Virus record (IMG/VR): IMGVR_UViG_3300035182_001152
Strand: one strand, 5' to 3'
Source of the DNA: a virus
Lineage: Duplodnaviria; Caudoviricetes
DNA: 64,000 nucleotides
Part shown: in pieces, positions 1 to 64,000 of the stretch
Position numbering within the stretch: position 1 is the stretch's first letter
How the letters are laid out: each line of letters starts with the position of its first letter
The notes under the pieces: model-generated
What the model saw: the letters and a program-made list of their open reading frames with translations, nothing else
Told to the model about the DNA's origin: nothing
Databases searched by the model: none
Position numbers and translations under genes: made by a program

Positions 1-3
1 GAT

Positions 4-207
4 ATGTCAGAAAACCTAAGTACAAAAACGACGACATCCCCTGCGGTTCCGAATGTGAACCCAGGAGACCCAATTACGTCTACCACGTTTGAAGCAATGC
101 TGAACGTGTTGAACGAACTCGTGAACCACACTCACATTTTCTACGACGACTACAGCACTGCGTGCAACTGTAACTGCAACTGCGCCTGTTCACGCGGCAT
201 CCTCTAA
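4..207 (+). CDS. Cys-rich putative RiPP precursor / radical SAM substrate peptide (67 aa)
   Basis: Leader-like N-terminus with HTH motif, C-terminal core DDYSTACNCNCNCACSRGIL; directly upstream of rSAM operon. Confidence 0.75.
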   Translation: MSENLSTKTTTSPAVPNVNPGDPITSTTFEAMLNVLNELVNHTHIFYDDYSTACNCNCNCACSRGIL

Positions 208-225
208 CAGAGGCGTTATAACCAT

Positions 226-1122
226 ATGAAATACATCCTTGTTCGCCAAGGAGGTAATCGTGCTTCTGCCTTCTCAGACATCGTTGAGCAGGTCAATTAT
301 CAAGACGTACCCCAGGTTGGCTTCTACACGCAAGTAGCACCGAGTATGCGGTTAATTCGTAACCGCACTACCGACAATCACGATTCCCCCTTTGCGATTG
401 CCCGATTCCACGTCGACCCAGCACTGAAGGTCCAGCCTCCGTCACACTTTCGTCGAATTGACATGAGGGCTGTCGAACGGATGATGACAAACCACAAGTA
501 CGTGATATACGGTGTCGTCAATCCAACTCACCACGTAATTGATCACACAGTCCTTGACGGTGCTGTGTACGTCGCGCGGGATGCTGACGGTAAGTTGATC
601 AATGCCCAAACAGGAGATGTCCTTGGTGACTCCAAGGTAACGTTTATGACGGTGTTCTTTGCGTTTGTGCGCGTCAAGGGGTTGCCGATCTATCTGATGG
701 TACTCAATCCAAATCTACTCAGTGCGACGGATGGGTTTGATTGTTATCACGAAGAAACGGACACCAAGTGGATCATGTTGCCGGAACGTGACAACGCGCT
801 GATCGAGCGAGTGTTTACGCCGCAAATATATGACGGCACGTTGATTGGTAATGTGATTGTGCGCGATGAGGGTGATGGACAGCCGATGATCCAACTGTTC
901 AACGATCCATGCGGCATCCTGTACGACGAAAAGCACCTTCGCTCTGATGTGTTCATTAACGGTGTCGCAACGATTGATACCAATCTAAGCGTGTTTACAA
1001 TGGACGGCGCTGTCCGCATTAGCAGTCAAGGCCGTGGGTACGTTCGAATTGTATTTGACCTTGGTGACTACTTCAATCTGTCACGGACCGAACACCCTGC
1101 ACTGGAGTACGTCGTACTATGA
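226..1122 (+). CDS. Hypothetical protein in rSAM operon (298 aa)
   Basis: Long ORF, ATGA overlap with next gene; no family recognised. Confidence 0.8.
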   Translation: MKYILVRQGGNRASAFSDIVEQVNYQDVPQVGFYTQVAPSMRLIRNRTTDNHDSPFAIARFHVDPALKVQPPSHFRRIDMRAVERMMTNHKYVIYGVVNPTHHVIDHTVLDGAVYVARDADGKLINAQTGDVLGDSKVTFMTVFFAFVRVKGLPIYLMVLNPNLLSATDGFDCYHEETDTKWIMLPERDNALIERVFTPQIYDGTLIGNVIVRDEGDGQPMIQLFNDPCGILYDEKHLRSDVFINGVATIDTNLSVFTMDGAVRISSQGRGYVRIVFDLGDYFNLSRTEHPALEYVVL

Positions 1123-2789
1123 GCACAGCTGTCATTAAGTTCTACCCAAAGCGAACACTAACGCAAGCCCAACAGCAACGGATTGTTGATCACCAACCTT
1201 CCGTGCGAATCAATGACGACGGCACATTTGATACGTCTGTCCGCACAATCATCACCCCAAAAGGCGATGTCAAGGAGGTGTCGTATAAGACGATTCGTCC
1301 AGGTGTGCACGAGCGAATGATGAAGACAGCTGACGTATATGACTTGTTTGAAGACCTTCAACACATGAACCTGATTGTCACAAACGCGTGTAACCTCAGT
1401 TGTTCCTACTGCTACGAGCAGCATAACAAAGATTACGGTCGATTCACAAACGAAAGCCTAAAACAGCTATACAACTTCCTCGTCGCGTGCAACCCAAACA
1501 GCGGCAAGCTGTTTCAGTTCTTTGGTGGCGAACCCCTGATCCACAAGCAGTTGATTCTCGATTTTATCGCCAAATATCGTGACGAACTGCAGGCAAACAG
1601 TAAGACAACTGCCGTTAGCATTATCACCAACGGTATTCTGTTAACGCCAGAATTCATCAACGAGTACTTTGCGAATGACTTCGTTTGTATGAGCGTTAGC
1701 CTCGATACGGATGATGCTGAGATTGATCACCGTGAGATTGGCCAGGCTCGGATCGACAAAATCATCAACATGATTGGTCTAATCCCCTCGTACCACAAAG
1801 ACAATCATATGGTTAGCGTCCGTTGCACGATCGCAATGGAGAATGCTCCGCGGCTAGTTGAGTTCGCCAAACGCTTGTATGACAAGGGTCTTCGAGCAAT
1901 GGTAATTCATCCGCTGACGATGAGTTCCGTTAACGGCCACATGATATGGAATACTGAAGATTGGAACAACCTCCACACTAGCGTTAGCCACATCATCAAG
2001 ACGCTGCCTAACTTCGAGGTTCAATTCTCAGAGGGTGTCGGTGCCAAGGGCGGCAACAACTGCATGGTTGGTTCTGACATGATCGCTGTTGACGCGTCGG
2101 GTGATTACTCCGGTTGCCATTTCTTCACAAACCAGAAGGAGGCGGCCGCTCATACGATCCTTGGTAACTTGCTGCTGGACCAAGTGTACGTTGACCGGTA
2201 CATGAAGTTCCAAGAAACGTACGACCAGATGTTCACATCGGAGCCACAATGTCAAGCCTGCGATCTCAAGGGTTTCTGCTACCAATGCCCTGCAGGCAAT
2301 TCTGATTCTGGTCGTGGCCAGCTGTTCCGGCCAGACGATATGTGCCAGAGCATTGTACGTCTGTTCCTCGAACTGCAGAATGACATCGTGCGCAAGACAT
2401 TCAACGCTAAGCTACAGGAGCTGATTGGTTCTGTACAGCAGTACGGTGAACACTATGTGTTCAGTAAGGCAATTGTACACCTCCACCACTTCTACAAGAA
2501 TGGTCAGCATGCCACTGACGTTCAAGTTGATCCCAACCTCCCATACGAATACCTCGCCGCCGGTTTTATGGCAACAATTACCGGTGGCGACGCTAGCGTT
2601 CCGGTTGACATCAAGAGTTTGTATGAGGCGTTGATGCGCAGTAAGGGCAAACCAGTTAACGCGAGTATGGCACAGGGTACAGCTGATGACATCAACAAGC
2701 GTATCTTCTACCTAGCCCTACTACACATGGTTGTGCTGAACAAGAAGGGTGATGACTTGTCAAAACCGCACAAAATCATTAAGCTGTAA
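1119..2789 (+). CDS. Radical SAM/SPASM maturase
   Basis: CNLSCSYC, GGEP, ITNG, VSLD; SPASM Cys set CMVG..DASGDYSGC and CQACDLKGFCYQC..C. Confidence 0.93.
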   Translation: MSTAVIKFYPKRTLTQAQQQRIVDHQPSVRINDDGTFDTSVRTIITPKGDVKEVSYKTIRPGVHERMMKTADVYDLFEDLQHMNLIVTNACNLSCSYCYEQHNKDYGRFTNESLKQLYNFLVACNPNSGKLFQFFGGEPLIHKQLILDFIAKYRDELQANSKTTAVSIITNGILLTPEFINEYFANDFVCMSVSLDTDDAEIDHREIGQARIDKIINMIGLIPSYHKDNHMVSVRCTIAMENAPRLVEFAKRLYDKGLRAMVIHPLTMSSVNGHMIWNTEDWNNLHTSVSHIIKTLPNFEVQFSEGVGAKGGNNCMVGSDMIAVDASGDYSGCHFFTNQKEAAAHTILGNLLLDQVYVDRYMKFQETYDQMFTSEPQCQACDLKGFCYQCPAGNSDSGRGQLFRPDDMCQSIVRLFLELQNDIVRKTFNAKLQELIGSVQQYGEHYVFSKAIVHLHHFYKNGQHATDVQVDPNLPYEYLAAGFMATITGGDASVPVDIKSLYEALMRSKGKPVNASMAQGTADDINKRIFYLALLHMVVLNKKGDDLSKPHKIIKL

Positions 2790-3577
2790 TGATGAAAACA
2801 ACACACATTGCATTTTACCAAGACGCTCTGTACGACTGTCCTCTTCTCCGTGGTCAGGTGCTAACCGATATCGACGACCTGCGACTGTTCATGGAATATC
2901 ACGCATTCGCAGTGTGGGATTTCATGTCGCTGATCAAATCGCTCCAGAACCATATTGTACCGTCGGGCAATGTGTGGCTTCCGTCACCCGAATCGACAGC
3001 TGTTGGTCGATTGATCAACGAAATTGTCCTGTGCGAGGAAACAGACGACAACCTCGGCGGTGGTCATATTAGCCACTTCGATCTGTACATCACTGCGATG
3101 AATGAAGTTGGCGCCAACACAAAGCCGATCCTGTCATTCATCAACAAACTGCGAACCAATCGCAAGCTCAGCTTAAACCAGTTGCTGCTAGAACTCCCTC
3201 TGCCAGCACGGAAGTTCTGTGAGAGTACTTTTGCAGTAATTGCTACCGATCAACCCCATAAGATTGCCGGGGCGTTCGCCTTTGGTCGCGAACGGGTAAT
3301 CCCGTCAATGTTCACGCAGATCCTCTCTCAGATGGAGGCCACTGGAATCCAAGCACCAAAGTTCAAGTACTACCTTGAGCGTCACATTGACGTTGACGGG
3401 AACGCACACGGCCCAGCTGCGCTTGATATGGTTGATTATCTGTGTGGGGATGACCCAGTCAAGCACCTGGAAGCGGAACGAGCTGCATTGGATGCAATCC
3501 ACGCTCGGATCACGCTATGGAAGGACGTACAGCGAGTGATTGAAGACGTCAAGCGTGTCAAGTTTGGAGCAGCATGA
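2789..3577 (+). CDS. DUF3050 family heme-oxygenase-like (putative diiron) oxidase
   Basis: Motifs FMEYHAFAVWDFMSLIKSLQ, EIVLCEETD, SHFDLY, FGRE, YYLERHIDVDG..HGP. Confidence 0.85.
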   Translation: MMKTTHIAFYQDALYDCPLLRGQVLTDIDDLRLFMEYHAFAVWDFMSLIKSLQNHIVPSGNVWLPSPESTAVGRLINEIVLCEETDDNLGGGHISHFDLYITAMNEVGANTKPILSFINKLRTNRKLSLNQLLLELPLPARKFCESTFAVIATDQPHKIAGAFAFGRERVIPSMFTQILSQMEATGIQAPKFKYYLERHIDVDGNAHGPAALDMVDYLCGDDPVKHLEAERAALDAIHARITLWKDVQRVIEDVKRVKFGAA

Positions 3578-4647
3578 CGACACCAACACTCTCCGGATGC
3601 AAGAATATCAGCATCTACCTCGGCAATGTTTGCAACTTCAATTGCACATATTGTGACAGAGACTACATCAAGGAGTCGATCGGTGGTCAACATATGACCA
3701 CCGAGGATATTCCAAAGATCGTTGAGTTCCTCCAAGCTTCTGGTATAGCTGACAACCCCCCGGAAATGTTTAGCTTCCATGGTGGTGAGCCGTTCACATA
3801 CGTCAAGATCATGGACAAAATCATGGACGCAGTAACGTCAGCTGTCCCTGGCGACTATCCGCTATACATTCAAACGAATGGTAGCCAGATGCTTCAGCAT
3901 CGATGGTTCTTTGAGAAGTGGGGTAGTCGCCTTGAGATTAGCATCAGCTACGACTTCTTGTACCAAGACATTAACCGCACCCTGTTTGAGATCAACCCTA
4001 CGCTGGAAATGTTGAACCAGAACGGTGTTCGTGGAATCCAGTTCCAATACGTGATGCCAATCTCTAATCCGAAGGTGTTTAGCCTATCAGCATTGAAGGC
4101 GATCACTAACTTGTGCCACAAGAACGGTGTCAAACGGGTTAACCTAATCCCACTGCGGCACATTCGGGGCAAAGACAAGTTCAAGGTGATCCTTGACGAC
4201 CTTGATATTCCACAGTTCTTCGATGCGTTCATCAAGTTCATCCACATGCTGTATGTGATGAACATTGACGTTACAGTTGATGGTCACGGTGTTGGATTTG
4301 ACAAGCACTATTTCTACAACCATAAGTTAATGGTGTTGTCACCAGATGGTAACATCTATCCCGAATACGACTTCCTCGAATACAAGCGCGAAGAGACGAT
4401 CATCGGTCAGTGGCGAGAGCAGCAAGTTATCGAGCGTGTCCGTGATAATGAAGATGACATGCTGCAACCGAAGTGTGTTACGTGCCCATCCCGCCCACTG
4501 TGTGGGCTAAAGTACTTACATGGGATGTTTGGTACTGACCCAGCAACGGATAAGTGTGCGCAGTTCTATCAGATGCTGATGGTTACGATCCAGCACGCAC
4601 AAAAACTAAAACAACAACCAAGCTTCTTGCATTGGGTCGGAATATGA
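3574..4647 (+). CDS. Radical SAM protein with partial SPASM
   Basis: CNFNCTYC, HGGEP, QTNG; C-terminal CVTCPSRPLC..C; DGNIYPE instead of DGxxYPC. Confidence 0.9.
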   Translation: MTTPTLSGCKNISIYLGNVCNFNCTYCDRDYIKESIGGQHMTTEDIPKIVEFLQASGIADNPPEMFSFHGGEPFTYVKIMDKIMDAVTSAVPGDYPLYIQTNGSQMLQHRWFFEKWGSRLEISISYDFLYQDINRTLFEINPTLEMLNQNGVRGIQFQYVMPISNPKVFSLSALKAITNLCHKNGVKRVNLIPLRHIRGKDKFKVILDDLDIPQFFDAFIKFIHMLYVMNIDVTVDGHGVGFDKHYFYNHKLMVLSPDGNIYPEYDFLEYKREETIIGQWREQQVIERVRDNEDDMLQPKCVTCPSRPLCGLKYLHGMFGTDPATDKCAQFYQMLMVTIQHAQKLKQQPSFLHWVGI

Positions 4648-5828
4648 CAACAGAACAACGGCACTTCACACCCAGTGTACAGAACGTAACGAACTTCAAG
4701 GAATACTTCCTACAGTACGACGGGTTGAATCACGTCAGCCAAGAGCTTGGCTTTTCCCTGTTTAAGCGGTACACGTGTAAAGCAGGATGCAAGATGTGTT
4801 ACTTGCAGAACGACTGGATCGCTGACGAAGACTTCGGTATCTTCATTCCAAAGGAAATTGACGATCACACTGAAGCTCGCCTTTTGTCATTCTTTGAAGC
4901 GTTTTCTGACGTCGGCACGTATGATGATTTGGCATATTTGAAACGAGCGCACCCACACCTGTATGAGTTCTACAAGAAGCACAGCCACCGCCTCGTTAAT
5001 ACATCAATGTCAGACACCGCTTTCATTCAGCAGTACCCACTGCTGATGAATGAGCTCAACTTCAAGGGAATCTACGAGATTACGTTTAGTGATGTGTTCC
5101 TAAACAAAAAGAGTGGTGGCTTAGCGCATGATATAGTCAATATGCTGAAGCCTCTCCACGCAAAGATGCCCCTGCTAAAGATCAAGGTTGTACGAATCAC
5201 ACAGGAAGGTGAGAAGTCTGATGCCGTCAAGAAGGTCGTCGACTATGCACACAGTATTGGCATAGCAGTTGGCCTGCAAGACGATATCGTCAAGGGCGAC
5301 AACAACAAGTTGAGCCTTGATGTTGCTGACTACCAAGAGCTGAATTATTTCGCTCAAGGGTCTGAGCCGATGCAGGTCCTATCAGAGATTACCTACCTGC
5401 AATACACGTCGTCGTTTATGACCCTGACCGACACAGTATCGCCAACAAGTGTTCCATTCTTTGATGTATTGTCAACGGACGACATCAGCGTATTCCTGTA
5501 CAACTCCTTAGATGCTAAGTTAAAGACGTACACCCGATACACCAAGGAAATGGATAACACATGCGGCAACAAGCTGTTCGACTACTTTGCGTACGTATCA
5601 ACGTCGGTTGTGCTACATCCAAAGTTTAACTTCATCCCCCGGATGTCGCTGAAGCCGTGGACGGCAATGTACCATAAGCTGATAGCTCAGGGTTGGACGG
5701 AGACCAAGCTTGGTCTGTATCGACCGAACGGTGAGCCAGTGACACCAATCTTTACGATCAGCACAAAGCCAAAGCAGAAAATCTATCACATCCCAATCAA
5801 GTGCACTCCTGTAGGAGCAACTGTATGA
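4644..5828 (+). CDS. Divergent radical SAM-like protein
   Basis: CKAGCKMC motif; start moved to ATG 4644 (ATGA overlap); no SPASM Cys set. Confidence 0.7.
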   Translation: MTTEQRHFTPSVQNVTNFKEYFLQYDGLNHVSQELGFSLFKRYTCKAGCKMCYLQNDWIADEDFGIFIPKEIDDHTEARLLSFFEAFSDVGTYDDLAYLKRAHPHLYEFYKKHSHRLVNTSMSDTAFIQQYPLLMNELNFKGIYEITFSDVFLNKKSGGLAHDIVNMLKPLHAKMPLLKIKVVRITQEGEKSDAVKKVVDYAHSIGIAVGLQDDIVKGDNNKLSLDVADYQELNYFAQGSEPMQVLSEITYLQYTSSFMTLTDTVSPTSVPFFDVLSTDDISVFLYNSLDAKLKTYTRYTKEMDNTCGNKLFDYFAYVSTSVVLHPKFNFIPRMSLKPWTAMYHKLIAQGWTETKLGLYRPNGEPVTPIFTISTKPKQKIYHIPIKCTPVGATV

Positions 5829-7111
5829 GTCTGACCAAATTTGAGATCGTTCGCACAGGCGAACATTTCTACTACAACAACGAGAACAACGGCTTGCTGG
5901 ACGCCAACGGTAACAGCCTTAGCCGTGCTTTTGTACCCCCAGCTGATTGGAATCAGCTGGAAGACCGATTCGGTCGCACAGATGTTGTCAAGAACCCCGA
6001 AACAATCAAGATCACCCTGGGGCACGGTTGCAATTACAGTTGTGGCTACTGCATGCAAAAGGACATTGGCAATCCCGACGAGCGACCGGTCAATGGTCTA
6101 ACACCAATGCTGATCAGCAAGATCCGCCGCCACCTGGATCTGTCTGAGACGACACGGATTGAACTGTGGGGCGGTGAAACGCTACTGTATTGGAAAGACA
6201 TGATGCCGATCATGGAAGAATTTGATCGTGAGGGAGTTACTTGGTACATCCCAACCAATGGTACTCCCCTGATGCACAAGCACATTGACTTCTTCATGAG
6301 GTTGAAGGGCAGGGTTGCAATGGGGATCTCTCATGATGGGCCTGCGCATGAGATTACGCGAGGCAAGGAGTTCCTGCACAAGAAGGTTGACGTGTTCAAG
6401 CGGATCGAAACGGAGTGTGGTGAGCAGGTACAGTACAGCTTCAACCCCGTTATCAGTCGTACAAATTACGATCTGTTCGAGATCAACGACTTCTTTGTTC
6501 GATTCTTTGACGAGCACAGCTTGAAGTACAAACAGCTGAGTTTCGAACTCGGGCGCGTGTACGACGAGACGATGGCAAAGAACTCAACGCACCACGTGAT
6601 CAATGGTGAGCATATCCCAGCGTATAGGGACGTTCTGACGCGATACATGGATGCTCATATTGAGCAATTCCAACGGCTTGGTGGGGTTACACAAGCTCCC
6701 CTACTGGCGAACAATCTGTTCCATACAGGCATGGGCGTTCTCCCGTATGTGCGTTCGCTGCAGGAGCAAAAGGTTCCCTTGTTGAAGACGAACTGCGGGG
6801 TGGACGACAGTCGGTTGATGAGCATGGACACGATGGGCAACGTCCGCACCTGCCAAAACACCGACGAATCGTACAATGGCGGCAACTTGATGTACATCAA
6901 GGGCATTCGAATCCAACGTGTTGATCTCAATCGTGATGCACACTGTGGGTCATGTGAAGTCCGTCGTCTCTGCAAGAGCTCATGCCCACTTGACCTCGGA
7001 TCGGCAACGTTCCAAACCAATTGTGCTGTTGAGAAGACGCACTACCGGGCGATCCAGTTGGCTGCATTCAAGTTGTTGTTTGACAGTGAGATTCGCATGA
7101 TTGGCCAGTGA
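5825..7111 (+). CDS. Radical SAM/SPASM maturase
   Basis: CNYSCGYC, WGGE, PTNG, ISHDG; CGV..DTMGNVRTC and CGSCEVRRLCKSSC..C; start 5825 by ATGA overlap. Confidence 0.93.
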   Translation: MSLTKFEIVRTGEHFYYNNENNGLLDANGNSLSRAFVPPADWNQLEDRFGRTDVVKNPETIKITLGHGCNYSCGYCMQKDIGNPDERPVNGLTPMLISKIRRHLDLSETTRIELWGGETLLYWKDMMPIMEEFDREGVTWYIPTNGTPLMHKHIDFFMRLKGRVAMGISHDGPAHEITRGKEFLHKKVDVFKRIETECGEQVQYSFNPVISRTNYDLFEINDFFVRFFDEHSLKYKQLSFELGRVYDETMAKNSTHHVINGEHIPAYRDVLTRYMDAHIEQFQRLGGVTQAPLLANNLFHTGMGVLPYVRSLQEQKVPLLKTNCGVDDSRLMSMDTMGNVRTCQNTDESYNGGNLMYIKGIRIQRVDLNRDAHCGSCEVRRLCKSSCPLDLGSATFQTNCAVEKTHYRAIQLAAFKLLFDSEIRMIGQ

Positions 7112-7140
7112 TGTCTGACGGAGAGCGGATGTGCAAACCC

Positions 7141-7147
7141 ATAAATA
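7141..7147 (+). promoter_or_regulatory. T4-like late promoter (ATAAATA)
   Basis: Matches TATAAATA core 34 nt upstream of structural gene; same motif precedes other late-type genes. Confidence 0.6.
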
Positions 7148-7180
7148 CTCACACATCCATCTCACGGAGTTAGGCATACA

Positions 7181-8992
7181 ATGACCAATTACGTATTCAA
7201 GCACAGCGACCCTGCAGCAGGTTCGTTTCTAGTTCAAGCAGACCAGATCGACGGTACGTCGCGTCCTGGTAATGCGGCATTGTACATCAACCCCGTCTCA
7301 GGCCTCTCTGCAATCTCAGCCAATTCCTCTCTCGTCTTCGCTGGACAGGGAATTGTTGACTACGGCGAACTAGTGCAGAACAATCTGATCTACTTGATGG
7401 AGCACTTTGCCTATGCAACACGCCCTCTAAAGCCTGTACAGGGTCAGATTTGGTACAAAAACGCAGCAGGTGTAGACCCGTCCTTCCCGAGCGACCCATC
7501 TTCGGTCGGTCTTTATCTGTGGACAGGATCACTCTGGACGCCGATCATTACTGGTGCAGGCGGCGTACTTGACATGGGCGGCGCTCGTGTAGCTAACGTT
7601 GGAGATGCAATATCCGCCGGTGACGCAGTTAGCCGTGGCTACGCAGATGCACGCTACTTGCAGCTGTCTGGCGGCACAATGACCGGTGCAGTTATGGTTG
7701 CATCAGGCAACTGGACATTTAATTCCGGCGTTTCTCTGTCAGTGACAAACGCTCCGACAACCAGTTTGCATGTTGCCAATAAGGCATACGTAGACGCTGC
7801 TTCTGCCACGTCTGCCGGCCTAGTTTCTACTGAAGCTACTACCCGCGCAGCAGCTGATAGCGCACTTTCGTCCAGCATCTCTACGATCAACTCACAACTG
7901 CCAAACTTTGTTCAAGTTACTGGCGATACGATGACAGGCACACTGTCGATCGACTCTGGCGGTGGTATCGTTGCCCTCAACGGTTCCGGCACTATTAGTT
8001 TTGGCTCTCGTCGCTTGCAGCTCGTCGGAGACCCTATTCTAAACACTGACGCGGCAAACCGAATCTACGTTGATACAGCGATCGCTACGGCAATTGCGGG
8101 CGTTGGCGCTGGATCTAGTGATGGTGTAGTTGTTAGTGGTGACTTGAATTCATCAACTGGCGTGTTGACTCTTCAGCGCAGCATGGGTCTCTCAGACGTG
8201 GTTGTAGTCGGCTCGTTCGCTCCATTCTCACACGCCCACCCTGCGACCGCGGTTACATACGATCTGTCGTACGTGTATCCACAAAGCTACTTGACGACGT
8301 CGGAAGTAGGTGACACAGGCTTCCCCAATGTCCAACTGCAAGACATTATTCGCACAATTGACCAAAATTTGACGACATTGAACCGTTGCGTTGTTCGCAA
8401 ATTGGCCGTCGGCGACGGCATAACTACTACATATTCCGTAGGCGCTGTTGGTACCTACACTGTGGGAGATAATCGTCTGCAGGTGTTTGTTGATGGTGTC
8501 AAACAGTACGCTAGTGAGCACGGGATCAGCACTGTTGTATTCACAGATACGGGTATTGGATATCGATCAGTAATCCCAGGCGTCACGGGTGCGCCTCTCG
8601 TGTTCAACATCGCAGTGGACAGTGGTCCTCCAACAACTGTTTCAATTCCAACAGGGGCGGGATACACGTACTTGCAGTATTTCATTGACCTGCAGGCTGC
8701 TTTTAGTACACTGTCTATCCCTGCACAAGTTCGTGCGGACCAATTCTTTGACCGCATTGAGTTGTACTTTGTGTCCAACACTTCAGGTGCAGGATCTAGT
8801 GTATTAGTATCAAACACAGCAGGCCAAGCTTTTACTGTGATTACCACAGCGTCTGCGCCTGTTAACACGTCTGTGACAACGTCATACTCCTACAGCGAAG
8901 TCGGCAACCCTGGTGCAGATTCAACCTCCATCACATTCAACGTAGCACCTGATGCGGGTTCTGTTGTTGAATTTCTAACCTTCCCTGCTTAA
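7181..8992 (+). CDS. Virion structural / tail fibre-like protein
   Basis: N-terminal DYGELVQNNLIYLMEHFA..QGQIWY motif typical of large-phage virion proteins; three DAxxxxYVD-type repeats; Gly/Thr/Ser-rich. Confidence 0.75.
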   Translation: MTNYVFKHSDPAAGSFLVQADQIDGTSRPGNAALYINPVSGLSAISANSSLVFAGQGIVDYGELVQNNLIYLMEHFAYATRPLKPVQGQIWYKNAAGVDPSFPSDPSSVGLYLWTGSLWTPIITGAGGVLDMGGARVANVGDAISAGDAVSRGYADARYLQLSGGTMTGAVMVASGNWTFNSGVSLSVTNAPTTSLHVANKAYVDAASATSAGLVSTEATTRAAADSALSSSISTINSQLPNFVQVTGDTMTGTLSIDSGGGIVALNGSGTISFGSRRLQLVGDPILNTDAANRIYVDTAIATAIAGVGAGSSDGVVVSGDLNSSTGVLTLQRSMGLSDVVVVGSFAPFSHAHPATAVTYDLSYVYPQSYLTTSEVGDTGFPNVQLQDIIRTIDQNLTTLNRCVVRKLAVGDGITTTYSVGAVGTYTVGDNRLQVFVDGVKQYASEHGISTVVFTDTGIGYRSVIPGVTGAPLVFNIAVDSGPPTTVSIPTGAGYTYLQYFIDLQAAFSTLSIPAQVRADQFFDRIELYFVSNTSGAGSSVLVSNTAGQAFTVITTASAPVNTSVTTSYSYSEVGNPGADSTSITFNVAPDAGSVVEFLTFPA

Positions 8993-8993
8993 T

Positions 8994-9377
8994 ATGCGAC
9001 CACAACACCGTCAGATGCTAGACACCATTAAGGCTCTCAGCAGTGAAATTATTCCTGATAACATGACGCGGCAAGAAGATCCAAAGGGCGTGATGGAATG
9101 CTCTCTGTATGCTGCCTTGTATCAGGGAATGTACAACGTTCCACTAGAGATGAACAAATTGATTGAATTCTACGACGAAACTGTCGAAGGATTCTACCAT
9201 ACGATCAATCCGTATATCCTGCTCGGCTGCGCCCTGGAAATCGTTGACAAGGATGTTGCACTGTCAGTACCTGAAGATATGTTCACATTCACTACACGTC
9301 TAATGGATATGTTTGGTCCTTCAATCACTGTTGATCAGTTTCTCTATGAGGTTAACCACGATGTCAACTACGTATAA
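8994..9377 (+). CDS. Hypothetical protein
   Basis: ORF packed in operon; no family recognised. Confidence 0.65.
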   Translation: MRPQHRQMLDTIKALSSEIIPDNMTRQEDPKGVMECSLYAALYQGMYNVPLEMNKLIEFYDETVEGFYHTINPYILLGCALEIVDKDVALSVPEDMFTFTTRLMDMFGPSITVDQFLYEVNHDVNYV

Positions 9378-9966
9378 GTGGGTTACTTTGCTGGATAAGC
9401 CAAATGCTGTCAAAGTTGGCCGCACAATGGGCATTTGTATGGGAAACCCAGCAGATCAATCATACATCCACATGCACGCGGATAGGTTAGTTGCACATTG
9501 TCTTGAAGATTCAAACGGCGTTGCGACTGCTGTATTCTTCCATCACCCTGAATGGGATGCTGTGTCAGCAATTGGTGGAATTCGTGCCGTACCTTTCAAC
9601 AATGGTGAATTTGCTGTGGAGTTTTGTCAACGCTTCAACGAGCTTGGTGTAAAGCGAACGCTTAACTCCTCTGCTCGCAGGGCGGGTTACTGCCAAGTCA
9701 ACGGTTCGTGGACGAATACTCACTTGTTTTCAGAGGGGATGGTTGTTGATCATCCCCTTAATTTGACCAACTTTACCCGACTTCACTCCCTACCCGACAA
9801 CATGACCGTCAACGGTGATCTAATCCTGGCTCGCACGAGTCTGGTATATCTTCCCAAGAATCTGACCGTCAAAGGAACGCTCGATATTCGGTTCAGTCCA
9901 ATCTGGACGCGTCCCGAGGGTCTCAACGTTGAAAAAATTCGTACACACGCCGGAAAAGTGCTGTAA
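9361..9966 (+). CDS. Hypothetical protein with C-terminal LRR-like repeats
   Basis: LPDNMTVNGDLIL / LPKNLTVKGTLDI repeats; start refined to 9361. Confidence 0.7.
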   Translation: MSTTYKWVTLLDKPNAVKVGRTMGICMGNPADQSYIHMHADRLVAHCLEDSNGVATAVFFHHPEWDAVSAIGGIRAVPFNNGEFAVEFCQRFNELGVKRTLNSSARRAGYCQVNGSWTNTHLFSEGMVVDHPLNLTNFTRLHSLPDNMTVNGDLILARTSLVYLPKNLTVKGTLDIRFSPIWTRPEGLNVEKIRTHAGKVL

Positions 9967-9975
9967 AGGAACACC

Positions 9976-10374
9976 ATGTCACAACCAAAAATTCACGCAA
10001 GTGCACTATCTCTGACGGAGGCTTTTCAAGTGGTAGCCAGTGACGAAACCACAGCTCTAACAACGGGCGCTGCAAAGGTAACGTTTCGGATGCCTTATGC
10101 ATTTACGTTGACATATGTGCGCGGTTCTCTGACGACAGCGCAGGCCTCTGGCACCCCGGTTCAGTTTGATGTAAAGATGAACGGCACATCGATTTTTTCA
10201 ACGCTCCCAACGTTTGACAATACGGAAAAGACAACGACAACTGCAGCTACACCAGGTGTATTGTCAAACACCACATTGACGGACGATTCAGAAATCACTG
10301 TTAGCGTCACTGCTGTAGACGGAGCCACTGCTGCAGCTGGATTGAAGGTTTCCTTGATTGGTGCTCGTGCATGA
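9976..10374 (+). CDS. Small virion/tail-associated beta protein
   Basis: Thr-rich, ASDETTALTTG..KVTFRMPYAFTL pattern seen in phage tail proteins; AAGGA RBS. Confidence 0.6.
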   Translation: MSQPKIHASALSLTEAFQVVASDETTALTTGAAKVTFRMPYAFTLTYVRGSLTTAQASGTPVQFDVKMNGTSIFSTLPTFDNTEKTTTTAATPGVLSNTTLTDDSEITVSVTAVDGATAAAGLKVSLIGARA

Positions 10375-11083
10375 TTTCATTCTGAAAGCGACCATTACGT
10401 CGCCTCCGCTTGTCAATCCAACATTTTCAAACGTAGTGCTGTTGATGCACATGGATGGGACAAACGGTAGTACCACATTTACAGACAGCAGTACAACTAC
10501 CAAGACTGCTGTAGCAGGCGGCGCCGCATCAATCAGCACTGCCTCGCTGAAGTTCGGTACGGGCGCGGCGTCTATCTACAACTCCAGTACAGGCAAGGTT
10601 ACTGTCAACTATCACACCGACTTTGAGTTTGGTTCTGGCGACTTTACCATTGAATTCTGGGTGTATTTTACCGACCTGTCATCGTATCCAATGATTATCA
10701 TCAAGAGTACGGGTACGGGTTACTCCCCGTGGACTGTTTTCGTCAATGGTGGATACTTCTGCGCCCGCGTGTTTGATGACGGCACTACACCAACTAAGCA
10801 AGTAGACATTACAGGAACAACAGCAGTGACTACGGGCACGTGGTATTTTGTTCAGCTACGTCGCCGCAGCAACGTCTTCGCTCTAGCCGTTAACGGTGTG
10901 CAAGAGGCTACCACATCTGCTTTGACGTCCTTCAATGTATTCTCTTCAACAGCTGACATTACGCTTGGTAACTATCCGTCAGGCACGGACTCCCCACTGT
11001 ACGGATATATCGACGATCTGCGGTTGATTAAGGGCCAATCTATGGACTTTAACCTGCCAACAGCTGCGTTCCCGAACAGCTAA
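10358..11083 (+). CDS. LamG/concanavalin A-like lectin domain tail protein
   Basis: NVVLLMHMDG, DFEFGSGDFTIEFWVY, GYIDDLRLIKG; start uncertain (ATG 10371 gives only MISF-stop). Confidence 0.8.
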   Translation: MVLVHDFILKATITSPPLVNPTFSNVVLLMHMDGTNGSTTFTDSSTTTKTAVAGGAASISTASLKFGTGAASIYNSSTGKVTVNYHTDFEFGSGDFTIEFWVYFTDLSSYPMIIIKSTGTGYSPWTVFVNGGYFCARVFDDGTTPTKQVDITGTTAVTTGTWYFVQLRRRSNVFALAVNGVQEATTSALTSFNVFSSTADITLGNYPSGTDSPLYGYIDDLRLIKGQSMDFNLPTAAFPNS

Positions 11084-11104
11084 AGCAAATAGTATGATGT
11101 CAAG

Positions 11105-11683
11105 ATGGATATTGACATCGACTTCAAGACAACGTTTGACCCGTGCCGCATTATGAGGCAGGCCATTCCTGCTTCTATGGTCAAAAATGGTGCACTCGTA
11201 AAGCACAACTGTGGGCACTACTTTCAGCAAATTCCAATTGACAAAGTCACGGGATTTGCTGCGATTCCGTATGAAGAGGCGGAAGCTCTTGGGTATTTTA
11301 AGATCGACTTCCTACACTTGTCCGTGTTGGATTCGTTCGACAGCAAGGCTGAAATGCGCGAGATGCTTCAGCGAGAGCCTGATTGGTCAATATTGCTCGA
11401 TGAATCGCAAGTGCCAAAGTTGTTCCACGTTGGTAAGTATGCTGATTTGCTCACACGAATCAAACCAAACTCCGTGCAACAGTTGGCGGATTGTCTTGCC
11501 TTGATTCGCCCTGCGAAGAGATACTTGCTGAGCAAGTATATGAAAGATAAGGACAGCCTGGCCACCCGACGTGAACTATATCAAAAGGTTGAAGGCGCCT
11601 ACTACTTCAAGAAGTCACACGCTATCTCTTACGCGTTAACCATTACACTGCAACTGCACCTAATCTCTCAAGGTCGCCTATAA
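11105..11683 (+). CDS. DNA polymerase III alpha (DnaE)-like fragment
   Basis: MDIDIDF, FKIDFL, LALIRP, YYFKKSHAISYA motifs in only 192 aa. Confidence 0.8.
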   Translation: MDIDIDFKTTFDPCRIMRQAIPASMVKNGALVKHNCGHYFQQIPIDKVTGFAAIPYEEAEALGYFKIDFLHLSVLDSFDSKAEMREMLQREPDWSILLDESQVPKLFHVGKYADLLTRIKPNSVQQLADCLALIRPAKRYLLSKYMKDKDSLATRRELYQKVEGAYYFKKSHAISYALTITLQLHLISQGRL

Positions 11684-11686
11684 ATA
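11679..11686 (+). promoter_or_regulatory. T4-like late promoter TATAAATA
   Basis: Exact T4 late consensus 22 nt before ATG 11708. Confidence 0.65.
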
Positions 11687-11707
11687 CCCCCAACAACGGA
11701 GATTCAC

Positions 11708-12151
11708 ATGCGACTTTTGACAGCAATGCACCCAACAGATAACCAGAAGCGAGTTCTTGCTAAGATCGCCGCCGCTCCTACGCCTACAGTGGCAGCTTCA
11801 GAGATTTCAGCTGATGCAAATCTGGTTGCTGCACGTAATCTGCTGATGAAGCTCGGCATGATCACGTACACTGATGGCAACGCAGAAATGACCGACCAAG
11901 GTCGCAAGGTCGCGACCGACGAAAACATCATCGACCAGGGTGGCGAATTGACGCAGGCTGGTCAGCAGCTTGCCTACTCTGACTCTCAGGGTCAACAGAC
12001 ACCAGACAATGGTGCATCGCCACCCGCTGGGGCTGATGCTGGTCTTGACAGCATGGCGGGGCCGGATGATATGGGAGGCGCTCCGGGAGGAGACCCATTC
12101 AGCATGGAAAGCTACCAGCCAATGTCACTCCTCAAAGAACTGCTCGGCTGA
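11708..12151 (+). CDS. Hypothetical late protein, acidic/Gly-rich C-terminus
   Basis: GGAG RBS, late promoter upstream. Confidence 0.7.
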   Translation: MRLLTAMHPTDNQKRVLAKIAAAPTPTVAASEISADANLVAARNLLMKLGMITYTDGNAEMTDQGRKVATDENIIDQGGELTQAGQQLAYSDSQGQQTPDNGASPPAGADAGLDSMAGPDDMGGAPGGDPFSMESYQPMSLLKELLG

Positions 12152-12640
12152 GGAGCGCGTGCTCATTTCCACGCTTGGTGGAATTGGCTTGCGGCGGCGG
12201 CGCTTAATGCTTTTGACTGTTCCCATTGGATACTTGGGAACCGGACCAATGATTCGAGATACAAACTCGATATTGAGTGCACGGTACACTCGCGACGTCA
12301 TGGGTGTCATTCCACGACGAGAGAACTCAATTGAGATTGGATAGTTACCACGATTTGTGGTGTACCATTCTGTCGCTGCTTGAATTACCACTTCTTCGTT
12401 GACGTGCTCAGGGCCGCACAAATCCAGCACATAAGCGCGGATCACTTCATCGTCTGCGTTATCGACAATCACCAGCATCGGCGCCTTTCGATACTGAATC
12501 AGGGTGATGAACGGGAACCCCGCGTAGTCCTTAGGATGTGGTTCTACGATCAGAGGAACTGAGGACTTCTTCCCTTCTCCTGCGGGAACACGTCCCTTTG
12601 TAGCAGGCTTTGGTGTAGTAGTCGCTTTCTTTATGGCCAT
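12125..12640 (-). CDS. Hypothetical phage protein
   Basis: Start refined to 12640 (GGAG RBS; ATAAATA at 12667-12661). Confidence 0.7.
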   Translation of the reverse strand: MAIKKATTTPKPATKGRVPAGEGKKSSVPLIVEPHPKDYAGFPFITLIQYRKAPMLVIVDNADDEVIRAYVLDLCGPEHVNEEVVIQAATEWYTTNRGNYPISIEFSRRGMTPMTSRVYRALNIEFVSRIIGPVPKYPMGTVKSIKRRRRKPIPPSVEMSTRSSAEQFFEE

Positions 12641-12752
12641 ATGATTCTCCGAGTTGCGGCTATTTATGGCACGGTTACACAGGGGGCAATACAGTATCAG
12701 GGTATTGGTGCCAGGTGAAAAAGTGCAGGTAAATATCCGAACAGGAGATTTT

Positions 12753-13373
12753 ATGGCCTTCACACTACCAAAACTTGAATACGCCCAGGACGCACTCGAG
12801 CCTCACATTTCGAAGGAAGTGGTCCACTTCCACTACGACAAGCACACAAAAAAGTACTTCGAAAAGGCCAACGAATTGGCAAAGGGCACTGTGTTTGCAT
12901 CGAAATCGCTCGATGATGTGATTTCGAAGACGTCAGTTCTCAAAATGGATACGGCGCTATTTAACAACGTCAGTCAGGCGTTTAATCATGCCTTTTACTG
13001 GAAATGCCTAGCTCCTACCGATAAGGTTGGGAAGCCATCAGAGGCGCTTGCCGAAGCGATTAAGGAGCAGTTTGAAACTGTGGCCAAATTTAAGGCAGAA
13101 TTTATCGAGCAAGCTACGAAAGCATTTGGTTCTGCATGGGTCTGGGCTGTGTTGAAGGACGGCAAGGTCCAAATTAAGACCACCCCAAATGCCAACTCTC
13201 CGCTAACTGAGCAGAACTCAATTCCGTTATTCGTGTGCGATGTGTGGGAGCATGCATGGCTGTATGATGAGAAATTTTGGGCTAATAAGCCAGCTTACCT
13301 CCAGGCCTTCTGGCATGTGTTAAACTGGAACTTTGTTAACGAGAACTTCGAGAATGCCACGACCACCAAATAA
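12753..13373 (+). CDS. sodB: Fe superoxide dismutase
   Basis: Metal ligands in HYDKH, FNHAFYW, DVWEHA; Fe-type SQAFNH and NANSP signatures; AGGAG RBS. Confidence 0.92.
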   Translation: MAFTLPKLEYAQDALEPHISKEVVHFHYDKHTKKYFEKANELAKGTVFASKSLDDVISKTSVLKMDTALFNNVSQAFNHAFYWKCLAPTDKVGKPSEALAEAIKEQFETVAKFKAEFIEQATKAFGSAWVWAVLKDGKVQIKTTPNANSPLTEQNSIPLFVCDVWEHAWLYDEKFWANKPAYLQAFWHVLNWNFVNENFENATTTK

Positions 13374-13940
13374 ATTCCGAGAAGCTGCAAGGTTGATGCA
13401 CAGTGTTCGGTTTTTGATCCAACCCCGTGCCCAAAGGGCCACGTTGCAGAACGCCTAACCTCTAGTGGAATCTGCGTTGTTTGCAATAACGAAAAGACAA
13501 AGCGCCTGTATCACAGTAACGCAAAAATTCGCGCACGAGCTTGCGAAACTAGTCGAGCCCACCATGAAAATGTTGGCACCAAATGGTATCACGACAATAA
13601 AGTTCGTGCCTCCCAATTAAACAAGGCGTGGAGGGAAGAACACCGAGATGAGTTCAGCAAATATACGGTTCAGTGGCGCCGAGCTAACCTCGACAAGTTA
13701 ACAAAAAATGCAAGCGCTTATCGTGCATCAAAGCTGCTGGCTACCCCTTCTTGGGCCGATCACGATAAGATTCAGCAATTCTACACTGAAGCTCAGCGGC
13801 TGACTAAAGAAACTGGAATCAAGTACACAGTGGATCACCAGATTCCATTGAACAGTGATCTCGTTTGTGGATTGCACGTAGAGCACAACCTACAGCTGCT
13901 AACGCTGTCGGAGAATAGTGCCAAAGGTAACAGATTATGA
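13354..13940 (+). pseudogene. HNH endonuclease with frameshift (absent from ORF track)
   Basis: Manual translation: MPRPPNKFREAARLMHSVRF / DPTPCPKGHVAER..CVVC ... VDHQIPLNSDLVCGLHVEHNLQLL..ENSAKGNRL; frame change at T5 13411-13415. Confidence 0.8.
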
Positions 13941-14749
13941 TTGACGAAGAACAACTGACAGAAGAGCAGATTGACGCTCGTATTGCCGAGAAGAAGGCGG
14001 AATCAAAGCCGCGAGGCCGTCCCAAGAACGCAAGTTACCTTCCGTGGGAAGAAGCTCGCGAATTCGTTCGTGGAGAAATGTTGCCGTCGCGCGGCAAGTA
14101 CTTTGAATGGTGGGACCGCAATAAGCCAAAGACAATCCCCCGCTTCCCATACCGCGTATACACTGGTGAGAACGAATGGGTTTCGTGGAACGATTTTCTC
14201 GGCACGAACAACAAGTTCAACGACAAGGTTGGGACGAAGTGGCGACCATTCTTGGAAGCAACTGGATGGGCTCTCAAACTCAACCTGAAGTCTCAAGGCG
14301 AGTGGATGGAATACTGTAGGATTGAGGACCAGCTACCAAAGGACATTCCTGCCCGCCCCGACCTCGTCTATGACGAATGGCGTAGCTGGGGACATTGGCT
14401 TGGTAACCGCCCCGTTGAAGCAATTCAAGCTAAGCAGGAAGTTGCACAAAAAGTTCAAGTGTTCTACATTATCCACGATCCGGAACATGCAGCACAAAAC
14501 ATTCTACGCTTTGGTGTTGATCCGGCAGGCCTGACGTCTATGAAGGCTCGCTGGGAAGACCAACAGTTTACAATCGTTAAACTGTTCTGGTATGATCCTG
14601 CGAAGAGTGCGATTATCAATCAGATCGTCGAAACCTTCTCACGACCATACCAGGGAAATACCAGCGAGCGCATCGTTCCCAATGTGTGGGAAATTGTGTA
14701 CCATCTTCAGATGCATCTGGACCAGATTACATCCAAAGACGTACAGTGA
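13937..14749 (+). CDS. Integrase-repeat (INT_rpt-like) protein
   Basis: Two repeats of the form PxxPxxVYxxEWxSWxxxLG. Confidence 0.65.
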   Translation: MIDEEQLTEEQIDARIAEKKAESKPRGRPKNASYLPWEEAREFVRGEMLPSRGKYFEWWDRNKPKTIPRFPYRVYTGENEWVSWNDFLGTNNKFNDKVGTKWRPFLEATGWALKLNLKSQGEWMEYCRIEDQLPKDIPARPDLVYDEWRSWGHWLGNRPVEAIQAKQEVAQKVQVFYIIHDPEHAAQNILRFGVDPAGLTSMKARWEDQQFTIVKLFWYDPAKSAIINQIVETFSRPYQGNTSERIVPNVWEIVYHLQMHLDQITSKDVQ

Positions 14750-15184
14750 TTACACGGGTAGGATTAGGTCAGCAACTTCACTGATGCTGAACTGAAGTTG
14801 CTCACCAAAGTATACGATCCCGTCAGCGTCGCCCAACTGAGCTAGCGCTGATTGGACCATATCGAGAGCGCGAAACATCATCATGTCATCCGTTGTTGAT
14901 GACACGTTAATGCAAACATCGATATCATCGCCCTTAATCTCAACAAACTCGCGGACGAACGTTTTCTGAGAAGAGATTAGGCTGAGGGCTGCTGCTTTGA
15001 TTGCCTCCTCCGACAATTCAATTCCTACCTCCGTTAGGTAGTTTGCAGCAACTTCATATGCGTGGGCAACAAACTCGCTTCGTGCTGTAATGACGCGCAC
15101 ATCTTCAAATGGATCATTTGTTGATGCTGCAGCAAATACAACTTCCGGCCAACTGATCGGGGCGTCAGACAATAACCGCGTCAT
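14750..15184 (-). CDS. Hypothetical protein
   Basis: ORF; start refined to 15184. Confidence 0.6.
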   Translation of the reverse strand: MTRLLSDAPISWPEVVFAAASTNDPFEDVRVITARSEFVAHAYEVAANYLTEVGIELSEEAIKAAALSLISSQKTFVREFVEIKGDDIDVCINVSSTTDDMMMFRALDMVQSALAQLGDADGIVYFGEQLQFSISEVADLILPV

Positions 15185-15512
15185 CAACTGCACCTTGAAT
15201 CGTGGGGACTGAGTACTTTGTTGGAGCACTGAAGGATGTGTCGACTGTCACTTCCTCTGCCGGCATTTGAAGGGCGCGCTTTTGCGCCTCGAGGCTCTGC
15301 ATCGTGCCAACCAACTGAAGGACTTCCTTGCTGACGTCCTTGAACTTCTTACTGAAGTACTTCTTCTTGGTTTGCGTCTTTGAGCCGTCAATGGCCTTGC
15401 GATATTGAGAGGCTAGACCTACTAGGATCTGGAGTCTCTGTTCAACAACGCCGTGCCAATGATCGAGGCGATCGTCACGTGCAGCGTTGCTGATTTCTGA
15501 ATTGCGGTTCAT
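15165..15512 (-). CDS. Hypothetical protein
   Basis: GGAG RBS before ATG 15512. Confidence 0.65.
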   Translation of the reverse strand: MNRNSEISNAARDDRLDHWHGVVEQRLQILVGLASQYRKAIDGSKTQTKKKYFSKKFKDVSKEVLQLVGTMQSLEAQKRALQMPAEEVTVDTSFSAPTKYSVPTIQGAVDDAVIV

Positions 15513-15585
15513 AACGTCTCCTGTTGTTATTGGAGACAATATACAGGAAGACCCACTAAACTTCAACAATCTAGTGGGTCTTGGA

Positions 15586-16218
15586 TCAGTTTGGAAGGCC
15601 GCGAATCAAGATCATCTCAGCGTTGCCAGCTGACCAGATTTCGTATGTTTGAGATCCGTCTGGTGACGCTGTCTTGTTGGGCGGAATGTCAGTCCCTGCA
15701 AGGATTGCCTTTTTGACGTTCAGCTCATCACGGAGCGTTGAAACGTTGTACACCCACAGCTCCTCAAATGTGCCGTCTTCGGTGTTGCGTTTGTACACCA
15801 AGTGTGCGTCTTTGACAGTGCGGATTAGACCCTGACGATCGGGATCTTCAGTAGCATCACCCGCTAATCCGTCTAGCTCCGGGTGCTCATCCTCACCTTC
15901 TGCTTGGTCGTTAGCCTCAGGCTCTCCCAGGTCATATTCTTCATCAGATGGGCCGTCGCTAGGTGTCCCGACAACACCTCCACCAGAGCCTCCTGCGGGA
16001 GGTGTGAACGGGGCACCTTCATCGGGAGGGCCCATCTCACCAGCAGGCAGCTCATCGTCCTCCGGCTCGCCCAGAGTGGTGTCGTATTCGAAGTCGTCCG
16101 AAGGTTCGCTGTCTGTCGGTTCTTCTGAGCTGAGATCCAGCTCGTCATCGCCCGTAGGTTGATCCTCAGGCTCGACGAGCCTACGAACACCCTTCAGCAC
16201 TTCTCGCAAAAATTCCAT
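15586..16218 (-). CDS. Acidic late protein with globular C-terminal domain
   Basis: Asp/Glu/Pro-rich N-half; late promoter and RBS hairpin upstream. Confidence 0.75.
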   Translation of the reverse strand: MEFLREVLKGVRRLVEPEDQPTGDDELDLSSEEPTDSEPSDDFEYDTTLGEPEDDELPAGEMGPPDEGAPFTPPAGGSGGGVVGTPSDGPSDEEYDLGEPEANDQAEGEDEHPELDGLAGDATEDPDRQGLIRTVKDAHLVYKRNTEDGTFEELWVYNVSTLRDELNVKKAILAGTDIPPNKTASPDGSQTYEIWSAGNAEMILIRGLPN

Positions 16219-16223
16219 AACAA

Positions 16224-16251
16224 CCCCTCATGATTAGTGAGGGGTATTTAT
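16224..16251 (-). promoter_or_regulatory. Late promoter ATAAATA plus SD-sequestering hairpin
   Basis: Minus strand ATAAATA-CCCCTCA-ctaatca-TGAGGGG-ttgtt-ATG. Confidence 0.6.
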
Positions 16252-16253
16252 GT

Positions 16254-17321
16254 TTAGCAGAAATGATGACGGCCAAACATCTTGACCCAGATGTGCTTTG
16301 ACTTCTCGACGTATGCCTTCAGAGAGAGTTCATTCATGAACACATTCCAGCGCTTGAAGCGCCATGCCCACAGCATTGCTTTAGCGATGTCCTCTGAGCC
16401 AGTTGGATCACAAATGCCAGCCTTTGCCCACGGAACTTCACGCGACATTACCATTGGGACGCCGCACATAATCATGTCAGCAGCGACAATGTTGAACGTT
16501 TCAGAGAAGCTGACTTGCATGCCAAGGTCCATGTCCTTGATGATCTCAATGAACTTGTCATGTGGCGTCCATTGGTGACATACCAACTCGTGGCCTTCAT
16601 CGGCGAGACCGGCAAATAGGCCCTGCAGATTGTGCAGAATTGGATCACCCTTACCCTCAATGCGGCCGATGTTGATGTGGAATCGCAGCTTTTTGCCAAT
16701 TTCCTCTGCAAACTTCAGGGCAGCGATTGCCTGCACAAGGTGATTCTTTAGAGGACGGATGGCACCAAAGCACGAAACGTCAACATACTCACCGTGATCG
16801 TGCTTACGGGGAGCGTGGCACCTATCAACAGGGTAGTAGTTTGGCATGTAGCGAATGCGATCTTCAATCTCATCTTCGCTGTAACCAGCAGCGGACATCA
16901 CGTCTTCCAGCTCGCGCATAAAGCGTGGAGCATTGACGCCAAACTTAACGGTTGGATACTTCAGATAACCAAAGAACCAACGCATTGCAATTCCTTCCAT
17001 TGCAATGAAAGGGGCTTCACTGTGGAAACGAACGATCCACTGCACTTTTGGGTGCAACTTGGACAGCACTTCAAACTTCTCCGGAACAACCCAGAGAGCT
17101 TCGATAATCACGTGTGTTGGCTTGTATGCAGTAACTTCGCGGTCGATGCAATTATTGTCAACAACCACTACAACTTTCGCTTCAATGCCAGCGTCAACTA
17201 GCATGTCACAAACGAAAGTGGCTGAATTTAGCAAGCCGGTCGAAATTCCGTGCTCACTGTATGATGGATCCTGGCAGTAATCTTCCCGACGCTTGAGGAT
17301 AAAAAGGACGCGCGTTGTCAT
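16254..17321 (-). CDS. Glycosyltransferase-like protein (GT-B type)
   Basis: FGAIRPLKNH, SFSETFNIVAAD..CGVP motifs; start refined to 17321. Confidence 0.75.
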   Translation of the reverse strand: MTTRVLFILKRREDYCQDPSYSEHGISTGLLNSATFVCDMLVDAGIEAKVVVVVDNNCIDREVTAYKPTHVIIEALWVVPEKFEVLSKLHPKVQWIVRFHSEAPFIAMEGIAMRWFFGYLKYPTVKFGVNAPRFMRELEDVMSAAGYSEDEIEDRIRYMPNYYPVDRCHAPRKHDHGEYVDVSCFGAIRPLKNHLVQAIAALKFAEEIGKKLRFHINIGRIEGKGDPILHNLQGLFAGLADEGHELVCHQWTPHDKFIEIIKDMDLGMQVSFSETFNIVAADMIMCGVPMVMSREVPWAKAGICDPTGSEDIAKAMLWAWRFKRWNVFMNELSLKAYVEKSKHIWVKMFGRHHFC

Positions 17322-17353
17322 ATAAATCTCCGTGTGATGAGGCCCATACGTAT

Positions 17354-17596
17354 TTACAATTGAGACAATGCACACACGAGAAGAGCGGCAACGTTGCCGC
17401 TCTTCTCGTGGTTTTGTTCGCTGTGAACTTCAATTTTCGTCGTCAGACACCCCACCAACCCTTGAAGGTTGGTAGACGTGGACGTATTGATCGTGACTTG
17501 TGCCCGGTTCAACGAACCGTGGTTGGTGTTCGGTCGTGGTGTTGAAATGCTGATCCGCTTCGGACCATGATTGAAAATCGTCACCTTTGTAGTCAT
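17354..17596 (-). CDS. Small hypothetical protein
   Basis: ORF only; 3' end runs through 36-bp palindrome. Confidence 0.35.
   Translation of the reverse strand: MTTKVTIFNHGPKRISISTPRPNTNHGSLNRAQVTINTSTSTNLQGLVGCLTTKIEVHSEQNHEKSGNVAALLVCALSQL
17375..17410. repeat. 36-bp perfect palindrome
   Basis: CACGAGAAGAGCGGCAACGTTGCCGCTCTTCTCGTG equals its own reverse complement. Confidence 0.95.
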
Positions 17597-17676
17597 TCTT
17601 TTCTCTTCTAGATAGCGTACCAATGATGAAGACATTCGTCAATTAACTATAAATAGAACGAAGAGGAATTTCACTA

Positions 17677-18411
17677 ATGACACAGTACTACACCTATGTT
17701 CTAACCAATTCTCTAGATGGTCAACCGTTTTATGTGGGTGAGGGCTCCGGAAGTCGGATGTACCAGCACTTACGTGAAGCTGAACGGCAAGACACAACCA
17801 AACGTAGCGTCCACTACAAAATTCTCAGCCTTAAAGAGAAGGGCGGCCACGTCATCTACGCGAAGGTGGAGTGGGAAACAGAGCAGCAAGCATTTGACGA
17901 GGAGAAGCGCCTAATTGCATTGCATGGTCGTAAGGATCTCGGAACCGGACCACTGTGCAACCTAACTGACGGCGGTGAAGGCGCTCAACGTAGTCGGGAA
18001 AGTGTTGAGCGAACAGCCGCTGCACATCGCGGCATGAAACGATCAACAGAAACAAAATTGCGGATGAAGGAAGCGCAACTCCAGGTAGCTGCAAAGTGCC
18101 GTGAACAGTGGGGGATCGGAAAAAGTCCAGAGTCTGAGCAGAAGCGCGTGGCTAAACGCAAAGATGTTCCGTGGAGCGAGAATGCAAGGAATGTAAAGCG
18201 AGAAAAGCCTACGGCCATCCCGGTACAGGCATTCAAAAAGGATACAGGCGAATTAGTCGGTGAATGGGAATCTATGGCTCTGTGCGCCAAGGAGTTGAAT
18301 TGCGACCTAGCTGCCATATGGAAGATTTTGTCAGGATTTATGTCGAAAGCACCCGACGGTACGATGCGTCCGTATAAATCCCACAAAGGCTACACCTTTA
18401 GGTACAAATAA
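17677..18411 (+). mobile_element. Free-standing GIY-YIG homing endonuclease with NUMOD-like C-terminus
   Basis: YTYVL..PFYVGEGSGSRMYQH, EKRLI, LCNLTDGGEG; TATAAATA at 17648. Confidence 0.85.
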
Positions 18412-18437
18412 AAAGAGGACCGTTAGGTCCTCTTTTT
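18410..18437. terminator. Bidirectional intrinsic terminator
   Basis: AAAAAGAGGACC-gtta-GGTCCTCTTTTT between convergent genes. Confidence 0.85.
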
Positions 18438-18438
18438 A

Positions 18439-19506
18439 TTAGCGTAGTCCGCCTGGTATTCCTTTGGATACTACCGCGGTCGCACTCCAGGGATGGAGGC
18501 TCTCGAGGTGCTCCGTCACGATCGAGAAGTCGCTGATCTTACCCTCGTCGTATATTGCGTCAAGGCCTTGGTACATTAGACGCGATGCATCTTCTGTGAA
18601 CAGAAGATTGGAACCATTCAGTTCAGCGAACGCCTGCTCATCACGACGCTTGCAAATGATCACAACTTCCGTGGGGATTTGCTTGCGAGCCATCTCAATG
18701 ATGTCTTCAATGTACACAATGTGCTTTTCTGGATTGAACTGCACGGTGATCTTTGCAATCGAACGTTGACTGTGGCCATTCGCCGCTTGACCACGCTTGA
18801 GTGTTGCGTCTTGTGCAAGCTCAAACGAGCACGGGCATGTTGATGAGTACACGTAGTTGACTGTCAGGAAGAACGTATACACGCCGCTGTGAGATTGCGC
18901 TTCCAAAACGCAGTCATAGAAGATGTGACCGATTGCCTTTTTGTGACTGAGATACACGCCTTCTACTTCCTTGAAGAAGTCAGGGCTTGCCTTCAGAGCT
19001 TCAACGCTACCGAAGTCTTCCACCTTCAGGTCTTGGCGGGTACGGAGAGCCTCCTGTGTCCACGGATACTTGAACCGCAGCTTACAGTAGGTGCTGTTGC
19101 TGCCCTGCTTAGCCTGCAGCTTGTTCAGCACGCCCTTGAGGCCATCAATCGATAGGTGGCCGGCAATTTCCTCGTGCATGACAATTGGGAATCGCGACAG
19201 GTTCAGACCCTTTGCGTTCGGGTTGTCAAGTGAACCATACAGTGATGCCTCGGCTTGCAGCTCTTGAACTGTGCCATCGCGGCGCAGGAACTTGATCGGG
19301 AGATGTACGCCATTCACACCAACCTTGTCCAATTGAACGCGGAGGCCCGGAATGAACGGATCGATCTGTGGATCGGGTAGGTCAGCATCCTCAGGATAGT
19401 AGTCCGCATCGTACTGAAACTTCAGATGCGGCATGTGCTGTGTGTAGTCGTTGAAGCGGAACCGACGACCACGCACGACGTTCCCTAGATATTGTTCTTG
19501 TGACAT
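18439..19506 (-). CDS. folE2: GTP cyclohydrolase IB
   Basis: KGLNLSRF, STCPCS, HSQRS, FTED, ESLHPWSA motifs. Confidence 0.9.
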   Translation of the reverse strand: MSQEQYLGNVVRGRRFRFNDYTQHMPHLKFQYDADYYPEDADLPDPQIDPFIPGLRVQLDKVGVNGVHLPIKFLRRDGTVQELQAEASLYGSLDNPNAKGLNLSRFPIVMHEEIAGHLSIDGLKGVLNKLQAKQGSNSTYCKLRFKYPWTQEALRTRQDLKVEDFGSVEALKASPDFFKEVEGVYLSHKKAIGHIFYDCVLEAQSHSGVYTFFLTVNYVYSSTCPCSFELAQDATLKRGQAANGHSQRSIAKITVQFNPEKHIVYIEDIIEMARKQIPTEVVIICKRRDEQAFAELNGSNLLFTEDASRLMYQGLDAIYDEGKISDFSIVTEHLESLHPWSATAVVSKGIPGGLR

Positions 19507-19517
19507 TAGTTCTCCTG

Positions 19518-20078
19518 TTATTGGTTATTGACGGTGTACGTCACAGCGCTGACACGCACTTGGAGGTCAGCCCCGTCAATTACGACCCACTTGTCGTTTG
19601 TGGTCATTACTGTTGTGTATTGACGCATGCATGCGTCAACCATCCAGCTGTAGTGTTTGTTAATTGCCCGGACGCCATCATCAACCGGCTGAAAGTGGCC
19701 AGCTGTCAGATAGAACACGTGATCATACGTCCGTTGTGCCTCTGCACAACGGTGATAGTACTCATCCAGCCAGTTACTGTATTCGTTATCCTTGCCAATT
19801 GCAACGAGAGCGTATACAAACAGGTCTGCGTAAGTGCGTTCCGTGACGTACACTTCTGAGCTGTTAACAGCGTCCCGTTCGTCTTCAATCTTGCGCTTCA
19901 GCACTTCTTCTTGAAAGCGGATTGTCAGCGGCCGATCGTTGTTCACTTGTGAGAGTGTCACCCCCCAATCTGACAGAATTGATCGCGACGTTTTGCGCGT
20001 GATTGACTTGTACGGGAGTGCGTTGATCAGGGTCGACTTCCCAGTGCCCTGACTACCACTTACAGCGATTAGAGACAT
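19518..20078 (-). CDS. P-loop NTPase / nucleotide kinase-like
   Basis: GSQGTGKST Walker A; TERTYAD. Confidence 0.8.
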   Translation of the reverse strand: MSLIAVSGSQGTGKSTLINALPYKSITRKTSRSILSDWGVTLSQVNNDRPLTIRFQEEVLKRKIEDERDAVNSSEVYVTERTYADLFVYALVAIGKDNEYSNWLDEYYHRCAEAQRTYDHVFYLTAGHFQPVDDGVRAINKHYSWMVDACMRQYTTVMTTNDKWVVIDGADLQVRVSAVTYTVNNQ

Positions 20079-20149
20079 GTAGTGCGTCTTTCTTATTGTA
20101 GATGTTTATATATGGTAGCACCGGTTTCGATGACCTGTCAACGGAAACG

Positions 20150-20177
20150 AAAAAGGACCCTCCAGGGTCCTTTTTTT
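20150..20177. terminator. Intrinsic terminator
   Basis: AAAAAGGACCCT-cc-AGGGTCCTTTTTTT. Confidence 0.75.
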
Positions 20178-20396
20178 GAGAGGTGGGAGGTGATAGTCAA
20201 CAGGGATGATTGGTGTACAACGTACAACCTTCAATCCAACAAGTAGAGGTCTTTGGCTGTTGACGTATCCAACAATTGTGACAAACATCTAATACTAACG
20301 TCAACACACAATTTGACCGATGTCCGTTGCTTAGCGTTTGTGGCACTAAACGAGTAGTCAATCATGTATTGTCCAGAGCACCTCACCACACAATTC

Positions 20397-20993
20397 TTAT
20401 GCAACGATCCCTTCGTTGCGGAGGATCTCAACAACATCATCACTCAGGCGGATCATGTTGTTGAGATCGGAGTTTGCGGCAGTCAGCTGTTCCTCGATCG
20501 ACTCGATGTTCAGCTGGGCTTCTTTGATCGCCTTCTCGGTGGTGGCTACCGTTTCTGCGTCGAGCAGTTTGACGGTGACCGTGCCAGACAGGTAACCAAT
20601 TTGGCCGGATGAACGGCTGGCGCGAGCCTGTGCAACGATTGCAGCGGGGCTGAGGTCGTTGTGACTGCGACCTGCCGCTGCCGACGCGATTGCGCGCAAC
20701 TGGGCTGCGATGTCAAGAGCCAACTTTCGCTGGGCGACGAGCTCATCAACGGTTTCGCGGTTGGCGACGCTGATCTGCTCACGGATCTCGTAGCGAACAG
20801 TAGCCAACAGACCTCGACGTTGGATTTGCTGGCTGAGCTTGTTCCGTAGAACATCCAACAGTGCAGCAACTTCTTGTTCAGTCTCAGGGACTTCCCACAC
20901 GCTGAGGGCGGCGGTTGCATCAACTGACACATCACTGAGGGCTGCGTTTAGCTTTTCAACAATCTTGTGTGCTTGGCGGAGTGTGAATTGCAT
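20397..20993 (-). CDS. Hypothetical helical/coiled-coil protein
   Basis: AAGGA RBS; TTGACT-17-GATGAT upstream. Confidence 0.7.
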   Translation of the reverse strand: MQFTLRQAHKIVEKLNAALSDVSVDATAALSVWEVPETEQEVAALLDVLRNKLSQQIQRRGLLATVRYEIREQISVANRETVDELVAQRKLALDIAAQLRAIASAAAGRSHNDLSPAAIVAQARASRSSGQIGYLSGTVTVKLLDAETVATTEKAIKEAQLNIESIEEQLTAANSDLNNMIRLSDDVVEILRNEGIVA

Positions 20994-21059
20994 GGTGATT
21001 CCTTCAATTTGATGAACGAATCATCCCTAAACAGGTCAATCAAGTCAACAGTCTCAGGG

Positions 21060-21416
21060 TCAATCGTCTGTGCCAGCAAACCCAACCCCACCAACAACCC
21101 CGCCAACGGTCATTTCCGGCTCTTGAACTTCCCACTTGATTGCAACTAGAGCTTTGTTGAGGGCTTCATCAACGTCACCGGCAGTGATCGTCATCTCCAC
21201 GTCATCTAAATCGTCCGCGTCAACAAGCAGGAAAGAGTTGCCGGCGCCACTGATGGTGCGTGGGATTACTTTGTAGCCGATTTTGTCCAGCGCCTCGATT
21301 TTAGCAGCTCGTTCTGACTCCGCAATAACGCGGAAGCGGTCGTTGCGATCTGAAGTGCTGATGATGTCGTAGGCTGCGTACGTTTCGGTGACACGTCGAG
21401 GAGGGGCTGAGCTCAT
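21060..21416 (-). CDS. Hypothetical protein
   Basis: ATGA-coupled ORF. Confidence 0.6.
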   Translation of the reverse strand: MSSAPPRRVTETYAAYDIISTSDRNDRFRVIAESERAAKIEALDKIGYKVIPRTISGAGNSFLLVDADDLDDVEMTITAGDVDEALNKALVAIKWEVQEPEMTVGGVVGGVGFAGTDD

Positions 21417-21898
21417 TTGTTCTTTTCACAGGGGAAGGTTTCGTGCAAGGACGCAATCATTACAGCCATTGCAGCGGATTGGTCGGTGACGAATCCCTTC
21501 GTCACAACGTTGTAGCGTTCTGTGTGGGCCAGGGTCCATGTCAGTACAGCATCCAACAGTTGCTGGTCAGTTACACGCTCGTCGACGCACCACAAGGAAA
21601 TGTTTCCCTTGTTGTTCGGATCTGCAGAGGCGAGCTGAACGGTCAACGAATGCCCGTCGGACATACCACGAATCTTGCCCATGCAATTTGCAACGGCAAT
21701 GGGGCCAGACATCTCGTCCAATTTGAGCACACCAGAGCACTTCTGGAGGAAGTCATTCTGATTACCAACGTACTGCGTGTGGATTGCAGGGACGGGCTTG
21801 GACGAATGCGGCCACCACGAGTACAACACCGTAAACGCCAGTGCGGCACAGGCAAACCCTGCGGCAACAGTTGTGGCAATTTGTCGTGCGTTGGACAT
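21413..21898 (-). CDS. Rap1a/Tai-like immunity protein with N-terminal TM/signal
   Basis: NDFLQKC..CMGKIRGMSDG..WC..VTDQQL..LHETFPC pattern; hydrophobic N-terminus. Confidence 0.7.
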   Translation of the reverse strand: MSNARQIATTVAAGFACAALAFTVLYSWWPHSSKPVPAIHTQYVGNQNDFLQKCSGVLKLDEMSGPIAVANCMGKIRGMSDGHSLTVQLASADPNNKGNISLWCVDERVTDQQLLDAVLTWTLAHTERYNVVTKGFVTDQSAAMAVMIASLHETFPCEKNK

Positions 21899-21914
21899 GA
21901 TGGCTCCAGAAAGA

Positions 21915-21991
21915 TGGTCGGGGTGAGAGGATTCGAACCTTGGACCCTCTGCTCCCAAAGCAGATGCGCTACCAGGCTGCGCTACACCCCG
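21915..21991 (-). tRNA. tRNA-Pro(UGG)
   Basis: CGGGGTGTAGCGCAGCCTGGTAGCGC..TT TGG GA..GGTTCGAATCC..CCGACCA; canonical cloverleaf with CCA. Confidence 0.95.
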
Positions 21992-22027
21992 AATATGTGA
22001 TCTACTATACTGGATCTTACCGTAAAG

Positions 22028-22435
22028 TCAACAGGCAGTTTTCGTGACTTCAGGCATTTGACCTGGCCTCATGATCATCGTATGGCGCTCACGCGTAGTC
22101 TCATTGTTAGAGTCATCGACGAACACCACAGTATGGTCGAATCGGAACGCCAAGCCGACGTCAGCTTCGCAGATCGTGTAGATTACGACCTTATCGCCGG
22201 GCGAGAAATGGTGGGCGGGAGGACCATTCAGCACAATATCACCCGGCTCACCAGGAATCGCATATGTTTCCCAGTGTTTGCCATTGGCCACATTGTTTAC
22301 GTGGACGAATTCGTACGGCAGGATTCCTGCTGACGCCATCAGGTTTGGATCAATCGAGATACTGCCGACGTAGTTCAGGTCAGCATCTGTCACCGTAGCT
22401 CGGTGAATCTTTGATCGAACAAATGTGCGCTTCAT
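22028..22435 (-). CDS. panD: Aspartate 1-decarboxylase
   Basis: SKIHRATVTDADLNYVGSISID (GS autocleavage), ETYAI, NG..AH..GD. Confidence 0.92.
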   Translation of the reverse strand: MKRTFVRSKIHRATVTDADLNYVGSISIDPNLMASAGILPYEFVHVNNVANGKHWETYAIPGEPGDIVLNGPPAHHFSPGDKVVIYTICEADVGLAFRFDHTVVFVDDSNNETTRERHTMIMRPGQMPEVTKTAC

Positions 22436-22611
22436 TTCGGCCCCGTGCTATTTGTATCTGCCGCCTTTTGTTGAAAGCGCAGCTGGCCAATTTCTGTTGT
22501 CAGACTTTTGACGGCATCCTGCAGAATCTTCATTTGACCGAGGAGTTGCTCCTGGGTCTTAGTGTTCAGTTCGATGGCGGCCTTCAAGCCGGAGATGTCA
22601 GGGAACATCAT
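22432..22611 (-). CDS. Small coiled-coil protein (59 aa, below track cutoff)
   Basis: ATGA overlaps at both ends; MMFPDISGLKAAIELN.. Confidence 0.55.
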   Translation of the reverse strand: MMFPDISGLKAAIELNTKTQEQLLGQMKILQDAVKSLTTEIGQLRFQQKAADTNSTGPK

Positions 22612-22871
22612 TGTGGGGCGGGATCCGTGAGACCGTACAGTTCGCGCCGATCAGCATCGGCTGGCCAGTTGGCCACTACATAGTCGCGATATTCGTACCA
22701 AAATGGAACGCGGTCGCGAAATGCGTATGATGCACGTAGTGTTGGAATTGAAACCTTGATTTCCAGGCGGGCTGGATCATCAATGTAGTACTCCAATGTG
22801 AGCGTTCCACACAGACACGCTTCATATACATCGCGTACGGTGCAAAAGATTTCTGTGTGGTTGTCGTTCAT
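22608..22871 (-). CDS. Hypothetical protein
   Basis: ORF coupled to next gene. Confidence 0.55.
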   Translation of the reverse strand: MNDNHTEIFCTVRDVYEACLCGTLTLEYYIDDPARLEIKVSIPTLRASYAFRDRVPFWYEYRDYVVANWPADADRRELYGLTDPAPQ

Positions 22872-22874
22872 TTG

Positions 22875-23270
22875 GGTGTGTATTTGGTATGCTACGGGAT
22901 TGCACCGTAACCATCGACTTAACGACTTTCGCTAGTGGTTCATCCGCTTCAGTTACGTGCATTCGCGGAGCTCTATTCGAGTTCTGTAAGAGTTGACGCA
23001 CAGAGCACGTACTAACTGGCCAACTCTAAACATTGTGCGCACGGGGACTATCGAAATCGCCTTTCACCGCTTTGCAAGCGGCACCATCACCCTTCTGGCT
23101 CGCACGCATTAAAAGCTTGCTGGTATACCAGCAACTTGGTTAGCCCGCATCTCGTTTGAGTCGTATCACTTCTTAGCTGTCGAAGGCTTAACGGCGCTGC
23201 TATTTGGGTTACCAAGCACGTGACACGAGATCGCACCATCACGTACGCACACTAAAGTGCGTTAGCTTTT
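22875..23270 (-). ncRNA. Putative structured ncRNA downstream of tRNA-Ala
   Basis: ORF-free ~400 nt with many helices and a 3' T-arm-like hairpin TACGG-tgcaatc-CCGTA. Confidence 0.5.
23036..23107 (-). tRNA. Non-canonical tRNA-Cys(GCA)-like cloverleaf
   Basis: 7-bp acceptor GCGTGCG/CGTGCGC, D arm CCA..TGG, anticodon loop TTGCAAA, T loop TTCGATA; T-stem has a C-C mismatch, A73. Confidence 0.5.
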
Positions 23271-23272
23271 TG

Positions 23273-23345
23273 TGGAGGATAACGGGATCGAACCGTTGAC
23301 CTCATGCTTGCAAAGCATGTGCTCTCCCAGCTGAGCTAATCCCCC
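23273..23345 (-). tRNA. tRNA-Ala(UGC)
   Basis: GGGGGATTAGCTCAGCTGGGAGAGC..TT TGC AA..GGTTCGATCCC; G3-U70; CCA not encoded. Confidence 0.95.
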
Positions 23346-23351
23346 AGGGGA

Positions 23352-23592
23352 CGGTGGAGGATGGGGCCGCCCATCCTCTATGCTTCGTCGGCTCCGAAGC
23401 ACACCGTGAGTCTCTCATTCTAATACAACGCTTACTGTGGAAGGTTGCCCTTACGCCCGAATGAGTTAGGCCCAAGTCATTATCAGTTCCGTACGTCAGA
23501 CTTGGAATTGAGTACGAGAACATCGGCTTTGGTGTCATCTACCGACGGGGTGGTCAGCTTGCGCTGCTTAACACGAGACTTTCATCTCCACC
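23352..23592 (-). ncRNA. Putative structured ncRNA leading tRNA-Ala
   Basis: Terminal helix GGTGGAG/CTCCACC, at least six internal helices, directly after a sigma70 promoter. Confidence 0.55.
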
Positions 23593-23601
23593 AGTTCGTT
23601 A

Positions 23602-23630
23602 ACTATAACGGTTACCTATTTATCCGTCAA
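23602..23630 (-). promoter_or_regulatory. Sigma70-type promoter TTGACG-17-TATAGT
   Basis: Near-consensus, overlaps 3' end of macro-domain gene. Confidence 0.75.
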
Positions 23631-24116
23631 CGGGTACAAGTCGCAAATAAACACATTGACGTTGTACTGCTGCTGAAGGGTGTCGATCATTGGACCAACG
23701 TTTTCCCACTTCAAGCCGCCAAGCCCGCACCCAACACGAGGCATATACAGGTCCAAATTTGTGCCACGACAAAACGACAGTGTTGCTTCCGCCGCTTTTT
23801 GAATAGCGAGTTGACTTGCATACGCACGGCCGTCCCTACCACAATCTTCTTGCGTGAACATATTGGCAACAAAGATTGAGTTTGGCTCATCAATGTCTGG
23901 ATGCCCCACATTGACAATTTGGCTAAGACCAAGTAGTTCACGCGTCGGACGCTTCCACGCTTTAACCATTGAGTGGTATCGCTCGTAAGCAATCGCCCAT
24001 TTGTTTTTGATCGCAAGAGCCACGCCCGAACCCATCACCCCGCGACTATTGACGCCTTGCCCAACCACACCTCTTACGACCGTAGTAACGTCTTTTTGAA
24101 TGTAGGTTAAGGCCAT
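23616..24116 (-). CDS. Macro domain (ADP-ribose processing) protein
   Basis: GVNSRGVMGSGVALAIK, ANMFTQ, MPRVGCGLGGLKW. Confidence 0.88.
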   Translation of the reverse strand: MALTYIQKDVTTVVRGVVGQGVNSRGVMGSGVALAIKNKWAIAYERYHSMVKAWKRPTRELLGLSQIVNVGHPDIDEPNSIFVANMFTQEDCGRDGRAYASQLAIQKAAEATLSFCRGTNLDLYMPRVGCGLGGLKWENVGPMIDTLQQQYNVNVFICDLYPLTDK

Positions 24117-24117
24117 G

Positions 24118-24486
24118 TTATGTCCGATTGAAGTACATCCGGGCGCCGTTTTCGCTGTCTTCAGACACTTCGATCACCAGCTCACGACCGGGATACGTCT
24201 TTGCGATGTAGTCTGCCAAGTCTTCTGCGATCATTTCGCACGACTTGTGGTTCAGCTGGAGAGTGCCAGATGAGTACAGCGATTCCAGCTCACGCTTCAG
24301 CAGGATGAACTCGACATCACGATTGGTGTGCTTGACTTCCAGCTCGACGCGGAAGTGGAACATATGACGGTGTGGATATCCAAGGAAGCTGACGTCAGCG
24401 AGCAACGGATTGGTAGCAGCGTCGGGATAAAGGTGAACGCCTTCCTTAGCAAACTGTACGAAAATAAATTGTTTATCAGCCTTCAT
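24118..24486 (-). CDS. QueD/PTPS-like T-fold protein
   Basis: EGVH, HRHMFHFRV, SCEMIAEDL, EVSED.ENGA as in phage 6-carboxytetrahydropterin synthase-like proteins. Confidence 0.75.
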   Translation of the reverse strand: MKADKQFIFVQFAKEGVHLYPDAATNPLLADVSFLGYPHRHMFHFRVELEVKHTNRDVEFILLKRELESLYSSGTLQLNHKSCEMIAEDLADYIAKTYPGRELVIEVSEDSENGARMYFNRT

Positions 24487-24964
24487 TGTTTTGTCCTTTG
24501 GTTCTTTCGTATGTTAATCGTCTAGCCTCCGACCAAGGCTTACCTGTTTTCTTCTCGGAAATCAGTTTCTTAGTTTCGTCAGAGAGCTTAGTTCCCTTCG
24601 GGCGTCCCTTCAACAACCCCTGCTCGCTTAATGTGCGGCCGGCGTTCCAACTCTCTTGCTTTGCGCTCGTCTGACCATTTTTTTGTTTGGATTTGGACCC
24701 GAAAGATTATGGCGGTGTTGTTCAGACTTCGCTCTACCAAGTTGTGACGGTGGCCGCTGATCATCAATAATGTTAGTCAGTGTCCCAGTACAGGCAGCTT
24801 GCCTTTTGACAGAATGCTCTGCATCTTGCAAAATTTCCATCGATTTGATGTTGTCTGGAGCGTTTCGTTGAGGTGATCCAAGTGGCGTTGGTTTTCCACT
24901 TGCCCTTTCCAATGTAGAAAGGTAGCAGCGTATCAGGATCTTTATAGCAGTAAACGTAGTACAT
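24476..24964 (-). pseudogene. Decayed GIY-YIG/NUMOD3 homing endonuclease
   Basis: YYVYCYKDP..FYIGKG, then QRHLDHLNE in a second frame, GTLTN, KLSDETKKLISEKK in other frames; several frameshifts or a deletion. Confidence 0.75.
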
Positions 24965-24993
24965 AAATTTCTCCTACGTTTACTTATTGAAAG

Positions 24994-25044
24994 TCACTGC
25001 TCCTTTTGGAACGTAACGAAGATGAATTGCTTATTTGCTTGCAT
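24994..25044 (-). pseudogene. Orphaned N-terminus of QueD-like gene (16 codons)
   Basis: GAGGAG RBS then MQANKQFIFVTFQKEQ*, 11/15 identical to start of 24118-24486 protein. Confidence 0.8.
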
Positions 25045-25097
25045 GGTTTCTCCTCAGAATGAGTAAATAGTATACAACTTTCAATGGGTTAACAACT

Positions 25098-25718
25098 ATG
25101 AAACTTTATGAGCTCCAGCAACTGGACGAGGGACTAATGCAACGCGTCTTAGCTGCAGCAACGCTTGCAGCTGGCATGCTAATTACCCCTACGGCAAATA
25201 CTCCTGAACTGCCTGCTGATATGGTACAAGCTATTGGTCAGCGCACGGGAATGGACAAGCAAGCGATGATCGCTAAGATGGCGGCGATTGCGTCAGACAA
25301 GTATCACGCTGACCCAGCAATGGTCAAGCAGGTTGTCCAACTAGCTGTTAAATACTCATATCCAGACTTCCCCACAGCAAAAGACCTACTCGCTGTTGTC
25401 GGTGTAGAGAGCTCGTTCAATCCAAACGCCGTCTCGAAGCTCAAGCATGATCCGGCTCGCGGCCTTCTACAGGTCCGCCCAGGTGTTTGGGGGATGAAGC
25501 CTCAACAACTATCAACAATCGAGGATCAAATTAAGATGGGTGCGAAAGTGTTGCGCAGCTACTACAAGCGGTTTGGATCTCGAGAAGCTGCACTGCACGC
25601 TTTCAACGTTGGGCCCAAGAATCATATCAAGAGTGCGAAGCAGCCCAACAAGGGTAACCCACGGTACGTGCCCAAGGTTGATGCTGAAGAACGATTGTAC
25701 GCAGAGTTGGAGCGATAA
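25098..25718 (+). CDS. SLT-family lytic transglycosylase
   Basis: VESSFNPNAVS (catalytic Glu), GLLQV, ALHAFNVGP; GTAAATA upstream. Confidence 0.85.
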   Translation: MKLYELQQLDEGLMQRVLAAATLAAGMLITPTANTPELPADMVQAIGQRTGMDKQAMIAKMAAIASDKYHADPAMVKQVVQLAVKYSYPDFPTAKDLLAVVGVESSFNPNAVSKLKHDPARGLLQVRPGVWGMKPQQLSTIEDQIKMGAKVLRSYYKRFGSREAALHAFNVGPKNHIKSAKQPNKGNPRYVPKVDAEERLYAELER

Positions 25719-25782
25719 TCGGAAACTCTACGTTGACAACGAAATGACGAACGTATTGGGTATCGCCTCGCTCGGATGTGAA

Positions 25783-26115
25783 TTAGGTCGTCGAGAATGA
25801 GCTGCCACAACCACATGTTGATGTAGCGTTCGGATTGGCGATCTTGAATTGCGCACCCGTCAAGTCTTCCGTGAAGTCGACCGTTGCCTCAAACAGATAA
25901 AGCATACTGGATGGGTCAACTAGAACGCTAACCCCGTCATGCTCACTAACGTAGTCATCCTCATTGACGACATCATCCAGCGTAAACCCGTACTGAAAAC
26001 CCGCACATCCACCACCCTGGACGAATACGCGGAGTTTCAAACTTGGGTTGTTCTCTTCTGCAATGATCTCTTTGACCTTCGCTGCAGCGGCGGGCGTAAA
26101 AGTAATGTTGCTCAT
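25783..26115 (-). CDS. erpA: A-type Fe-S carrier protein (ErpA/IscA family)
   Basis: [30 protein letters not shown]. Confidence 0.9.
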
Positions 26116-26119
26116 CACC

Positions 26120-26566
26120 TTATTTAGCCAGCCCAAACTGGTTGAGAAACAGAGCCAATTCGATCTCCACGGCCGTCAACGACTCAACAGCAGCCTTCGT
26201 CGCTTCTTGTTCCACTGCCCGATCGCTGCGAAGCAGCAGGGCAGCTTCGTAGATCGCTTGAGGCACGACGATTCCTGTGCAGGTCATCAGACCGCCAAGC
26301 GATTGCTCGTCTTCGTGGAAGTTAGCGTACGGCAGTTGCAAGGCGTCACCAAAACGAGCAACCTCAGCAGCAACGGCAATTACACCGTGGTAGTGGCCAC
26401 CATTCAGGCAGATCATCGTCTTGTGGTTCGTAGCCCAGTCGTACAAAGTCGCCTTTTGTGGCGACTCGTCGATGTACTTGATGAACATTTCACCCATGCA
26501 ATGGCCCGGCTGAATGCCTTGTTGCACAGAATTGAGTATCCAGTTAGTGAAGGTGTAAAAACGCAT
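26120..26566 (-). CDS. Hypothetical protein, possibly Pth2-like fold
   Basis: [31 protein letters not shown] loosely resembles Pth2 layout. Confidence 0.45.
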
Positions 26567-26622
26567 TTGATGCTCCCGTATCAAGATGCGTCATTGTCCA
26601 TCTAGGATGAGTGGAGATCAAC

Positions 26623-26820
26623 TTACTCGTCACCCTTGCGGATCTTGTTCTTTTCCTTCGCACGGTTGTAGTCGTTGCGGGCGTCATAATGCGCTCCACT
26701 TTTGCGCGCACGCAACACATCATTCAGATGCTTGTTGCGTGGCTTCAAGGGGTCAAGCGTGATCTTGTCCTTCTTCTTGCCTTCGTTCATGATTTCGAAA
26801 AGTTCACGGAGCAGTTCCAT
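26623..26820 (-). CDS. Small basic late protein
   Basis: MELLRELFEIMNEG; ATAAATA at 26854-26848. Confidence 0.65.
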   Translation of the reverse strand: MELLRELFEIMNEGKKKDKITLDPLKPRNKHLNDVLRARKSGAHYDARNDYNRAKEKNKIRKGDE

Positions 26821-26923
26821 AACTTATTCCCTCAAAAGTGTGATGGATATTTATGGGTTAATGCGCGTTGCTAGGGAACAATTCGTTGATAGCTTGCTGA
26901 ACCAACCTGCTGATTGATGTTTG

Positions 26924-27376
26924 TCATTGCTTGATTCGCTGAATCAGTAGTTCACGAACAGTAGCGGGGTCGCTCTTGTATCGCTTCATTACGCCGCCTA
27001 CCAACGAATTAAGAGCCTTCTCCACGCCCGATTTGAATTGGTCGACCGCCTTCTGTTGCTCAGCTATAACAGCCTCAATTGCTGCCGTCAGCTCCGGAGG
27101 TACGTTAGCCAGCATCTGCAACCGTCGCTTCTCTGCCTGCTTGCGCCGAGCGGTGCCGGGCGGCGTAACTTTTCGCTTTCCAGCAATGAACCGACTTGCG
27201 CACAGACGAATTTGATCAGCGGTTGTAGCAAAGCCCGCACGAGCGCACTTGTCTACATACCACTCTATCTGATACAGCTCATCCCAATGGGGTGTACGTT
27301 CCAGCAGGGGGATCAGTGCTTCAATATAACGGAATCGTTCCGCAGGAAACATGGGTACATTAGCGTTCGGCACCAT
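26924..27376 (-). CDS. Protein with GatB/YqeY-like C-terminal domain
   Basis: IEAVIAEQQKAVDQFKSGVEKALNSLVGGVMKR..DPATVRELL. Confidence 0.7.
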   Translation of the reverse strand: MVPNANVPMFPAERFRYIEALIPLLERTPHWDELYQIEWYVDKCARAGFATTADQIRLCASRFIAGKRKVTPPGTARRKQAEKRRLQMLANVPPELTAAIEAVIAEQQKAVDQFKSGVEKALNSLVGGVMKRYKSDPATVRELLIQRIKQ

Positions 27377-27959
27377 TGATCACTTCAAGTAGTTCGAGCT
27401 GTGACGTCATCACGTGTTTGATGTTCTCGTACGCAGCTTCTTGTTTCGGAAAAAGACGACGGGCAGTCTTCAACATCGGAAGAAACAAAGTCCTCGCCTC
27501 TTCCATATACTTGATTCGCTTCTCCAGCGTAAACACACCAACCATCGTTTGCATGTTGTGACAGCGATCACCACCCTTTGCAAGAGATGCGATTGGATGC
27601 AGACCAATGTCTTCCATCATCTTTGCTTGCTGCTTGCCGTTCTTGTCCATCAGGAACACTGCTTGTCCAACGCGAGGGCCGAACCGGTTCGCAATCTCCG
27701 AGTGTGGGACACCGTAGTCTTCCGGGACATCATGCAAGAGGACGGCGGCCAGCGTGTCCTCTGGAAACATCATCGATGGCAGTAGCGTGCGCAGGTAGTG
27801 CGCAATCTCAATTTGATGTTGGAACTCAGGCGTGACACCATCCTTGCGTGTCCCTACATGGTACTGGGATGCGAATTGCAACGCGTCAGCGGCCATGTAG
27901 AATTCCCGGCCAAGCAGGAAATATCGCAGCGAGATGTACAGTTTCTTATAGTCTTCCAT
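27360..27959 (-). CDS. HD-domain hydrolase (SpoT/Mesh1-like)
   Basis: YHVGTRKDGVTPEFQH, AAVLLHDVPED, AKGGDRCHNM. Confidence 0.82.
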   Translation of the reverse strand: MEDYKKLYISLRYFLLGREFYMAADALQFASQYHVGTRKDGVTPEFQHQIEIAHYLRTLLPSMMFPEDTLAAVLLHDVPEDYGVPHSEIANRFGPRVGQAVFLMDKNGKQQAKMMEDIGLHPIASLAKGGDRCHNMQTMVGVFTLEKRIKYMEEARTLFLPMLKTARRLFPKQEAAYENIKHVMTSQLELLEVINGAER

Positions 27960-28008
27960 GTTAAATCTCCTATAACTAGAGATTCAACCGAAACGACAGT
28001 TAACCCAA

Positions 28009-28338
28009 CTATTCAGCTGCGTTGGCCGTTTTGACGTAGTCTTTCGGCCGCATCTTCCCAGCGCGACCTGCTTTGGACCATTCGTAGTCGTGACCGTCCG
28101 GTGTCTTACCGTCAATGATCGATGCAACGCCAAGCTGACCGACGTTGTTCATGTCCTCCGACGCCATGGTGATCATTGAGATACGGGCACCTCCACGACG
28201 ACGTGTGCGCAATTCCTCAGAGAACTTCAGCGCTTGGGCCAGTTCAGACGGGGGGAACTCACGCGACTGAGGTTCACGCACCAACGCTGGTGCTAGTGAG
28301 TCTGTGTAGGACTCTTCAGTCCAGTATACTGTGTACAT
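28009..28338 (-). CDS. Hypothetical protein
   Basis: AAGGA RBS; ORF. Confidence 0.65.
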   Translation of the reverse strand: MYTVYWTEESYTDSLAPALVREPQSREFPPSELAQALKFSEELRTRRRGGARISMITMASEDMNNVGQLGVASIIDGKTPDGHDYEWSKAGRAGKMRPKDYVKTANAAE

Positions 28339-28409
28339 TTTGTTCCTTGTGCAATTGCGGCATGATCATCGCAATTGGCACAAAGATCAACAGCAATAAA
28401 CCGACATGA

Positions 28410-28608
28410 GGGGCCTTGAGGTTTCTTTTGGCGTTCCCTCTACACACTACATTCGCCCGCGCGCTGGGTTACTAGCACCAAGTGCAGCTAGTTCTCACGA
28501 TACTAGCCTGTCTAAATTTGGATGTCGAGCACGGAGGCTTCGTCTCGACGCGCCTGTTAACACTCTCAAGCTCGAGAGGGGCTCGAACGGTTTCGAGCGG
28601 CTCCACCA
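28410..28608. ncRNA. Structured element with tmRNA/tRNA-Ala-like termini
   Basis: + strand begins GGGGCC and ends GGGGCTCGAACGGTTTCGAGCGGCTCCACCA; multiple hairpins; minus-strand promoter at 28668-28639. Confidence 0.45.
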
Positions 28609-28635
28609 ACTGAGTTGCTTGCACATTTCAGTGAG

Positions 28636-29481
28636 TTAACTATCAGTCTCACCCAATTTTTTCGTCAACGGCGTCATCTTAAACACAGACTTGGGTTTGG
28701 AGCCGGGTACGTCTCGCCACCCCTCATCGATTAGGCGATCGTACAGCCCTTCGTTCAGGATGCTCTCAACGTACGTGCACCGGAATGGGTTGATCTGATG
28801 CATATGGTTGATTACCCGCATGCCAAGACCTCGGCCTCTGAATTGCTCAGAGACTGTAATTGTACCAATGTCAAAGGATTGGATCAATGCGCCTGAGATC
28901 GCATGATGAGCCTTACGGGTATACACACTGATGATGTCGTCTCCATATACCCAATGGTTAGGATATGGTCCATCAAGGAATCCCTGGATCTCCTGCTTGA
29001 ACGAAGTAAACGCCTGGTTACAGACGTCTACGCAATTTCGCTCAAATAAGGCCAGGTCTGACATGTCACACCAGGCGGCTACGATTGCATTCACGTAGTG
29101 AAGATTGCTCTCCGCCACGAGGCCATTGCTGTTGCTGTTGGAGCGAGCAGCATCAACGATGTTCTTCGCTTCTTTCAGGCCAAGCTTGGTGTTCTCACGG
29201 ACCATCTTGATCGCCGAGATGAGCCCACCACTGCGGAGCAGGCTGGCGACATCGCCAGCCCACCTTGGGTCAGCGGGTGCGGTCTTCGTCACGACGCCGG
29301 CGTCGTGCAGTTGGACGAAGATTGCCGGATGCTTTTTGGCAAGAGCCAAGGCAATCGCATGAGAGTCGTAGTTGCCTGATGCAATGATGTCGACGATGCG
29401 CTCATGAACCTCGTTGGAGGTTGACGTGGGCGTCGGCTGCAGAGAGATGCGACGTTGAGATTGCTGTTGTTGCTTGGACAT
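28636..29481 (-). CDS. Ribosomal L7/L12 CTD-like domain fused to GNAT-like domain
   Basis: SAIKMVRENTKLGLKEAKNIVD; ITVSEQFRGRGLG acetyl-CoA motif. Confidence 0.7.
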   Translation of the reverse strand: MSKQQQQSQRRISLQPTPTSTSNEVHERIVDIIASGNYDSHAIALALAKKHPAIFVQLHDAGVVTKTAPADPRWAGDVASLLRSGGLISAIKMVRENTKLGLKEAKNIVDAARSNSNSNGLVAESNLHYVNAIVAAWCDMSDLALFERNCVDVCNQAFTSFKQEIQGFLDGPYPNHWVYGDDIISVYTRKAHHAISGALIQSFDIGTITVSEQFRGRGLGMRVINHMHQINPFRCTYVESILNEGLYDRLIDEGWRDVPGSKPKSVFKMTPLTKKLGETDS

Positions 29482-29701
29482 GATTGAGTCCTAGTTAAAG
29501 TAACTCAATCATCCTGTTAGCAGCTTTGACCCTCAACAATTACTTCTTGCACTGCCAACCAGCGACGACCTTACCCACTTCACCAGCATGTTCTGGTGAA
29601 GTGTTGCTGATTTTGATCTTACGGTTGATTAGGCCCGTTTCTTCGAGCTTCATACGAATATCCGGTAACGTTGGAAGCTCGACGAGAATGGGCTTGTCAA
29701 C

Positions 29702-30034
29702 TTACACTTCAACCGTCTCCGGCTTGGTGTTGTAGATTTCCTCACCAGTCTCTGTGTCCTTGGACAGCAGATCGGGAGGGATCGGCTTCAGCCACGTGTC
29801 TGGACTGTATGCCCGGGAGGTTGGACCGTACGGGGTTTCGAAGCCCCGCGGAGACGTGGCATCAATCCACCAGTAGTTATCCGTGATCATTGCCTTGCAC
29901 ATGATCCCGTTGACTTCAAACACGTCACCTTCGTTCATGTAGCCAATATATTCGGCCACATCGACGATGTGGCCTACGTAGTTACCTGTGACTGTCCGCA
30001 ATACGAACGCCAGGTCGCCCTTCTTACAACGCAT
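29702..30034 (-). CDS. Hypothetical phage protein
   Basis: MRCKKGDLA start; ORF. Confidence 0.65.
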   Translation of the reverse strand: MRCKKGDLAFVLRTVTGNYVGHIVDVAEYIGYMNEGDVFEVNGIMCKAMITDNYWWIDATSPRGFETPYGPTSRAYSPDTWLKPIPPDLLSKDTETGEEIYNTKPETVEV

Positions 30035-30127
30035 TTTGATGTACTCCAATGATGTAGCGATAGCACAGCAGGGTGAGCATCGCGACAATGATGAACCGCA
30101 CTTCAGGTGGTAGGTTGTTCCAGACTT

Positions 30128-30583
30128 TCACTCGGCGTCATCCACAGAAATGGTGCCGCAAAACCGGTTGTGTAGCGATTCGTAGGCGATTTGAGCAAAG
30201 CTTGGCTTCGATGGTGCGGTCACAGGCTGGCACGGCCGCGTTTCCTTCCATTGCTTATATCGCCGGTGAGTGTAGATCATCGCCACGATCACACTGGCGA
30301 TGCCGGAGGCGATCATCGTAATCACGGAACCAGGCTCTGGATCGATCCACTGACCCAGGTGAGCCATTGCTGATACCCACGCAGCGATATCACCAATCGT
30401 CAGGCCGATCACTAGACCACCAATTGCCGTGCCGATCAGCGCGACAAACATTCCCAGCAGCACCGCACGAATATACGAACACAGATCGTAATACCCCTGC
30501 ACAATGGCAAAGTGTGATGCTGGCCCGTACAGAGTTGCAAATCGGAAGTGGAGCGAGTTTGAGGATAGGTTGAACGATTTCAT
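30128..30583 (-). CDS. Membrane protein
   Basis: Two or three hydrophobic segments. Confidence 0.65.
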   Translation of the reverse strand: MKSFNLSSNSLHFRFATLYGPASHFAIVQGYYDLCSYIRAVLLGMFVALIGTAIGGLVIGLTIGDIAAWVSAMAHLGQWIDPEPGSVITMIASGIASVIVAMIYTHRRYKQWKETRPCQPVTAPSKPSFAQIAYESLHNRFCGTISVDDAE

Positions 30584-30586
30584 GAC

Positions 30587-30724
30587 TTAGTGCTTGGTTG
30601 GGACCGGAAGGACAGGTGGGTCGAACTCGTCAGGGTCGTCGTCATCCTCGTCATCGAACGGATAGAACGGCGGCGGTGGCGGATTGCGGTGGGGCGGAGT
30701 TGGGAGTGGTTGAGGGAATGGCAT
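30587..30724 (-). CDS. Pro/Asp-rich peptide (45 aa)
   Basis: MPFPQPLPTPPHRNPPPPPFYPFDDEDDDDPDEF..; below track cutoff. Confidence 0.45.
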   Translation of the reverse strand: MPFPQPLPTPPHRNPPPPPFYPFDDEDDDDPDEFDPPVLPVPTKH

Positions 30725-30782
30725 AGTAGTACCTTTTCAATATGGACTACTGTACTTGCTCATCCTACCGCATTCAACAATT

Positions 30783-31061
30783 TCAGGAAGGGTCTCTGGG
30801 GAATAGTTTATACCAAACAATCACCAGCAACAACGCGAGATTGACACCGTAGTTACACTGCAGAGGTAGCATATGTCCCTTCAGCGATACGTACAGTAGC
30901 ATGGTTGAACAACCAACCAGCCAGGAAAGAAGGAACGGCCATGCGAGGCCGTTACTATGCTTTTGCCTCCAGCACACCCATGCTTGAGGCAACGCTGATA
31001 GCGAAAACACCGCAGCGCCGAACCACCCAAGCGGTTCTACTAATTGTTGAATCCAGTTCAT
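30783..31061 (-). CDS. PQ-loop / SemiSWEET-like membrane protein
   Basis: Three TM helices with ALPQ motif; 92 aa. Confidence 0.72.
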   Translation of the reverse strand: MNWIQQLVEPLGWFGAAVFSLSALPQAWVCWRQKHSNGLAWPFLLSWLVGCSTMLLYVSLKGHMLPLQCNYGVNLALLLVIVWYKLFPRDPS

Positions 31062-31417
31062 GTATACACGATGTTGTTCGCATCGTCTAGTTTGACCCAG
31101 AAGCGTGACTTGCACTTCTTGAGGTCGGGGTGGGACCGAATGCGGAACGTCACACTGTCGTATTCGGCCATCCCGTTGCGGATAAAGATCCGATCAACAG
31201 ACAGTACTGTGCCAGCAGGTAGGGTGACGTCGTATACCTCATCGCGCGATTTCCGCCACGCTTGCCACTGTTCTTCCGTGGCAGCGGCAGAGTACGGTAT
31301 TTCCAACCCAAGCAGCTGGCGGAAATCGCTGTTCCTGTGCTCAGCGTGTAGTTTGAATGTCCACGGCTGCGACAGCGTTAGTTCTGTGCGCAGGTGGGGA
31401 ATCATCAGTTGTGGCAT
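31058..31417 (-). CDS. Hypothetical phage protein
   Basis: AGGAG RBS before 31417. Confidence 0.65.
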   Translation of the reverse strand: MPQLMIPHLRTELTLSQPWTFKLHAEHRNSDFRQLLGLEIPYSAAATEEQWQAWRKSRDEVYDVTLPAGTVLSVDRIFIRNGMAEYDSVTFRIRSHPDLKKCKSRFWVKLDDANNIVYT

Positions 31418-31517
31418 TCGAACTCCTTGACGGGAATGATCCGGTACCACTTTTTCATCACGTACAGCCAGATGCCGCCGTGCTTGAAGAACTTCGGTGA
31501 CCGCCAGACCAATTTCA

Positions 31518-31754
31518 TCATTTCACCCGCAACACAGTGACCGCCAGGTCGGCGAAGTGGACCACATCGACAACTACGACTAGGTGGTCACGCACGCGAA
31601 CCTTTTCACCGATTCGTGGCAGCACCTCGAGGTGGCGCCGCAGTCCATCAAAGGGAGTGGCGTTGGTAGATCTAACCAACGATTGGAATTCTGTCAACAC
31701 GCTCATGCTCGCTCTCCGCTGCTGCTGGATGTGTGCCATACTGTTTGGATGCAC
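31518..31754 (-). CDS. Hypothetical protein
   Basis: ORF only. Confidence 0.4.
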   Translation of the reverse strand: MHPNSMAHIQQQRRASMSVLTEFQSLVRSTNATPFDGLRRHLEVLPRIGEKVRVRDHLVVVVDVVHFADLAVTVLRVK

Positions 31755-31936
31755 TGCTCGCGCAACACTCGCAGCTCTTCTTCCAGCTCCTGGATTCGAC
31801 GTGCTGCAGCGCGCATGTCTGCACCTGCAAGGTACACAGTACCTGACTTCTTGTCTTCATACGTCAGTAACATTGGATACATGGTCAGACGGGCAACTAG
31901 CTGCTCACTGGTCAGCGGCGGGTTGGAGCGTGCCAT
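31703..31936 (-). CDS. Hypothetical protein
   Basis: ORF with coiled-coil segment. Confidence 0.5.
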   Translation of the reverse strand: MARSNPPLTSEQLVARLTMYPMLLTYEDKKSGTVYLAGADMRAAARRIQELEEELRVLREQCIQTVWHTSSSSGERA

Positions 31937-31994
31937 TTGTGTACTTTCAGAGCTGTTAAACGATGACCGACTATAGAGGAAGGCGACTCCGTAG

Positions 31995-32528
31995 TCAATT
32001 TTGGGTCAAATCGATTGTTGGCATCGGAAAGCCGTACTTGACCATGAAGGGATCGGGTTTCATTCGATCCAAATCAGCAACTTTTTCTTCCCGGGGGGCG
32101 GGATGATTCTTGATCTGCGCGGACGAGAACAACACGCCCATTGCATCGCGCGCTGTTGCAGCACGTCGTGCCTTAAAGATTTCGTTGTATTTGCGTATCC
32201 GTTCCGGATACTTGTCGCTTGCTGCCTTATACGTATCGGGAGGCAGCGGAGATGGATCGCCAAACGAATTGGGATTTGTAGCGCGATTCTCGTCTCTGAC
32301 AGTACGTGCCTCTTCCCGGGTCTCACACTCTGCAATCTTCGTGTATTTGACGGAGGACATGTCTCCGTTATACAGAGCGCGGAACCGTACGTCAAACCGT
32401 GTCACTTCCGAGGCAGTAGTTCGAGCGCTGCTGAATTCGAGCCATTCTTTGGCCTTGTCCAGGCCACCTTCAACGTATCCAATGTAAACTGGGTCTTGCG
32501 ACCCTTTCGCTGCGTATACTGTAAACAC
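31995..32528 (-). CDS. Hypothetical protein, GIY-YIG-like N-terminus
   Basis: VY....VYIGY and REEA pattern; GGAG RBS. Confidence 0.5.
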   Translation of the reverse strand: MFTVYAAKGSQDPVYIGYVEGGLDKAKEWLEFSSARTTASEVTRFDVRFRALYNGDMSSVKYTKIAECETREEARTVRDENRATNPNSFGDPSPLPPDTYKAASDKYPERIRKYNEIFKARRAATARDAMGVLFSSAQIKNHPAPREEKVADLDRMKPDPFMVKYGFPMPTIDLTQN

Positions 32529-32801
32529 ACTAGTCTCCGGAAGTTGTGATAATCAACCTTCCGAGAAATCGGTTATCCAGTAAACAACCAATAAAAGGGG
32601 AACGCCTGTGGCTCGTGGCCACAGGCGTTCCATGTTGGGGAGGTTACCTGACCTTGATCAGGCTGAAGCAGCCACCCACGCTGCCGGCGGTAGACACAAG
32701 GGCCCACGGCCAAAACGCAGACTCCGTGACGCTCCAGTCGGAGATCCAGCCGCCGAGCAGAAACACGGCAATGGAAACCAAAGTTGAGCAAATTATGAAT
32801 T

Positions 32802-33224
32802 TCATGCGGACACCAGTTGCGTCAGATTGACGCCCTCGCGATGAGCGAACGAGAGGTTCTCGTACGAAATCGTCACCAGGCCTGCGCGCCGGAGTTCTTC
32901 CAGGGGCAGGAGGATGGCGGTCAGGTATTCCATCGCCTCGTTCACGTAGTCGTTGGTCAGATCCTCAACGTCCTCACCCTCGGCGGCGAGCAGCATCATC
33001 GTCAGGACGATCATGTCGCGGCCCGCTTGATCCTCAGCAGCAGCTTCAGTGACGTGATGTTGGACTTGCGCAGCGACCTTGTTGAGATCGTGCACATCGA
33101 ACAGCGACAGGCCAGACAGCCAATCGCCGAGCGTGAGGTAGTTGCCGACGTTCTCACGCAGTCGGAGCTGCAGACGTGCGACAGCCTTGGCTGCCACGTC
33201 CGACAGATTGTTTTCTTGTTCCAT
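32802..33224 (-). CDS. Hypothetical helical protein
   Basis: AAGG RBS before ATG 33224. Confidence 0.65.
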   Translation of the reverse strand: MEQENNLSDVAAKAVARLQLRLRENVGNYLTLGDWLSGLSLFDVHDLNKVAAQVQHHVTEAAAEDQAGRDMIVLTMMLLAAEGEDVEDLTNDYVNEAMEYLTAILLPLEELRRAGLVTISYENLSFAHREGVNLTQLVSA

Positions 33225-33375
33225 TACGCACGCCTTCCTCTTTGCAGTTGCTCTTATGAAAGCTGAATGTGCATCAACTCTCATATCGTACCCGTGAGGG
33301 TAAACACCCATTGCCACATCGAAAGTAGAAGCTCCGTTGGACGTTCCCCCGTCCAACGGACTCCGCGGCGATCGA

Positions 33376-33585
33376 TCAGCGCTTGCGAGTGGTAGGCGCG
33401 AACAGCGGCTTGGCGTTGTTGGTCGACGTCGACGTCTTGGACAGGCCGGTGCCGACACCGGGGCCGTTGTCATGGACCACGACCTGCGGCTGCTGGTAGA
33501 TCACCTGCGGTTGCGGTGAGGGGCCACAGCCGATCAGGGGTATTGCCATCACGGCAACGGCGAGCATGGTAAGGCGGAATTTCAC
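33376..33585 (-). CDS. Small lipoprotein
   Basis: Signal peptide ending LIG-C. Confidence 0.6.
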   Translation of the reverse strand: MKFRLTMLAVAVMAIPLIGCGPSPQPQVIYQQPQVVVHDNGPGVGTGLSKTSTSTNNAKPLFAPTTRKR

Positions 33586-33699
33586 AAGCGATCTCCTCTT
33601 GGATATGTGACAGAAGCGAGTCTACCGATTCCCACGCTTAGTAGCAAATCGGTAGATTTAGGGTAAACCCAGCGGCCTCGCTATTAGGTGTTGGGAGTA

Positions 33700-34260
33700 T
33701 CAAATAGTCGGGTCAAACGCGTTTGACAGATTCTCACGCTGCTGTTCCGGCGTTTGCTTAATGCCATAGCATTTGTCGATCGCTTGAAGAACAACAGCAG
33801 TAATGTGGTTGAACACCGCATCCGTCCCGCCAAGTTCGCCGCTACTCTCGATGATGTCTCGTAGACATTGATTCAAGTGCCCCTCGATGCACATCGCGTT
33901 CTTGATGTCCTGCGCTGACGGTGCGGGAGTGTTTTCAACGAGGATCGATTCCCACTTGGTCGTCTTTGAGTCGAGGTAGTCTTCCAGCATCTCTGCCAGC
34001 TCCGCTCCCGTCTTGTTGGGATAGACGAGGGCTGCGAGGGCGATTGCGTTCTGGATCACGTCCGCTACTTCACCAATCACCGGCTCCTTGAGCGTCTTGT
34101 GTGGCAGATTGCCGAGGCTGTGATTTACGGCCTCAGATAGCTCCCCCACTTCTTCCATTAGCTTAAAGCCAACGCCTTCAATGCCCTTGAAGTCTCGGCG
34201 CGACATGCCGACGATTCGGTCGACCGTCTGATACAGTGATGGGTGCTTAATGACTTCCAT
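33700..34260 (-). CDS. MazG-like NTP pyrophosphohydrolase
   Basis: KLMEEVGELSEA..GEVADV. Confidence 0.8.
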   Translation of the reverse strand: MEVIKHPSLYQTVDRIVGMSRRDFKGIEGVGFKLMEEVGELSEAVNHSLGNLPHKTLKEPVIGEVADVIQNAIALAALVYPNKTGAELAEMLEDYLDSKTTKWESILVENTPAPSAQDIKNAMCIEGHLNQCLRDIIESSGELGGTDAVFNHITAVVLQAIDKCYGIKQTPEQQRENLSNAFDPTI

Positions 34261-34717
34261 CGTCTGCCCCACAGTCACACGAGTGGCCGCAAGCGTCTTG
34301 GCCAGCAAAGTAGTGCTCGGCCCACTGTGCATGCAGAGGGAAGCAGATCGGGGTGTTGGCATCGATCGCAACCAGCTCTTGAACTTCGTCGTTCTTGACG
34401 AACAATTCCAGCGCTTCCAAGGGGAGCGCGTATTCGGCCGCCAGCATGATCAGCAGACGATTGGTCGGCGTCACTTCCGTGCCAGCAACGATCCAATGTT
34501 CCGCAGGGATGTGCAGGCCGGTTTCCTCTTCGAGTTCCCGCGCCATTGCGGCCTCTGCGGTTTCACCCGCATTAAGGTAGCCTCCGGGGAAGGCGATCCC
34601 GCCAATTTGCGGCTCGATGTTGCGGCGAACACCGAGCAGAAAGGTATCACCAGTCTTTTCGTTGACGAGTTCGATGATGCCGACGGCGACGGGGACGGGG
34701 TTGTTGTATTGTTCCAC
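34247..34717 (-). CDS. NUDIX hydrolase
   Basis: Nudix box PGGYLNAGETAEAAMARELEEETG. Confidence 0.9.
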   Translation of the reverse strand: MEQYNNPVPVAVGIIELVNEKTGDTFLLGVRRNIEPQIGGIAFPGGYLNAGETAEAAMARELEEETGLHIPAEHWIVAGTEVTPTNRLLIMLAAEYALPLEALELFVKNDEVQELVAIDANTPICFPLHAQWAEHYFAGQDACGHSCDCGADDGSH

Positions 34718-34731
34718 GGTGATCCTTTATT

Positions 34732-34929
34732 TCATGAGAAGTTGCGTTGTTGCCGAAACAAGCACGACAACGACGGGGGGAGTGCGACAGTCCACGATGG
34801 GCGCATGGGTGGCGACATGCAGAGGATTGAATTGAACCGTTGGTATGCAAATACGCCGTACCCGACTAGCATTGCACCAACGTACCACCCAAGGCCGAAC
34901 ACTAGGGCGTGTTTGATGATTTCCGACAT
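34732..34929 (-). CDS. Small membrane protein
   Basis: Hydrophobic N-terminus; ATGA overlap. Confidence 0.45.
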   Translation of the reverse strand: MSEIIKHALVFGLGWYVGAMLVGYGVFAYQRFNSILCMSPPMRPSWTVALPPSLSCLFRQQRNFS

Positions 34930-35135
34930 CAGTTCATCCTGCAGGTAGAGACGAACATCGCCGTCCCGTTTGTGCCGCGGGTGACTTGGCTCGTCATCGT
35001 CGTGCTGTAGCAACTGTCTGAGTACTTCTTGTACTGTTGCGTCACCTCATGACGGTAGCCGTAAAAGTACGAACCCAAGAAGGCAGCAGCCAACAGCACG
35101 AGAATCGCAGCAACGGATGCGTATAGCTTGATCAT
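34929..35135 (-). CDS. Small membrane-anchored protein
   Basis: N-terminal TM helix. Confidence 0.5.
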   Translation of the reverse strand: MIKLYASVAAILVLLAAAFLGSYFYGYRHEVTQQYKKYSDSCYSTTMTSQVTRGTNGTAMFVSTCRMN

Positions 35136-35563
35136 TTGATTTCCTTGATAGAGCCGTAGTCGTATTCGTATTTGACGTTTGGCTTGATTCCGTCAACGCC
35201 CACGGTGAACACAATTACCGTTTCGTTGAACCCCATTGGATACCACAGCTCGAATGTTGCACCATCGCCACCCGATACTGTTCCGTAGTCATGCAACACG
35301 GCAGTTCCACCAGCGCCGGTTACAACTTCACCACCGGCACCTGCTTCTGATCGCCCAAAGTTTCCTGATTGGGCAACCCCGTACAATCCTGCCTTTGCCG
35401 CGCCGTGATCGCCGACGATCGATGTGCCGTAGCGACCTGAGATTGCTGTTCCACAGTTTCCAGCAACGGCGCGAGCAAGGTTGCCGTCGCCTGTGTGAGC
35501 TAGCTCGTTGTCACCAACGATGACAACTTGATTGTCCATTCCCTTGCGCGACATCAGGTCCAC
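35132..35563 (-). CDS. Gly-rich short-repeat protein
   Basis: Repeats of GxxGxA (beta-solenoid-like). Confidence 0.6.
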   Translation of the reverse strand: MDLMSRKGMDNQVVIVGDNELAHTGDGNLARAVAGNCGTAISGRYGTSIVGDHGAAKAGLYGVAQSGNFGRSEAGAGGEVVTGAGGTAVLHDYGTVSGGDGATFELWYPMGFNETVIVFTVGVDGIKPNVKYEYDYGSIKEIK

Positions 35564-35719
35564 CCCAGGGCTACAGCGGCGAGCACGGATACAGCAATTA
35601 CACTAAGAACGATCCACATTCCGGTGTTGCTTTCCGCGGCGGTGCCGCTATCATATTCAATCATCACAGGCTCCCTCGTTCGTTAGATGAGTCTACTGTA
35701 CCGAAACCCAAAAATAGAT

Positions 35720-36013
35720 TCAACCAAAAATTGGGCCGGCGTACTGAACTCCAGTTGCTGGTTTTGGTAGGTGTTGTTCGTCGGAAGGGTGCATTTCACC
35801 GGCAGCACGGCCAAGGGTGCCGTAATACTCATCATCTTCCACTGCAATGACGGCAATCTGCTTCATCGTCTGTTGGTAAGTCGGCGAAGGGTTTTGGTTT
35901 TTGATCACCATACAGTGTGTGCTCTCACCAGCAGCCTCACGGTCGAGCTTAGACAGTAGGGCTAGCAAATTCCGACGGCTAAGATATACTTTTGGCGTTG
36001 AATTCGTGATCAT
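35720..36013 (-). CDS. Hypothetical protein
   Basis: ORF with AGGA RBS. Confidence 0.6.
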   Translation of the reverse strand: MITNSTPKVYLSRRNLLALLSKLDREAAGESTHCMVIKNQNPSPTYQQTMKQIAVIAVEDDEYYGTLGRAAGEMHPSDEQHLPKPATGVQYAGPIFG

Positions 36014-36215
36014 TTGATTTATCCTGATTCCCCATCATCACTATCTCTCCACAGGGGGACAACTTCCGATAAGTGTTACATCCCAATCCCCAGAGCTCCA
36101 ATGACACAACAGGTTGACTTGTCAACCGGCGTACACTTGGTAGGTGACACCATGCTCCCAAAGAGATACGTTGACGATGCTGTTGTAACTGAAAGGCGTC
36201 TCCCAGCGCCTTTGA

Positions 36216-37415
36216 TTATGACAGATGGATCCGAGCGAAATTTCGCTTACCTACTTGCATCACGTAGGTGCCTGGTTCGATCACGCGCCTTTTGTCTTGC
36301 TCGACCACACCGTCGATGCGGATCCCACGCTGTTCGATCTTTCGCCCGGCTTCAGACATCGAGGGGCACAGGCCAGATTCCTTTAGCAAGGATGTGACAG
36401 GACGAGCGCCGCCTGATGCATAGAAGTCGCGCACTTCTGCCGGAATTCCACCGTTAGAACGGTTGACAAAGTCGTCATGCGCACGATCTGCCAGTTCTGC
36501 GGAATGGAACCGCGTAACCAGTTCTTTTGCAAAGGTGACCTTGATGTCTCGGCAGTTGACATCAGAACGACGAACAAGGGCTTGCGCGACCAGCTGTCCG
36601 TTACCGCTGAGCAGCGGAATCCAATCCCACATCAGCTTGTCGCTGATTGCCATCACCTGCGAGAACATCTGTTCGGGTGGCGTAGCAACACCGATGTAGT
36701 TGTTCTTCGACTTCGACATCTTGTGCGTGCCGTCCGTCCCGACCAGCAGCGGCATCGTCAGAATGCACTGCGGAGATAGCCCGTAGGCTTCTTGCAGCTG
36801 ACGACCAACCATCAGGTTGAACGTCTGATCTGTGCCACCGATCTCCAAGTCCGCATTGAGTGCGACGGAATCGTAGCCTTGTAGCAGGGGGTACAGGAAC
36901 TCGTGGATGCTAATTGGAGTTTGAGCCTGCAGCCGCTTGGCGAAATCGTCCCGCTCAAGCATTCGAGCGACAGTGTGCTTGGCAGCGAGTTCGACCAGCC
37001 CACGTGCACCAAGCGCGTTGCACCACTCGCTGTTCCAGCGGACCTCCGTCTTCGATTGGTCGAGCACCTTCCACGCTTGATCGCAGTACGTCTCCGCGTT
37101 CAGTTGAATCTGATGGTGAGACAGTACCGGTCGGGTGGAGTTGCGGCCAGACGGATCGCCAATCGCGGCTGTGAAGTCACCGATTAGCAGAATTACCGTA
37201 TGCCCAAGATCCTGCAGTTGCCGTAGCTTCTGCAGGACGACGACGTGCCCGAAGTGAATGTCGGGAGCGGTTGGGTCGAACCCGAGCTTGATCCGAAGCG
37301 GCACGCCGGTCTGTTGGGACTTCAGCAGCTTCTTTTCCCACTCGTCGCGCGGCGTCAGAGAGACGCTACCCGCGATAGTGGTCATGAACGGTTGTTCAAC
37401 AGCCGGGATGATCAC
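36216..37415 (-). CDS. tyrS: Tyrosyl-tRNA synthetase
   Basis: KLGFDPTAPDIHFGH (HIGH), YPLLQGYD, GGTDQ, KMSKS, C-terminal S4 domain; GTG start by GTGA overlap. Confidence 0.93.
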   Translation of the reverse strand: MIIPAVEQPFMTTIAGSVSLTPRDEWEKKLLKSQQTGVPLRIKLGFDPTAPDIHFGHVVVLQKLRQLQDLGHTVILLIGDFTAAIGDPSGRNSTRPVLSHHQIQLNAETYCDQAWKVLDQSKTEVRWNSEWCNALGARGLVELAAKHTVARMLERDDFAKRLQAQTPISIHEFLYPLLQGYDSVALNADLEIGGTDQTFNLMVGRQLQEAYGLSPQCILTMPLLVGTDGTHKMSKSKNNYIGVATPPEQMFSQVMAISDKLMWDWIPLLSGNGQLVAQALVRRSDVNCRDIKVTFAKELVTRFHSAELADRAHDDFVNRSNGGIPAEVRDFYASGGARPVTSLLKESGLCPSMSEAGRKIEQRGIRIDGVVEQDKRRVIEPGTYVMQVGKRNFARIHLS

Positions 37416-37585
37416 ACGCCGTCCCTGAACAGCTTGACGAGTCCGACGATCACGGTTATGCCAAACAGCATGTAGAAGCCGAACACCACTCCTGCGCCAA
37501 TCAGTGCGCCCGTCAGGAACGCGCTGCAGCTCAGACCACCAATAAAGGCGCCGATTGCAGCGCCTGCACACATCCATTTCAACAT
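37412..37585 (-). CDS. Small membrane protein
   Basis: Gly/Ala-rich hydrophobic, AGGAG RBS. Confidence 0.6.
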   Translation of the reverse strand: MLKWMCAGAAIGAFIGGLSCSAFLTGALIGAGVVFGFYMLFGITVIVGLVKLFRDGV

Positions 37586-37873
37586 TGTTTTTCTCCTGTG
37601 AAAATCCGTATACGTGAGCAGGTTGGTGAATCGATGTGTTACACTTACACCAGCAGTCAGCATGTCCCTTATCCGGAAAGGTCCACGTTTATCTAACGCC
37701 CTGCTCGTTACGCAGGATAACCGAAGCTCAAATCCAACTCTGCTCGCGTATACAGACGAGGATGGGGCTGTGATTCTGGCCGCCCCACCTTTTTGACGTT
37801 TCCAGGCAAACAGTGCAGCAATACGTAGCACCACACGTATTGCTGCTGGATTATGAGACCAGCAGCAAATCGC

Positions 37874-38113
37874 TTACTTGCGACGGGCCGGGAAGCCGTT
37901 GTCGTGACCGCCGGAGCGGCTGTTGTACGAGTGCGTGCGTTCGTTCGCACGTTCGCCGAACTTCGGATGATCCGGGCCCTTCGACACGGTGAACTTGTAG
38001 TGCTCCGGCTTGTCGTCCTTTGCGGGGACCTTCGCACCGCGAGCGACCTTCGCCGCCTCCTTGGTTTCGAAGTATTGGACCGGGGTGGTGTTCAGTTGAT
38101 AGATGCGCTTCAT
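37874..38113 (-). CDS. Small basic protein
   Basis: GGAG RBS; GC3-biased codons. Confidence 0.6.
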   Translation of the reverse strand: MKRIYQLNTTPVQYFETKEAAKVARGAKVPAKDDKPEHYKFTVSKGPDHPKFGERANERTHSYNSRSGGHDNGFPARRK

Positions 38114-38129
38114 GGCCTTTGCTCCACGC

Positions 38130-38700
38130 TGTTGATGAAAATTGTTCGGACATTGCCCATTAGGCAATCTGCGAACAACTTAGAAGCAACGGTGAGGATT
38201 CGGCTCACCGCCACCTATTTTCAAAACCCCTACCACCGATCTGGCGCACCTTTGTGGCGTGCTGGGCGTTTCCCGACGACCGTACCGTCGTTGATAAATC
38301 TCTGCGTCATTGCTAGGGCGTACGTGCTTTAGCAATCAGAGGATGTCCGAGTATGTGTTCTCCTAAGGCGTAAACTACTCGCAGTGTCAGTAATATGTGT
38401 GGGTGGAGTCCCAGGCCCTCTCACGCTACGGAATCGACCGTATGCCCTGACATATTACCAAGACAGCAAGGCGGGATATGCACCCGCTCCCATACTCTCA
38501 GAGTCTCCACCAGTCCCAGATACGACATCTTCTCTGGGGTTAGACCAACGACGTAGTGGCCACTACAATCTGTCAGTCGGCGACCGATCACCTTCAAGGG
38601 CCCGATCGGCTAGGACCTATCTTCCAAAGAGCAACCCCAACCACGAGGATCTGCTTCACTCAACCTCGCAGTTTTACGTGCAACGTTTCGTTCAACCGAT
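38130..38700 (-). ncRNA. Putative large (~570 nt) ornate ncRNA
   Basis: No credible minus ORF; more than 12 helices incl. long-range and pseudoknot-like pairings; promoter TTGCGT-17-TAGAAT at 38735-38707. Confidence 0.55.
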
Positions 38701-38726
38701 GAATCTATTCTATGGAGAAACCCTAA

Positions 38727-38960
38727 TTAACGCAACCGACTAACGGGTGTAAACGTAAACCAGCGGAGATGGCCGATCACCACGTTGTTCTGCTTGATCG
38801 TCAGGCGAGCCCCAACCGCCCATGCAACAGCAAGAGCAGACAGTAGCAACCCGATCAGGATCACAGCCAGCACGACCATCGCTGGGACGAGTACGCAAGC
38901 TAGTGCGATCTTTGCAACTGCACCAAAGAATTGACCGAGCACGATCAGTAGTTGTTTCAT
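38727..38960 (-). CDS. Small membrane protein
   Basis: Hydrophobic; ATGA overlap. Confidence 0.6.
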   Translation of the reverse strand: MKQLLIVLGQFFGAVAKIALACVLVPAMVVLAVILIGLLLSALAVAWAVGARLTIKQNNVVIGHLRWFTFTPVSRLR

Positions 38961-39139
38961 TTGCACACCTTTTGCACCACGTATGCTGCCGCAAATCCGA
39001 CAGCAAGATACGGAGCGAGGTGAATGATCAGGGCGCCGATTGTGGCGAGAATTCCAACGCCAAATACGAACGCAGGGAGAAGGCACACCACTGCGAGAGT
39101 GGTCAGCACAGCAACAAGGGCAATCTTCAGAGGAGTCAT
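38957..39139 (-). CDS. Small membrane protein
   Basis: Hydrophobic 60 aa. Confidence 0.55.
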   Translation of the reverse strand: MTPLKIALVAVLTTLAVVCLLPAFVFGVGILATIGALIIHLAPYLAVGFAAAYVVQKVCK

Positions 39140-39190
39140 TTTACGTCACCAGTTACACAAAGTACTGATATCGTATAGGTCACCCTGTTA

Positions 39191-39457
39191 TTACGCAACA
39201 GCTGCCGGTACAGTTGGCACAGCGGAGGACGACCTGATCATCTTCCACTCTTCGAACTTCTTGCCTTCCGGCTCGACAGTGAACGACAGCACAACATTCT
39301 TGTTGTCAAGTGGTCGCCACTGCTTGATCCCTGTCAGTTTGTGGCACTTGCCATCAATCTCAACCAGAATGTCTAGATCGGGATGACAGATCCCAAATTG
39401 GTGTTGCAGTGTGCCGATTGTTGCGCCGTCCGGCCAGTCGACTAATTGAATTGTCAT
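39191..39457 (-). CDS. Hypothetical protein
   Basis: GGAGG RBS. Confidence 0.6.
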   Translation of the reverse strand: MTIQLVDWPDGATIGTLQHQFGICHPDLDILVEIDGKCHKLTGIKQWRPLDNKNVVLSFTVEPEGKKFEEWKMIRSSSAVPTVPAAVA

Positions 39458-39502
39458 GGAGCCTCCTGAAAGACTCCACCTTCAACTAACCGGATTGTTA
39501 TG

Positions 39503-39793
39503 TCAACCGATCACGTATGTGTGGTTGATCAGACGCTCACACATCTCACTGCGCCGCATTACAGCAACTCCGTATTTGTCGCCATCCATCCTGCGAACGT
39601 GGACGCAGTAGTCGCTGTAGTTGTTGTCGGCCCGCAGGAAGAACTCGCTCGGGATGGGCTGAGCGTCGACGTTCGTCAGATATACATTGTCGAACCCAGC
39701 AGTTGCGACAATCATCTCACGACCATCGACGAGCACGTGCACACCAGCTCGCACCATCATGATTTGTTCCGGGGTCTCGTTCAGGTTGATCAC
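39503..39793 (-). CDS. Hypothetical protein
   Basis: GTG start after AAGGA, adjacent to upstream stop. Confidence 0.55.
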   Translation of the reverse strand: MINLNETPEQIMMVRAGVHVLVDGREMIVATAGFDNVYLTNVDAQPIPSEFFLRADNNYSDYCVHVRRMDGDKYGVAVMRRSEMCERLINHTYVIG

Positions 39794-39794
39794 G

Positions 39795-40175
39795 TCAGTT
39801 TCCTTCAACCATCGACATCGCGTTGTCACGCAGATTGAACGACGCCATCTTTCTGGCGATCGGAACGAGCACATCCGGGTCGAGGTGCGGGTTATATATC
39901 GAAGCACCACGGTAGCGGAAGAATTCCCGCATCTCGTGCAGCTCTGCCCGCTCGATCAAGTGGAACACTTCACTGACGACCTCCTGGCGGCACATATGCG
40001 GAGACAGGTATGCTTTCGCACCTCGCCACGGAACTATCTCCTGGGTAACGCTATCCAGCGTTGTCGCCCCGATCTGCAGGTACGGACGGTGGCCATCCGT
40101 TGACAGTGTGATCGTCCAACCCGGCTTGTACGTGATCTCGCCCACGATCTGCTGCATCTGCTCGAACGTCAACAT
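39795..40175 (-). CDS. Hypothetical phage protein
   Basis: GGAG RBS; ORF. Confidence 0.65.
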   Translation of the reverse strand: MLTFEQMQQIVGEITYKPGWTITLSTDGHRPYLQIGATTLDSVTQEIVPWRGAKAYLSPHMCRQEVVSEVFHLIERAELHEMREFFRYRGASIYNPHLDPDVLVPIARKMASFNLRDNAMSMVEGN

Positions 40176-40462
40176 CGCTGATCTCCATCTATCGTGTGAT
40201 CAGTCGATCGTAACCCTTACAGCTGCGAACGACAATAGGGTTAGACGGTTCTCGCCGGCAGGCTGATTTCAGCCAAGATGTTCGGCTCAACAACAGCGAT
40301 CAGCCAGCAGCTGTTATCCTTCAGTTGAGCAGACAGCAGGCCCCTCGTCCCGTTGTAGTTTGTCGACTTCATCCAACCGACGAATTGGTCGTCATGGATT
40401 CGTTCCCACCCAGCAACCCACTCCAGTTCCAGCAACTGGTCGTACTTTGTCTTCTTGAGGGA

Positions 40463-40735
40463 TCATTGGGTGTACTGTTGGTGGAACATATCGTCCGGCA
40501 TCACCCCAACATCATCACCGGTGAACACCACCCACTCGCCGACGCACACCTTGACCAGATGGTCTCCGAACTTCACAGCTCGGCACGTCGGCCCGAACGC
40601 CTCCAGGCCCTTCGGGATCTCGCGCAGCGTGTCGCCGCGCTCGGTGCACTTGACGATGTCGAGGCCGCGGATGTTCGTCTCGTGACCGGTATACCGGACC
40701 GCGTCAACAGTCGGATGCTTTGCATGGTACAGCAT
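40463..40735 (-). CDS. Hypothetical protein
   Basis: AAGGAG RBS. Confidence 0.65.
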   Translation of the reverse strand: MLYHAKHPTVDAVRYTGHETNIRGLDIVKCTERGDTLREIPKGLEAFGPTCRAVKFGDHLVKVCVGEWVVFTGDDVGVMPDDMFHQQYTQ

Positions 40736-40747
40736 GTGTACTCCTTG

Positions 40748-41047
40748 TTAGTTGGTCAATGCGTCAGACAGCGCCCGACTAGCAAGCGCATCCTCCAGGA
40801 AGGTGGCCTCGATGTCACGCATCAGGGCGTCGTGGTAGTACTTCTCCATTCTTTCCCGGTCGGAGTGATTGATCGACACCATGCACGGGATCCCGGATGA
40901 GTTGTCCTCCAGGTACTTCCCGTGCAACTTCATCAGCGCCCATGCATGGGCGGAGCGCTTGACACGGTCCCAGGCGCCACCCTGCAGCTTGACTGCCTGC
41001 GTCAGTTGCTTGACCACTTCCTGCAGCTGGTCTTGGTCGAGTACCAT
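40748..41047 (-). CDS. Hypothetical protein
   Basis: ORF, GC3 bias. Confidence 0.6.
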   Translation of the reverse strand: MVLDQDQLQEVVKQLTQAVKLQGGAWDRVKRSAHAWALMKLHGKYLEDNSSGIPCMVSINHSDRERMEKYYHDALMRDIEATFLEDALASRALSDALTN

Positions 41048-41183
41048 CAACTATACACCTTCGGTGAGAGATCGGCGACTACGCGTAGTCGCCGATCTCT
41101 CGTTGCTTTGGAAGAGGAGGGGGTCGACGAGTCGCTTGTCGAGTTCGTTTAAGACCAGTATACTGATTGTCCGTACGATCGCG

Positions 41184-41552
41184 TTAGGGGGACAACACCG
41201 GGTCGGGAACAGGGAACAGGGAACAGGGAACAGGGAACAGGGAACAGGGAACAGGGAACAGGGAACAGGGAACAGGGAACAGGGAACAGGGAACAGGGAA
41301 CAGCAAGTACGGTTGGGTCGCGACCTTGTTCGCCCGATGATCAGCCCACCCGTCGTCCGTCTGTTCACCGTTAATGAACACCTTGCGGCTGATCATCTTC
41401 AGGGACACCCAGCCGGAAGAAGAGAACTTGATCGTGCGACCAATCACAACAGACGCCCGGCTACCTTCCGTTGAGGTGTACCCGTACGTCGCACCGAGAA
41501 CAACTTCGTTCCCGAGTGCATCTTTGGTTGGTAGTTGCTTGCGGCTCATCAT
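41184..41552 (-). CDS. Hypothetical protein with repeat-expanded C-terminus
   Basis: ATGA-coupled start; ends in (LFPVPCS)n. Confidence 0.6.
   Translation of the reverse strand: MMSRKQLPTKDALGNEVVLGATYGYTSTEGSRASVVIGRTIKFSSSGWVSLKMISRKVFINGEQTDDGWADHRANKVATQPYLLFPVPCSLFPVPCSLFPVPCSLFPVPCSLFPVPDPVLSP
41205..41302. repeat. Heptamer tandem repeat (GGGAACA)14
   Basis: 14 exact copies counted. Confidence 0.97.
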
Positions 41553-41758
41553 CGGTGGTTGTAGTAGTAGCCCAATCCGAGCGTGGCTTGAATGAACACA
41601 GCGAAAGTTGACAGTAGGACCCACCAGTTCCCCGGGACGATCCTCAGGTTCGTTTCCAAGAACGTAGTCATCCCCAGGATCACCACTGTTCCGCCACAGA
41701 ACACGAGGATCAGCATCCCCAGGATCACGACCAGCAAATTTGGCTTGCGGCATTTCAT
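41549..41758 (-). CDS. Small membrane protein
   Basis: Two hydrophobic segments. Confidence 0.55.
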   Translation of the reverse strand: MKCRKPNLLVVILGMLILVFCGGTVVILGMTTFLETNLRIVPGNWWVLLSTFAVFIQATLGLGYYYNHR

Positions 41759-41998
41759 GTTCGGTCCTTTACAGATTCAACAGGCTACCGCGGTAGCCTG
41801 GAGGCAGACCGAGATAGCTGGTTATTTGGTTGCAGGAGCCAGGTTCGGGAGCCAGGTTCGGGAGGGATCGGCACAGGGACGACCGGCCCGGTTCCACTAC
41901 ACAGGCAGATCGATGAGCCCAGCGCCCACCCTGCCGGCCCGGTTGGGCCGTTCGGCTTTTTCACCGGCCACAGTAGTAGCCGAGAGGCGGCACAGCAC

Positions 41999-42367
41999 TC
42001 ATTGCTTGTACTCCCCGTAGTCAGCAAGCCGTTGCGATTCGGTCGCAACGATCTTGAACGTCACAATCTGGCCTGGGACATCGGAACACGGCGAGCTCCT
42101 GCCACCACCGACATCCTTGATGTACAGCGTGTGCAGGCAGTACCACATCTCAGTGAAGTCCGGATCTTTGACCGCCCAGTTCAGCGCGAGCACTGGGTCG
42201 GTCGTGTACGGACCATCTTCGCCGCCGCTGAACAGCGAATTGCTCGTCAGGTACTTCTTGACGCCGTCATGGACGACCTCGATGCAGACGCGGTCACCTC
42301 GCTCGGCCGCTTGGTTCAGGCGAGCGAGGATGTTCGGAGGAGGCAGCTGGCGCACGATCACACTCAT
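41999..42367 (-). CDS. Hypothetical protein
   Basis: ORF, GC3 bias. Confidence 0.6.
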   Translation of the reverse strand: MSVIVRQLPPPNILARLNQAAERGDRVCIEVVHDGVKKYLTSNSLFSGGEDGPYTTDPVLALNWAVKDPDFTEMWYCLHTLYIKDVGGGRSSPCSDVPGQIVTFKIVATESQRLADYGEYKQ

Positions 42368-42370
42368 CGA

Positions 42371-42595
42371 CTAACGGTTGCTCACAGCATGCGACAGGAC
42401 CGTCACCTCCGGGTTGTTGTGCCAGTGGCGATCGATCGTGTTCGTCTTCTCGAACGCGACTTCGATGTCGTCGGTGTTGACCGACGCAACTGCCTTGTAC
42501 GATGACACTGGGATCGTTGCCTTGATGAACTCCGCCGAGCGGTAACCAAGCATCCGGTCGCCATCTTCGTTGAGGTAGTATACGGTGATCGACAT
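42371..42595 (-). CDS. Hypothetical early protein
   Basis: AAGGAG RBS, promoter-like upstream. Confidence 0.65.
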   Translation of the reverse strand: MSITVYYLNEDGDRMLGYRSAEFIKATIPVSSYKAVASVNTDDIEVAFEKTNTIDRHWHNNPEVTVLSHAVSNR

Positions 42596-42659
42596 CTGTG
42601 TTGCTCCTTGATGGGATTGGAGTATCGTAACCCCTTCACCCCATTAAGGCAACAGCCAC

Positions 42660-43076
42660 TTAACGACGAACAGGCTCGTCGTATTGGAGACCAAACAGCT
42701 CGGCGATCTCAGCCATCTGTTGCTCGTACACAGCAGCACCGTGCTCCTGCTTGACGTGCTCACCATTAACATTCAGTCGGGTCAGCTTCAGGGCAGTGTC
42801 GTGAGCATTCTGCAGACGGATCAGCAGCTCGGTGTCAACACCCTCCAGCTCCTTGAGCACCGCATCATTCGCAGGGCAGTGGTGCTCAAGGATGTGCGAG
42901 ATTGGACCGAACGTGTTGCGGGCAGTGTCTGTCGTCAGCAGGTGGCCAACACCGCAACGGACCGCAGGAGTGTCCGGGACAATGTATGTACACCGGCCAT
43001 CCTTGTCAACCGCCCGGCGGTATTGTTGGCCTCGGATCCCCTTCAGGGAGCGGGTGAATGCTTGCTGGTTGTCCAT
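42660..43076 (-). CDS. Hypothetical early protein
   Basis: GAGG RBS. Confidence 0.65.
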   Translation of the reverse strand: MDNQQAFTRSLKGIRGQQYRRAVDKDGRCTYIVPDTPAVRCGVGHLLTTDTARNTFGPISHILEHHCPANDAVLKELEGVDTELLIRLQNAHDTALKLTRLNVNGEHVKQEHGAAVYEQQMAEIAELFGLQYDEPVRR

Positions 43077-43149
43077 CTATACCTCATACGTAGTGATAAG
43101 GTATACTGTCTATGTGACCCATTTAATGATCAACCGACTCGCTATTAGG

Positions 43150-43506
43150 TTAACGCCCCCCGAGGCGTCCATACGCGTCGTTCAGAGCCCGCTTGATCCC
43201 GTCGCACTCAATCTGCTGGCGCGCTGCCGGGCTCAGCCTCAGCAGGTAGTACTGGTCCCGGGTCATCACCTTCGACCACCCGACGCTTGCACTGAACGAC
43301 CGGCTGCCATTGAGCGACGTCCCCCGCTCGTCGGCGAACTGGTACGTCGTTGGACCGTTCACAGCCAGATCAAACCGCCACAGCGTCAGTGCAGCAACAG
43401 GCCACCCACCAAGCTGCTGATCAACAAGAGCGGCGAGCTGCCGGTCCGGTGACGCAACACCGTTGATGTACTCCGGCACATCCTTGGTTGTCATCCTGTA
43501 TGGCAT
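43150..43506 (-). CDS. Hypothetical protein
   Basis: ORF. Confidence 0.6.
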   Translation of the reverse strand: MPYRMTTKDVPEYINGVASPDRQLAALVDQQLGGWPVAALTLWRFDLAVNGPTTYQFADERGTSLNGSRSFSASVGWSKVMTRDQYYLLRLSPAARQQIECDGIKRALNDAYGRLGGR

Positions 43507-43509
43507 CTG

Positions 43510-43809
43510 CTATCCCCGTGCGAGCTGCACCATCACATCGGTGATCTTCCGCTGGGCGTTCTTGATGTGCGTGTCCGTCCGACCAGTCCACGAATAGTCG
43601 TTCTCCCGCAGCGCTTCGTTCAGGCTGTCGATCGCGCCGTGCAGCTGGTTGATCACGTGCTGGTTCGTTGCGAACGGGCGGACGTTGCGGGTGACCTTGA
43701 ACCGGTGCTTGTTGTTCCATTCCGCAGTCATCGCGATGTCGAACGGGTGCGTCTCCAGCGTGTAGCCGGCGTCCGCGATCGCACCGAGGTATGCAGACAG
43801 TGCTTGCAT
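43510..43809 (-). CDS. Hypothetical protein
   Basis: AAGGAG RBS. Confidence 0.65.
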   Translation of the reverse strand: MQALSAYLGAIADAGYTLETHPFDIAMTAEWNNKHRFKVTRNVRPFATNQHVINQLHGAIDSLNEALRENDYSWTGRTDTHIKNAQRKITDVMVQLARG

Positions 43810-43834
43810 CTTGTTGCTCCTTCCCTGTGACCCG

Positions 43835-44248
43835 TCAAGCGTACAGCCCGTGCGGGTGGCCGTCCTCGAACGCCTCCAGCGTCAGGTCGCGCGACTGGTA
43901 CAGCACCTTGATCGCCTCGCTTGGGCGCATCAGCGTCCAGCTGCACGGGCCATCCGCCCACTCGTACGTCTCGTCGATGTGGCGGATCACCGAAGCAGGA
44001 TCCGCTGCGACCATCCGCATGCTGCCGCTGTACTGGACGCCATCGCAGTCACGGCCGGACCACATCACTGCGATCGATCCTTCCTCTTGCAGCTCGGCGA
44101 TCTGCCGGTGCATGCGGATCCGCGCTTGCGTCTGGTTGTGCAGCTCCTCGATCCGGTCGCCGAGCACCTTGTTCAGGATGAACAGGCGCCGGCTCGGCGT
44201 GACGTCGGCAGTGCGGATTGCGCTCAGCAGGTTGGTGGTCGACAGCAT
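43835..44248 (-). CDS. Hypothetical early protein
   Basis: GGAG RBS; promoter upstream. Confidence 0.65.
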   Translation of the reverse strand: MLSTTNLLSAIRTADVTPSRRLFILNKVLGDRIEELHNQTQARIRMHRQIAELQEEGSIAVMWSGRDCDGVQYSGSMRMVAADPASVIRHIDETYEWADGPCSWTLMRPSEAIKVLYQSRDLTLEAFEDGHPHGLYA

Positions 44249-44306
44249 GTTGGTCTCCGGTTGCGATGGGAGTACTATCCCAGCACTCCGGGTTAGGGTC
44301 AACCGT

Positions 44307-44540
44307 TTACTTTAGCGCGCTGGCAGGTGGGAGCTGAACACGTGCTTCGCCTCGATCGCAAACGTGCCACACCATGTCGGAGCACGAGCCGTTGAGCGTC
44401 TGCTGGCCCTGCAGGTACCAATACACAACGGTGTGCGTCCGGTTGACGAACTCGGAGAACTGCTTGGCTTGCTAGTTCAACTCGACGCACTTGCTGAGGA
44501 CCCACGAGAACGTGTGCTTGAGGAAGTCGTCGTGGTCCAT
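44307..44540 (-). pseudogene. Small gene interrupted by in-frame TAG
   Basis: MDHDDFLKHTFSWVLSKCVELN*QAKQFSEF..; GC3 codon bias continues through TAG 44474-44472. Confidence 0.45.
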
Positions 44541-44660
44541 AATTGTGTTCAGTGGCCGGCGACAAAGATCACGACGTCGAGCAGCAGCTCACGGACACGC
44601 CGCACGATCGGACGGATCCGGTTGCCGAAATTGGTTCGTTGGTATGTAGTCATCATCACC

Positions 44661-44975
44661 TCAGTCGTTGATCAGGTGCAGCTCGTAACCATCCAGCTGC
44701 GGGTTGCTCCGCACCGTCTCGTGAGTCGGGCGGAAGATCATCACCTCAACCTCATCGTCCGCGTTGATCACGTCGTGCGACCAGTGCCACACGGTCGTGA
44801 CACCAGTCTCGTCGCTGCGGATCGCCAGGCCGACATCAGCAGCGTCGTCGTACAGCTGGCTGAGCGGCGAGTTGCCGGGGCGGACCCCAAGGTCGCTCAG
44901 CTCAGCAACCAACAGGCCGCGCTTTCGGTTGCACGAGAACAGCTTGGACGAGAACGGGGTCAGTCGCAGTTGCAT
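44661..44975 (-). CDS. Hypothetical early protein
   Basis: GGAG RBS; TTGATC-17-TATAGT at 45027-44999. Confidence 0.7.
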   Translation of the reverse strand: MQLRLTPFSSKLFSCNRKRGLLVAELSDLGVRPGNSPLSQLYDDAADVGLAIRSDETGVTTVWHWSHDVINADDEVEVMIFRPTHETVRSNPQLDGYELHLIND

Positions 44976-44998
44976 GTTGGTCTCCAGTTGATGTGGCT

Positions 44999-45027
44999 AC
45001 TATACATCAGCATCCACATCGGATCAA
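44999..45027 (-). promoter_or_regulatory. Sigma70-type early promoter
   Basis: TTGATC-17-TATAGT. Confidence 0.75.
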
Positions 45028-45031
45028 CGGG

Positions 45032-45514
45032 TCAGTCCTCGTCGTAGTCCTCGTCGTAGTCCTCATCATCATGCCCTTGGTAGTCCGGCTCCGAGTGGTT
45101 GTACATGTCATCGATGTTGACGATCGGCTCCGGATTGTTGATGATCGCTTGGACGACGATCTCCATGATGTCGGTCACGGTGTTGGCCGCTTCCCGGTCA
45201 GCCAGGCCGAACGTCTGCTCGCCATGTGAGTAGTTGTTAGCAAACCGCAGTGCCCCGTTCAAGCGGATCAACTCTCCAACAGAGATCCTGTTCGGCAGCA
45301 GGTTGATGCTGTCGCGGAGGAACACAACGGCGCCGGACCAGTTGTTGCAGCCCCAGCCGTTGTTGTACCAGTCGTAGCTGATCTTGTTCGCGGCGTGCAG
45401 CAGCTCACCTTGCAGCGTCTCCGCTGCCCCGTTCACCGGCACCAGCTTGTCGAACAGCTCGCGCTGCGTCGTTGTCAACGGGTGGGCACCAGTCCAGAAG
45501 TTCGGTCGCGTCAT
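45032..45514 (-). CDS. Hypothetical early protein, acidic tail
   Basis: GGAG RBS; TTGCCC-17-TATAGT upstream. Confidence 0.7.
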   Translation of the reverse strand: MTRPNFWTGAHPLTTTQRELFDKLVPVNGAAETLQGELLHAANKISYDWYNNGWGCNNWSGAVVFLRDSINLLPNRISVGELIRLNGALRFANNYSHGEQTFGLADREAANTVTDIMEIVVQAIINNPEPIVNIDDMYNHSEPDYQGHDDEDYDEDYDED

Positions 45515-45650
45515 TGAGGTCTCCAGTTGATGTGGTTACTATAGCACAGCCTCACGCTGAGGGCAACAGGATCCGGCTGCAGATCATGTACAGCTGGGCG
45601 GCCGTCCCTGCCAAGCTCGACCGGCCAGCCAAATTGGCGATCCAGTCCGA

Positions 45651-45755
45651 TCATGGCAGATCAGCTCAGCTCAGCTCAGCTCAGCTCAGCTCAGCTCATG
45701 GCAGATCAGCTCAGCGCAGCTCGGCTCGGCTCAGCGCAGCTCGGCTCGGCTCAGC
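45651..45755. repeat. Pentamer tandem repeat (TCAGC)n with variants
   Basis: (TCAGC)7 at 45661-45695 then mixed TCAGC/GCAGC/TCGGC units. Confidence 0.93.
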
Positions 45756-45915
45756 CACTTGGCGATCGCGAGCGGCCGTCCCCGTCGGTACAGATCACGA
45801 AGAGTGGTCACATCACGGGATCCTGCGCCAGGTGATCCAGCTGACGACGCCCGCGGTCCGAGCGGTGAACAGCCCACCACACCGGCCGCAGGTGTATTGC
45901 GCAGTCGAGGCCACC

Positions 45916-46143
45916 TCAGCCCTCCAGCGGTTGGTCAGGGAAGATCGTCTGGCGATCGGCGAAGTACCGGCCGTTCCACTGTGCGACGTGGACCGCATAG
46001 CCGATGCTGTGCCAGAACGCCGCCTCGCTCGCGGACTCCGCTTGGCCGATCTCCATCTCACGGCTGTCCCCTTCAGCGTTGACGGGAGAGGAGACGCTAA
46101 GCCGAGGCTGGTCGGTGCGATAGTGGATGCTGGTCTGGTTCAT
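45916..46143 (-). CDS. Hypothetical early protein
   Basis: GGAG RBS; hairpin promoter upstream. Confidence 0.55.
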   Translation of the reverse strand: MNQTSIHYRTDQPRLSVSSPVNAEGDSREMEIGQAESASEAAFWHSIGYAVHVAQWNGRYFADRQTIFPDQPLEG

Positions 46144-46155
46144 GCTTGGTCTCCA

Positions 46156-46196
46156 GTTGGTGCGTCTAGTATCAGACCAAACGCACCAACGATCAA
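46156..46196 (-). promoter_or_regulatory. Hairpin-embedded sigma70 promoter
   Basis: TTGATC-17-GATACT; 10-bp inverted repeat GTTGGTGCGT. Confidence 0.7.
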
Positions 46197-46200
46197 CGGG

Positions 46201-46440
46201 TCAGTACGTCAGCGAGCCGGAATACTCGTTGTAGAAGCTCATCCACTGGACCGCGAACTCTTCGCCGCTGTTGTTGACCAGCAGGCCGAATCGCTTGGCG
46301 TACTGGTACGGCCCCTCACGATCGAACACCTCACGGATGTCGCTGATCACCGAGTCGGTCGTCTGGCCGACGTTCGCCGCCTGGATGTCGGTGATCAGCG
46401 CCTCGACCTTCGGAAAGCGGCTCAGCAGATCGGTGTGCAT
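46201..46440 (-). CDS. Hypothetical early protein
   Basis: GAGGAG RBS. Confidence 0.7.
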   Translation of the reverse strand: MHTDLLSRFPKVEALITDIQAANVGQTTDSVISDIREVFDREGPYQYAKRFGLLVNNSGEEFAVQWMSFYNEYSGSLTY

Positions 46441-46455
46441 GTGGACTCCTCAGTA

Positions 46456-46497
46456 GTTGATGTGGCTACTGTACTACCAATCAGTAGCCACATCAAC
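46456..46497 (-). promoter_or_regulatory. Hairpin-embedded sigma70 promoter
   Basis: TTGATG-17-TACAGT inside perfect 16-bp inverted repeat GTTGATGTGGCTACTG. Confidence 0.8.
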
Positions 46498-46500
46498 AGG

Positions 46501-46857
46501 TCAGCTGCCGGTGATCAGGTCGATCATGTGCTCGTTGACGAGCCTGAAGTCTTCGATAAAGATGTGGTGGCGGTCGCCGCTTTGCTTGATTGCTTGAGCG
46601 GCCGCTTTGTTGAGATCCATCCACGTCGGATTGTCGGGCAGGTCGATCAGCTGGTGTTTGCCCCATTGAAGCGTGTACGACAGCCTCAGACCCGTACCAC
46701 GGTGAGCGATCGTGTCAGCGTCCTTCGTGCCGATCCCCGTCACCGACCAGCACGTGCCGTCGATCGTGAAGTCACCACCCTCGTCAATGCTTGCATCCCA
46801 TTGTTCGCTGGTCCATGCGTCCGTGTCGACGTTGGGGGAAAGGCTCGTCGGTTTCAC
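46501..46857 (-). CDS. Hypothetical protein
   Basis: ORF, GC3 bias. Confidence 0.6.
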   Translation of the reverse strand: MKPTSLSPNVDTDAWTSEQWDASIDEGGDFTIDGTCWSVTGIGTKDADTIAHRGTGLRLSYTLQWGKHQLIDLPDNPTWMDLNKAAAQAIKQSGDRHHIFIEDFRLVNEHMIDLITGS

Positions 46858-46957
46858 GCTTGGCTTTCTGATGCGGTAGACGTAGTATCCAGCCCCTTCC
46901 GTATAACCACAACAGTGCCCATACGGAAGGGAAGGCCTTTCGGCCTCCCTGTTGACT

Positions 46958-47479
46958 TCAGAATTCGTGGCGGCCGCCGTTGACGTTCATCGCCAGGATG
47001 TTTTCCAGCTTGACCGTGCGGATGATCACCTTGTCTTCGAGGCCACCTTGTTCGGCTTCTTCGCGGGCAGGCGGAAGGCCCTCGATGAACGCAGGATCGA
47101 TCTGCTTGCCGTTGTGCTCGTAATGCACCTTGCCAGGCTTGACGTAGAACACTTCGAGGTACAGCTCACCCTTGTTCTCGATGAACGGCGTGCCATCAAC
47201 GCGCTTGCCCCACTTGCGCTCCTGCAGTTCGAACGCGTCCGGATCCTTGCCTTCAGCGGCAAGGCGGCGGCGCACCATGTTGTCGTACACGCTGCCCTTC
47301 TTCATGCCCGCAACCATCACGTTCGCGCCCACTTGGATCTTGCGAACGTGGCCCTTCATCGGGTTCTTCTTGCCGCCGAGCAGCGTCGGTTCGGTGCTGA
47401 TGTCGATCGACAGGAGCTTGGTGCCCTTGACGTCTTGCAGCAGTTCAGCGATCACTTCGTTTGCGAAGTCGACATGCAT
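46958..47479 (-). CDS. Hypothetical phage protein
   Basis: GGAGAG RBS; TTGTCC-17-GATACT upstream. Confidence 0.7.
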   Translation of the reverse strand: MHVDFANEVIAELLQDVKGTKLLSIDISTEPTLLGGKKNPMKGHVRKIQVGANVMVAGMKKGSVYDNMVRRRLAAEGKDPDAFELQERKWGKRVDGTPFIENKGELYLEVFYVKPGKVHYEHNGKQIDPAFIEGLPPAREEAEQGGLEDKVIIRTVKLENILAMNVNGGRHEF

Positions 47480-47523
47480 TTGAATCTCTCCGTGCGTTGT
47501 TGAATCAGTGAAGCCAGTATCCC

Positions 47524-47769
47524 TCAGACCACGCTGTTGGACAACAGGGCCACCTTGCCGCGGAGACGATGCCTCAACTCGATGATGCTGGTGACGAACG
47601 CACGGCGGAACGTGTGCTCGTGGTAGAAGTGTCTCGCCCGTTGACTTGCAGACGGAGACGAGTGACGATACCGGGCGCACTGTCGCATGATCTCGAGGTA
47701 GCGCGCCATGTCCTCACGACTCGTGTTCTCATACCGCCGCCCCTCGTTGTTCGGCAGCTCGTACGTCAT
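47524..47769 (-). CDS. Hypothetical protein
   Basis: ATGA-coupled. Confidence 0.55.
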   Translation of the reverse strand: MTYELPNNEGRRYENTSREDMARYLEIMRQCARYRHSSPSASQRARHFYHEHTFRRAFVTSIIELRHRLRGKVALLSNSVV

Positions 47770-48011
47770 ACGCGGCGCCCCTTCGCACGCGAAGGCAGCA
47801 TCTTCACCAGCTCCGCCATCGACTTCAGGATCTCGCGGCGGCGCCGTTCCTGCTCACGCTGCTGTGGCACCGTCATATTGACCGGGCGGCTCTTGCAGTG
47901 GTCCCAGTGCCGCGACAACCCCAACGACGTGAACAGCTCGTTGCAGTGTGTGCAACGCTTGAACCACGGTTGCCCGACGCGGTGCATCGGGTTCTTGACG
48001 CTAGTTGCCAT
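47766..48011 (-). CDS. Small protein with C2H/C zinc-finger-like motif
   Basis: CTHC..HWDHC. Confidence 0.55.
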   Translation of the reverse strand: MATSVKNPMHRVGQPWFKRCTHCNELFTSLGLSRHWDHCKSRPVNMTVPQQREQERRRREILKSMAELVKMLPSRAKGRRV

Positions 48012-48294
48012 TCTTGTTGCGCTCCTCGTAACGCTTCATGATTGCTGCATGATCCATCGTCTTCTGCCGGCTGGCAACGAGTTCCACGATGCCGTCCACC
48101 AACACCGCTCGAACGGTTTCTTCCGTGGTACCGTACGTCGAGAAGTCGCCAGGCTCGTCGACAGCCAGGTGCGTGTCAACGAAGTTTTCAGCGTTGCTAC
48201 GGATCACCAGTTCTGCTGCAGCACCCTCGAACAGCTCGTACAACGACTCGTCGGACAGTTCAGCCATTCGGGTTAGCAATTCACGGTGCGGCAT
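48001..48294 (-). CDS. Hypothetical early protein
   Basis: GGAG RBS; TTGATC-17-TACGCT hairpin promoter 48349-48309. Confidence 0.65.
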   Translation of the reverse strand: MPHRELLTRMAELSDESLYELFEGAAAELVIRSNAENFVDTHLAVDEPGDFSTYGTTEETVRAVLVDGIVELVASRQKTMDHAAIMKRYEERNKNGN

Positions 48295-48353
48295 AGTAGA
48301 CTCCAAGTTGTGGTGCGCCTAGCGTACAGCCAAACGCACCACAGATCAACTGG

Positions 48354-48716
48354 TCAGCCGTCGACGTCGTCGATCTCTTCCTCTTCAACCTCTTCCCACT
48401 TGAGGTTCGGGAAGTACAGCACGACGTCGTAACCCATGTTGTCCCACGAGAACTTGGTCAGCTGGTCGATCAGCGTTGCCACTTGATCGCGCTTGTTGTA
48501 CGCTTCACGGTCGCTGTCGTCGGTATCGATCGACGACGTGAACAGGTCTTCCATCGCGGCAGTCAGGGCGCCAGCGACCACCGCTTGGCAGTCCGACAGC
48601 GTGCCGGTGATCCCGACGCAGTTGCGTCCGAACATCCCGCGCCCCGAGTACGAGCGGACGGCCGCGCCGTTGTCGAGGTCCTTCGCGGCGTCGAGCAGCA
48701 GTTGTTGGGCGTTCAT
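48354..48716 (-). CDS. Hypothetical early protein
   Basis: YSGRGMFGRNCVG motif; AAGGAG RBS. Confidence 0.7.
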   Translation of the reverse strand: MNAQQLLLDAAKDLDNGAAVRSYSGRGMFGRNCVGITGTLSDCQAVVAGALTAAMEDLFTSSIDTDDSDREAYNKRDQVATLIDQLTKFSWDNMGYDVVLYFPNLKWEEVEEEEIDDVDG

Positions 48717-48734
48717 TGCAGAGCTCCTTCAGTT

Positions 48735-48776
48735 GTTGATGTGGCTACTATACATCCAACTAGCAGCCACATCAAC
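48735..48776 (-). promoter_or_regulatory. Hairpin-embedded sigma70 promoter
   Basis: TTGATG-17-TATAGT inside 16-bp inverted repeat with one G-T pair. Confidence 0.8.
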
Positions 48777-48779
48777 GGG

Positions 48780-49085
48780 TCACTTCGTCCGCTTGTCCTC
48801 GATCGGCAGGGCGGCCTTCATCGTGTTGACCCACGTTTGCAGGTCAGCTTCCGCCTGCCTGCGGCCGTCGTCGGTGTTCTTGTACGGCTTCTTGGTGATC
48901 TCGGTCGCCATCTTCAGCATCTTGCTGATCGTCACGCCGCGAGTCGGGATCATGCCGCACTTGATGTACAGGCCGATGAAGCCCTTCAGTTGCGCGGCCT
49001 TGTAGAACAGCATCGCATCCGGACCGACGATCGTCGTGCCGCCGTCGGTGTGGGTGATCTGGCTGACGGTATCGGGAGTGCTCAT
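48780..49085 (-). CDS. Hypothetical early protein
   Basis: AGGAG RBS. Confidence 0.65.
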   Translation of the reverse strand: MSTPDTVSQITHTDGGTTIVGPDAMLFYKAAQLKGFIGLYIKCGMIPTRGVTISKMLKMATEITKKPYKNTDDGRRQAEADLQTWVNTMKAALPIEDKRTK

Positions 49086-49157
49086 CGCAGTTTGCTCCTG
49101 TTGGTTGCTGATGTGGTCCAGTATCTCCTAGACCACCTCTTCAGACAACGGTTGACC

Positions 49158-49493
49158 TTAGGCCGCGTAGCCGGCATAATTGCCCGACTCGTAGCTCAGC
49201 CAGAATACCGCCCGCCTCTCGCAGCCGTCTTCCATACTGCGATAGGTATACTCGATCCGCAGCTGGGCAGCGCCACTAATCAGGTCAACACCTTCGATGC
49301 CAACCAACTTTTTCGTGCTGGTAAACCTGCATTGCGCAAGCGTCGCCTTCAGTGTCTCGAGCGGCTGTGGGCCGTTGATCAGTTGGTCAGCGTAACGCGC
49401 CAGGTGAGTGACGGCCTCGAGGGTGGCTGGCGACATCAAGTTGATCTTGCTCACGGCTGGCTCCTTGGTCGGATGCACGAATCCTACCCCCAA
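49158..49493 (-). CDS. Hypothetical protein
   Basis: ORF; start uncertain. Confidence 0.5.
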   Translation of the reverse strand: MGVGFVHPTKEPAVSKINLMSPATLEAVTHLARYADQLINGPQPLETLKATLAQCRFTSTKKLVGIEGVDLISGAAQLRIEYTYRSMEDGCERRAVFWLSYESGNYAGYAA

Positions 49494-49573
49494 TCACTGC
49501 TGTCCGACAACGAGGCAACGCCGTTGTCCTTTCACCCAAAAGCGAAGACAATAACCACATGCGATCGAACAGG

Positions 49574-49792
49574 TCACCGATCAGCACTCGGCTCCAGCTC
49601 GAACCCGGAGAACTTCCGCACCGGCATCGTCGCCTTCGCGATCGCCGTCAGCGTCTTCTCGATCTCCCACGGTGTGTAACGGTTCGGACCGCCATGCCCG
49701 GCGTTGTCGATGTAAACGGATGCCTGGAAGCATGCGGTCTCATGGGATGCGAACGTCGACGATCAGACGTTCTCCAGCTCGACGTTGCTCAT
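49574..49792 (-). pseudogene. Small gene with in-frame TGA
   Basis: GGAGAG RBS; MSNVELENV*SSTFASHETACFQASVYIDNAGHGGPN..; TGA at codon 10. Confidence 0.5.
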
Positions 49793-50029
49793 CCCACTCT
49801 CCTTGCGTTGTGAAGACGGTATGATACCCAGACCACCAATGTTTACTAGTGGTATGGAGTAATCGAGGGTGGGTGTTTACTAGTGGATCTCACCAACTTG
49901 GACAGCACACGGTCACGAGCGGCAATCCGGGCTTGAACTTCAGCGCAGCCGTCGGCGTCTGTGTCGTCTTCCAGGGAAGCGCGATCCACCTGTTGATCCG
50001 CAACCAGAGCACCCCGGAAGGCAAGCGCC

Positions 50030-50278
50030 TCACAGGATCCGATCGAGCATCTTGATGCCGCCCGGCTTGTCGTGTTTCGGTTGACAGTCAATGCAATACA
50101 TGCACCGCATCCCGATCGTTGCAAGTGCTTGGATCCGTTTCGGAGTGATCGATTCTCCACAGTCCAAACATTCAGACAGGGAAGGTCCGTCGACCATTGA
50201 TTTGGCCGCGTTGATTCCGTTTTCAGCGAGAATCAACGCGTGTAGGGCATCATCATCAACCCCAGCGTATCCAGACAT
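50030..50278 (-). CDS. TraR/DksA-type C4 zinc-finger protein
   Basis: CLDCGESITPKRIQAL..CMYCIDCQ. Confidence 0.8.
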   Translation of the reverse strand: MSGYAGVDDDALHALILAENGINAAKSMVDGPSLSECLDCGESITPKRIQALATIGMRCMYCIDCQPKHDKPGGIKMLDRIL

Positions 50279-50423
50279 CGTTGCCTCACATCCTCAATAT
50301 TTGTATTGTAGTTGATCACACCATCCCACTCAACCATCCACTGGTGTGCGGGCTGCACTGTGAGGCGAACTTACAGGTGCTCACAGCAGCAGAGAACGGT
50401 GCAAAGAGCAACCGCTCTCTGGA

Positions 50424-51263
50424 TCAACTGAACTTCTTCTTCAGCGTCTGGTAGTACGTCGCCGCGCCCGTGGGGGTGCAGTTCGCATTGGCGACGAACA
50501 GTGCGATCATCGCGGTGCGCGACGTACCCACAGGCGCAGCCTTGTACAGCGCAGAGCAGACATCGATCTTGCTGGCGCCCTGTTGCACCGCTGCAGCGGT
50601 GCACAGCACAGGCGTCGGGGTCGGCTTCGGCAGGAGAATCGGAGCCGGCTGCGGGCGAACATGCACCGTCGTGTTCGAGGTCGGTGCGGGCTGGGTACCT
50701 GCACGGAACAGGCGACGGCACCGGCACGACTTGTGCCAGCGCGAGTCTGGGTTGATTGCAAGTTCTGCCGATATCTTCGGCGACAGCATCAGCTTGGCAC
50801 CGCACGGGCATTGCCATTCGACCGTCCGGCTACGCGACGTAACGCGCTTGGTCTCAGTCGTGTCGTAGCTGTGGCAGCGGGTGACATCGGTCATCCCGAG
50901 CACCAGGCAGACGCTCTGCCAGTCAGTCCCGTGGATGTCTCGCTTCTCACGCTTGACGCGGCCGGTGCGGGTGATCGTGATCCCCTTGTTCCGGTGGTTC
51001 TCCGGATACACCCGGTCGGTGATCAAGTGCGCAAGCTCATGCGGGACAGTGCGGGCGATGAAATCATCGACGTTGCGAACCAGCAGGTCAGCATTCAGCT
51101 GGATGTGCCACTTGATGTAGTTCGCGTATCCAGCGACGCGGCCGGTCAGGTCGTACCCGATCGTCGGCATCGGAAACGTGCGGCCGTAGCGCTTCTCAGC
51201 GCGAGCGATGCCGTCCTTGATCTTCGCGGTGACACGAGCCTTCAGTTCAGCGGTCAGGTGCAT
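50424..51263 (-). CDS. SprT-like zinc metalloprotease with C-terminal shared domain
   Basis: TVPHELAH, HG.DW, CHSY, CPC; GAGGA RBS. Confidence 0.85.
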   Translation of the reverse strand: MHLTAELKARVTAKIKDGIARAEKRYGRTFPMPTIGYDLTGRVAGYANYIKWHIQLNADLLVRNVDDFIARTVPHELAHLITDRVYPENHRNKGITITRTGRVKREKRDIHGTDWQSVCLVLGMTDVTRCHSYDTTETKRVTSRSRTVEWQCPCGAKLMLSPKISAELAINPDSRWHKSCRCRRLFRAGTQPAPTSNTTVHVRPQPAPILLPKPTPTPVLCTAAAVQQGASKIDVCSALYKAAPVGTSRTAMIALFVANANCTPTGAATYYQTLKKKFS

Positions 51264-51700
51264 GTTGATTCCTCACTACGATGGACGTAGTGTACCCTAA
51301 CTCCTGGTGAGGGTCAACGGATCACCAGAACTTCTGGATGAAATGCACCACCGCGTAGACGCACAGACCGCTGCCGACCAGACACAAGCACGCCCAGATC
51401 AACCACAGACGCAGGAACCATTTCATTCAGCTCTCCTTGAGCATCGTTATAAAAACGGCTGGGAGCAGGGCGCTCAACCAGCCAACCCTTCACGGGTGAG
51501 CCTGCGTGTAGGTGACCCAGCCCTCGATGATCGCCCACACGATCAACCCGTCGAGCGCAAGCGCGAACAGGACGGCGTATGCAAAGGGGGTGAGGGCTTT
51601 CTTGATCTTCATTGAGCAGCTCCGGTGGTGAAGAAGAGGGACAGGATCACGAACGCGATCGCAACACCGATCCAGTCGGTGCGGTAGAAGAATTCTCTCA

Positions 51701-51931
51701 TCATTCCGCCGCCTTGTCAATTGGGTAATCGGTTTCGTACTGCACTGAGTCGACCGTCGTCTTGCAGCCGGCGTATCCACGGCGATCCAGCATCCACCGG
51801 ATCGCACCGTGGATCGCAGAGGCCATCATCTCGTGGTCGAGGTAGTTGCCGTCGATGTGGTTCGCCACCTGCAGCTCGACGACGAACTGAACGCCGAGCG
51901 TGGTCGGAGTGTCTTCCTTGATGATTGCCAT
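51701..51931 (-). CDS. Hypothetical protein
   Basis: GGAG RBS. Confidence 0.55.
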   Translation of the reverse strand: MAIIKEDTPTTLGVQFVVELQVANHIDGNYLDHEMMASAIHGAIRWMLDRRGYAGCKTTVDSVQYETDYPIDKAAE

Positions 51932-52025
51932 GCAAGCTCCCGCTGATTGAAGAACATCTCGGCTGCGCTTCAATCAGCAGCCGATGTAGGAACTATCCCA
52001 CAAAGGCTGCTGGCTTGGCAACTGC

Positions 52026-52220
52026 CTAGTGCAGCAGCTGCACCTTAACGGCCGGGACCGACGTGCGCCCACGGGCGCAGTACGGCAGCAGGATCGCGTG
52101 CGCCTGCTTGAACGGGACGCCAGCGTCGTCGGCGACATGAGCGGCTGCTTGGACACCGTGGGCCTCCGCGATCCGTTGGATCTGGCCCATCAGGACGATG
52201 TTGTCGAAGTTGGTGCTCAT
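52026..52220 (-). CDS. Hypothetical protein
   Basis: GAGGAG RBS. Confidence 0.55.
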   Translation of the reverse strand: MSTNFDNIVLMGQIQRIAEAHGVQAAAHVADDAGVPFKQAHAILLPYCARGRTSVPAVKVQLLH

Positions 52221-52547
52221 GATCTCCTCACTTGTCGATGGTCACAGTGCGGCTGGGGCACTTCGCGTTGACGGACACCAGCGCGTGTTGCATGATCGTG
52301 TCGTATTGCTGCGGCATCATGATCTGGGCCATCAGCGCCGCGAACACGGGCGACTTCAGGTTCTCGGTCGGGGTGACGGTGTCTTCGACTGCTTCACAGG
52401 TCATTCTCGCTCCTGGTTGGTTGGAATACGCCAACCTTCCGATCCGCCCCAACCCTCCTCTTACTGGCTGGGTGCCCTGCTTAGCAGATCCACTCTTATT
52501 GAGCGAATTTTTCAGTTGACGGATTGAGCGTATCTGACCTATTCAGT

Positions 52548-53069
52548 TTAGACAACAGCACCAATGATGATGTAGGGCGAAACACCCAGTCGATCTTCGA
52601 GCGAGCGCATTTCGTCAACGATCGGCTGGAGGATCGACGGATCGTCGCTGTCGACGCACTCACCATAGGTCACCTTCAGCTCCTCCAGGCGGCGCTGCAT
52701 CAGCGTACGCTTGCGAGCCGCCTTCTCTTCAGCGATCTCGTTCAGCTGGCGGCTGTACCGGCAGATACGCGGATAGCCGCCCTTACCGGCTTGCATCCAG
52801 ACGCCGTACATCCAGTCGAGCAGCGTCTGGTGCTGCAGGAAGTACTTCGCGCAGCGGGAGCCGACGTCGGCATCGGCACTGGAGAACCCGATCGAGTTGC
52901 TGTCCTTCGTCGTTTCAGACGACTGTTCCGACGGCGTCTGACGTTGGTACAGCGCGACGAGCGCGCGGCCAACGATCTTCTTCTGCTCGGCGCGGTTGGC
53001 TGCAAGCTGGATCATCTGCTGCAGCGTTTCCTTGGTCACGAGCGGTTGCGGCTTGGGCGTGCGGGCCAT
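52548..53069 (-). CDS. Hypothetical early protein
   Basis: GAGGAG RBS; TTGCCA-17-GATACT promoter. Confidence 0.7.
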   Translation of the reverse strand: MARTPKPQPLVTKETLQQMIQLAANRAEQKKIVGRALVALYQRQTPSEQSSETTKDSNSIGFSSADADVGSRCAKYFLQHQTLLDWMYGVWMQAGKGGYPRICRYSRQLNEIAEEKAARKRTLMQRRLEELKVTYGECVDSDDPSILQPIVDEMRSLEDRLGVSPYIIIGAVV

Positions 53070-53432
53070 TGCGGGCTCCTCAATTGCGATGCCTTAGTAT
53101 CCTTCCGCACGGGTAACTTGGCAACCGTTAAGGAGGGGCTTGCCTTTTCTCTAGTGTGCGGTGATAATGGGTATGCGGTCGAACAGGCATCCTGTGGGTG
53201 GACGGCGAGAGCGCCTGTTTGTTTTTCGCCGTTGACTTTTTTAAGAAGGCTGGGTGACATTTGCACACCAGCCTTCGTACCTCAAGTGGGCAGCGCGCTC
53301 ACCAACGAGGCTTGTCCTTGCTGTTCGAAGGAGGAGAGACGGGCAGGCCGAGAGGCCATTGCGTCGGAGTCTGCGGACGTTGCGGGTGGCGCTGAACCGT
53401 CTCCGTCACACGCTCGGGCAGGTGCTGGTACA

Positions 53433-53750
53433 TCATTGCTTCTTCTCCCGCGTGACGTAGAACTGCAGGTACGTCGACAGACGCGGGTGCGGACGGCGGA
53501 ACATCCCGAACGCGTACCGATCACCGAACTGCTTGACCAGCTCGTCATGGAGCTTATGTTGCTGCTCCAGCGGCGCCTTGTTGATGTCGGCGGCGAGCGG
53601 CAGCGTCAGCTGGATGTACGGGTTGCACGAGCGGTCGGACACATTGACGTTGCGCTTCAGAGCAACGTCGCCGACGCGGGTTTTCGTCTTGAACCCCGCC
53701 GCCTTCATCGCAGCACGGACGCGGTCCGCATCGGTCAATTTCTTGGGCAT
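53433..53750 (-). CDS. Hypothetical early protein
   Basis: GAGGAG RBS; TTGACT-17-TATCCT promoter. Confidence 0.7.
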   Translation of the reverse strand: MPKKLTDADRVRAAMKAAGFKTKTRVGDVALKRNVNVSDRSCNPYIQLTLPLAADINKAPLEQQHKLHDELVKQFGDRYAFGMFRRPHPRLSTYLQFYVTREKKQ

Positions 53751-53900
53751 CAGTTGACTCCTCGAAGTGGTGATGCAGGATACTGCCTTCACCCTAATTA
53801 GTCAACAGTGCAAACGGAGAGGGCGGCCACCACTATTACACCAGATGTTTACTAGTGAACAGTGGAGGCCGCCCTCAGAGCGGCACCCAGATCGCCCCGA

Positions 53901-54356
53901 TCAGGCGTGGGTGGCAGCGGCCTGCGACTTGCGGCTGCGGGCGACCGGAGCGGCGGGCGCGGCAGCCTCGGCGTCGGCGCGCGTCTTCAGCGTCTGGTAG
54001 TACGTCGACGCGCCCTTCGGGGTCAGGCCGATGCCGATCAGCTTGTCGAGCACGACCTGACGGCCCTTGTGCTGGTACTTCGCGTACAGCTTGCGGGCCT
54101 GCGCCATCTTGCTCTGCGAGCGCGGCGTGTGGGCGGACTCGGCGACGACGGCGGCGCCCTCGACGGCGGTGATCACGCCTTCTTCGTCGACGGTGACCAT
54201 CTCCTGGCGCTTCAGGACGGTCAGGCTGCCGTTGACGACGGGCACGCTGGTCTTCATGCGCTTGGCGATCGCTTCGCGGGTGTTCAGGCCCTTGCTGACG
54301 TAGCCGAGGATCTTGATCGCGTTGGGGGACAGGTTGACGGCTTGGGTGGTCGACAT
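53901..54356 (-). CDS. Winged-helix-like protein with shared C-terminal domain
   Basis: ILGYV..TREAIAKRM..VNGSLTVLKRQEMV; C-terminal GASTYYQTLK. Confidence 0.7.
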   Translation of the reverse strand: MSTTQAVNLSPNAIKILGYVSKGLNTREAIAKRMKTSVPVVNGSLTVLKRQEMVTVDEEGVITAVEGAAVVAESAHTPRSQSKMAQARKLYAKYQHKGRQVVLDKLIGIGLTPKGASTYYQTLKTRADAEAAAPAAPVARSRKSQAAATHA

Positions 54357-54743
54357 GATGAAAGGCTCCTGTAAAAGGAAAGCTGGGCGAAACTGCCCTG
54401 TGGTTGAAGTTTCTGCGCCGGCTGGAATTCCGTTCGCATTGGGGTCTACTATCAGGGTAAACTGGGTTGAGATCAACCGGTCAACCAGAATAAGCAGCTA
54501 ATGTCAACGGACTATACAGTAGGGTAATCTGTCGATAGTCTCCTGATTCAATGGTCGCTTATCTGCTAGAGGTCTAGGAGACATTGACCAGCTGGGTCGT
54601 CCATGGGAAATCCTCAGTAATAACGTCGTTGCAGATAAGCTCTTTCCGCCATCTGCCCACATGAAAAGGAGAAAGGGTGGGTAGCCTCACGACTACCCAC
54701 CCTCTGGGTGGAGTGGGGGAGCTCGTAGCTCCCCATTGCCCGA

Positions 54744-55379
54744 TCAGGACGCGTCCGCTTCGGCATCGTTCTCAGTGCCCGCGGCGTCGCTGGAGGTCTC
54801 GAGCGCTTCGGTCCAGCCCGCCTTGTTCGAGTGGCAGTTCTGGTAGTACGTGGCGGCGCCCGCCTTGGACAGGCCGATCACGTCAACGAAGTGCTTGATG
54901 ATCTCGGCGCGGGTCTTGCCGTCGTTGGCCAACGTGATGTAGGCGTCGATCGCCATTTCCTTCTTGGTCGGCACGTTGTCCTTGGCCTCGACGGTCGCTT
55001 CGGCGTTGCCCTCGGCCGTGCCTTCGGCGGACGCTTCCGTGGTCGTCGGCTCGGCGGCGGCCGAGGTCGAGACGGCCTCGGTCGTGCCCTCAGCGGCGAC
55101 CAGCTTGTAGATACCGTCCTCGCCCTTCTCGAGCAGGGCCGAGGCGTTCTTCGGGTGCAGGGCGACGACGATCGCCTCGCCGCCGTCCTCGCCGTCGCGG
55201 GTCAGCACGGCGTACGGAGCCTTGCTCTTGTCCTTCATCGAGCCGACTTGGTCGGGCGAGATGCCGGTGATCTTGAGCGTGTGGGTGTTGCCTTCCTCGG
55301 TGGCGAGGACTTCGCGGCCGACGGCGGCGAGGATGGCGAGGGCGACGGCGTGTTGCGCGGGGGCGAGGTTCTTGGACAT
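54744..55379 (-). CDS. Hypothetical protein with shared C-terminal domain
   Basis: AGGAG RBS; C-terminal GLSKAGAATYYQN. Confidence 0.75.
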   Translation of the reverse strand: MSKNLAPAQHAVALAILAAVGREVLATEEGNTHTLKITGISPDQVGSMKDKSKAPYAVLTRDGEDGGEAIVVALHPKNASALLEKGEDGIYKLVAAEGTTEAVSTSAAAEPTTTEASAEGTAEGNAEATVEAKDNVPTKKEMAIDAYITLANDGKTRAEIIKHFVDVIGLSKAGAATYYQNCHSNKAGWTEALETSSDAAGTENDAEADAS

Positions 55380-55526
55380 GGTGCAGCTCCTGTGGAGAGG
55401 GTGGATGAGGGCTGGTCGTAGTCGCTTGCTTGCGTTGTTCGATCCAGTGAAGTAACTATAAGGGAAACCGCAGGTCGAATCAACTGGGCGATGATGCTTT
55501 TTTCACCACGAGGTGAAAACACCCAC

Positions 55527-55877
55527 TCAGTCGATCAACGCTTTATAGATACGGATCAGCTCGTTGACGTCGGCGCCAAAATACTTGGCTGCAAGCGTAG
55601 ATTGATTGTGGGCAGTGACCTCACGGGCATCCGGTTGATAGCACACGCCCTCAGGGGTGTGCATCTGACCATGGGGGATATGCACCACGGGGTTCCATGC
55701 CATCTTTTCCTTATCGAGAACCGATAAGTGGGCATAGCATTGGAATTTGTAAGAGTCCGACTTGACCTCGATTCTGACCTTGTGGGCACCGACCGTTGCG
55801 AACTGCAACAGCGTCACGTCCTGGCGGCCGCGGGACACCTTCCGGTCAATGTTCGTAAACAGCTTGTTCGTGGGCAT
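55527..55877 (-). CDS. Hypothetical protein
   Basis: GAGGAG RBS. Confidence 0.65.
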   Translation of the reverse strand: MPTNKLFTNIDRKVSRGRQDVTLLQFATVGAHKVRIEVKSDSYKFQCYAHLSVLDKEKMAWNPVVHIPHGQMHTPEGVCYQPDAREVTAHNQSTLAAKYFGADVNELIRIYKALID

Positions 55878-55966
55878 GGTTGCTCCTCGTTGAAAGATGT
55901 AACAATTGTACCCCAAAAACAACGAAAGAACCACATGGGTCCTTTTCGTGCTTCAGCCGCGGCGGC

Positions 55967-56158
55967 CTACTGGTCTTGATTGGCCGCCTTCTTGCCGCCC
56001 TTGATGTAGCTGGCGTACGACAGGTACTTCTGCCACCACGCGTTCTTCTTGCCGTGCTTTGGCGCCGTCTTCGACGGGCCCTTGTTGCCAGCGAGGCGCT
56101 GGGTCGACGCCTGCTTCTCAGTGATGTGGCGCTTGGCGTTCTTGCTGTTCTTGCTCAT
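55967..56158 (-). CDS. Small Lys-rich protein
   Basis: GGAGG RBS; highly basic. Confidence 0.55.
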   Translation of the reverse strand: MSKNSKNAKRHITEKQASTQRLAGNKGPSKTAPKHGKKNAWWQKYLSYASYIKGGKKAANQDQ

Positions 56159-56386
56159 GCTCTGGGATCCTCCAGGTGGGATTGTTGATATGAATGCGCT
56201 GGGGGCGCCGGCCCGGGCCGGCGCCGGAATCCTCTAACATGCGTATTCTCTGATCGCGGGCGGTCTCAGCACACTTGCTGAGCGCTGCCGCAGCACAGAT
56301 AACTCTAGCCGAGGGTGACTTCGGGGCGGGCGCATGTCACATCAAAGCCCTATAGCGGTAATCCCATTCAGATCTCCAGGTGTTGA

Positions 56387-56420
56387 GTTGATCCTAACCC
56401 AATTGCGAGCTAGGATCAAC
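56387..56420 (-). promoter_or_regulatory. Hairpin-embedded sigma70 promoter
   Basis: TTGATC-17-TAGGAT within GTTGATCCTA inverted repeat. Confidence 0.7.
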
Positions 56421-56728
56421 AGGGTGACGTGATCAGCCCTCCTGCGCCTCGCGCTCACGGACGCGGGCCAGCGTTCCCTTGCGGGCCGCCTTCGCCAGGC
56501 GGTTCATCCGCGAATCACCGCCGTCGTTCTTGCGCTGCGGGGCATGCTTGGCACGGTGCGACTTGTTCACGTCTGATCTCCTGTAGGTGACGTTGTTGAT
56601 CAATCGACAGGGTCTATCCTAATACCGTCGAGGGTAATGATCAACAGGGTGAAACTACCCGTTCGTGACCAAAAAGCGGAAGGGCCCTACCGTTGCTAGC
56701 AGAGCCCTTCTGAACGAGGAGACGGTGG

Positions 56729-57298
56729 TCAGTGGACGGTCGGGTACGGCACCGGTTGGATCGTGATCGTCATCACCGGCTTCTCAGCCGGCGTGGCGTC
56801 CTCGAACACAAACTTGCGGATCAGCGCGCCGTGCTCGTGCTCAGCGGAGCAGTCCAGCAGCTCAGGCTCTTCTTCGATGATCGCGCGGCCGGTGGTGCGC
56901 TCCGTCAAGTACAGCTTCGGCGTGACGTCGTCCTCAAGCGCGTCGGTGTTCGGGTAGTTGAACCAGACGCTCTCGGTCACCGGGTACGTTGTGACGATCT
57001 CGGCGTCCAGGCTGGCGAAAGCGCCCTCGTGGTGTGTGCCGCAGACAGCGCATTGCGGGTGGCCGTTGCTGCCGTCCATGGCGGATGCAGCAGTGTCGAG
57101 CACAACCATGCTCTGCCCGCCGACCTCGCTGAGCCCGCTGAGCAGGCTAGCGATCTCGTCACGGAACTCCTGCTCGCGTTCGGCGATCTTCGCCTGGGCT
57201 TCTTCCCTCGACAGTTGGCGCGTCGCGGTGAACTCAAACACGTCGCCGTTGTCGTCTTGGACCAGGCGGGTGTCGCCGATCTGGATAGTGTACTTCAT
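56729..57298 (-). CDS. Hypothetical acidic protein
   Basis: AGGAGGAG RBS; terminator-like hairpin and T-run downstream. Confidence 0.7.
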   Translation of the reverse strand: MKYTIQIGDTRLVQDDNGDVFEFTATRQLSREEAQAKIAEREQEFRDEIASLLSGLSEVGGQSMVVLDTAASAMDGSNGHPQCAVCGTHHEGAFASLDAEIVTTYPVTESVWFNYPNTDALEDDVTPKLYLTERTTGRAIIEEEPELLDCSAEHEHGALIRKFVFEDATPAEKPVMTITIQPVPYPTVH

Positions 57299-57366
57299 GG
57301 TGCTCCTCCTTGGGGAGTGGTTGTGGAGAGGAGATCATACCACGATCTCCTGTTGGGGTCAACTAG

Positions 57367-57624
57367 TCAGTCGCTGAGCTTATGCCCCAGGACCGTCATG
57401 TACTTCTCGTTGGTGCCCTCGTACAGGAACCAGATGAAGATGTCTTCACCACGCAGCACATTGAACGGGGTCGGGTCGATCCAGCGTCCGAGAGCGATCG
57501 ATGCGAGCTCGATCGCAATCAGCAGCTCGTCCATCATGTTGCCCACGTTGGTGAACACCACCTTCATGATCTGGTTCGTCTCAACGATTGTGATCATCGC
57601 TTGGATTCGCGGAATCGGCAGCAT
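57367..57624 (-). CDS. Hypothetical protein
   Basis: AAGGA RBS. Confidence 0.6.
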   Translation of the reverse strand: MLPIPRIQAMITIVETNQIMKVVFTNVGNMMDELLIAIELASIALGRWIDPTPFNVLRGEDIFIWFLYEGTNEKYMTVLGHKLSD

Positions 57625-57682
57625 ACTGGTCCTTGGTTGCGGTGGGAAGATGATACAACACCTTCCGACCAAGTTCAACAAG

Positions 57683-58309
57683 TCACTCCGTCTTCGGAGC
57701 GCCCAGCTTCTTCTTCAGATTGAACGCATACGTCGTTGCTCCACCCTTCGTCATTTGTGCTTCTGCGATCAGCACTTTGATGAATTCTTGGTTTGTCAAC
57801 GGCGACGGTGTGTCGAGAACGTGCTTGCGGTACAGGGCCTCAGCCAGAATCTGCTTTCCGCCCTTCTTGATTTCGCCCGACGCCTTGACCTCGACGACGG
57901 TGTCGACGCTCTTGGCAACAGCGGCCGACGTAGTGTTTCCACCCGTGACCGATTCCGCTTCAGCGTACATGCAGCGGTTCTCCGGCTTCATGATCACGCC
58001 TTCCGCCCGCTTTTTCGCGTTCGCGAGCAGCAGCGGCAGTGTATCGTTATCGATCTGCCCATGCTGCTTGATCGCAGCTTCCGTCATCGCTTGCGCGACC
58101 GTGACCGCGTAGACGAACGGCGAGCACATCTTCTGCTCGTGAACTTCCGCGTACGACGGCGCCGTGCCGAACACCCGCTGCATGAAGCTGATCGCTTCAG
58201 ACGGCTCGGTCCCACGCTCTTCGATGTGGAGCCGCACCTCTTGCACGGCACGCATCACGCTGTTCGGGTTGATGTCCAGGTGCCGCAGGGCTACGTTGAC
58301 GTTGAGCAC
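57683..58309 (-). CDS. Hypothetical protein with shared C-terminal domain
   Basis: GGAGAG RBS; C-terminal MTKGGATTYAFNLKKKLG. Confidence 0.7.
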   Translation of the reverse strand: MLNVNVALRHLDINPNSVMRAVQEVRLHIEERGTEPSEAISFMQRVFGTAPSYAEVHEQKMCSPFVYAVTVAQAMTEAAIKQHGQIDNDTLPLLLANAKKRAEGVIMKPENRCMYAEAESVTGGNTTSAAVAKSVDTVVEVKASGEIKKGGKQILAEALYRKHVLDTPSPLTNQEFIKVLIAEAQMTKGGATTYAFNLKKKLGAPKTE

Positions 58310-58409
58310 TTCGCTCTCCAGTTCGTTACAGTGAAGTCAGTATCCTTTAGACCACGGTTACTGACAACACTGCTGGTGTGGGGAGTTATCCCCACACCGT
58401 CGCCGTTGA

Positions 58410-59003
58410 TCAGCCGACGAGCTTGAGCAGCTCTTCGTTCTGCAGCAGGGCAGCCATGCCGCACTGACCCAGCTTCATCTCGGCGATCTTGCCGCGAATC
58501 TGCCGTTCCTTGCGACCGACTTGCTTGATGTTGCCCATCACCTCGAGCAGCTTGCCCTCGAGATCGGCGATCAGCGCGGTCAGACGCGCCTTCTCGTCGA
58601 GATCGATCTGGTTGATCGGCACGAACATCGACTTCGTGTAGGCGGAGTGGTTGTCGCGGTCGCCACGATCGGCCATCTTGATGGCGATGACGATCGACTT
58701 ACCCCTCGTGCGGTAGCTGTCATCGCTCCAGTTGACCGTCACACCGTCGACGGTGAACGTCAGGCCGAGATGGGGCACCGTCGCTTCGTAGTCGCTGCGC
58801 TTGACCGAAGCGATCAGGCCCTTCTCGAGGTCGTCGGCTTCGCGCTTGTCCGCCTTGATCTGCGACTGCAGTTGGTCCTTCGTGTCGAACAGGTTGGTCT
58901 CGTACTTCGAGACGAACACCGAGACGACTTCGTCCATGCCGACGTTGACGTTCGATTCGATCGACTTCAGGGCGACGGCCATGCCGTTTTGGTTCGTGTT
59001 CAT
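58410..59003 (-). CDS. Coiled-coil hypothetical protein
   Basis: GAGGA RBS. Confidence 0.7.
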   Translation of the reverse strand: MNTNQNGMAVALKSIESNVNVGMDEVVSVFVSKYETNLFDTKDQLQSQIKADKREADDLEKGLIASVKRSDYEATVPHLGLTFTVDGVTVNWSDDSYRTRGKSIVIAIKMADRGDRDNHSAYTKSMFVPINQIDLDEKARLTALIADLEGKLLEVMGNIKQVGRKERQIRGKIAEMKLGQCGMAALLQNEELLKLVG

Positions 59004-59093
59004 TTGATGTGTCCTCGTGTGAAGGTTGTGGATGGGTGCCTAACTGGCAAAGCCAGTATCTAACGAAAAGGTGAACAGACAACAGGGGCAGGC

Positions 59094-59748
59094 TCACGAT
59101 TGGCTGCCTTTGTTGGTCGGCTGCTTGTCGAACATCGTGGGGTTGTCCCAGATCTGCTTCATCCTGTCGACTTCTTCAGGAGCAGTCGTGATGGTCGTTC
59201 CGTAGTGGTTGAACGTCCACTCGATCTCCTCCCACTTGATCAGTCGTTGCAGAAGCTGCAAAACACCCGCATAATCGTCGTAAACGTGCTTGATGTCGAT
59301 CACACAGGCCGAACCCTTCAGCGGTTTGTTAAGTTGCATCTGGATTCGGTTGATCAGGTGGCCGTAGTCCTTCTTGGTCGCGACGGTGCGAACTGCAGGA
59401 TCAGCATGGATGAACAGCCTGTTGCCACGGCGTTGAGTTCCGGGGACGTAGTCCGACACCGAATAGTAGCTTTGTTGCAGCGCGTCGATCATCATCATCA
59501 GTGATGATGATCGACTTGCTGCCGTCCTTGATCTTGCTCTTCCATGCAGCGACCTCACTGGAGATCACCGAATACCGCCACGCCCGCTTGGGGTAGCCAT
59601 AATAGAAGCGCTCCGAGTCTCCGCCGAGCAGCTCCATCAGCTCTTCGCGCGTGACGAAGTCATCACCTGCATCTTCGATTTTCTCGATTTTGGTGATATC
59701 GATTTTGTACTTCGAAACGTCGACGGTGTACAGGTTGGTCTTGGCCAC
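59094..59748 (-). other. Two overlapping ORFs, possibly one frameshifted gene
   Basis: Frames switch at a (GAT)4/(ATC)n inverted repeat near 59475-59515. Confidence 0.45.
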
Positions 59749-59805
59749 TATGAGGCTCCTCGTTGGTTGATGGTGAGTCCAGTATCCACGCGAACGTAGT
59801 TAGGG

Positions 59806-60120
59806 TCAACGCTCGTCGTAGAAGATCCACACGTACGTGTGCTCGTCGTCCGGATCGACGCTGAACCGCAGGCCGAACACGCCCGCTGCATGCAGCACGA
59901 TGTCGCCGTAACGACCGGCTTCGACTTCGGGCTTCATCTCACCAGTGAAGTGCAACGGCGACAGCGGTGCGAACCCCATGTGGTTCAGCCCCGTCAGCAG
60001 TCGCTGATGCGCATCCGCTTGCAGATGCAGCCCGTCTTCCGCGTCGAGATCGTCAACGTTCGCGTCTTTCGGCAGCAGGCCGATCATCACGCTGCGGGTG
60101 TAGCTCTTGTTGATGTTCAT
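59806..60120 (-). CDS. Hypothetical early protein
   Basis: GAGGAG RBS. Confidence 0.65.
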   Translation of the reverse strand: MNINKSYTRSVMIGLLPKDANVDDLDAEDGLHLQADAHQRLLTGLNHMGFAPLSPLHFTGEMKPEVEAGRYGDIVLHAAGVFGLRFSVDPDDEHTYVWIFYDER

Positions 60121-60173
60121 GTGAACGCTCCTCGTGGTTGGTGTCCAACTATCCCGCTGGATCACCGCGATCC

Positions 60174-60680
60174 TCAACTGGGGGCTTTCTCCAGCTCGCC
60201 AAGCTCCCGCTGGCAGGTGAGGAAGTACGTCACGGCGCCCTGCTTGGTGCAGCCGAACTGCTCGACGAACGCGGTCTGCATCGCATCACGCGACAGCGTC
60301 TTGTTCAAGGCGTAGAACGCCTTGCACTTGGCGATCTTGCTCTCGCCCGCCGCTGGCTTCGTCCGCTTGCGTGCGGGCTCGACGTCGCCCGCATATTCGG
60401 TCGCACCGACACGCGGCACATATTCACCGGTCGGACGCCAGACCTCAACGTGCTTGGCGACTTCCGCATCGATCACGTCCGGCACCGTCACCTTGATGAT
60501 CTTCGTCGCCTGACCGGGAACGGTCCTGCCAAGCAGCGCTTCGCCCTTGCCGTCCCGCCCCTTGCGGATGAACAGCACGCGGAACGCCGTCGGCTTGCCT
60601 TCGTACTCGCGAACAACGCGGTCCTTTGTCGTCAGGTAGTGCGGCTTGCTAAAGTCAGTGACTCGTTGGAATCCTTGCAT
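60174..60680 (-). CDS. Hypothetical protein with shared C-terminal domain
   Basis: AAGGAG RBS; C-terminal GCTKQGAVTYF. Confidence 0.7.
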   Translation of the reverse strand: MQGFQRVTDFSKPHYLTTKDRVVREYEGKPTAFRVLFIRKGRDGKGEALLGRTVPGQATKIIKVTVPDVIDAEVAKHVEVWRPTGEYVPRVGATEYAGDVEPARKRTKPAAGESKIAKCKAFYALNKTLSRDAMQTAFVEQFGCTKQGAVTYFLTCQRELGELEKAPS

Positions 60681-61152
60681 GACGGTTTCTCCTTGAACGG
60701 ATGCCCCCCTACTATCGTTGATATTGGGGTAAAAGACAACGAGCTCAATCGAATTGATTGAGCGACCAGCCGGTGATCATTGCAGCGTGACCCCGCTGAC
60801 GGCGCCGCTCCGCAAGCTTGTCTGCCTTCGCTTTTGCTTTTGCTGCATCACGGTTCGGCAGCCAGCCGATGATCCAGCCCTCGTACAAGCCCTCCATCAT
60901 CGAGCGGCAGCTCTCGACCATCAGTCGGTTGACGTCGCCACCGCGCTCGATCTGCGGGTCGCCGCAGGTGCCACTTCTTACGGTCACCAGGAAACAGCGG
61001 AGTGCCGTCTTCCTTCTGGTGGATGTAGTCGAGCACGAGCGTCACCGGCTTCTGGCAGCAGTGGTACTCCTCCGCCTTCTTGATCATCAGCGCGGCCAGG
61101 GCGTCATCCAGCTTGACATCGCCGGGAAAAGAGTGCAGAATCAGAGCCATGA

Positions 61153-61371
61153 TCAGAACTTGTCGATGTACGTGATGCGTTCGTCGTTGACGATCGTGCT
61201 GAACGTGACGAAGCTGGGGAACACCTGATGGACGATGTTGTCCCAGTTGCGCTCTGCGTCTGCCTCGTTCCCGTACGCATCCAACAGGCACGCTTGAGCG
61301 GTGAATTCAGCCATCTCGATCTGCTCGGTATGGCAGTTCGCAGGTGCGGTCGTAATTTTCAAGACTTGCAT
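61153..61371 (-). CDS. Hypothetical early protein
   Basis: AAGGAG RBS; TTTACC-17-GATACT upstream. Confidence 0.6.
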   Translation of the reverse strand: MQVLKITTAPANCHTEQIEMAEFTAQACLLDAYGNEADAERNWDNIVHQVFPSFVTFSTIVNDERITYIDKF

Positions 61372-61684
61372 TTCTCAGCTCTCCTTAGTCGGTACCGTAG
61401 TATCTAACAACCACAGACAGAGGTAAATAGGCAGTCTTACAGCGACTCGTCATATATAAAGCTAGAGAATGCGATTCGATCCGCAAGCACCCCGTCATAG
61501 TACTCAGCTCCGGCATACGACGAAACTGAACGGACCGCCTAAGATCAACACCGCACCTCACTTTGAAGTCCCAGCACTACAGGGCCGCCTCCTTCTGCAG
61601 CAAGGCGCAAGCAGAAACTCCGACCACCCCGGCGAAACCGTGAGGTGTTTTTACTGTTTCCGCTTGACCCCAACACCGTTCACA

Positions 61685-61740
61685 GCTATGATACACATAC
61701 TGATTCGAACCGCAGCTACGGGGGATGGACGGCGAAAGCA
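61685..61740 (+). repeat. 56-bp direct repeat, copy 1
   Basis: Identical to 62176-62231. Confidence 0.93.
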
Positions 61741-61796
61741 GACGTCTGTCACAGTATCGCAACGGGGGCGCTCGCGAGCGCCCCCTGGGGTTGCCG

Positions 61797-62087
61797 TTAC
61801 AGCTTCAGCTCAGCGACGATCGCGCGCAGCGCGATGTCGATGTGAGTGTCGTTGATATACGGATACAGGTTGTCGCAGACCCATGCATACGGCACCGTTG
61901 CGCGCAGCATATCCCACCCGAGCCGCATGTCGACATCCTTGACCCGCTGATCGCTGCTGAGCTGCTGTTTATAAGCAGCAATGCGGGCGCGGCCAGCCTG
62001 CTCAACGTATGCCGCCGCTGCGGCACGCAGGTGCTCGTAGTGTTCCGGTTTGATCTTCATCTTCATCTTCATCTTCATCTTCATCAT
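61797..62087 (-). CDS. Hypothetical protein with (MK)5 N-terminal expansion
   Basis: AAGGAG RBS; (ATCTTC)5 at 62053-62082. Confidence 0.65.
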   Translation of the reverse strand: MMKMKMKMKMKIKPEHYEHLRAAAAAYVEQAGRARIAAYKQQLSSDQRVKDVDMRLGWDMLRATVPYAWVCDNLYPYINDTHIDIALRAIVAELKL

Positions 62088-62175
62088 TAGCTCCTTGTTG
62101 TGGAGCCTCTATGATACAGCATCAGCTACACTGCAGCGTGAGGGTTTCCACCGATCACCACCACCGCACGAACCT

Positions 62176-62231
62176 GCTATGATACACATACTGATTCGAA
62201 CCGCAGCTACGGGGGATGGACGGCGAAAGCA
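62176..62231 (+). repeat. 56-bp direct repeat, copy 2
   Basis: Identical to 61685-61740. Confidence 0.93.
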
Positions 62232-62572
62232 CCTATCTGTTTTTCTCCCCCGGCAACTCGCACCATCCCAACCGAGAGTATCACCCAAAACGCAGTGGTT
62301 GGCATGGGATTTTACCCTCAGTTGACGATTGTACACCGCTTGATGTATAATGTCAGATGCGTGTAACTTTTTGGTTGCCCTGTTGACATTTGGAAAAGTC
62401 GGGTTCTCTTTGTACATGTTGACTTGGTTACAGTTTGAGAGGTCGCCCTGTATAAGTGAGAATGAGCGTAATGAGCGGGCAGAACACGATGGTCAACGGG
62501 GCAAGCGCCCAAAGACGACGGTTATTGCCGGTCAACGGGGCAATCGTGGGTGCTTTCCCCAGGGGGCTAACC

Positions 62573-62629
62573 ACCCATATTGTGGGTGGAAACACCCATA
62601 TTGTGGGTAGAAAGCCCCATATTGTGGGT
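62573..62629. repeat. Three iteron-like CCCATATTGTGGGT repeats, 21-bp period
   Basis: Copies start at 62573, 62594, 62615. Confidence 0.9.
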
Positions 62630-63124
62630 GTAAACCCGCACTGTCACTTGTGACCGACCAGCCGTTGACGTCAAATTGGTTAATAATGTACAATAGATAT
62701 GCGTTGATTATTGCTTAAACGGACGCTAATACGACTGGACAAACAATGCAAAAATACCAAATCAGTGTTCTCAGCGCGGGAGCGCTTGTTACACACGACA
62801 TTTAAGGTGAATCTTACAGCACAAACAAGCGGTTCGATGACATTTGGACCGTTGACTTCTATGATCGAGACGGAAGGAACGTCTGTGAGATGTTCATTGC
62901 CGACGGCCATACGTTCATGATCACGAAGCGTTGACAAAACGTCTGTTCGCCCCGGGTTCAAAACACACCGAAATCGCATGAATCTGCGGTAAAATCGGCC
63001 ATGCTGTTTTTCACAGAACTGATTGTAAACTGGTCATAACCCTATAGATTGTCGAGAGACAATAGGGTTAACCGTGTTGATTGTTGCTAAAACAGCAATG
63101 TTTACTAGTAACCACGGTGCAGAC

Positions 63125-63256
63125 CATGTTGATTATGGCTAAAAACAGCACTAATCAACAGAGACCACGGTGCAGATCATGTTGATTATGCACATAATCC
63201 GCCGGTAGATCATGTTGATTATGGCTAAAAACAGCACTAATCAACAGAGACCACGG
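63125..63256. repeat. 46-bp direct repeats with internal TGTTGATT..AATCAACA symmetry
   Basis: Copies 63125-63170 and 63211-63256; partial third CATGTTGATTATG at 63178. Confidence 0.9.
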
Positions 63257-63784
63257 GTAGATTACGCGGATATAACGCAATAATGACGAACTACCTCCCC
63301 TTGGGTGTGGTTCCCATTATGCGAAAATCAGCAACAATGTGGCGGAGTTGAGTGATCACTTTTGCTCAAATGTCTACTAGTAAACACCCGTGCAGAACGA
63401 CTGCTTCCCCGCAGATTATGTGGGTAATCCGGGCTGTCACGTTGCAGTCCGGCAACGACCAATTGCGTACAACTTCCCCGGCGGAATGTACGGTGTTACG
63501 GGCGTCACTGATTACGCTCCCCTATACTATTCGTTGACATATCATATTGCGGGTTATACAGTAGTTACGGTTCCGGCTCCGCACGACGGGGTTCCGGCTC
63601 ACCCAGGGGACTGACTTGGCGAGCGAATTGATCATACGAATGATGCTGACGTTTACGTTGCTAGCGATGATCGGATTGGTTACGTGGGCGTATCCGGGGG
63701 GGGGGGGGTCAGCAAGAACGTGTCGTTCTGGGCTGGGTGGTTTGGCTTGGTTAATCTGGCTGGTGTAGCTGGGTGCCTACTGGA

Positions 63785-63967
63785 ATGGATTTGGATGCCA
63801 TGATTACAGAGAAAACTTTAGATGCGGCTGATCGGGAGATCGAGCAGCTGCTTAACATTGTACGGGACCGGAGGACAACCAGTGCTGCGTGGGAAACGGT
63901 GATCATGCTTCAGCTGGAAGTTGTTGCAGCGATTGTTGACACAATTTACCAGGAGATAGAGCAATGA
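63785..63967 (+). CDS. Small hypothetical protein
   Basis: First + strand ORF after the repeat-rich region. Confidence 0.5.
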   Translation: MDLDAMITEKTLDAADREIEQLLNIVRDRRTTSAAWETVIMLQLEVVAAIVDTIYQEIEQ

Positions 63968-64000
63968 CGCCACAACCAATTGGTGACTACCCGCCGCCCA

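What the first reader, a model, noticed from the sequence alone, without database searches (positions are those of the whole stretch)
28410..28668. tmRNA-end mimic that appears to be transcribed antisense
Seen: + strand 28578-28608 reads GGGGCTCGAACGGTTTCGA-GCGGCTCCACCA, resembling a tmRNA 5' end (GGGG..GGxTTCGA) joined to a tmRNA/tRNA-Ala 3' end (G3-U70, ACCA). GGGGCC at 28410 can also pair with that 3' end. The only promoter-like sequence nearby (TTGACG-18-GATAGT) and all neighbouring genes point to the minus strand. Inference: either an alanylatable minihelix or reduced tmRNA, or an antisense RNA that could pair with host tmRNA/tRNA-Ala ends.
Basis: partly seen in the sequence, partly recalled or inferred. 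Interest (0 to 1): 0.64.

Follow-up and report, generated by a model that had tools for sequence, protein, structure and literature searches.

The report
Phage RNA clamping alanine acceptor stems
An uncultured jumbo phage carries a conserved, folded RNA whose two ends are complementary to both strands of the alanine-accepting stem of the host's ribosome-rescue RNA (tmRNA) and of some alanine tRNAs, so it probably pries that stem open and blocks it; I found no such RNA in Rfam or in the papers searched, and neither expression nor binding has been shown.

Summary
The motif is real and beyond chance: 27.9 bits, null maximum 21.2. It is the 5' part of a ~230-nt structured RNA on the MINUS strand (28632 to ~28400) of a RsoM2USA-like jumbo phage. 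Homologs occur at the same locus in four related contigs (one truncated, two near-identical and ~370 nt). Promoter register, GNRA loops and G-U wobbles favour the minus strand, so the plus-strand minihelix or reduced-tmRNA idea is not supported. All homologs keep a leader helix flush against UGGUGGAGC (complement of alanine-acceptor nt 68-76), a covarying hairpin, and GCCC(C/U); full-length ones also keep a 3' arm complementary to acceptor nt 1-5. Predicted binding: tmRNA tRNA-like domain -19 kcal/mol, GGGGC-type tRNA-Ala -17, the phage's own tRNA-Ala -10, shuffles -5. D-loop complementarity holds in the window and partly in L019, not in the long homologs. A second family with the same module sits upstream of tRNA-Ala. 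Best reading: an antisense clamp on host tmRNA and/or tRNA-Ala. No RNA data; host unknown. The scan earlier noted different, tag-bearing anti-tmRNA RNAs in enterobacterial phages; this one has no tag frame.

The parts
28639..28668 (-). sigma70-like promoter (-35 at 28668-28663, -10 at 28644-28639), overlapping the end of the L7/L12-GNAT gene
   Evidence: a similar -35/-10 pair lies 6 nt before the leader helix in L018 and L019, weaker in L122/L123
28609..28632 (-). leader helix starting at the predicted +1, GCAA-capped, ending flush with the 5' arm
   Evidence: folds in window, L018, L019 and L122 with different sequences; 10 bp with G-U pairs in L122
28598..28608 (-). 5' arm UGGUGGAGC(CG): complement of alanine-acceptor nt 68-76 (66-76 for GGGGCCG-type tmRNA); UGGU is the likely toehold
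   Evidence: 9 nt invariant in all five family-1 loci; pairs with the target 3' end in cofolds
28578..28598 (-). 7-bp hairpin followed by GCCCC; in the window its sequence is also complementary to tmRNA nt 1-19
   Evidence: 92% of cells paired, 4 of 6 pairs with two-sided changes; p=0.006 against pair-preserving shuffles for the window, not significant for L018, L019, L122
28524..28578 (-). two small hairpins (28563-28578 and 28524-28549); L122/L123 carry a ~150-nt insertion in this part
   Evidence: compensatory G-C to A-U change in L018/L019
28456..28519 (-). structured core: CAAAUU motif, GNRA hairpin (28488-28506), short hairpin, and a 3-bp stem with a GCGCGC loop (28456-28468)
   Evidence: loops GUGA/GCGA/GUGA/GUAA in four homologs; two-sided changes in both stems
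28410..28426 (-). 3' arm: GAAACC (complement of tmRNA D-loop nt 12-17) then GGCCCC (complement of acceptor nt 1-6)
   Evidence: pairs with tmRNA nt 1-6 and 12-17 in cofolds; linker test p=0.05 window, 0.009 L019, not significant in L122/L123
28400..28632 (-). whole predicted RNA (family 1), ~230 nt; 3' end approximate, set by a long-range helix between 28509-28512 and 28403-28406
   Evidence: homologs L019 (full), L122/L123 (~370 nt), L018 (3' half deleted); long-range helix read by eye from these sequences
23346..23595 (-). family-2 RNA upstream of tRNA-Ala; relatives carry the same 5' module, which is diverged in the window copy
   Evidence: homologs in L018, L118, L120, L124, L125, L129, L244
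23272..23345 (-). phage tRNA-Ala(UGC) with a GGGGG-type acceptor, predicted to bind the clamp much less well
   Evidence: -9.8 kcal/mol against -17.4 for GGGGC-type tRNA-Ala

Best explanation
A trans-acting phage RNA, made from an early sigma70-like promoter on the minus strand, clamps host RNAs that have an alanine-type (G3-U70) acceptor stem, with tmRNA the most likely target and GGGGC-type tRNA-Ala a likely co-target. Shown in sequence: conservation, strand signals, and complementarity of both arms. Inferred: the free UGGU pairs with the target's ACCA end and stacks on the leader helix; pairing then runs through nt 68; the 3' arm (or the GCCCC after the hairpin) captures nt 1-6 and part of the D-loop. 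Exchanging strands turns the target's G3-U70 wobble, and the mirror A-C mismatch between the phage RNA's own arms, into Watson-Crick pairs, which would give alanine specificity. The opened acceptor could not be charged or delivered by EF-Tu/SmpB, so trans-translation tagging would fall during infection, while the phage's own tRNA-Ala largely escapes.
For: Conserved at the syntenic locus. The minus strand has the lower folding z-score in 4 of 4 5' modules and GNRA loops in 4 of 4 cores. The 9-nt arm is invariant while the adjacent hairpin covaries. The 3' arm varies (GCCCC or GUCCU) only in ways that still pair with GGGGC. Cofold gain for the window RNA is -19 kcal/mol with GGGGC-type tRNA-like domains, against -5.0 +/- 2.9 for shuffled RNA, -4 for the plus strand and a median of -4.6 across tRNA isotypes. 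Family 2 independently carries complements of tmRNA nt 70-76, 16-23 and 1-10 (p=0.002-0.004 in three related loci) and lies upstream of tRNA-Ala in every locus seen.
Against: No RNA evidence, and the host is unknown; the tmRNA panel is mostly Burkholderiales, chosen by me. Only four distinct full-length homologs exist (two nearly identical). D-loop complementarity fails in L122/L123, which bind tRNA-Ala better than tmRNA (-19.9 against -15.3). Segments for the tests were chosen after seeing the data. Only 7 of 30 sampled Burkholderiales tmRNAs have the matching acceptor. A clamp does not explain the ~150-nt conserved core. Several close relatives lack family 1 in the 20 kb seen. The whole 236-nt stretch folds better on the plus strand in the window (z -2.85 against -0.59).
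Confidence: 0.55

Rival explanations
1. Cis-acting sensor, T-box-like in logic: the RNA is a 5' leader that binds the free 3' end of uncharged tRNA-Ala or tmRNA and switches on the downstream genes (109-aa gene and HD alarmone-hydrolase-like gene; tRNA-Ala for family 2).
For: It lies between a promoter and co-oriented genes; no terminator match follows it; UGGU would pair with ACCA as in T-box antiterminators (own knowledge); the GAGGG segment has two alternative partners; an HD_4 / RelA-SpoT-like gene lies downstream.
Against: The next gene differs between homologs (109-aa against 54-aa). The hairpin that occludes the ribosome-binding site stays when the core is deleted (L018). No conserved terminator/antiterminator or anti-SD switch was seen, and there is no Rfam T-box match.
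Confidence: 0.14
2. The RNA captures the tmRNA or tRNA-Ala end in order to use it: the structured core catalyses or scaffolds ligation, cleavage, priming or redirection at the nick where the target's 3' end meets the RNA's own 5' end.
For: In family 1 the leader helix starts at the predicted +1, 6 nt after the -10 box, and ends flush with UGGU, which would form a nicked duplex. The core is conserved beyond what a clamp needs.
Against: In family 2 the flush helix is not at the +1. No known ribozyme family matches. L018 keeps the 5' module without the core. There is no conserved tag reading frame.
Confidence: 0.12
3. Plus-strand tRNA-like decoy (reduced tmRNA like DS6A, or a minihelix) that is alanylated or titrates SmpB/AlaRS.
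For: 28410-28415 pairs with 28599-28604 with G3-U70 and ACCA; L019 gives 7 bp with wobbles; the topology resembles a tRNA-like domain; the whole region folds with z -2.85 on the plus strand.
Against: No plus-strand promoter match; no T-loop; two A-C mismatches in L122/L123; the 5' acceptor strand is deleted in L018; GNRA loops and leader wobbles are on the other strand.
Confidence: 0.08
4. A structured RNA of unrelated function, or an inverted relic of a tmRNA/tRNA-Ala gene; the complementarity is inherited or incidental.
For: The D-loop match is uneven across homologs; distribution is patchy; the window's family-2 copy pairs its 5' arm perfectly with its own 3' end.
Against: A 9-nt arm stays invariant while neighbouring stems change with compensation; the same module heads two otherwise unrelated RNA families; a tmRNA profile finds no homology in the body.
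Confidence: 0.11

Closest known systems
tmRNA (Rfam RF00023) and TLD-only tmRNA of mycobacteriophage DS6A (PMC4131195, PMC11915505)
   Same: Phage-borne RNA tied to the tRNA-like domain; the DS6A-type molecule is reported to inhibit tmRNA, perhaps by titrating SmpB.
   Different: Here the tmRNA-like ends are on the strand that appears not to be transcribed; no T-loop, no tag frame, no Rfam or ARAGORN hit. Inhibition would be by base pairing, not mimicry.
T-box riboswitch antiterminator (own knowledge)
   Same: A UGGN segment pairs with the tRNA NCCA end and stacks on an adjacent helix.
   Different: Pairing would extend 9-11 nt and invade the acceptor stem on both strands; no Stem I/specifier and no terminator switch were found; no Rfam match.
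Trans-acting antisense RNAs of phages, e.g. C4 of P1/P7 (own knowledge)
   Same: Small, structured, promoter-driven phage RNA acting by complementarity.
   Different: The target is a host stable RNA's acceptor stem, not a phage mRNA; no Rfam match.
Retroviral primer-binding site (own knowledge)
   Same: Begins UGG and is complementary to a tRNA 3' end, unwinding the acceptor.
   Different: 9-11 nt instead of 18; a second arm targets the 5' strand; no reverse transcriptase was seen in the window or flanking loci (not searched genome-wide).
Tag-bearing anti-tmRNA RNAs of enterobacterial phages
   Same: Phage RNA with an arm complementary to host tmRNA.
   Different: Those are said to carry a tag template. 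This one has no conserved tag frame, no tmRNA-profile match and no sequence look-alike in the scan. I did not inspect those RNAs.

Membership tests
tmRNA (one-piece, permuted or TLD-only) | Match to Rfam or ARAGORN tmRNA models | tested here: not met
   the same Rfam search did find real permuted tmRNAs in other jumbo phages
tmRNA (one-piece, permuted or TLD-only) | 7-bp acceptor with G3-U70 and ACCA on the transcribed strand | tested here: not met
   Present only on the plus strand (6 bp in the window; two mismatches in L122/L123); promoter and structure signals point to the minus strand
tmRNA (one-piece, permuted or TLD-only) | T-arm with T-loop consensus | tested here: not met
   The hairpin in that position has variable loops of 4-6 nt
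tmRNA (one-piece, permuted or TLD-only) | Conserved tag reading frame ending in Ala-Ala-stop | tested here: not met
   Three-frame translations of five elements
tmRNA (one-piece, permuted or TLD-only) | Alanylation and SmpB binding | not testable with these tools
   Needs biochemistry
T-box riboswitch | UGGN segment able to pair with tRNA NCCA | tested here: met
   UGGU in all family-1 loci and most family-2 loci
T-box riboswitch | Stem I with specifier loop; terminator/antiterminator or anti-SD switch | tested here: not met
   No Rfam hit at E<=10; no terminator match here
Trans-acting antisense RNA | Own promoter and conserved complementarity to a target encoded elsewhere | tested here: met
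   (predictions; target taken from a surrogate host panel)
Trans-acting antisense RNA | Discrete transcript that binds and regulates the target | not testable with these tools
   No RNA run available; needs experiment
Group I intron / HDV-like ribozyme / RNase P | Core pairing order and motifs (P3-P7; nested double pseudoknot; P4) | tested here: not met
   No Rfam hit; manual mapping on alignments A2 and A5 did not fit

The most novel reading that the evidence does not exclude
Jumbo phages encode a class of structured RNAs that recognise alanine identity by strand exchange: they invade both strands of the G3-U70 acceptor stem of tmRNA/tRNA-Ala, using ACCA as toehold, and shut down (or chemically capture) the host's ribosome-rescue RNA while the phage supplies an immune tRNA-Ala.
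Probability: 0.45. Interest if true: 0.85.

Novelty: categorically new. Interest (0 to 1): 0.68.

Why it matters
Trans-translation is near-universal in bacteria. The phage interference I found described works by mimicry (DS6A) or by carrying whole tmRNA genes. A natural RNA that opens an acceptor stem by two-armed strand exchange would be a new way to attack stable RNAs, a new phage takeover strategy, and a compact, testable inhibitor of ribosome rescue. The predictions are precise to the nucleotide and can be tested in vitro or in a laboratory strain with short transcripts.

Tried and rejected
No whole genome is held. Blastn of the element and of two homologs against cultured phages found nothing relevant. 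Pattern scans of IMG/VR and JGI metagenomes gave none or only chance hits. A covariance model of the core found nothing in 45 more distant jumbo-phage records (no positive control among them). A weak nhmmer hit in L003 lies in coding sequence. An apparent sense likeness of the 3' region to the tmRNA helix-2 3' strand is not significant, and a full tmRNA profile does not hit: rejected. Group I, HDV-like/theta, RNase P and SRP Alu resemblances were recalled from memory and did not map. The tRNA-Ala control had wrongly completed 3' ends; the corrected values are. Sequencing runs: no RNA holder listed; DNA contigs of four runs show no variants in the element. ErpA identity (59-64% to beta- and gammaproteobacterial genomes) does not fix the host. 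Literature searches found no description; one paper was fetched under a wrong id.

Full report
Setting. The window is part of an uncultured jumbo phage from mat and sediment metagenomes. Its HD protein and the 109-aa protein beside the finding have their best cultured relatives in Ralstonia phage RsoM2USA. The finding lies in a 300-bp gap between an L7/L12-GNAT gene (28636-29481) and the 109-aa gene (28009-28338), both on the minus strand. ARAGORN and Rfam see only tRNA-Pro and tRNA-Ala in the window.

Observation. The sequence is as described. A joint profile of tmRNA 5' and 3' ends ranks it first in the window at 27.9 bits; Markov simulations of the window reach 14.5 on average and 21.2 at most. 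It is therefore more than chance, although homologs match this gapless profile poorly (10-14 bits).

Conservation. Protein searches led to syntenic contigs. L019 holds a full homolog, L018 one whose 3' half is deleted, and L122/L123 a ~370-nt version with an insertion. Other close relatives lack it in the 20 kb seen, and I found none in IMG/VR, JGI or cultured phages.

Strand. Reading the minus strand, the core hairpin is capped by GUGA, GCGA, GUGA or GUAA, all GNRA. The leader hairpins are capped by GCAA or GAAA. The 5' module has the lower folding z-score on this strand in four of four loci. A -35/-10 pair sits 6 nt before the leader helix in the window, L018 and L019, and more weakly in L122/L123. 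Against this, the whole region in the window folds better on the plus strand, and L019 forms a cleaner plus-strand acceptor. In L122/L123 that acceptor would have two A-C mismatches, and there is no T-loop in any homolog. I conclude that the RNA is on the minus strand.

Anatomy. From 28632: a leader helix; directly after it UGGUGGAGC, invariant in all five loci; a covarying hairpin (92% of cells paired, four pairs with two-sided changes); GCCC(C/U); two hairpins or a long insertion; a core with CAAAUU, the GNRA hairpin and a GCGCGC loop; then a linker and a 3' arm. The 5' arm is the complement of nt 68-76 of alanine-type acceptors. The 3' arm (GCCCC or GUCCU) pairs with nt 1-5. Paired with each other, the two arms always leave an A-C mismatch at the position that mirrors G3-U70, as expected if each arm is selected to pair with one strand of the target.

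Target tests. With mini tRNA-like domains of GGGGC-type tmRNAs (panel), the window RNA gains -19 kcal/mol; shuffled RNAs gain -5.0 +/- 2.9, the plus strand -4, and the median tRNA isotype -4.6. With full-length tmRNAs of the GGGGCCG type it gains -20 to -27. Corrected values for tRNA-Ala are -17.4 (GGGGC-type) and -9.8 (the phage's own). In the predicted complex the 5' arm pairs with the target's 3' end flush against the leader helix, and the 3' arm takes nt 1-6 and 12-17. The hairpin module's match to tmRNA nt 6-24 beats pair-preserving shuffles in the window (p=0.006) but not in L018, L019 or L122. The 3' linker matches in the window and L019 (p=0.05 and 0.009) but not in L122/L123, which favour tRNA-Ala. 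The acceptor is thus the well-supported target; tmRNA against tRNA-Ala is not settled. These segments were chosen after seeing the data, and the true host is unknown.

Second family. Upstream of the phage tRNA-Ala gene, eight loci including the window (23595-23346) carry a different pseudoknotted RNA. Six of them show the same helix-UGGUGG-hairpin-GCC module; the window and L018 copies are diverged. In L120, L125 and L244 the module is complementary to tmRNA nt 70-76, 16-23 and 1-10 (p=0.002-0.004; related sequences, so not independent). One module heading two unrelated RNA bodies, one of them beside tRNA-Ala, is the strongest argument against coincidence.

Mechanism. Most likely (0.55) the RNA is an antisense clamp: toehold on ACCA, strand exchange through the acceptor, loss of alanylation and of trans-translation, with the phage tRNA-Ala spared. 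Conservation, strand signals and complementarity are shown; transcription, binding and effect are inferred. Rivals are a cis sensor for uncharged alanine acceptors (0.14), capture chemistry at the nick with the RNA's own 5' end (0.12), an unrelated function or relic (0.11), and a plus-strand decoy (0.08). The conserved core remains unexplained.

Known systems. It fails the tmRNA tests (Rfam, T-loop, tag frame). Phage tmRNAs and the inhibitory TLD-only DS6A form are sense molecules, and the two tmRNA surveys contain no mention of antisense forms (PMC4131195, PMC11915505). It shares UGGN-NCCA pairing with T-boxes but none of their other features. Searches of the held library found no description. 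Earlier notes of this scan describe tag-bearing anti-tmRNA RNAs in enterobacterial phages; they gave me a lead, are unverified, and differ from this RNA in carrying a tag.

Verdict. A real, conserved, uncatalogued phage RNA with a specific and testable target hypothesis, but few homologs and no expression data. Interest 0.68.

Noticed in passing
window 23346-23630 (-); L018 14740-15012, L118 14270-14405, L120 17028-17199, L124 14746-14919, L125 7672-7985, L129 15233-15425, L244 15991-16237: Family-2 RNA upstream of tRNA-Ala with covarying tandem pseudoknots and a variable insertion; no Rfam hit. In L124, L125 and L244 an HNH-like ORF appears to lie between it and the tRNA.
   Followed up: partly
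window 22885-23267 (-); similar segments in L018 ~15500-15850, L120, L124, L125, L127 ~11140-11340, L244 ~16700-16950: A third conserved non-coding RNA downstream of tRNA-Ala; its 3' part recurs almost unchanged across the clade and recalls a twister ribozyme core (from memory); no Rfam hit.
   Followed up: no
window 28344-28386 (-): Long hairpin that buries the ribosome-binding site of the 109-aa gene; also present in L018 and L019.
   Followed up: partly
window 28636-29481 (-): L7/L12 C-terminal domain fused to a GNAT-like domain; in L018 the L12-like part is a separate gene followed by a 136-aa gene.
   Followed up: partly
L227-L231 (records G002, G003, G059, G068, G060): Genuine permuted (alphaproteobacterial-type) tmRNA genes in five other jumbo-phage records, missed by ARAGORN.
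   Followed up: partly
L120 9474-9542, L122 9695-9766, L118 ~9630-9700, L124 ~9650-9720: Compact tRNA-Ile(GAU)-like genes with atypical T-loops just upstream of the HD gene.
   Followed up: no
L245 (RsoM2USA 331860-331917, -); G001 259583-259634; G050 230377-230591: Unannotated short elements with tmRNA-like 3' ends, below the Rfam cut-off.
   Followed up: no
window 26924-27959, 25783-26136, 22028-22435, 18439-19506: Host-like genes: GatB/YqeY domain, HD_4 (RelA/SpoT-like hydrolase), ErpA, PanD, FolE2-like.
   Followed up: no
window 23608-23624; L018 ~14730; L118 ~14235: A TAAATA (T4 late-promoter-like) motif lies just upstream of family 2; in the window and L018 it is inside the sigma70-like promoter.
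   Followed up: no

Follow-up and report, generated by a model that had tools for sequence, protein, structure and literature searches.

We tentatively interpret a 613-nt gap between two small genes of an uncultured T4-like jumbo phage as a 0.56-kb non-coding insert or recombination scar in a once ordinary early-gene linker, which would be transcribed as a long leader with attenuating hairpins at its end (probability roughly 0.45). The window, that is, the whole 64,000-nt stretch of DNA analyzed, is the end of this phage, which derives from microbial mats. The sequence-only reading of the region had proposed a candidate new large non-coding RNA. Its view that the DNA is non-coding and lies behind a promoter matching a recognizable class was upheld, but the folding of the body, the link to the ROOL and GOLLD RNAs, and a pseudoknot were not. 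Given that the body of the gap folds like shuffled sequence and has no relatives, the data point to an untranslated insert or long leader before a small early gene rather than to a new ornate RNA. The gap and its neighbors are as follows:

38727 to 38960, minus strand: upstream gene for a predicted 77-aa membrane protein, identified from the ORF list, the gene calls of public contigs and its period-3 signal
38114 to 38726, genes on the minus strand: non-coding gap of 613 nt
38223 to 38697, minus strand: body of the gap, some 475 nt of non-coding and rather G-rich DNA (30% G, 23% C) without significant folding or detectable relatives
37874 to 38113, minus strand: 79-aa early gene for a conserved small phage protein of unknown function (MKRLF...SKGPDH...RTHSHN.RSGGHGNGFP)

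The neighboring region is densely coded, and 0.6 kb of non-coding DNA is unusual there. No nuclease gene was found upstream of the 613-nt gap. The only known copies of the gap are identical and come from the same phage population: every contig with the 77-aa gene carries the same gap, and contigs from four DNA runs showed no differences within it, the fourth run (of low depth, with this phage or a close relative) having no contig on the gap. The two ends of the gap hold the following features:

38707 to 38735, minus strand: early sigma-70-type promoter, with -35 element TTGCGT at 38735-38730, a 17-nt spacer, and -10 element TAGAAT at 38712-38707
38698 to 38706, minus strand: conserved initial transcribed motif AGATTCATC, which holds the left copy of the repeat TTCATC (38703-38698)
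38134 to 38139, minus strand: right copy of the direct repeat TTCATC, which together with the left copy brackets 564 nt (38697-38134)
38114 to 38133, minus strand: translation initiation region of the 79-aa gene, AACAGCGUGGAGCAAAGGCC ahead of the AUG, with the Shine-Dalgarno (SD) sequence GGAG at 38125-38122

The promoter named in the sequence-only reading, TTGCGT-17-TAGAAT, is indeed present on the minus strand at 38735-38707, and both a class pattern and an alignment place it within the phage's own early-promoter class. The pattern TTG-N20-TA-N3-T-AG-N3-CAT matched five times, compared to 0.01 expected, with all matches on the minus strand and the gap promoter among them. The gap promoter aligned with the early promoters P35723, P45027, P46496 and P48775, and in the case of P35723 the alignment extended about 20 nt beyond the -10 element. 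A stricter consensus scan missed the promoter because its -35 element matches at only 3 of 6 positions. Immediately downstream, AGATTCATC is identical at 8 of 9 positions to AGACTCATC behind P35723, and three further early promoters have the related sequence AGCCACATC. The 77-aa gene ends within the promoter (TAA stop codon, 38729-38727), and no hairpin folded around the promoter was found.

What sets this linker apart is the distance from the -10 element to the start codon, which is 593 nt here compared to 22-35 nt in all 16 of the other minus-strand promoter linkers, each of which leads to an SD sequence and start codon. Joining 38698 to 38133, and thereby removing 564 nt, yields TAGAAT-AGATTCATCAACAGCGTGGAGCAAAGGCC-ATG, a canonical linker with 29 nt from the -10 element to the ATG. 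Ancestrally, a linker consisting of stop codon, early promoter and ribosome site would have joined two small early genes. No relative without the insert was found, so we infer the insertion from one genome. The 6-nt TTCATC flanking repeat was noticed post hoc, and CATC/CATCAAC is itself a recurrent linker motif, so that chance or microhomology is inseparable from a target-site duplication. Moreover, the similarity to P35723 runs about 12 nt beyond the left TTCATC, which blurs the left junction. With regard to a MITE-like mobile element, the insert is flanked by TTCATC, but its ends form no convincing inverted repeats (about 5 of 9 positions matching by eye) and there is no second copy in the window.

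The conclusion that the gap is non-coding was borne out: none of the six frames shows codon periodicity or the remnant of a protein. Each minus-strand frame contains all three kinds of stop codon before the ATG at 38113 is reached, and an alternative genetic code was rejected on this ground. A period-3 signal was absent throughout the gap, including its 58-aa ORF, and a search of the six frames, with stops read through as X, returned no Pfam or PHROG remnants. The frame-0 read-through and the 58-aa ORF had no protein homologs. Stop codons, codon scores, period-3 analysis and the six-frame family search thus agree on a lack of protein-coding capacity, as is generally expected of a large non-coding RNA.

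These results bear on a somewhat unlikely alternative, in which the gap is a decayed protein-coding cassette, a former gene behind the promoter that is now functionless and merely transcribed DNA. The linker design does predict a gene directly behind the promoter, and about 45 nt past the start site an SD-like GAGG is followed after 4 nt by a GTG at 38659, the start of a hydrophobic ORF of 21 codons. In addition, only 6 stops interrupt the 204 codons of the frame that is in phase with the upstream gene, and over one stretch (about 38606-38470) its codon score exceeds the 99th percentile of off-frame windows. However, one window at this percentile is to be expected among the roughly 100 that were tested, and the numbers of stops per frame (7, 13 and 14) do not differ significantly (chi-square p ~0.3). 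The missing period-3 signal, protein families and homologs likewise argue against a decayed gene.

It is far less probable still, to the point of being hardly credible, that translation takes place from the plus-strand 119-aa ORF (38384-38743) or from another of the small ORFs in the gap. The 119-aa ORF has 119 open codons and a GTG start, and a weak plus-strand promoter-like site was found at 38541-38569, but the site lies inside the ORF. The GC content of its three codon positions is flat (0.58/0.49/0.48 for GC1/2/3), its codon score is negative, and it has no period-3 signal, no Pfam or PHROG match, and an orientation opposite to that of all neighboring genes. Furthermore, unlike real genes, none of the small ORFs in the gap has a GGAG 5-10 nt ahead of its start.

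The sequence-only reading had also described the region as highly structured, and here the analysis disagreed: the folding energy of the 483-nt body matches that of its shuffles (z -0.23; 40 of 100 as good). Folding of the whole region gave a z of -1.89, with 6 of 100 shuffles equally good, a value driven by the hairpins at its 3' end. Compared to 67 stretches of the same length from the phage, with correction for GC content, the whole gap had a z of -0.9, and 16% of the stretches were equally stable, while its two halves had z values of -0.5 and -0.3 against the phage's own DNA. In 120-nt windows, the mean z was -0.48 for the gap (n=8) compared to -0.69 in the flanks (n=146, mostly coding). 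The domain around GGUGGAG/CUCCACC had a z of -0.07 when folded alone, and the only significant part was the final 95 nt (38128-38222; z -5.18, 0 of 200 shuffles). A folding energy clearly below that of shuffled or genomic sequence, which is generally expected of a large non-coding RNA, was therefore not observed. The significant part consists largely of two hairpins in tandem:

38184 to 38216, minus strand: hairpin T1, a CGGUGAG/CUCACCG stem with loop CCGAAUC and up to 13 pairs including G-U, followed by UUGCUUCU
38139 to 38181, minus strand: hairpin T2, in which small internal loops separate an outer stem of 10 pairs from an inner stem of 7

Both hairpins are terminator-like. T1 has a minimum free energy (MFE) of -17.1 kcal/mol (z -4.15, 0 of 200 shuffles) and a pairing probability of 1.0. 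T2, with arms AAGUUGUUCG..GAUUGCC and GGCAAUG..CGAACAAUUU followed by UUUUCAUC, has an MFE of -20.3 kcal/mol (z -5.75, 0 of 200) and a pairing probability of 0.99. The U-tracts of T1 (UUGCUUCU) and T2 (UUUUCAUC) are short and interrupted, and a terminator scan listed neither hairpin; in the case of T1, this is probably because the G-U extension of the stem uses up the tail. With regard to Rho-dependent termination, the gap RNA is G-rich (C/G 0.77), and its sole local C-rich patch lies near 38405-38330.

All arms of the helices that had been quoted for this RNA are present in the sequence, but in a partition function of the 576-nt transcript, 3 of the 10 helices have a pairing probability of about 0. 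The probability was 0.00 for both GGGGUU/AACCCC and GGUGGAG/CUCCACC, and that of the local CCGAUC/GAUCGG pairing was 0.04, compared to 0.76 for a competing long-range partner. The favored pairings were GCGGG/CCCGC (0.93), UUGCUA/UAGCAA (0.99), GUAAUAUG/CAUAUUAC (0.86), a palindrome (0.65) and the two 3' hairpins (0.99-1.0). A pseudoknot or switch had been suggested on the basis of two overlapping helices, one of which, UGUCAG/CUGACA, has a probability of 0.06, and the suggestion was not sustained. In general, ten hand-picked helices of 5-8 bp per 600 nt are at the level of chance, and a gene-free gap behind a promoter does not by itself indicate a structured RNA.

The gap resembles ROOL (RF03087) and GOLLD (RF01998), which are large ornate RNAs (Kretsch et al. 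2025, PMC12286853), in its size range (~0.5-0.8 kb), its location in a phage genome and its lack of coding capacity. It differs from them in having no covariance-model match, no significant folding of the body and no conservation, and it is not a member of either family. An Infernal search of the whole window against Rfam (cmscan, gathering thresholds) returned two tRNAs only, and permissive searches of 37500-39300 and 38100-38760 found no match to ROOL, GOLLD, the T-box (RF00230), Polynucleobacter-1 (RF01718) or any riboswitch at E<=10, leaving the link to ROOL and GOLLD without support. Membership in Polynucleobacter-1 was rejected on the grounds that there is no RF01718 match and no two identical 7-nt boxes beyond chance; three repeated 8-mers occur in 620 nt compared to ~3 expected, and repeated 7-8-mers overall are at chance level. 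No tRNA or tmRNA was detected by ARAGORN at default settings or by the Rfam models. A "permuted tmRNA" that ARAGORN reported at an 80% score threshold only was taken as noise, its tag GGEPNPHRCF being atypical and overrunning the supplied end. Signs of a replication origin were also lacking: the gap has no AT-rich stretch (GC 0.53), cumulative GC skew does not turn here, and iteron-like repeat families are absent.

Searches for relatives of the gap DNA were also negative. No homologs were found in 50,697 GenBank phage records (blastn, megablast), and in 49 related IMG/VR records (5 + 44), which were chosen via the window's radical-SAM gene, BLAST returned nothing beyond chance matches of 14-25 nt. 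Among 401 Burkholderiales genomes, the best match (E 1.5e-5 per genome) lay inside the 79-aa coding sequence, and the others were short and GC-rich. Exact 18-/21-mer scans of IMG/VR yielded two matches in unrelated coding DNA with dissimilar flanks. No paralog of the gap was found in the window (blastn, nhmmer), and a paralogous RNA family was rejected after motifs shared with other non-coding gaps (ACTGGTGGAGA, TACGGT..CCGTAGC and TGCACGTAA) proved to be matched by 21-103 of 200 shuffles. The 79-aa protein and the phage TyrRS returned nothing as queries in IMG/VR, and the phrog_1540-like and MazG-like neighbors showed no synteny in related contigs. The TyrRS has its closest relatives in bacteria, with 63% identity to Comamonadaceae enzymes, and so provides no anchor for phage synteny.

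Taken with the folding data, these searches weigh against a stand-alone functional orphan RNA gene of ~510-565 nt, running from the promoter at 38735 to the putative terminators T1/T2. Its RNA would serve as a scaffold or act in trans, and nearest-neighbor energy models would miss its fold. We consider such a gene unlikely, despite a complete unit from promoter to terminator, the lack of a coding signal, and 0.6 kb of non-coding DNA that is unusual where promoters normally sit 22-35 nt from the start codon; both tRNA genes of the window also follow a promoter of like design (TTGAC-N16/17-TATAGT). Against it stand a body that 40 of 100 shuffles match in folding, a gap that is no outlier relative to the phage's own DNA, the absence of Rfam matches at E<=10, of homologs in the phages, IMG/VR records and Burkholderiales genomes searched and of paralogs in the window, and the homologous 79-aa cassettes of other phages, which have no such body. 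It is more doubtful again that the 0.5-kb unit is a functional orphan phage RNA without database relatives, for example an early decoy, sponge or scaffold, whose working form (tertiary, multimeric or protein-bound) is hidden from measures of secondary-structure stability. Phages usually purge useless DNA, so the retention of 0.5 kb does hint at some function.

The comparison with other cassettes concerns the 79-aa gene, which has a GC3 of 0.81, a positive codon score and a strong period-3 signal, and whose product has 17 homologs by phmmer, the best with 58% identity. In other phage contigs, the distance from the homologs back to the preceding gene, or to a promoter of their own, is 0-140 nt. 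These cassettes lack a long spacer, which marks the one here as a peculiarity of this phage. In contigs L065, L067, L068 and L069, the homologous genes are preceded by a conserved motif, (C)AAC..CGTGGAG(C), and several homologous cassettes have a leader hairpin followed by CATCAAC..CGTGGAG. Comparison of the upstream regions places T2 at the position of this leader hairpin: T2 lies just before the ribosome site, like the leader hairpins in L065, L068 and L069, but is 520 nt from the promoter.

Downstream of the 79-aa gene lies a second element:

37586 to 37873, minus strand: second non-coding gap of 288 nt, strongly structured

This gap has an MFE of -110.3 kcal/mol (z -5.02, 0 of 200 shuffles), with weaker folding on the plus strand (z -3.73), and against 135 phage stretches of the same length it had a z of -2.5, with 1 of the 135 equally extreme. 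Past the stop codon it contains two mutually exclusive hairpins. It also has a branched domain, about 110 nt long and closed by a helix of some 21 pairs, after which come UUUU and the ribosome-binding site of a 57-aa gene, with tyrS further downstream. It has no Rfam match. Neither the promoter scan nor reading of the sequence found promoter-like sites in this gap (37586-37873) or between T2 and the ATG.

The presence of tyrS raises the question of whether the 613-nt gap is a long cis-regulatory leader, with T-box-like tRNA sensing or another riboswitch steering read-through of T1/T2 into an operon that ends with tyrS. The order of elements (promoter, long leader, terminator hairpins, ribosome site) would fit, UGGUGGAG (38512-38505) is complementary to the tRNA 3' end ...CUCCACCA, and GGUGGUA occurs about 20 nt upstream of T1. 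Nevertheless, we regard such a leader as very unlikely. There is no T-box or riboswitch match at E<=10, no competing antiterminator pairing for T1/T2 was found by eye, the GGUGGAG helix domain folds no better than shuffles, and homologous 79-aa cassettes have no such leader. Additionally, such a leader would directly control a gene other than tyrS, and the tyrS operon is preceded by a spacer of its own that folds far better. T-boxes are not known in the Betaproteobacteria, the likely host group judging from the TyrRS, and this was counted against the T-box reading.

Returning to the insert or scar, we propose that host RNA polymerase would initiate at the 38735-38707 promoter, with a start near 38700, and transcribe about 480 nt of untranslated, essentially unstructured RNA before meeting T1 and T2 just ahead of the ribosome site of the 79-aa gene. 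Transcripts stopping at T1/T2 would constitute a 0.5-kb RNA without a demonstrated role. Because no other promoter was recognized ahead of the downstream genes, read-through transcripts would extend over the 79-aa gene, the structured spacer of 288 nt, the 57-aa membrane gene and the phage tyrS. Given this position of T1/T2 and the proposed read-through, the hairpins may serve as an attenuator, with the effect that the operon is expressed later or at a lower level. In T4, delayed-early genes depend on terminator read-through (the immediate-early/delayed-early organization), and the arrangement here is similar in having an early promoter, terminator-like hairpins and then early genes without a recognizable promoter of their own. 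Unlike in T4, the putative terminators are preceded by about 480 nt of untranslated sequence, which is far longer than usual.

The linker also resembles PeSL (promoter-early stem-loop) cassettes, composite terminator/promoter motifs that are indel sites in T4-type hyperplastic regions (Arbiol et al. 2010, PMC2839356; Comeau et al. 2014, PMC4122927). Shared features are the hyperplastic early region, a host-type early promoter that overlaps the preceding small gene at its end, and repeated linker motifs (AG..CATC, CATCAAC) that could be recombination points for indels. The ribosome site of the next gene also adjoins a stem-loop, although this lies far from the promoter. In contrast with PeSL cassettes, the linker halves here are 564 nt apart with no gene between them, and no differently arranged close relative was found.

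The analysis also turned up two elements that may outweigh the 613-nt gap in worth. The 79-aa gene represents a family of conserved small phage proteins, several members of which have a common, conserved translation initiation region, and the 288-nt spacer, of a kind not recognized, folds strongly ahead of the tyrS operon. Should the 0.5-kb transcript prove abundant and stable, it would merit study as an orphan phage RNA. As it stands, the gap matters little beyond being one more case of plasticity in T4-type early hyperplastic regions, where promoter/stem-loop linkers are seams at which DNA enters and leaves.

From about 20 to 62 kb, the window carries small genes on the minus strand, many with a host-type promoter directly behind the preceding gene. 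Among these lies a gene-free stretch of 613 nt, referred to here as the gap.

Features around the gap, in minus-strand order
Ahead of the 77-aa gene, minus strand: 88-aa gene, then 60-aa gene, the first two in order
38727-38960, minus strand: 77-aa membrane-protein gene, just upstream of the gap
38114-38726, minus strand: gap, 613 nt, between the 77-aa and 79-aa genes
37874-38113, minus strand: 79-aa gene, between the 613-nt gap and a 288-nt gap
37586-37873, minus strand: 288-nt gap, between the 79-aa and 57-aa genes
37412-37585, minus strand: 57-aa membrane-protein gene, ahead of tyrS
36216-37415, minus strand: tyrS, full-length tyrosyl-tRNA synthetase, last of the series

At 63% identity to Comamonadaceae enzymes, the phage TyrRS points to probable capture of tyrS from a betaproteobacterial host, which provides a clue to that host. 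Its best 120 matches other than the phage's own copy are all at ≤64% identity, and the named ones are bacterial.

The sequence-only reading had taken the gap to be non-coding, and stop codons, codon scores, a period-3 test, and family and homologue searches all bear this out. TAA, TAG, and TGA are each present in every minus-strand frame, indicating that no recoding opens a frame in the gap. The ORFs that do occur (one of 119 aa on the plus strand, two of 58 and 51 aa on the minus strand) display flat GC1/2/3 and negative codon scores, while the small genes flanking the gap follow the usual codon pattern of the phage. A frame-independent period-3 signal was significant over most of each of four flanking genes and was found nowhere in the gap. 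Six-frame read-throughs, with X at stops, matched no Pfam or PHROG family, and searches for homologues of the 58-aa ORF and of the read-through in phase with the upstream gene (frame 0) found none. With these results in hand, translation of an ORF in the gap is hardly credible, and the possibility that the gap is a decayed gene is unlikely, though deserving of some weight.

The gap had also been described as highly structured, but the fold signal is confined to its last 95 nt. These hold two terminator-like hairpins, T1 (38184-38216) and T2 (38139-38181), which in tandem gave a z of -5.18 (0 of 200 shuffles as good) and are the source of the signal from the full region (z -1.89 for the minus strand, -2.17 for the plus strand). 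The remaining body, 483 nt as folded, gave a z of -0.23, with 40 of 100 shuffles folding equally well. After correction for GC, the gap was 0.9 SD below the expectation set by 67 same-length stretches of this phage, and 16% of these controls were as stable; its halves gave z values of -0.5 and -0.3 against 135 controls, and 120-nt windows within it were, if anything, of lower stability than those in the flanking genes. The helix arms quoted in the sequence-only reading are all present. However, by our own arithmetic, chance alone would give about 40 complementary 6-mer pairs in 600 nt, and the ten listed helices of 5-8 bp are therefore no evidence of structure. In the base-pair probability matrix, 3 of the 10 stood at 0.00-0.04, and the domain closed by GGUGGAG/CUCCACC gave a z of -0.07. 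The second arm of a pair proposed as a pseudoknot or switch has a pairing probability of 0.06. As an alternative reading of the gap, a sensing leader appears very improbable.

An affiliation with the ROOL/GOLLD class of large RNAs was likewise unsupported. At gathering thresholds, Rfam 15 returned two tRNAs and nothing else in the window, and narrow scans at E≤10 covering ROOL, GOLLD, T-box, group I introns, tmRNA, and Polynucleobacter-1 (RF01718) returned nothing relevant. ARAGORN at default settings found no match in the gap; its sole call there at the 80% threshold, a permuted tmRNA, is implausible. A "twin-box" RNA does not fit the gap, since RF01718 was not hit and repeated 7-8-mers were at chance level in number. 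Motifs put forward as hallmarks of a paralogous RNA family likewise scored at chance level. No paralogue was found in the window, no DNA match in GenBank phages, and no relative in 401 Burkholderiales genomes or in 49 IMG/VR phage records sharing the window's radical-SAM cassette (39-71% identity). A few runs from mats and sediment contain the phage, and no differences are listed inside the gap. What stands is a promoter-driven non-coding region with two strong hairpins at its end. Its interpretation as a highly structured RNA of the ROOL/GOLLD kind is not supported, and we regard a functional orphan RNA as improbable.

Unlike the 613-nt gap, the 288-nt gap between the 79-aa gene and the operon of the 57-aa gene and tyrS (37586-37873, minus strand) does have structure of the sort sought. 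This non-coding spacer is strongly folded on the sense strand (MFE -110.3 kcal/mol, z -5.02, 0 of 200 shuffles as good), with a z of -3.73 on the antisense strand, and only 1 of 135 control stretches of the phage was as extreme. The stop codon is followed by two hairpins that exclude each other. A branched domain is closed by a helix of ~21 bp, after which come UUUU and the ribosome site of the tyrS-containing operon. Rfam gave no match, the 21-mer from this spacer had none in IMG/VR, and BLAST against Burkholderiales genomes and the related phage records found no relatives. Possible roles are those of an RNase III site, a terminator, or a regulatory leader of the tyrS operon. Elsewhere, ~745 nt without genes (22872-23616, minus strand) surround a tRNA-Ala (23272-23345). 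Here a strong promoter, TTGACG-17-TATAGT at 23630, drives a leader of 250 nt; the leader's 5' GGUGGAG is able to pair with CUCCACC directly ahead of the tRNA, and the 400-nt trailer holds a tRNA-Cys-like sequence (~23035-23105) called by ARAGORN at the 80% threshold only. Two further minus-strand stretches, 53600-53887 and 32600-32887, are far better folded than GC predicts in the 288-nt control set (residuals -29.7 and -20.2 kcal/mol) and may contain promoter hairpins or further RNA elements.

The promoter proposed for the gap, TTGCGT-17-TAGAAT (P38735; 38735-38707, minus strand), is present and matches the phage's own early-promoter pattern. This pattern, TTG-N20-TA-N3-T-AG-N3-CAT, derived from the phage's early promoters, has 5 matches in 64 kb compared to 0.01 expected, all on the minus strand and P38735 among them. 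P38735 is alignable with another promoter, P35723, for ~20 nt past the -10. In 16 of 16 other linkers of the same kind, the -10 is followed by a Shine-Dalgarno and start codon within 22-35 nt, whereas the next start codon after P38735 lies an anomalous 593 nt from the -10. TTCATC is common to AGATTCATC, just after the -10, and TTTTCATCAACAGCGTGGAGC, directly ahead of the 79-aa gene's ribosome site, and joining at TTCATC gives TAGAAT-AGATTCATCAACAGCGTGGAGCAAAGGCC-ATG, a canonical 29-nt linker as at promoters P45027, P46496, and P48775.

The 79-aa gene is both real and conserved. Its protein has 17 homologues by phmmer, the best at 58% identity, with the consensus MKRLFEVNG..FF..K..AK.ARG...VSKGPDHWRYG...RTHSHN.RSGGHGNGFP.K.K (alignment A1), and belongs to no Pfam or PHROG family. 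On other phage contigs, the homologous genes lie 0-140 nt downstream of the preceding gene or of a promoter of their own, and their cassettes often have a leader hairpin and then (A)TCATCAAC..CGTGGAG, the same position as T2 here. An initiation region ..AAC..CGTGGAG(C) precedes the start codon at 5 of the 6 loci compared (this phage, L065, L067, L068, and L069), while L070 has only a diverged CTGTGGAG in its place. Two of these contigs (L067:1365-1912 and L068:325-749) also carry promoters of a common design, TTGAC-N17-TATAGTTATAACACTG, with long-hairpin leaders behind them, followed at L067 by ~0.5 kb without a gene call.

Given the restored 29-nt linker and the 0-140-nt spacing of the homologous genes, the 564 nt between the TTCATC repeats (38697-38134) are best read as an insertion or recombination scar between promoter/stem-loop cassettes. 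Recombination between such cassettes is documented in T4-type hyperplastic regions (PMC2839356, PMC4122927). A single genome underlies this reading; the repeat is short and was spotted post hoc, the terminal inverted repeats at the insert ends are weak, and similarity to P35723 extends slightly past the left repeat. A promoter scan and reading of the sequence recognized no further promoter in the 288-nt gap or from T2 to the ATG, so P38735 probably drives tyrS and the 57-aa gene in addition to the 79-aa gene. We would put at roughly 0.45 the probability of this reading as a whole, with the stretch being an insert that is transcribed as a long untranslated leader, in which T1 and T2 would halt part of the transcripts to yield a 0.5-kb by-product RNA, while the remainder would read through into the downstream genes. 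Such a partial stop with read-through would resemble the delayed-early pattern of T4.
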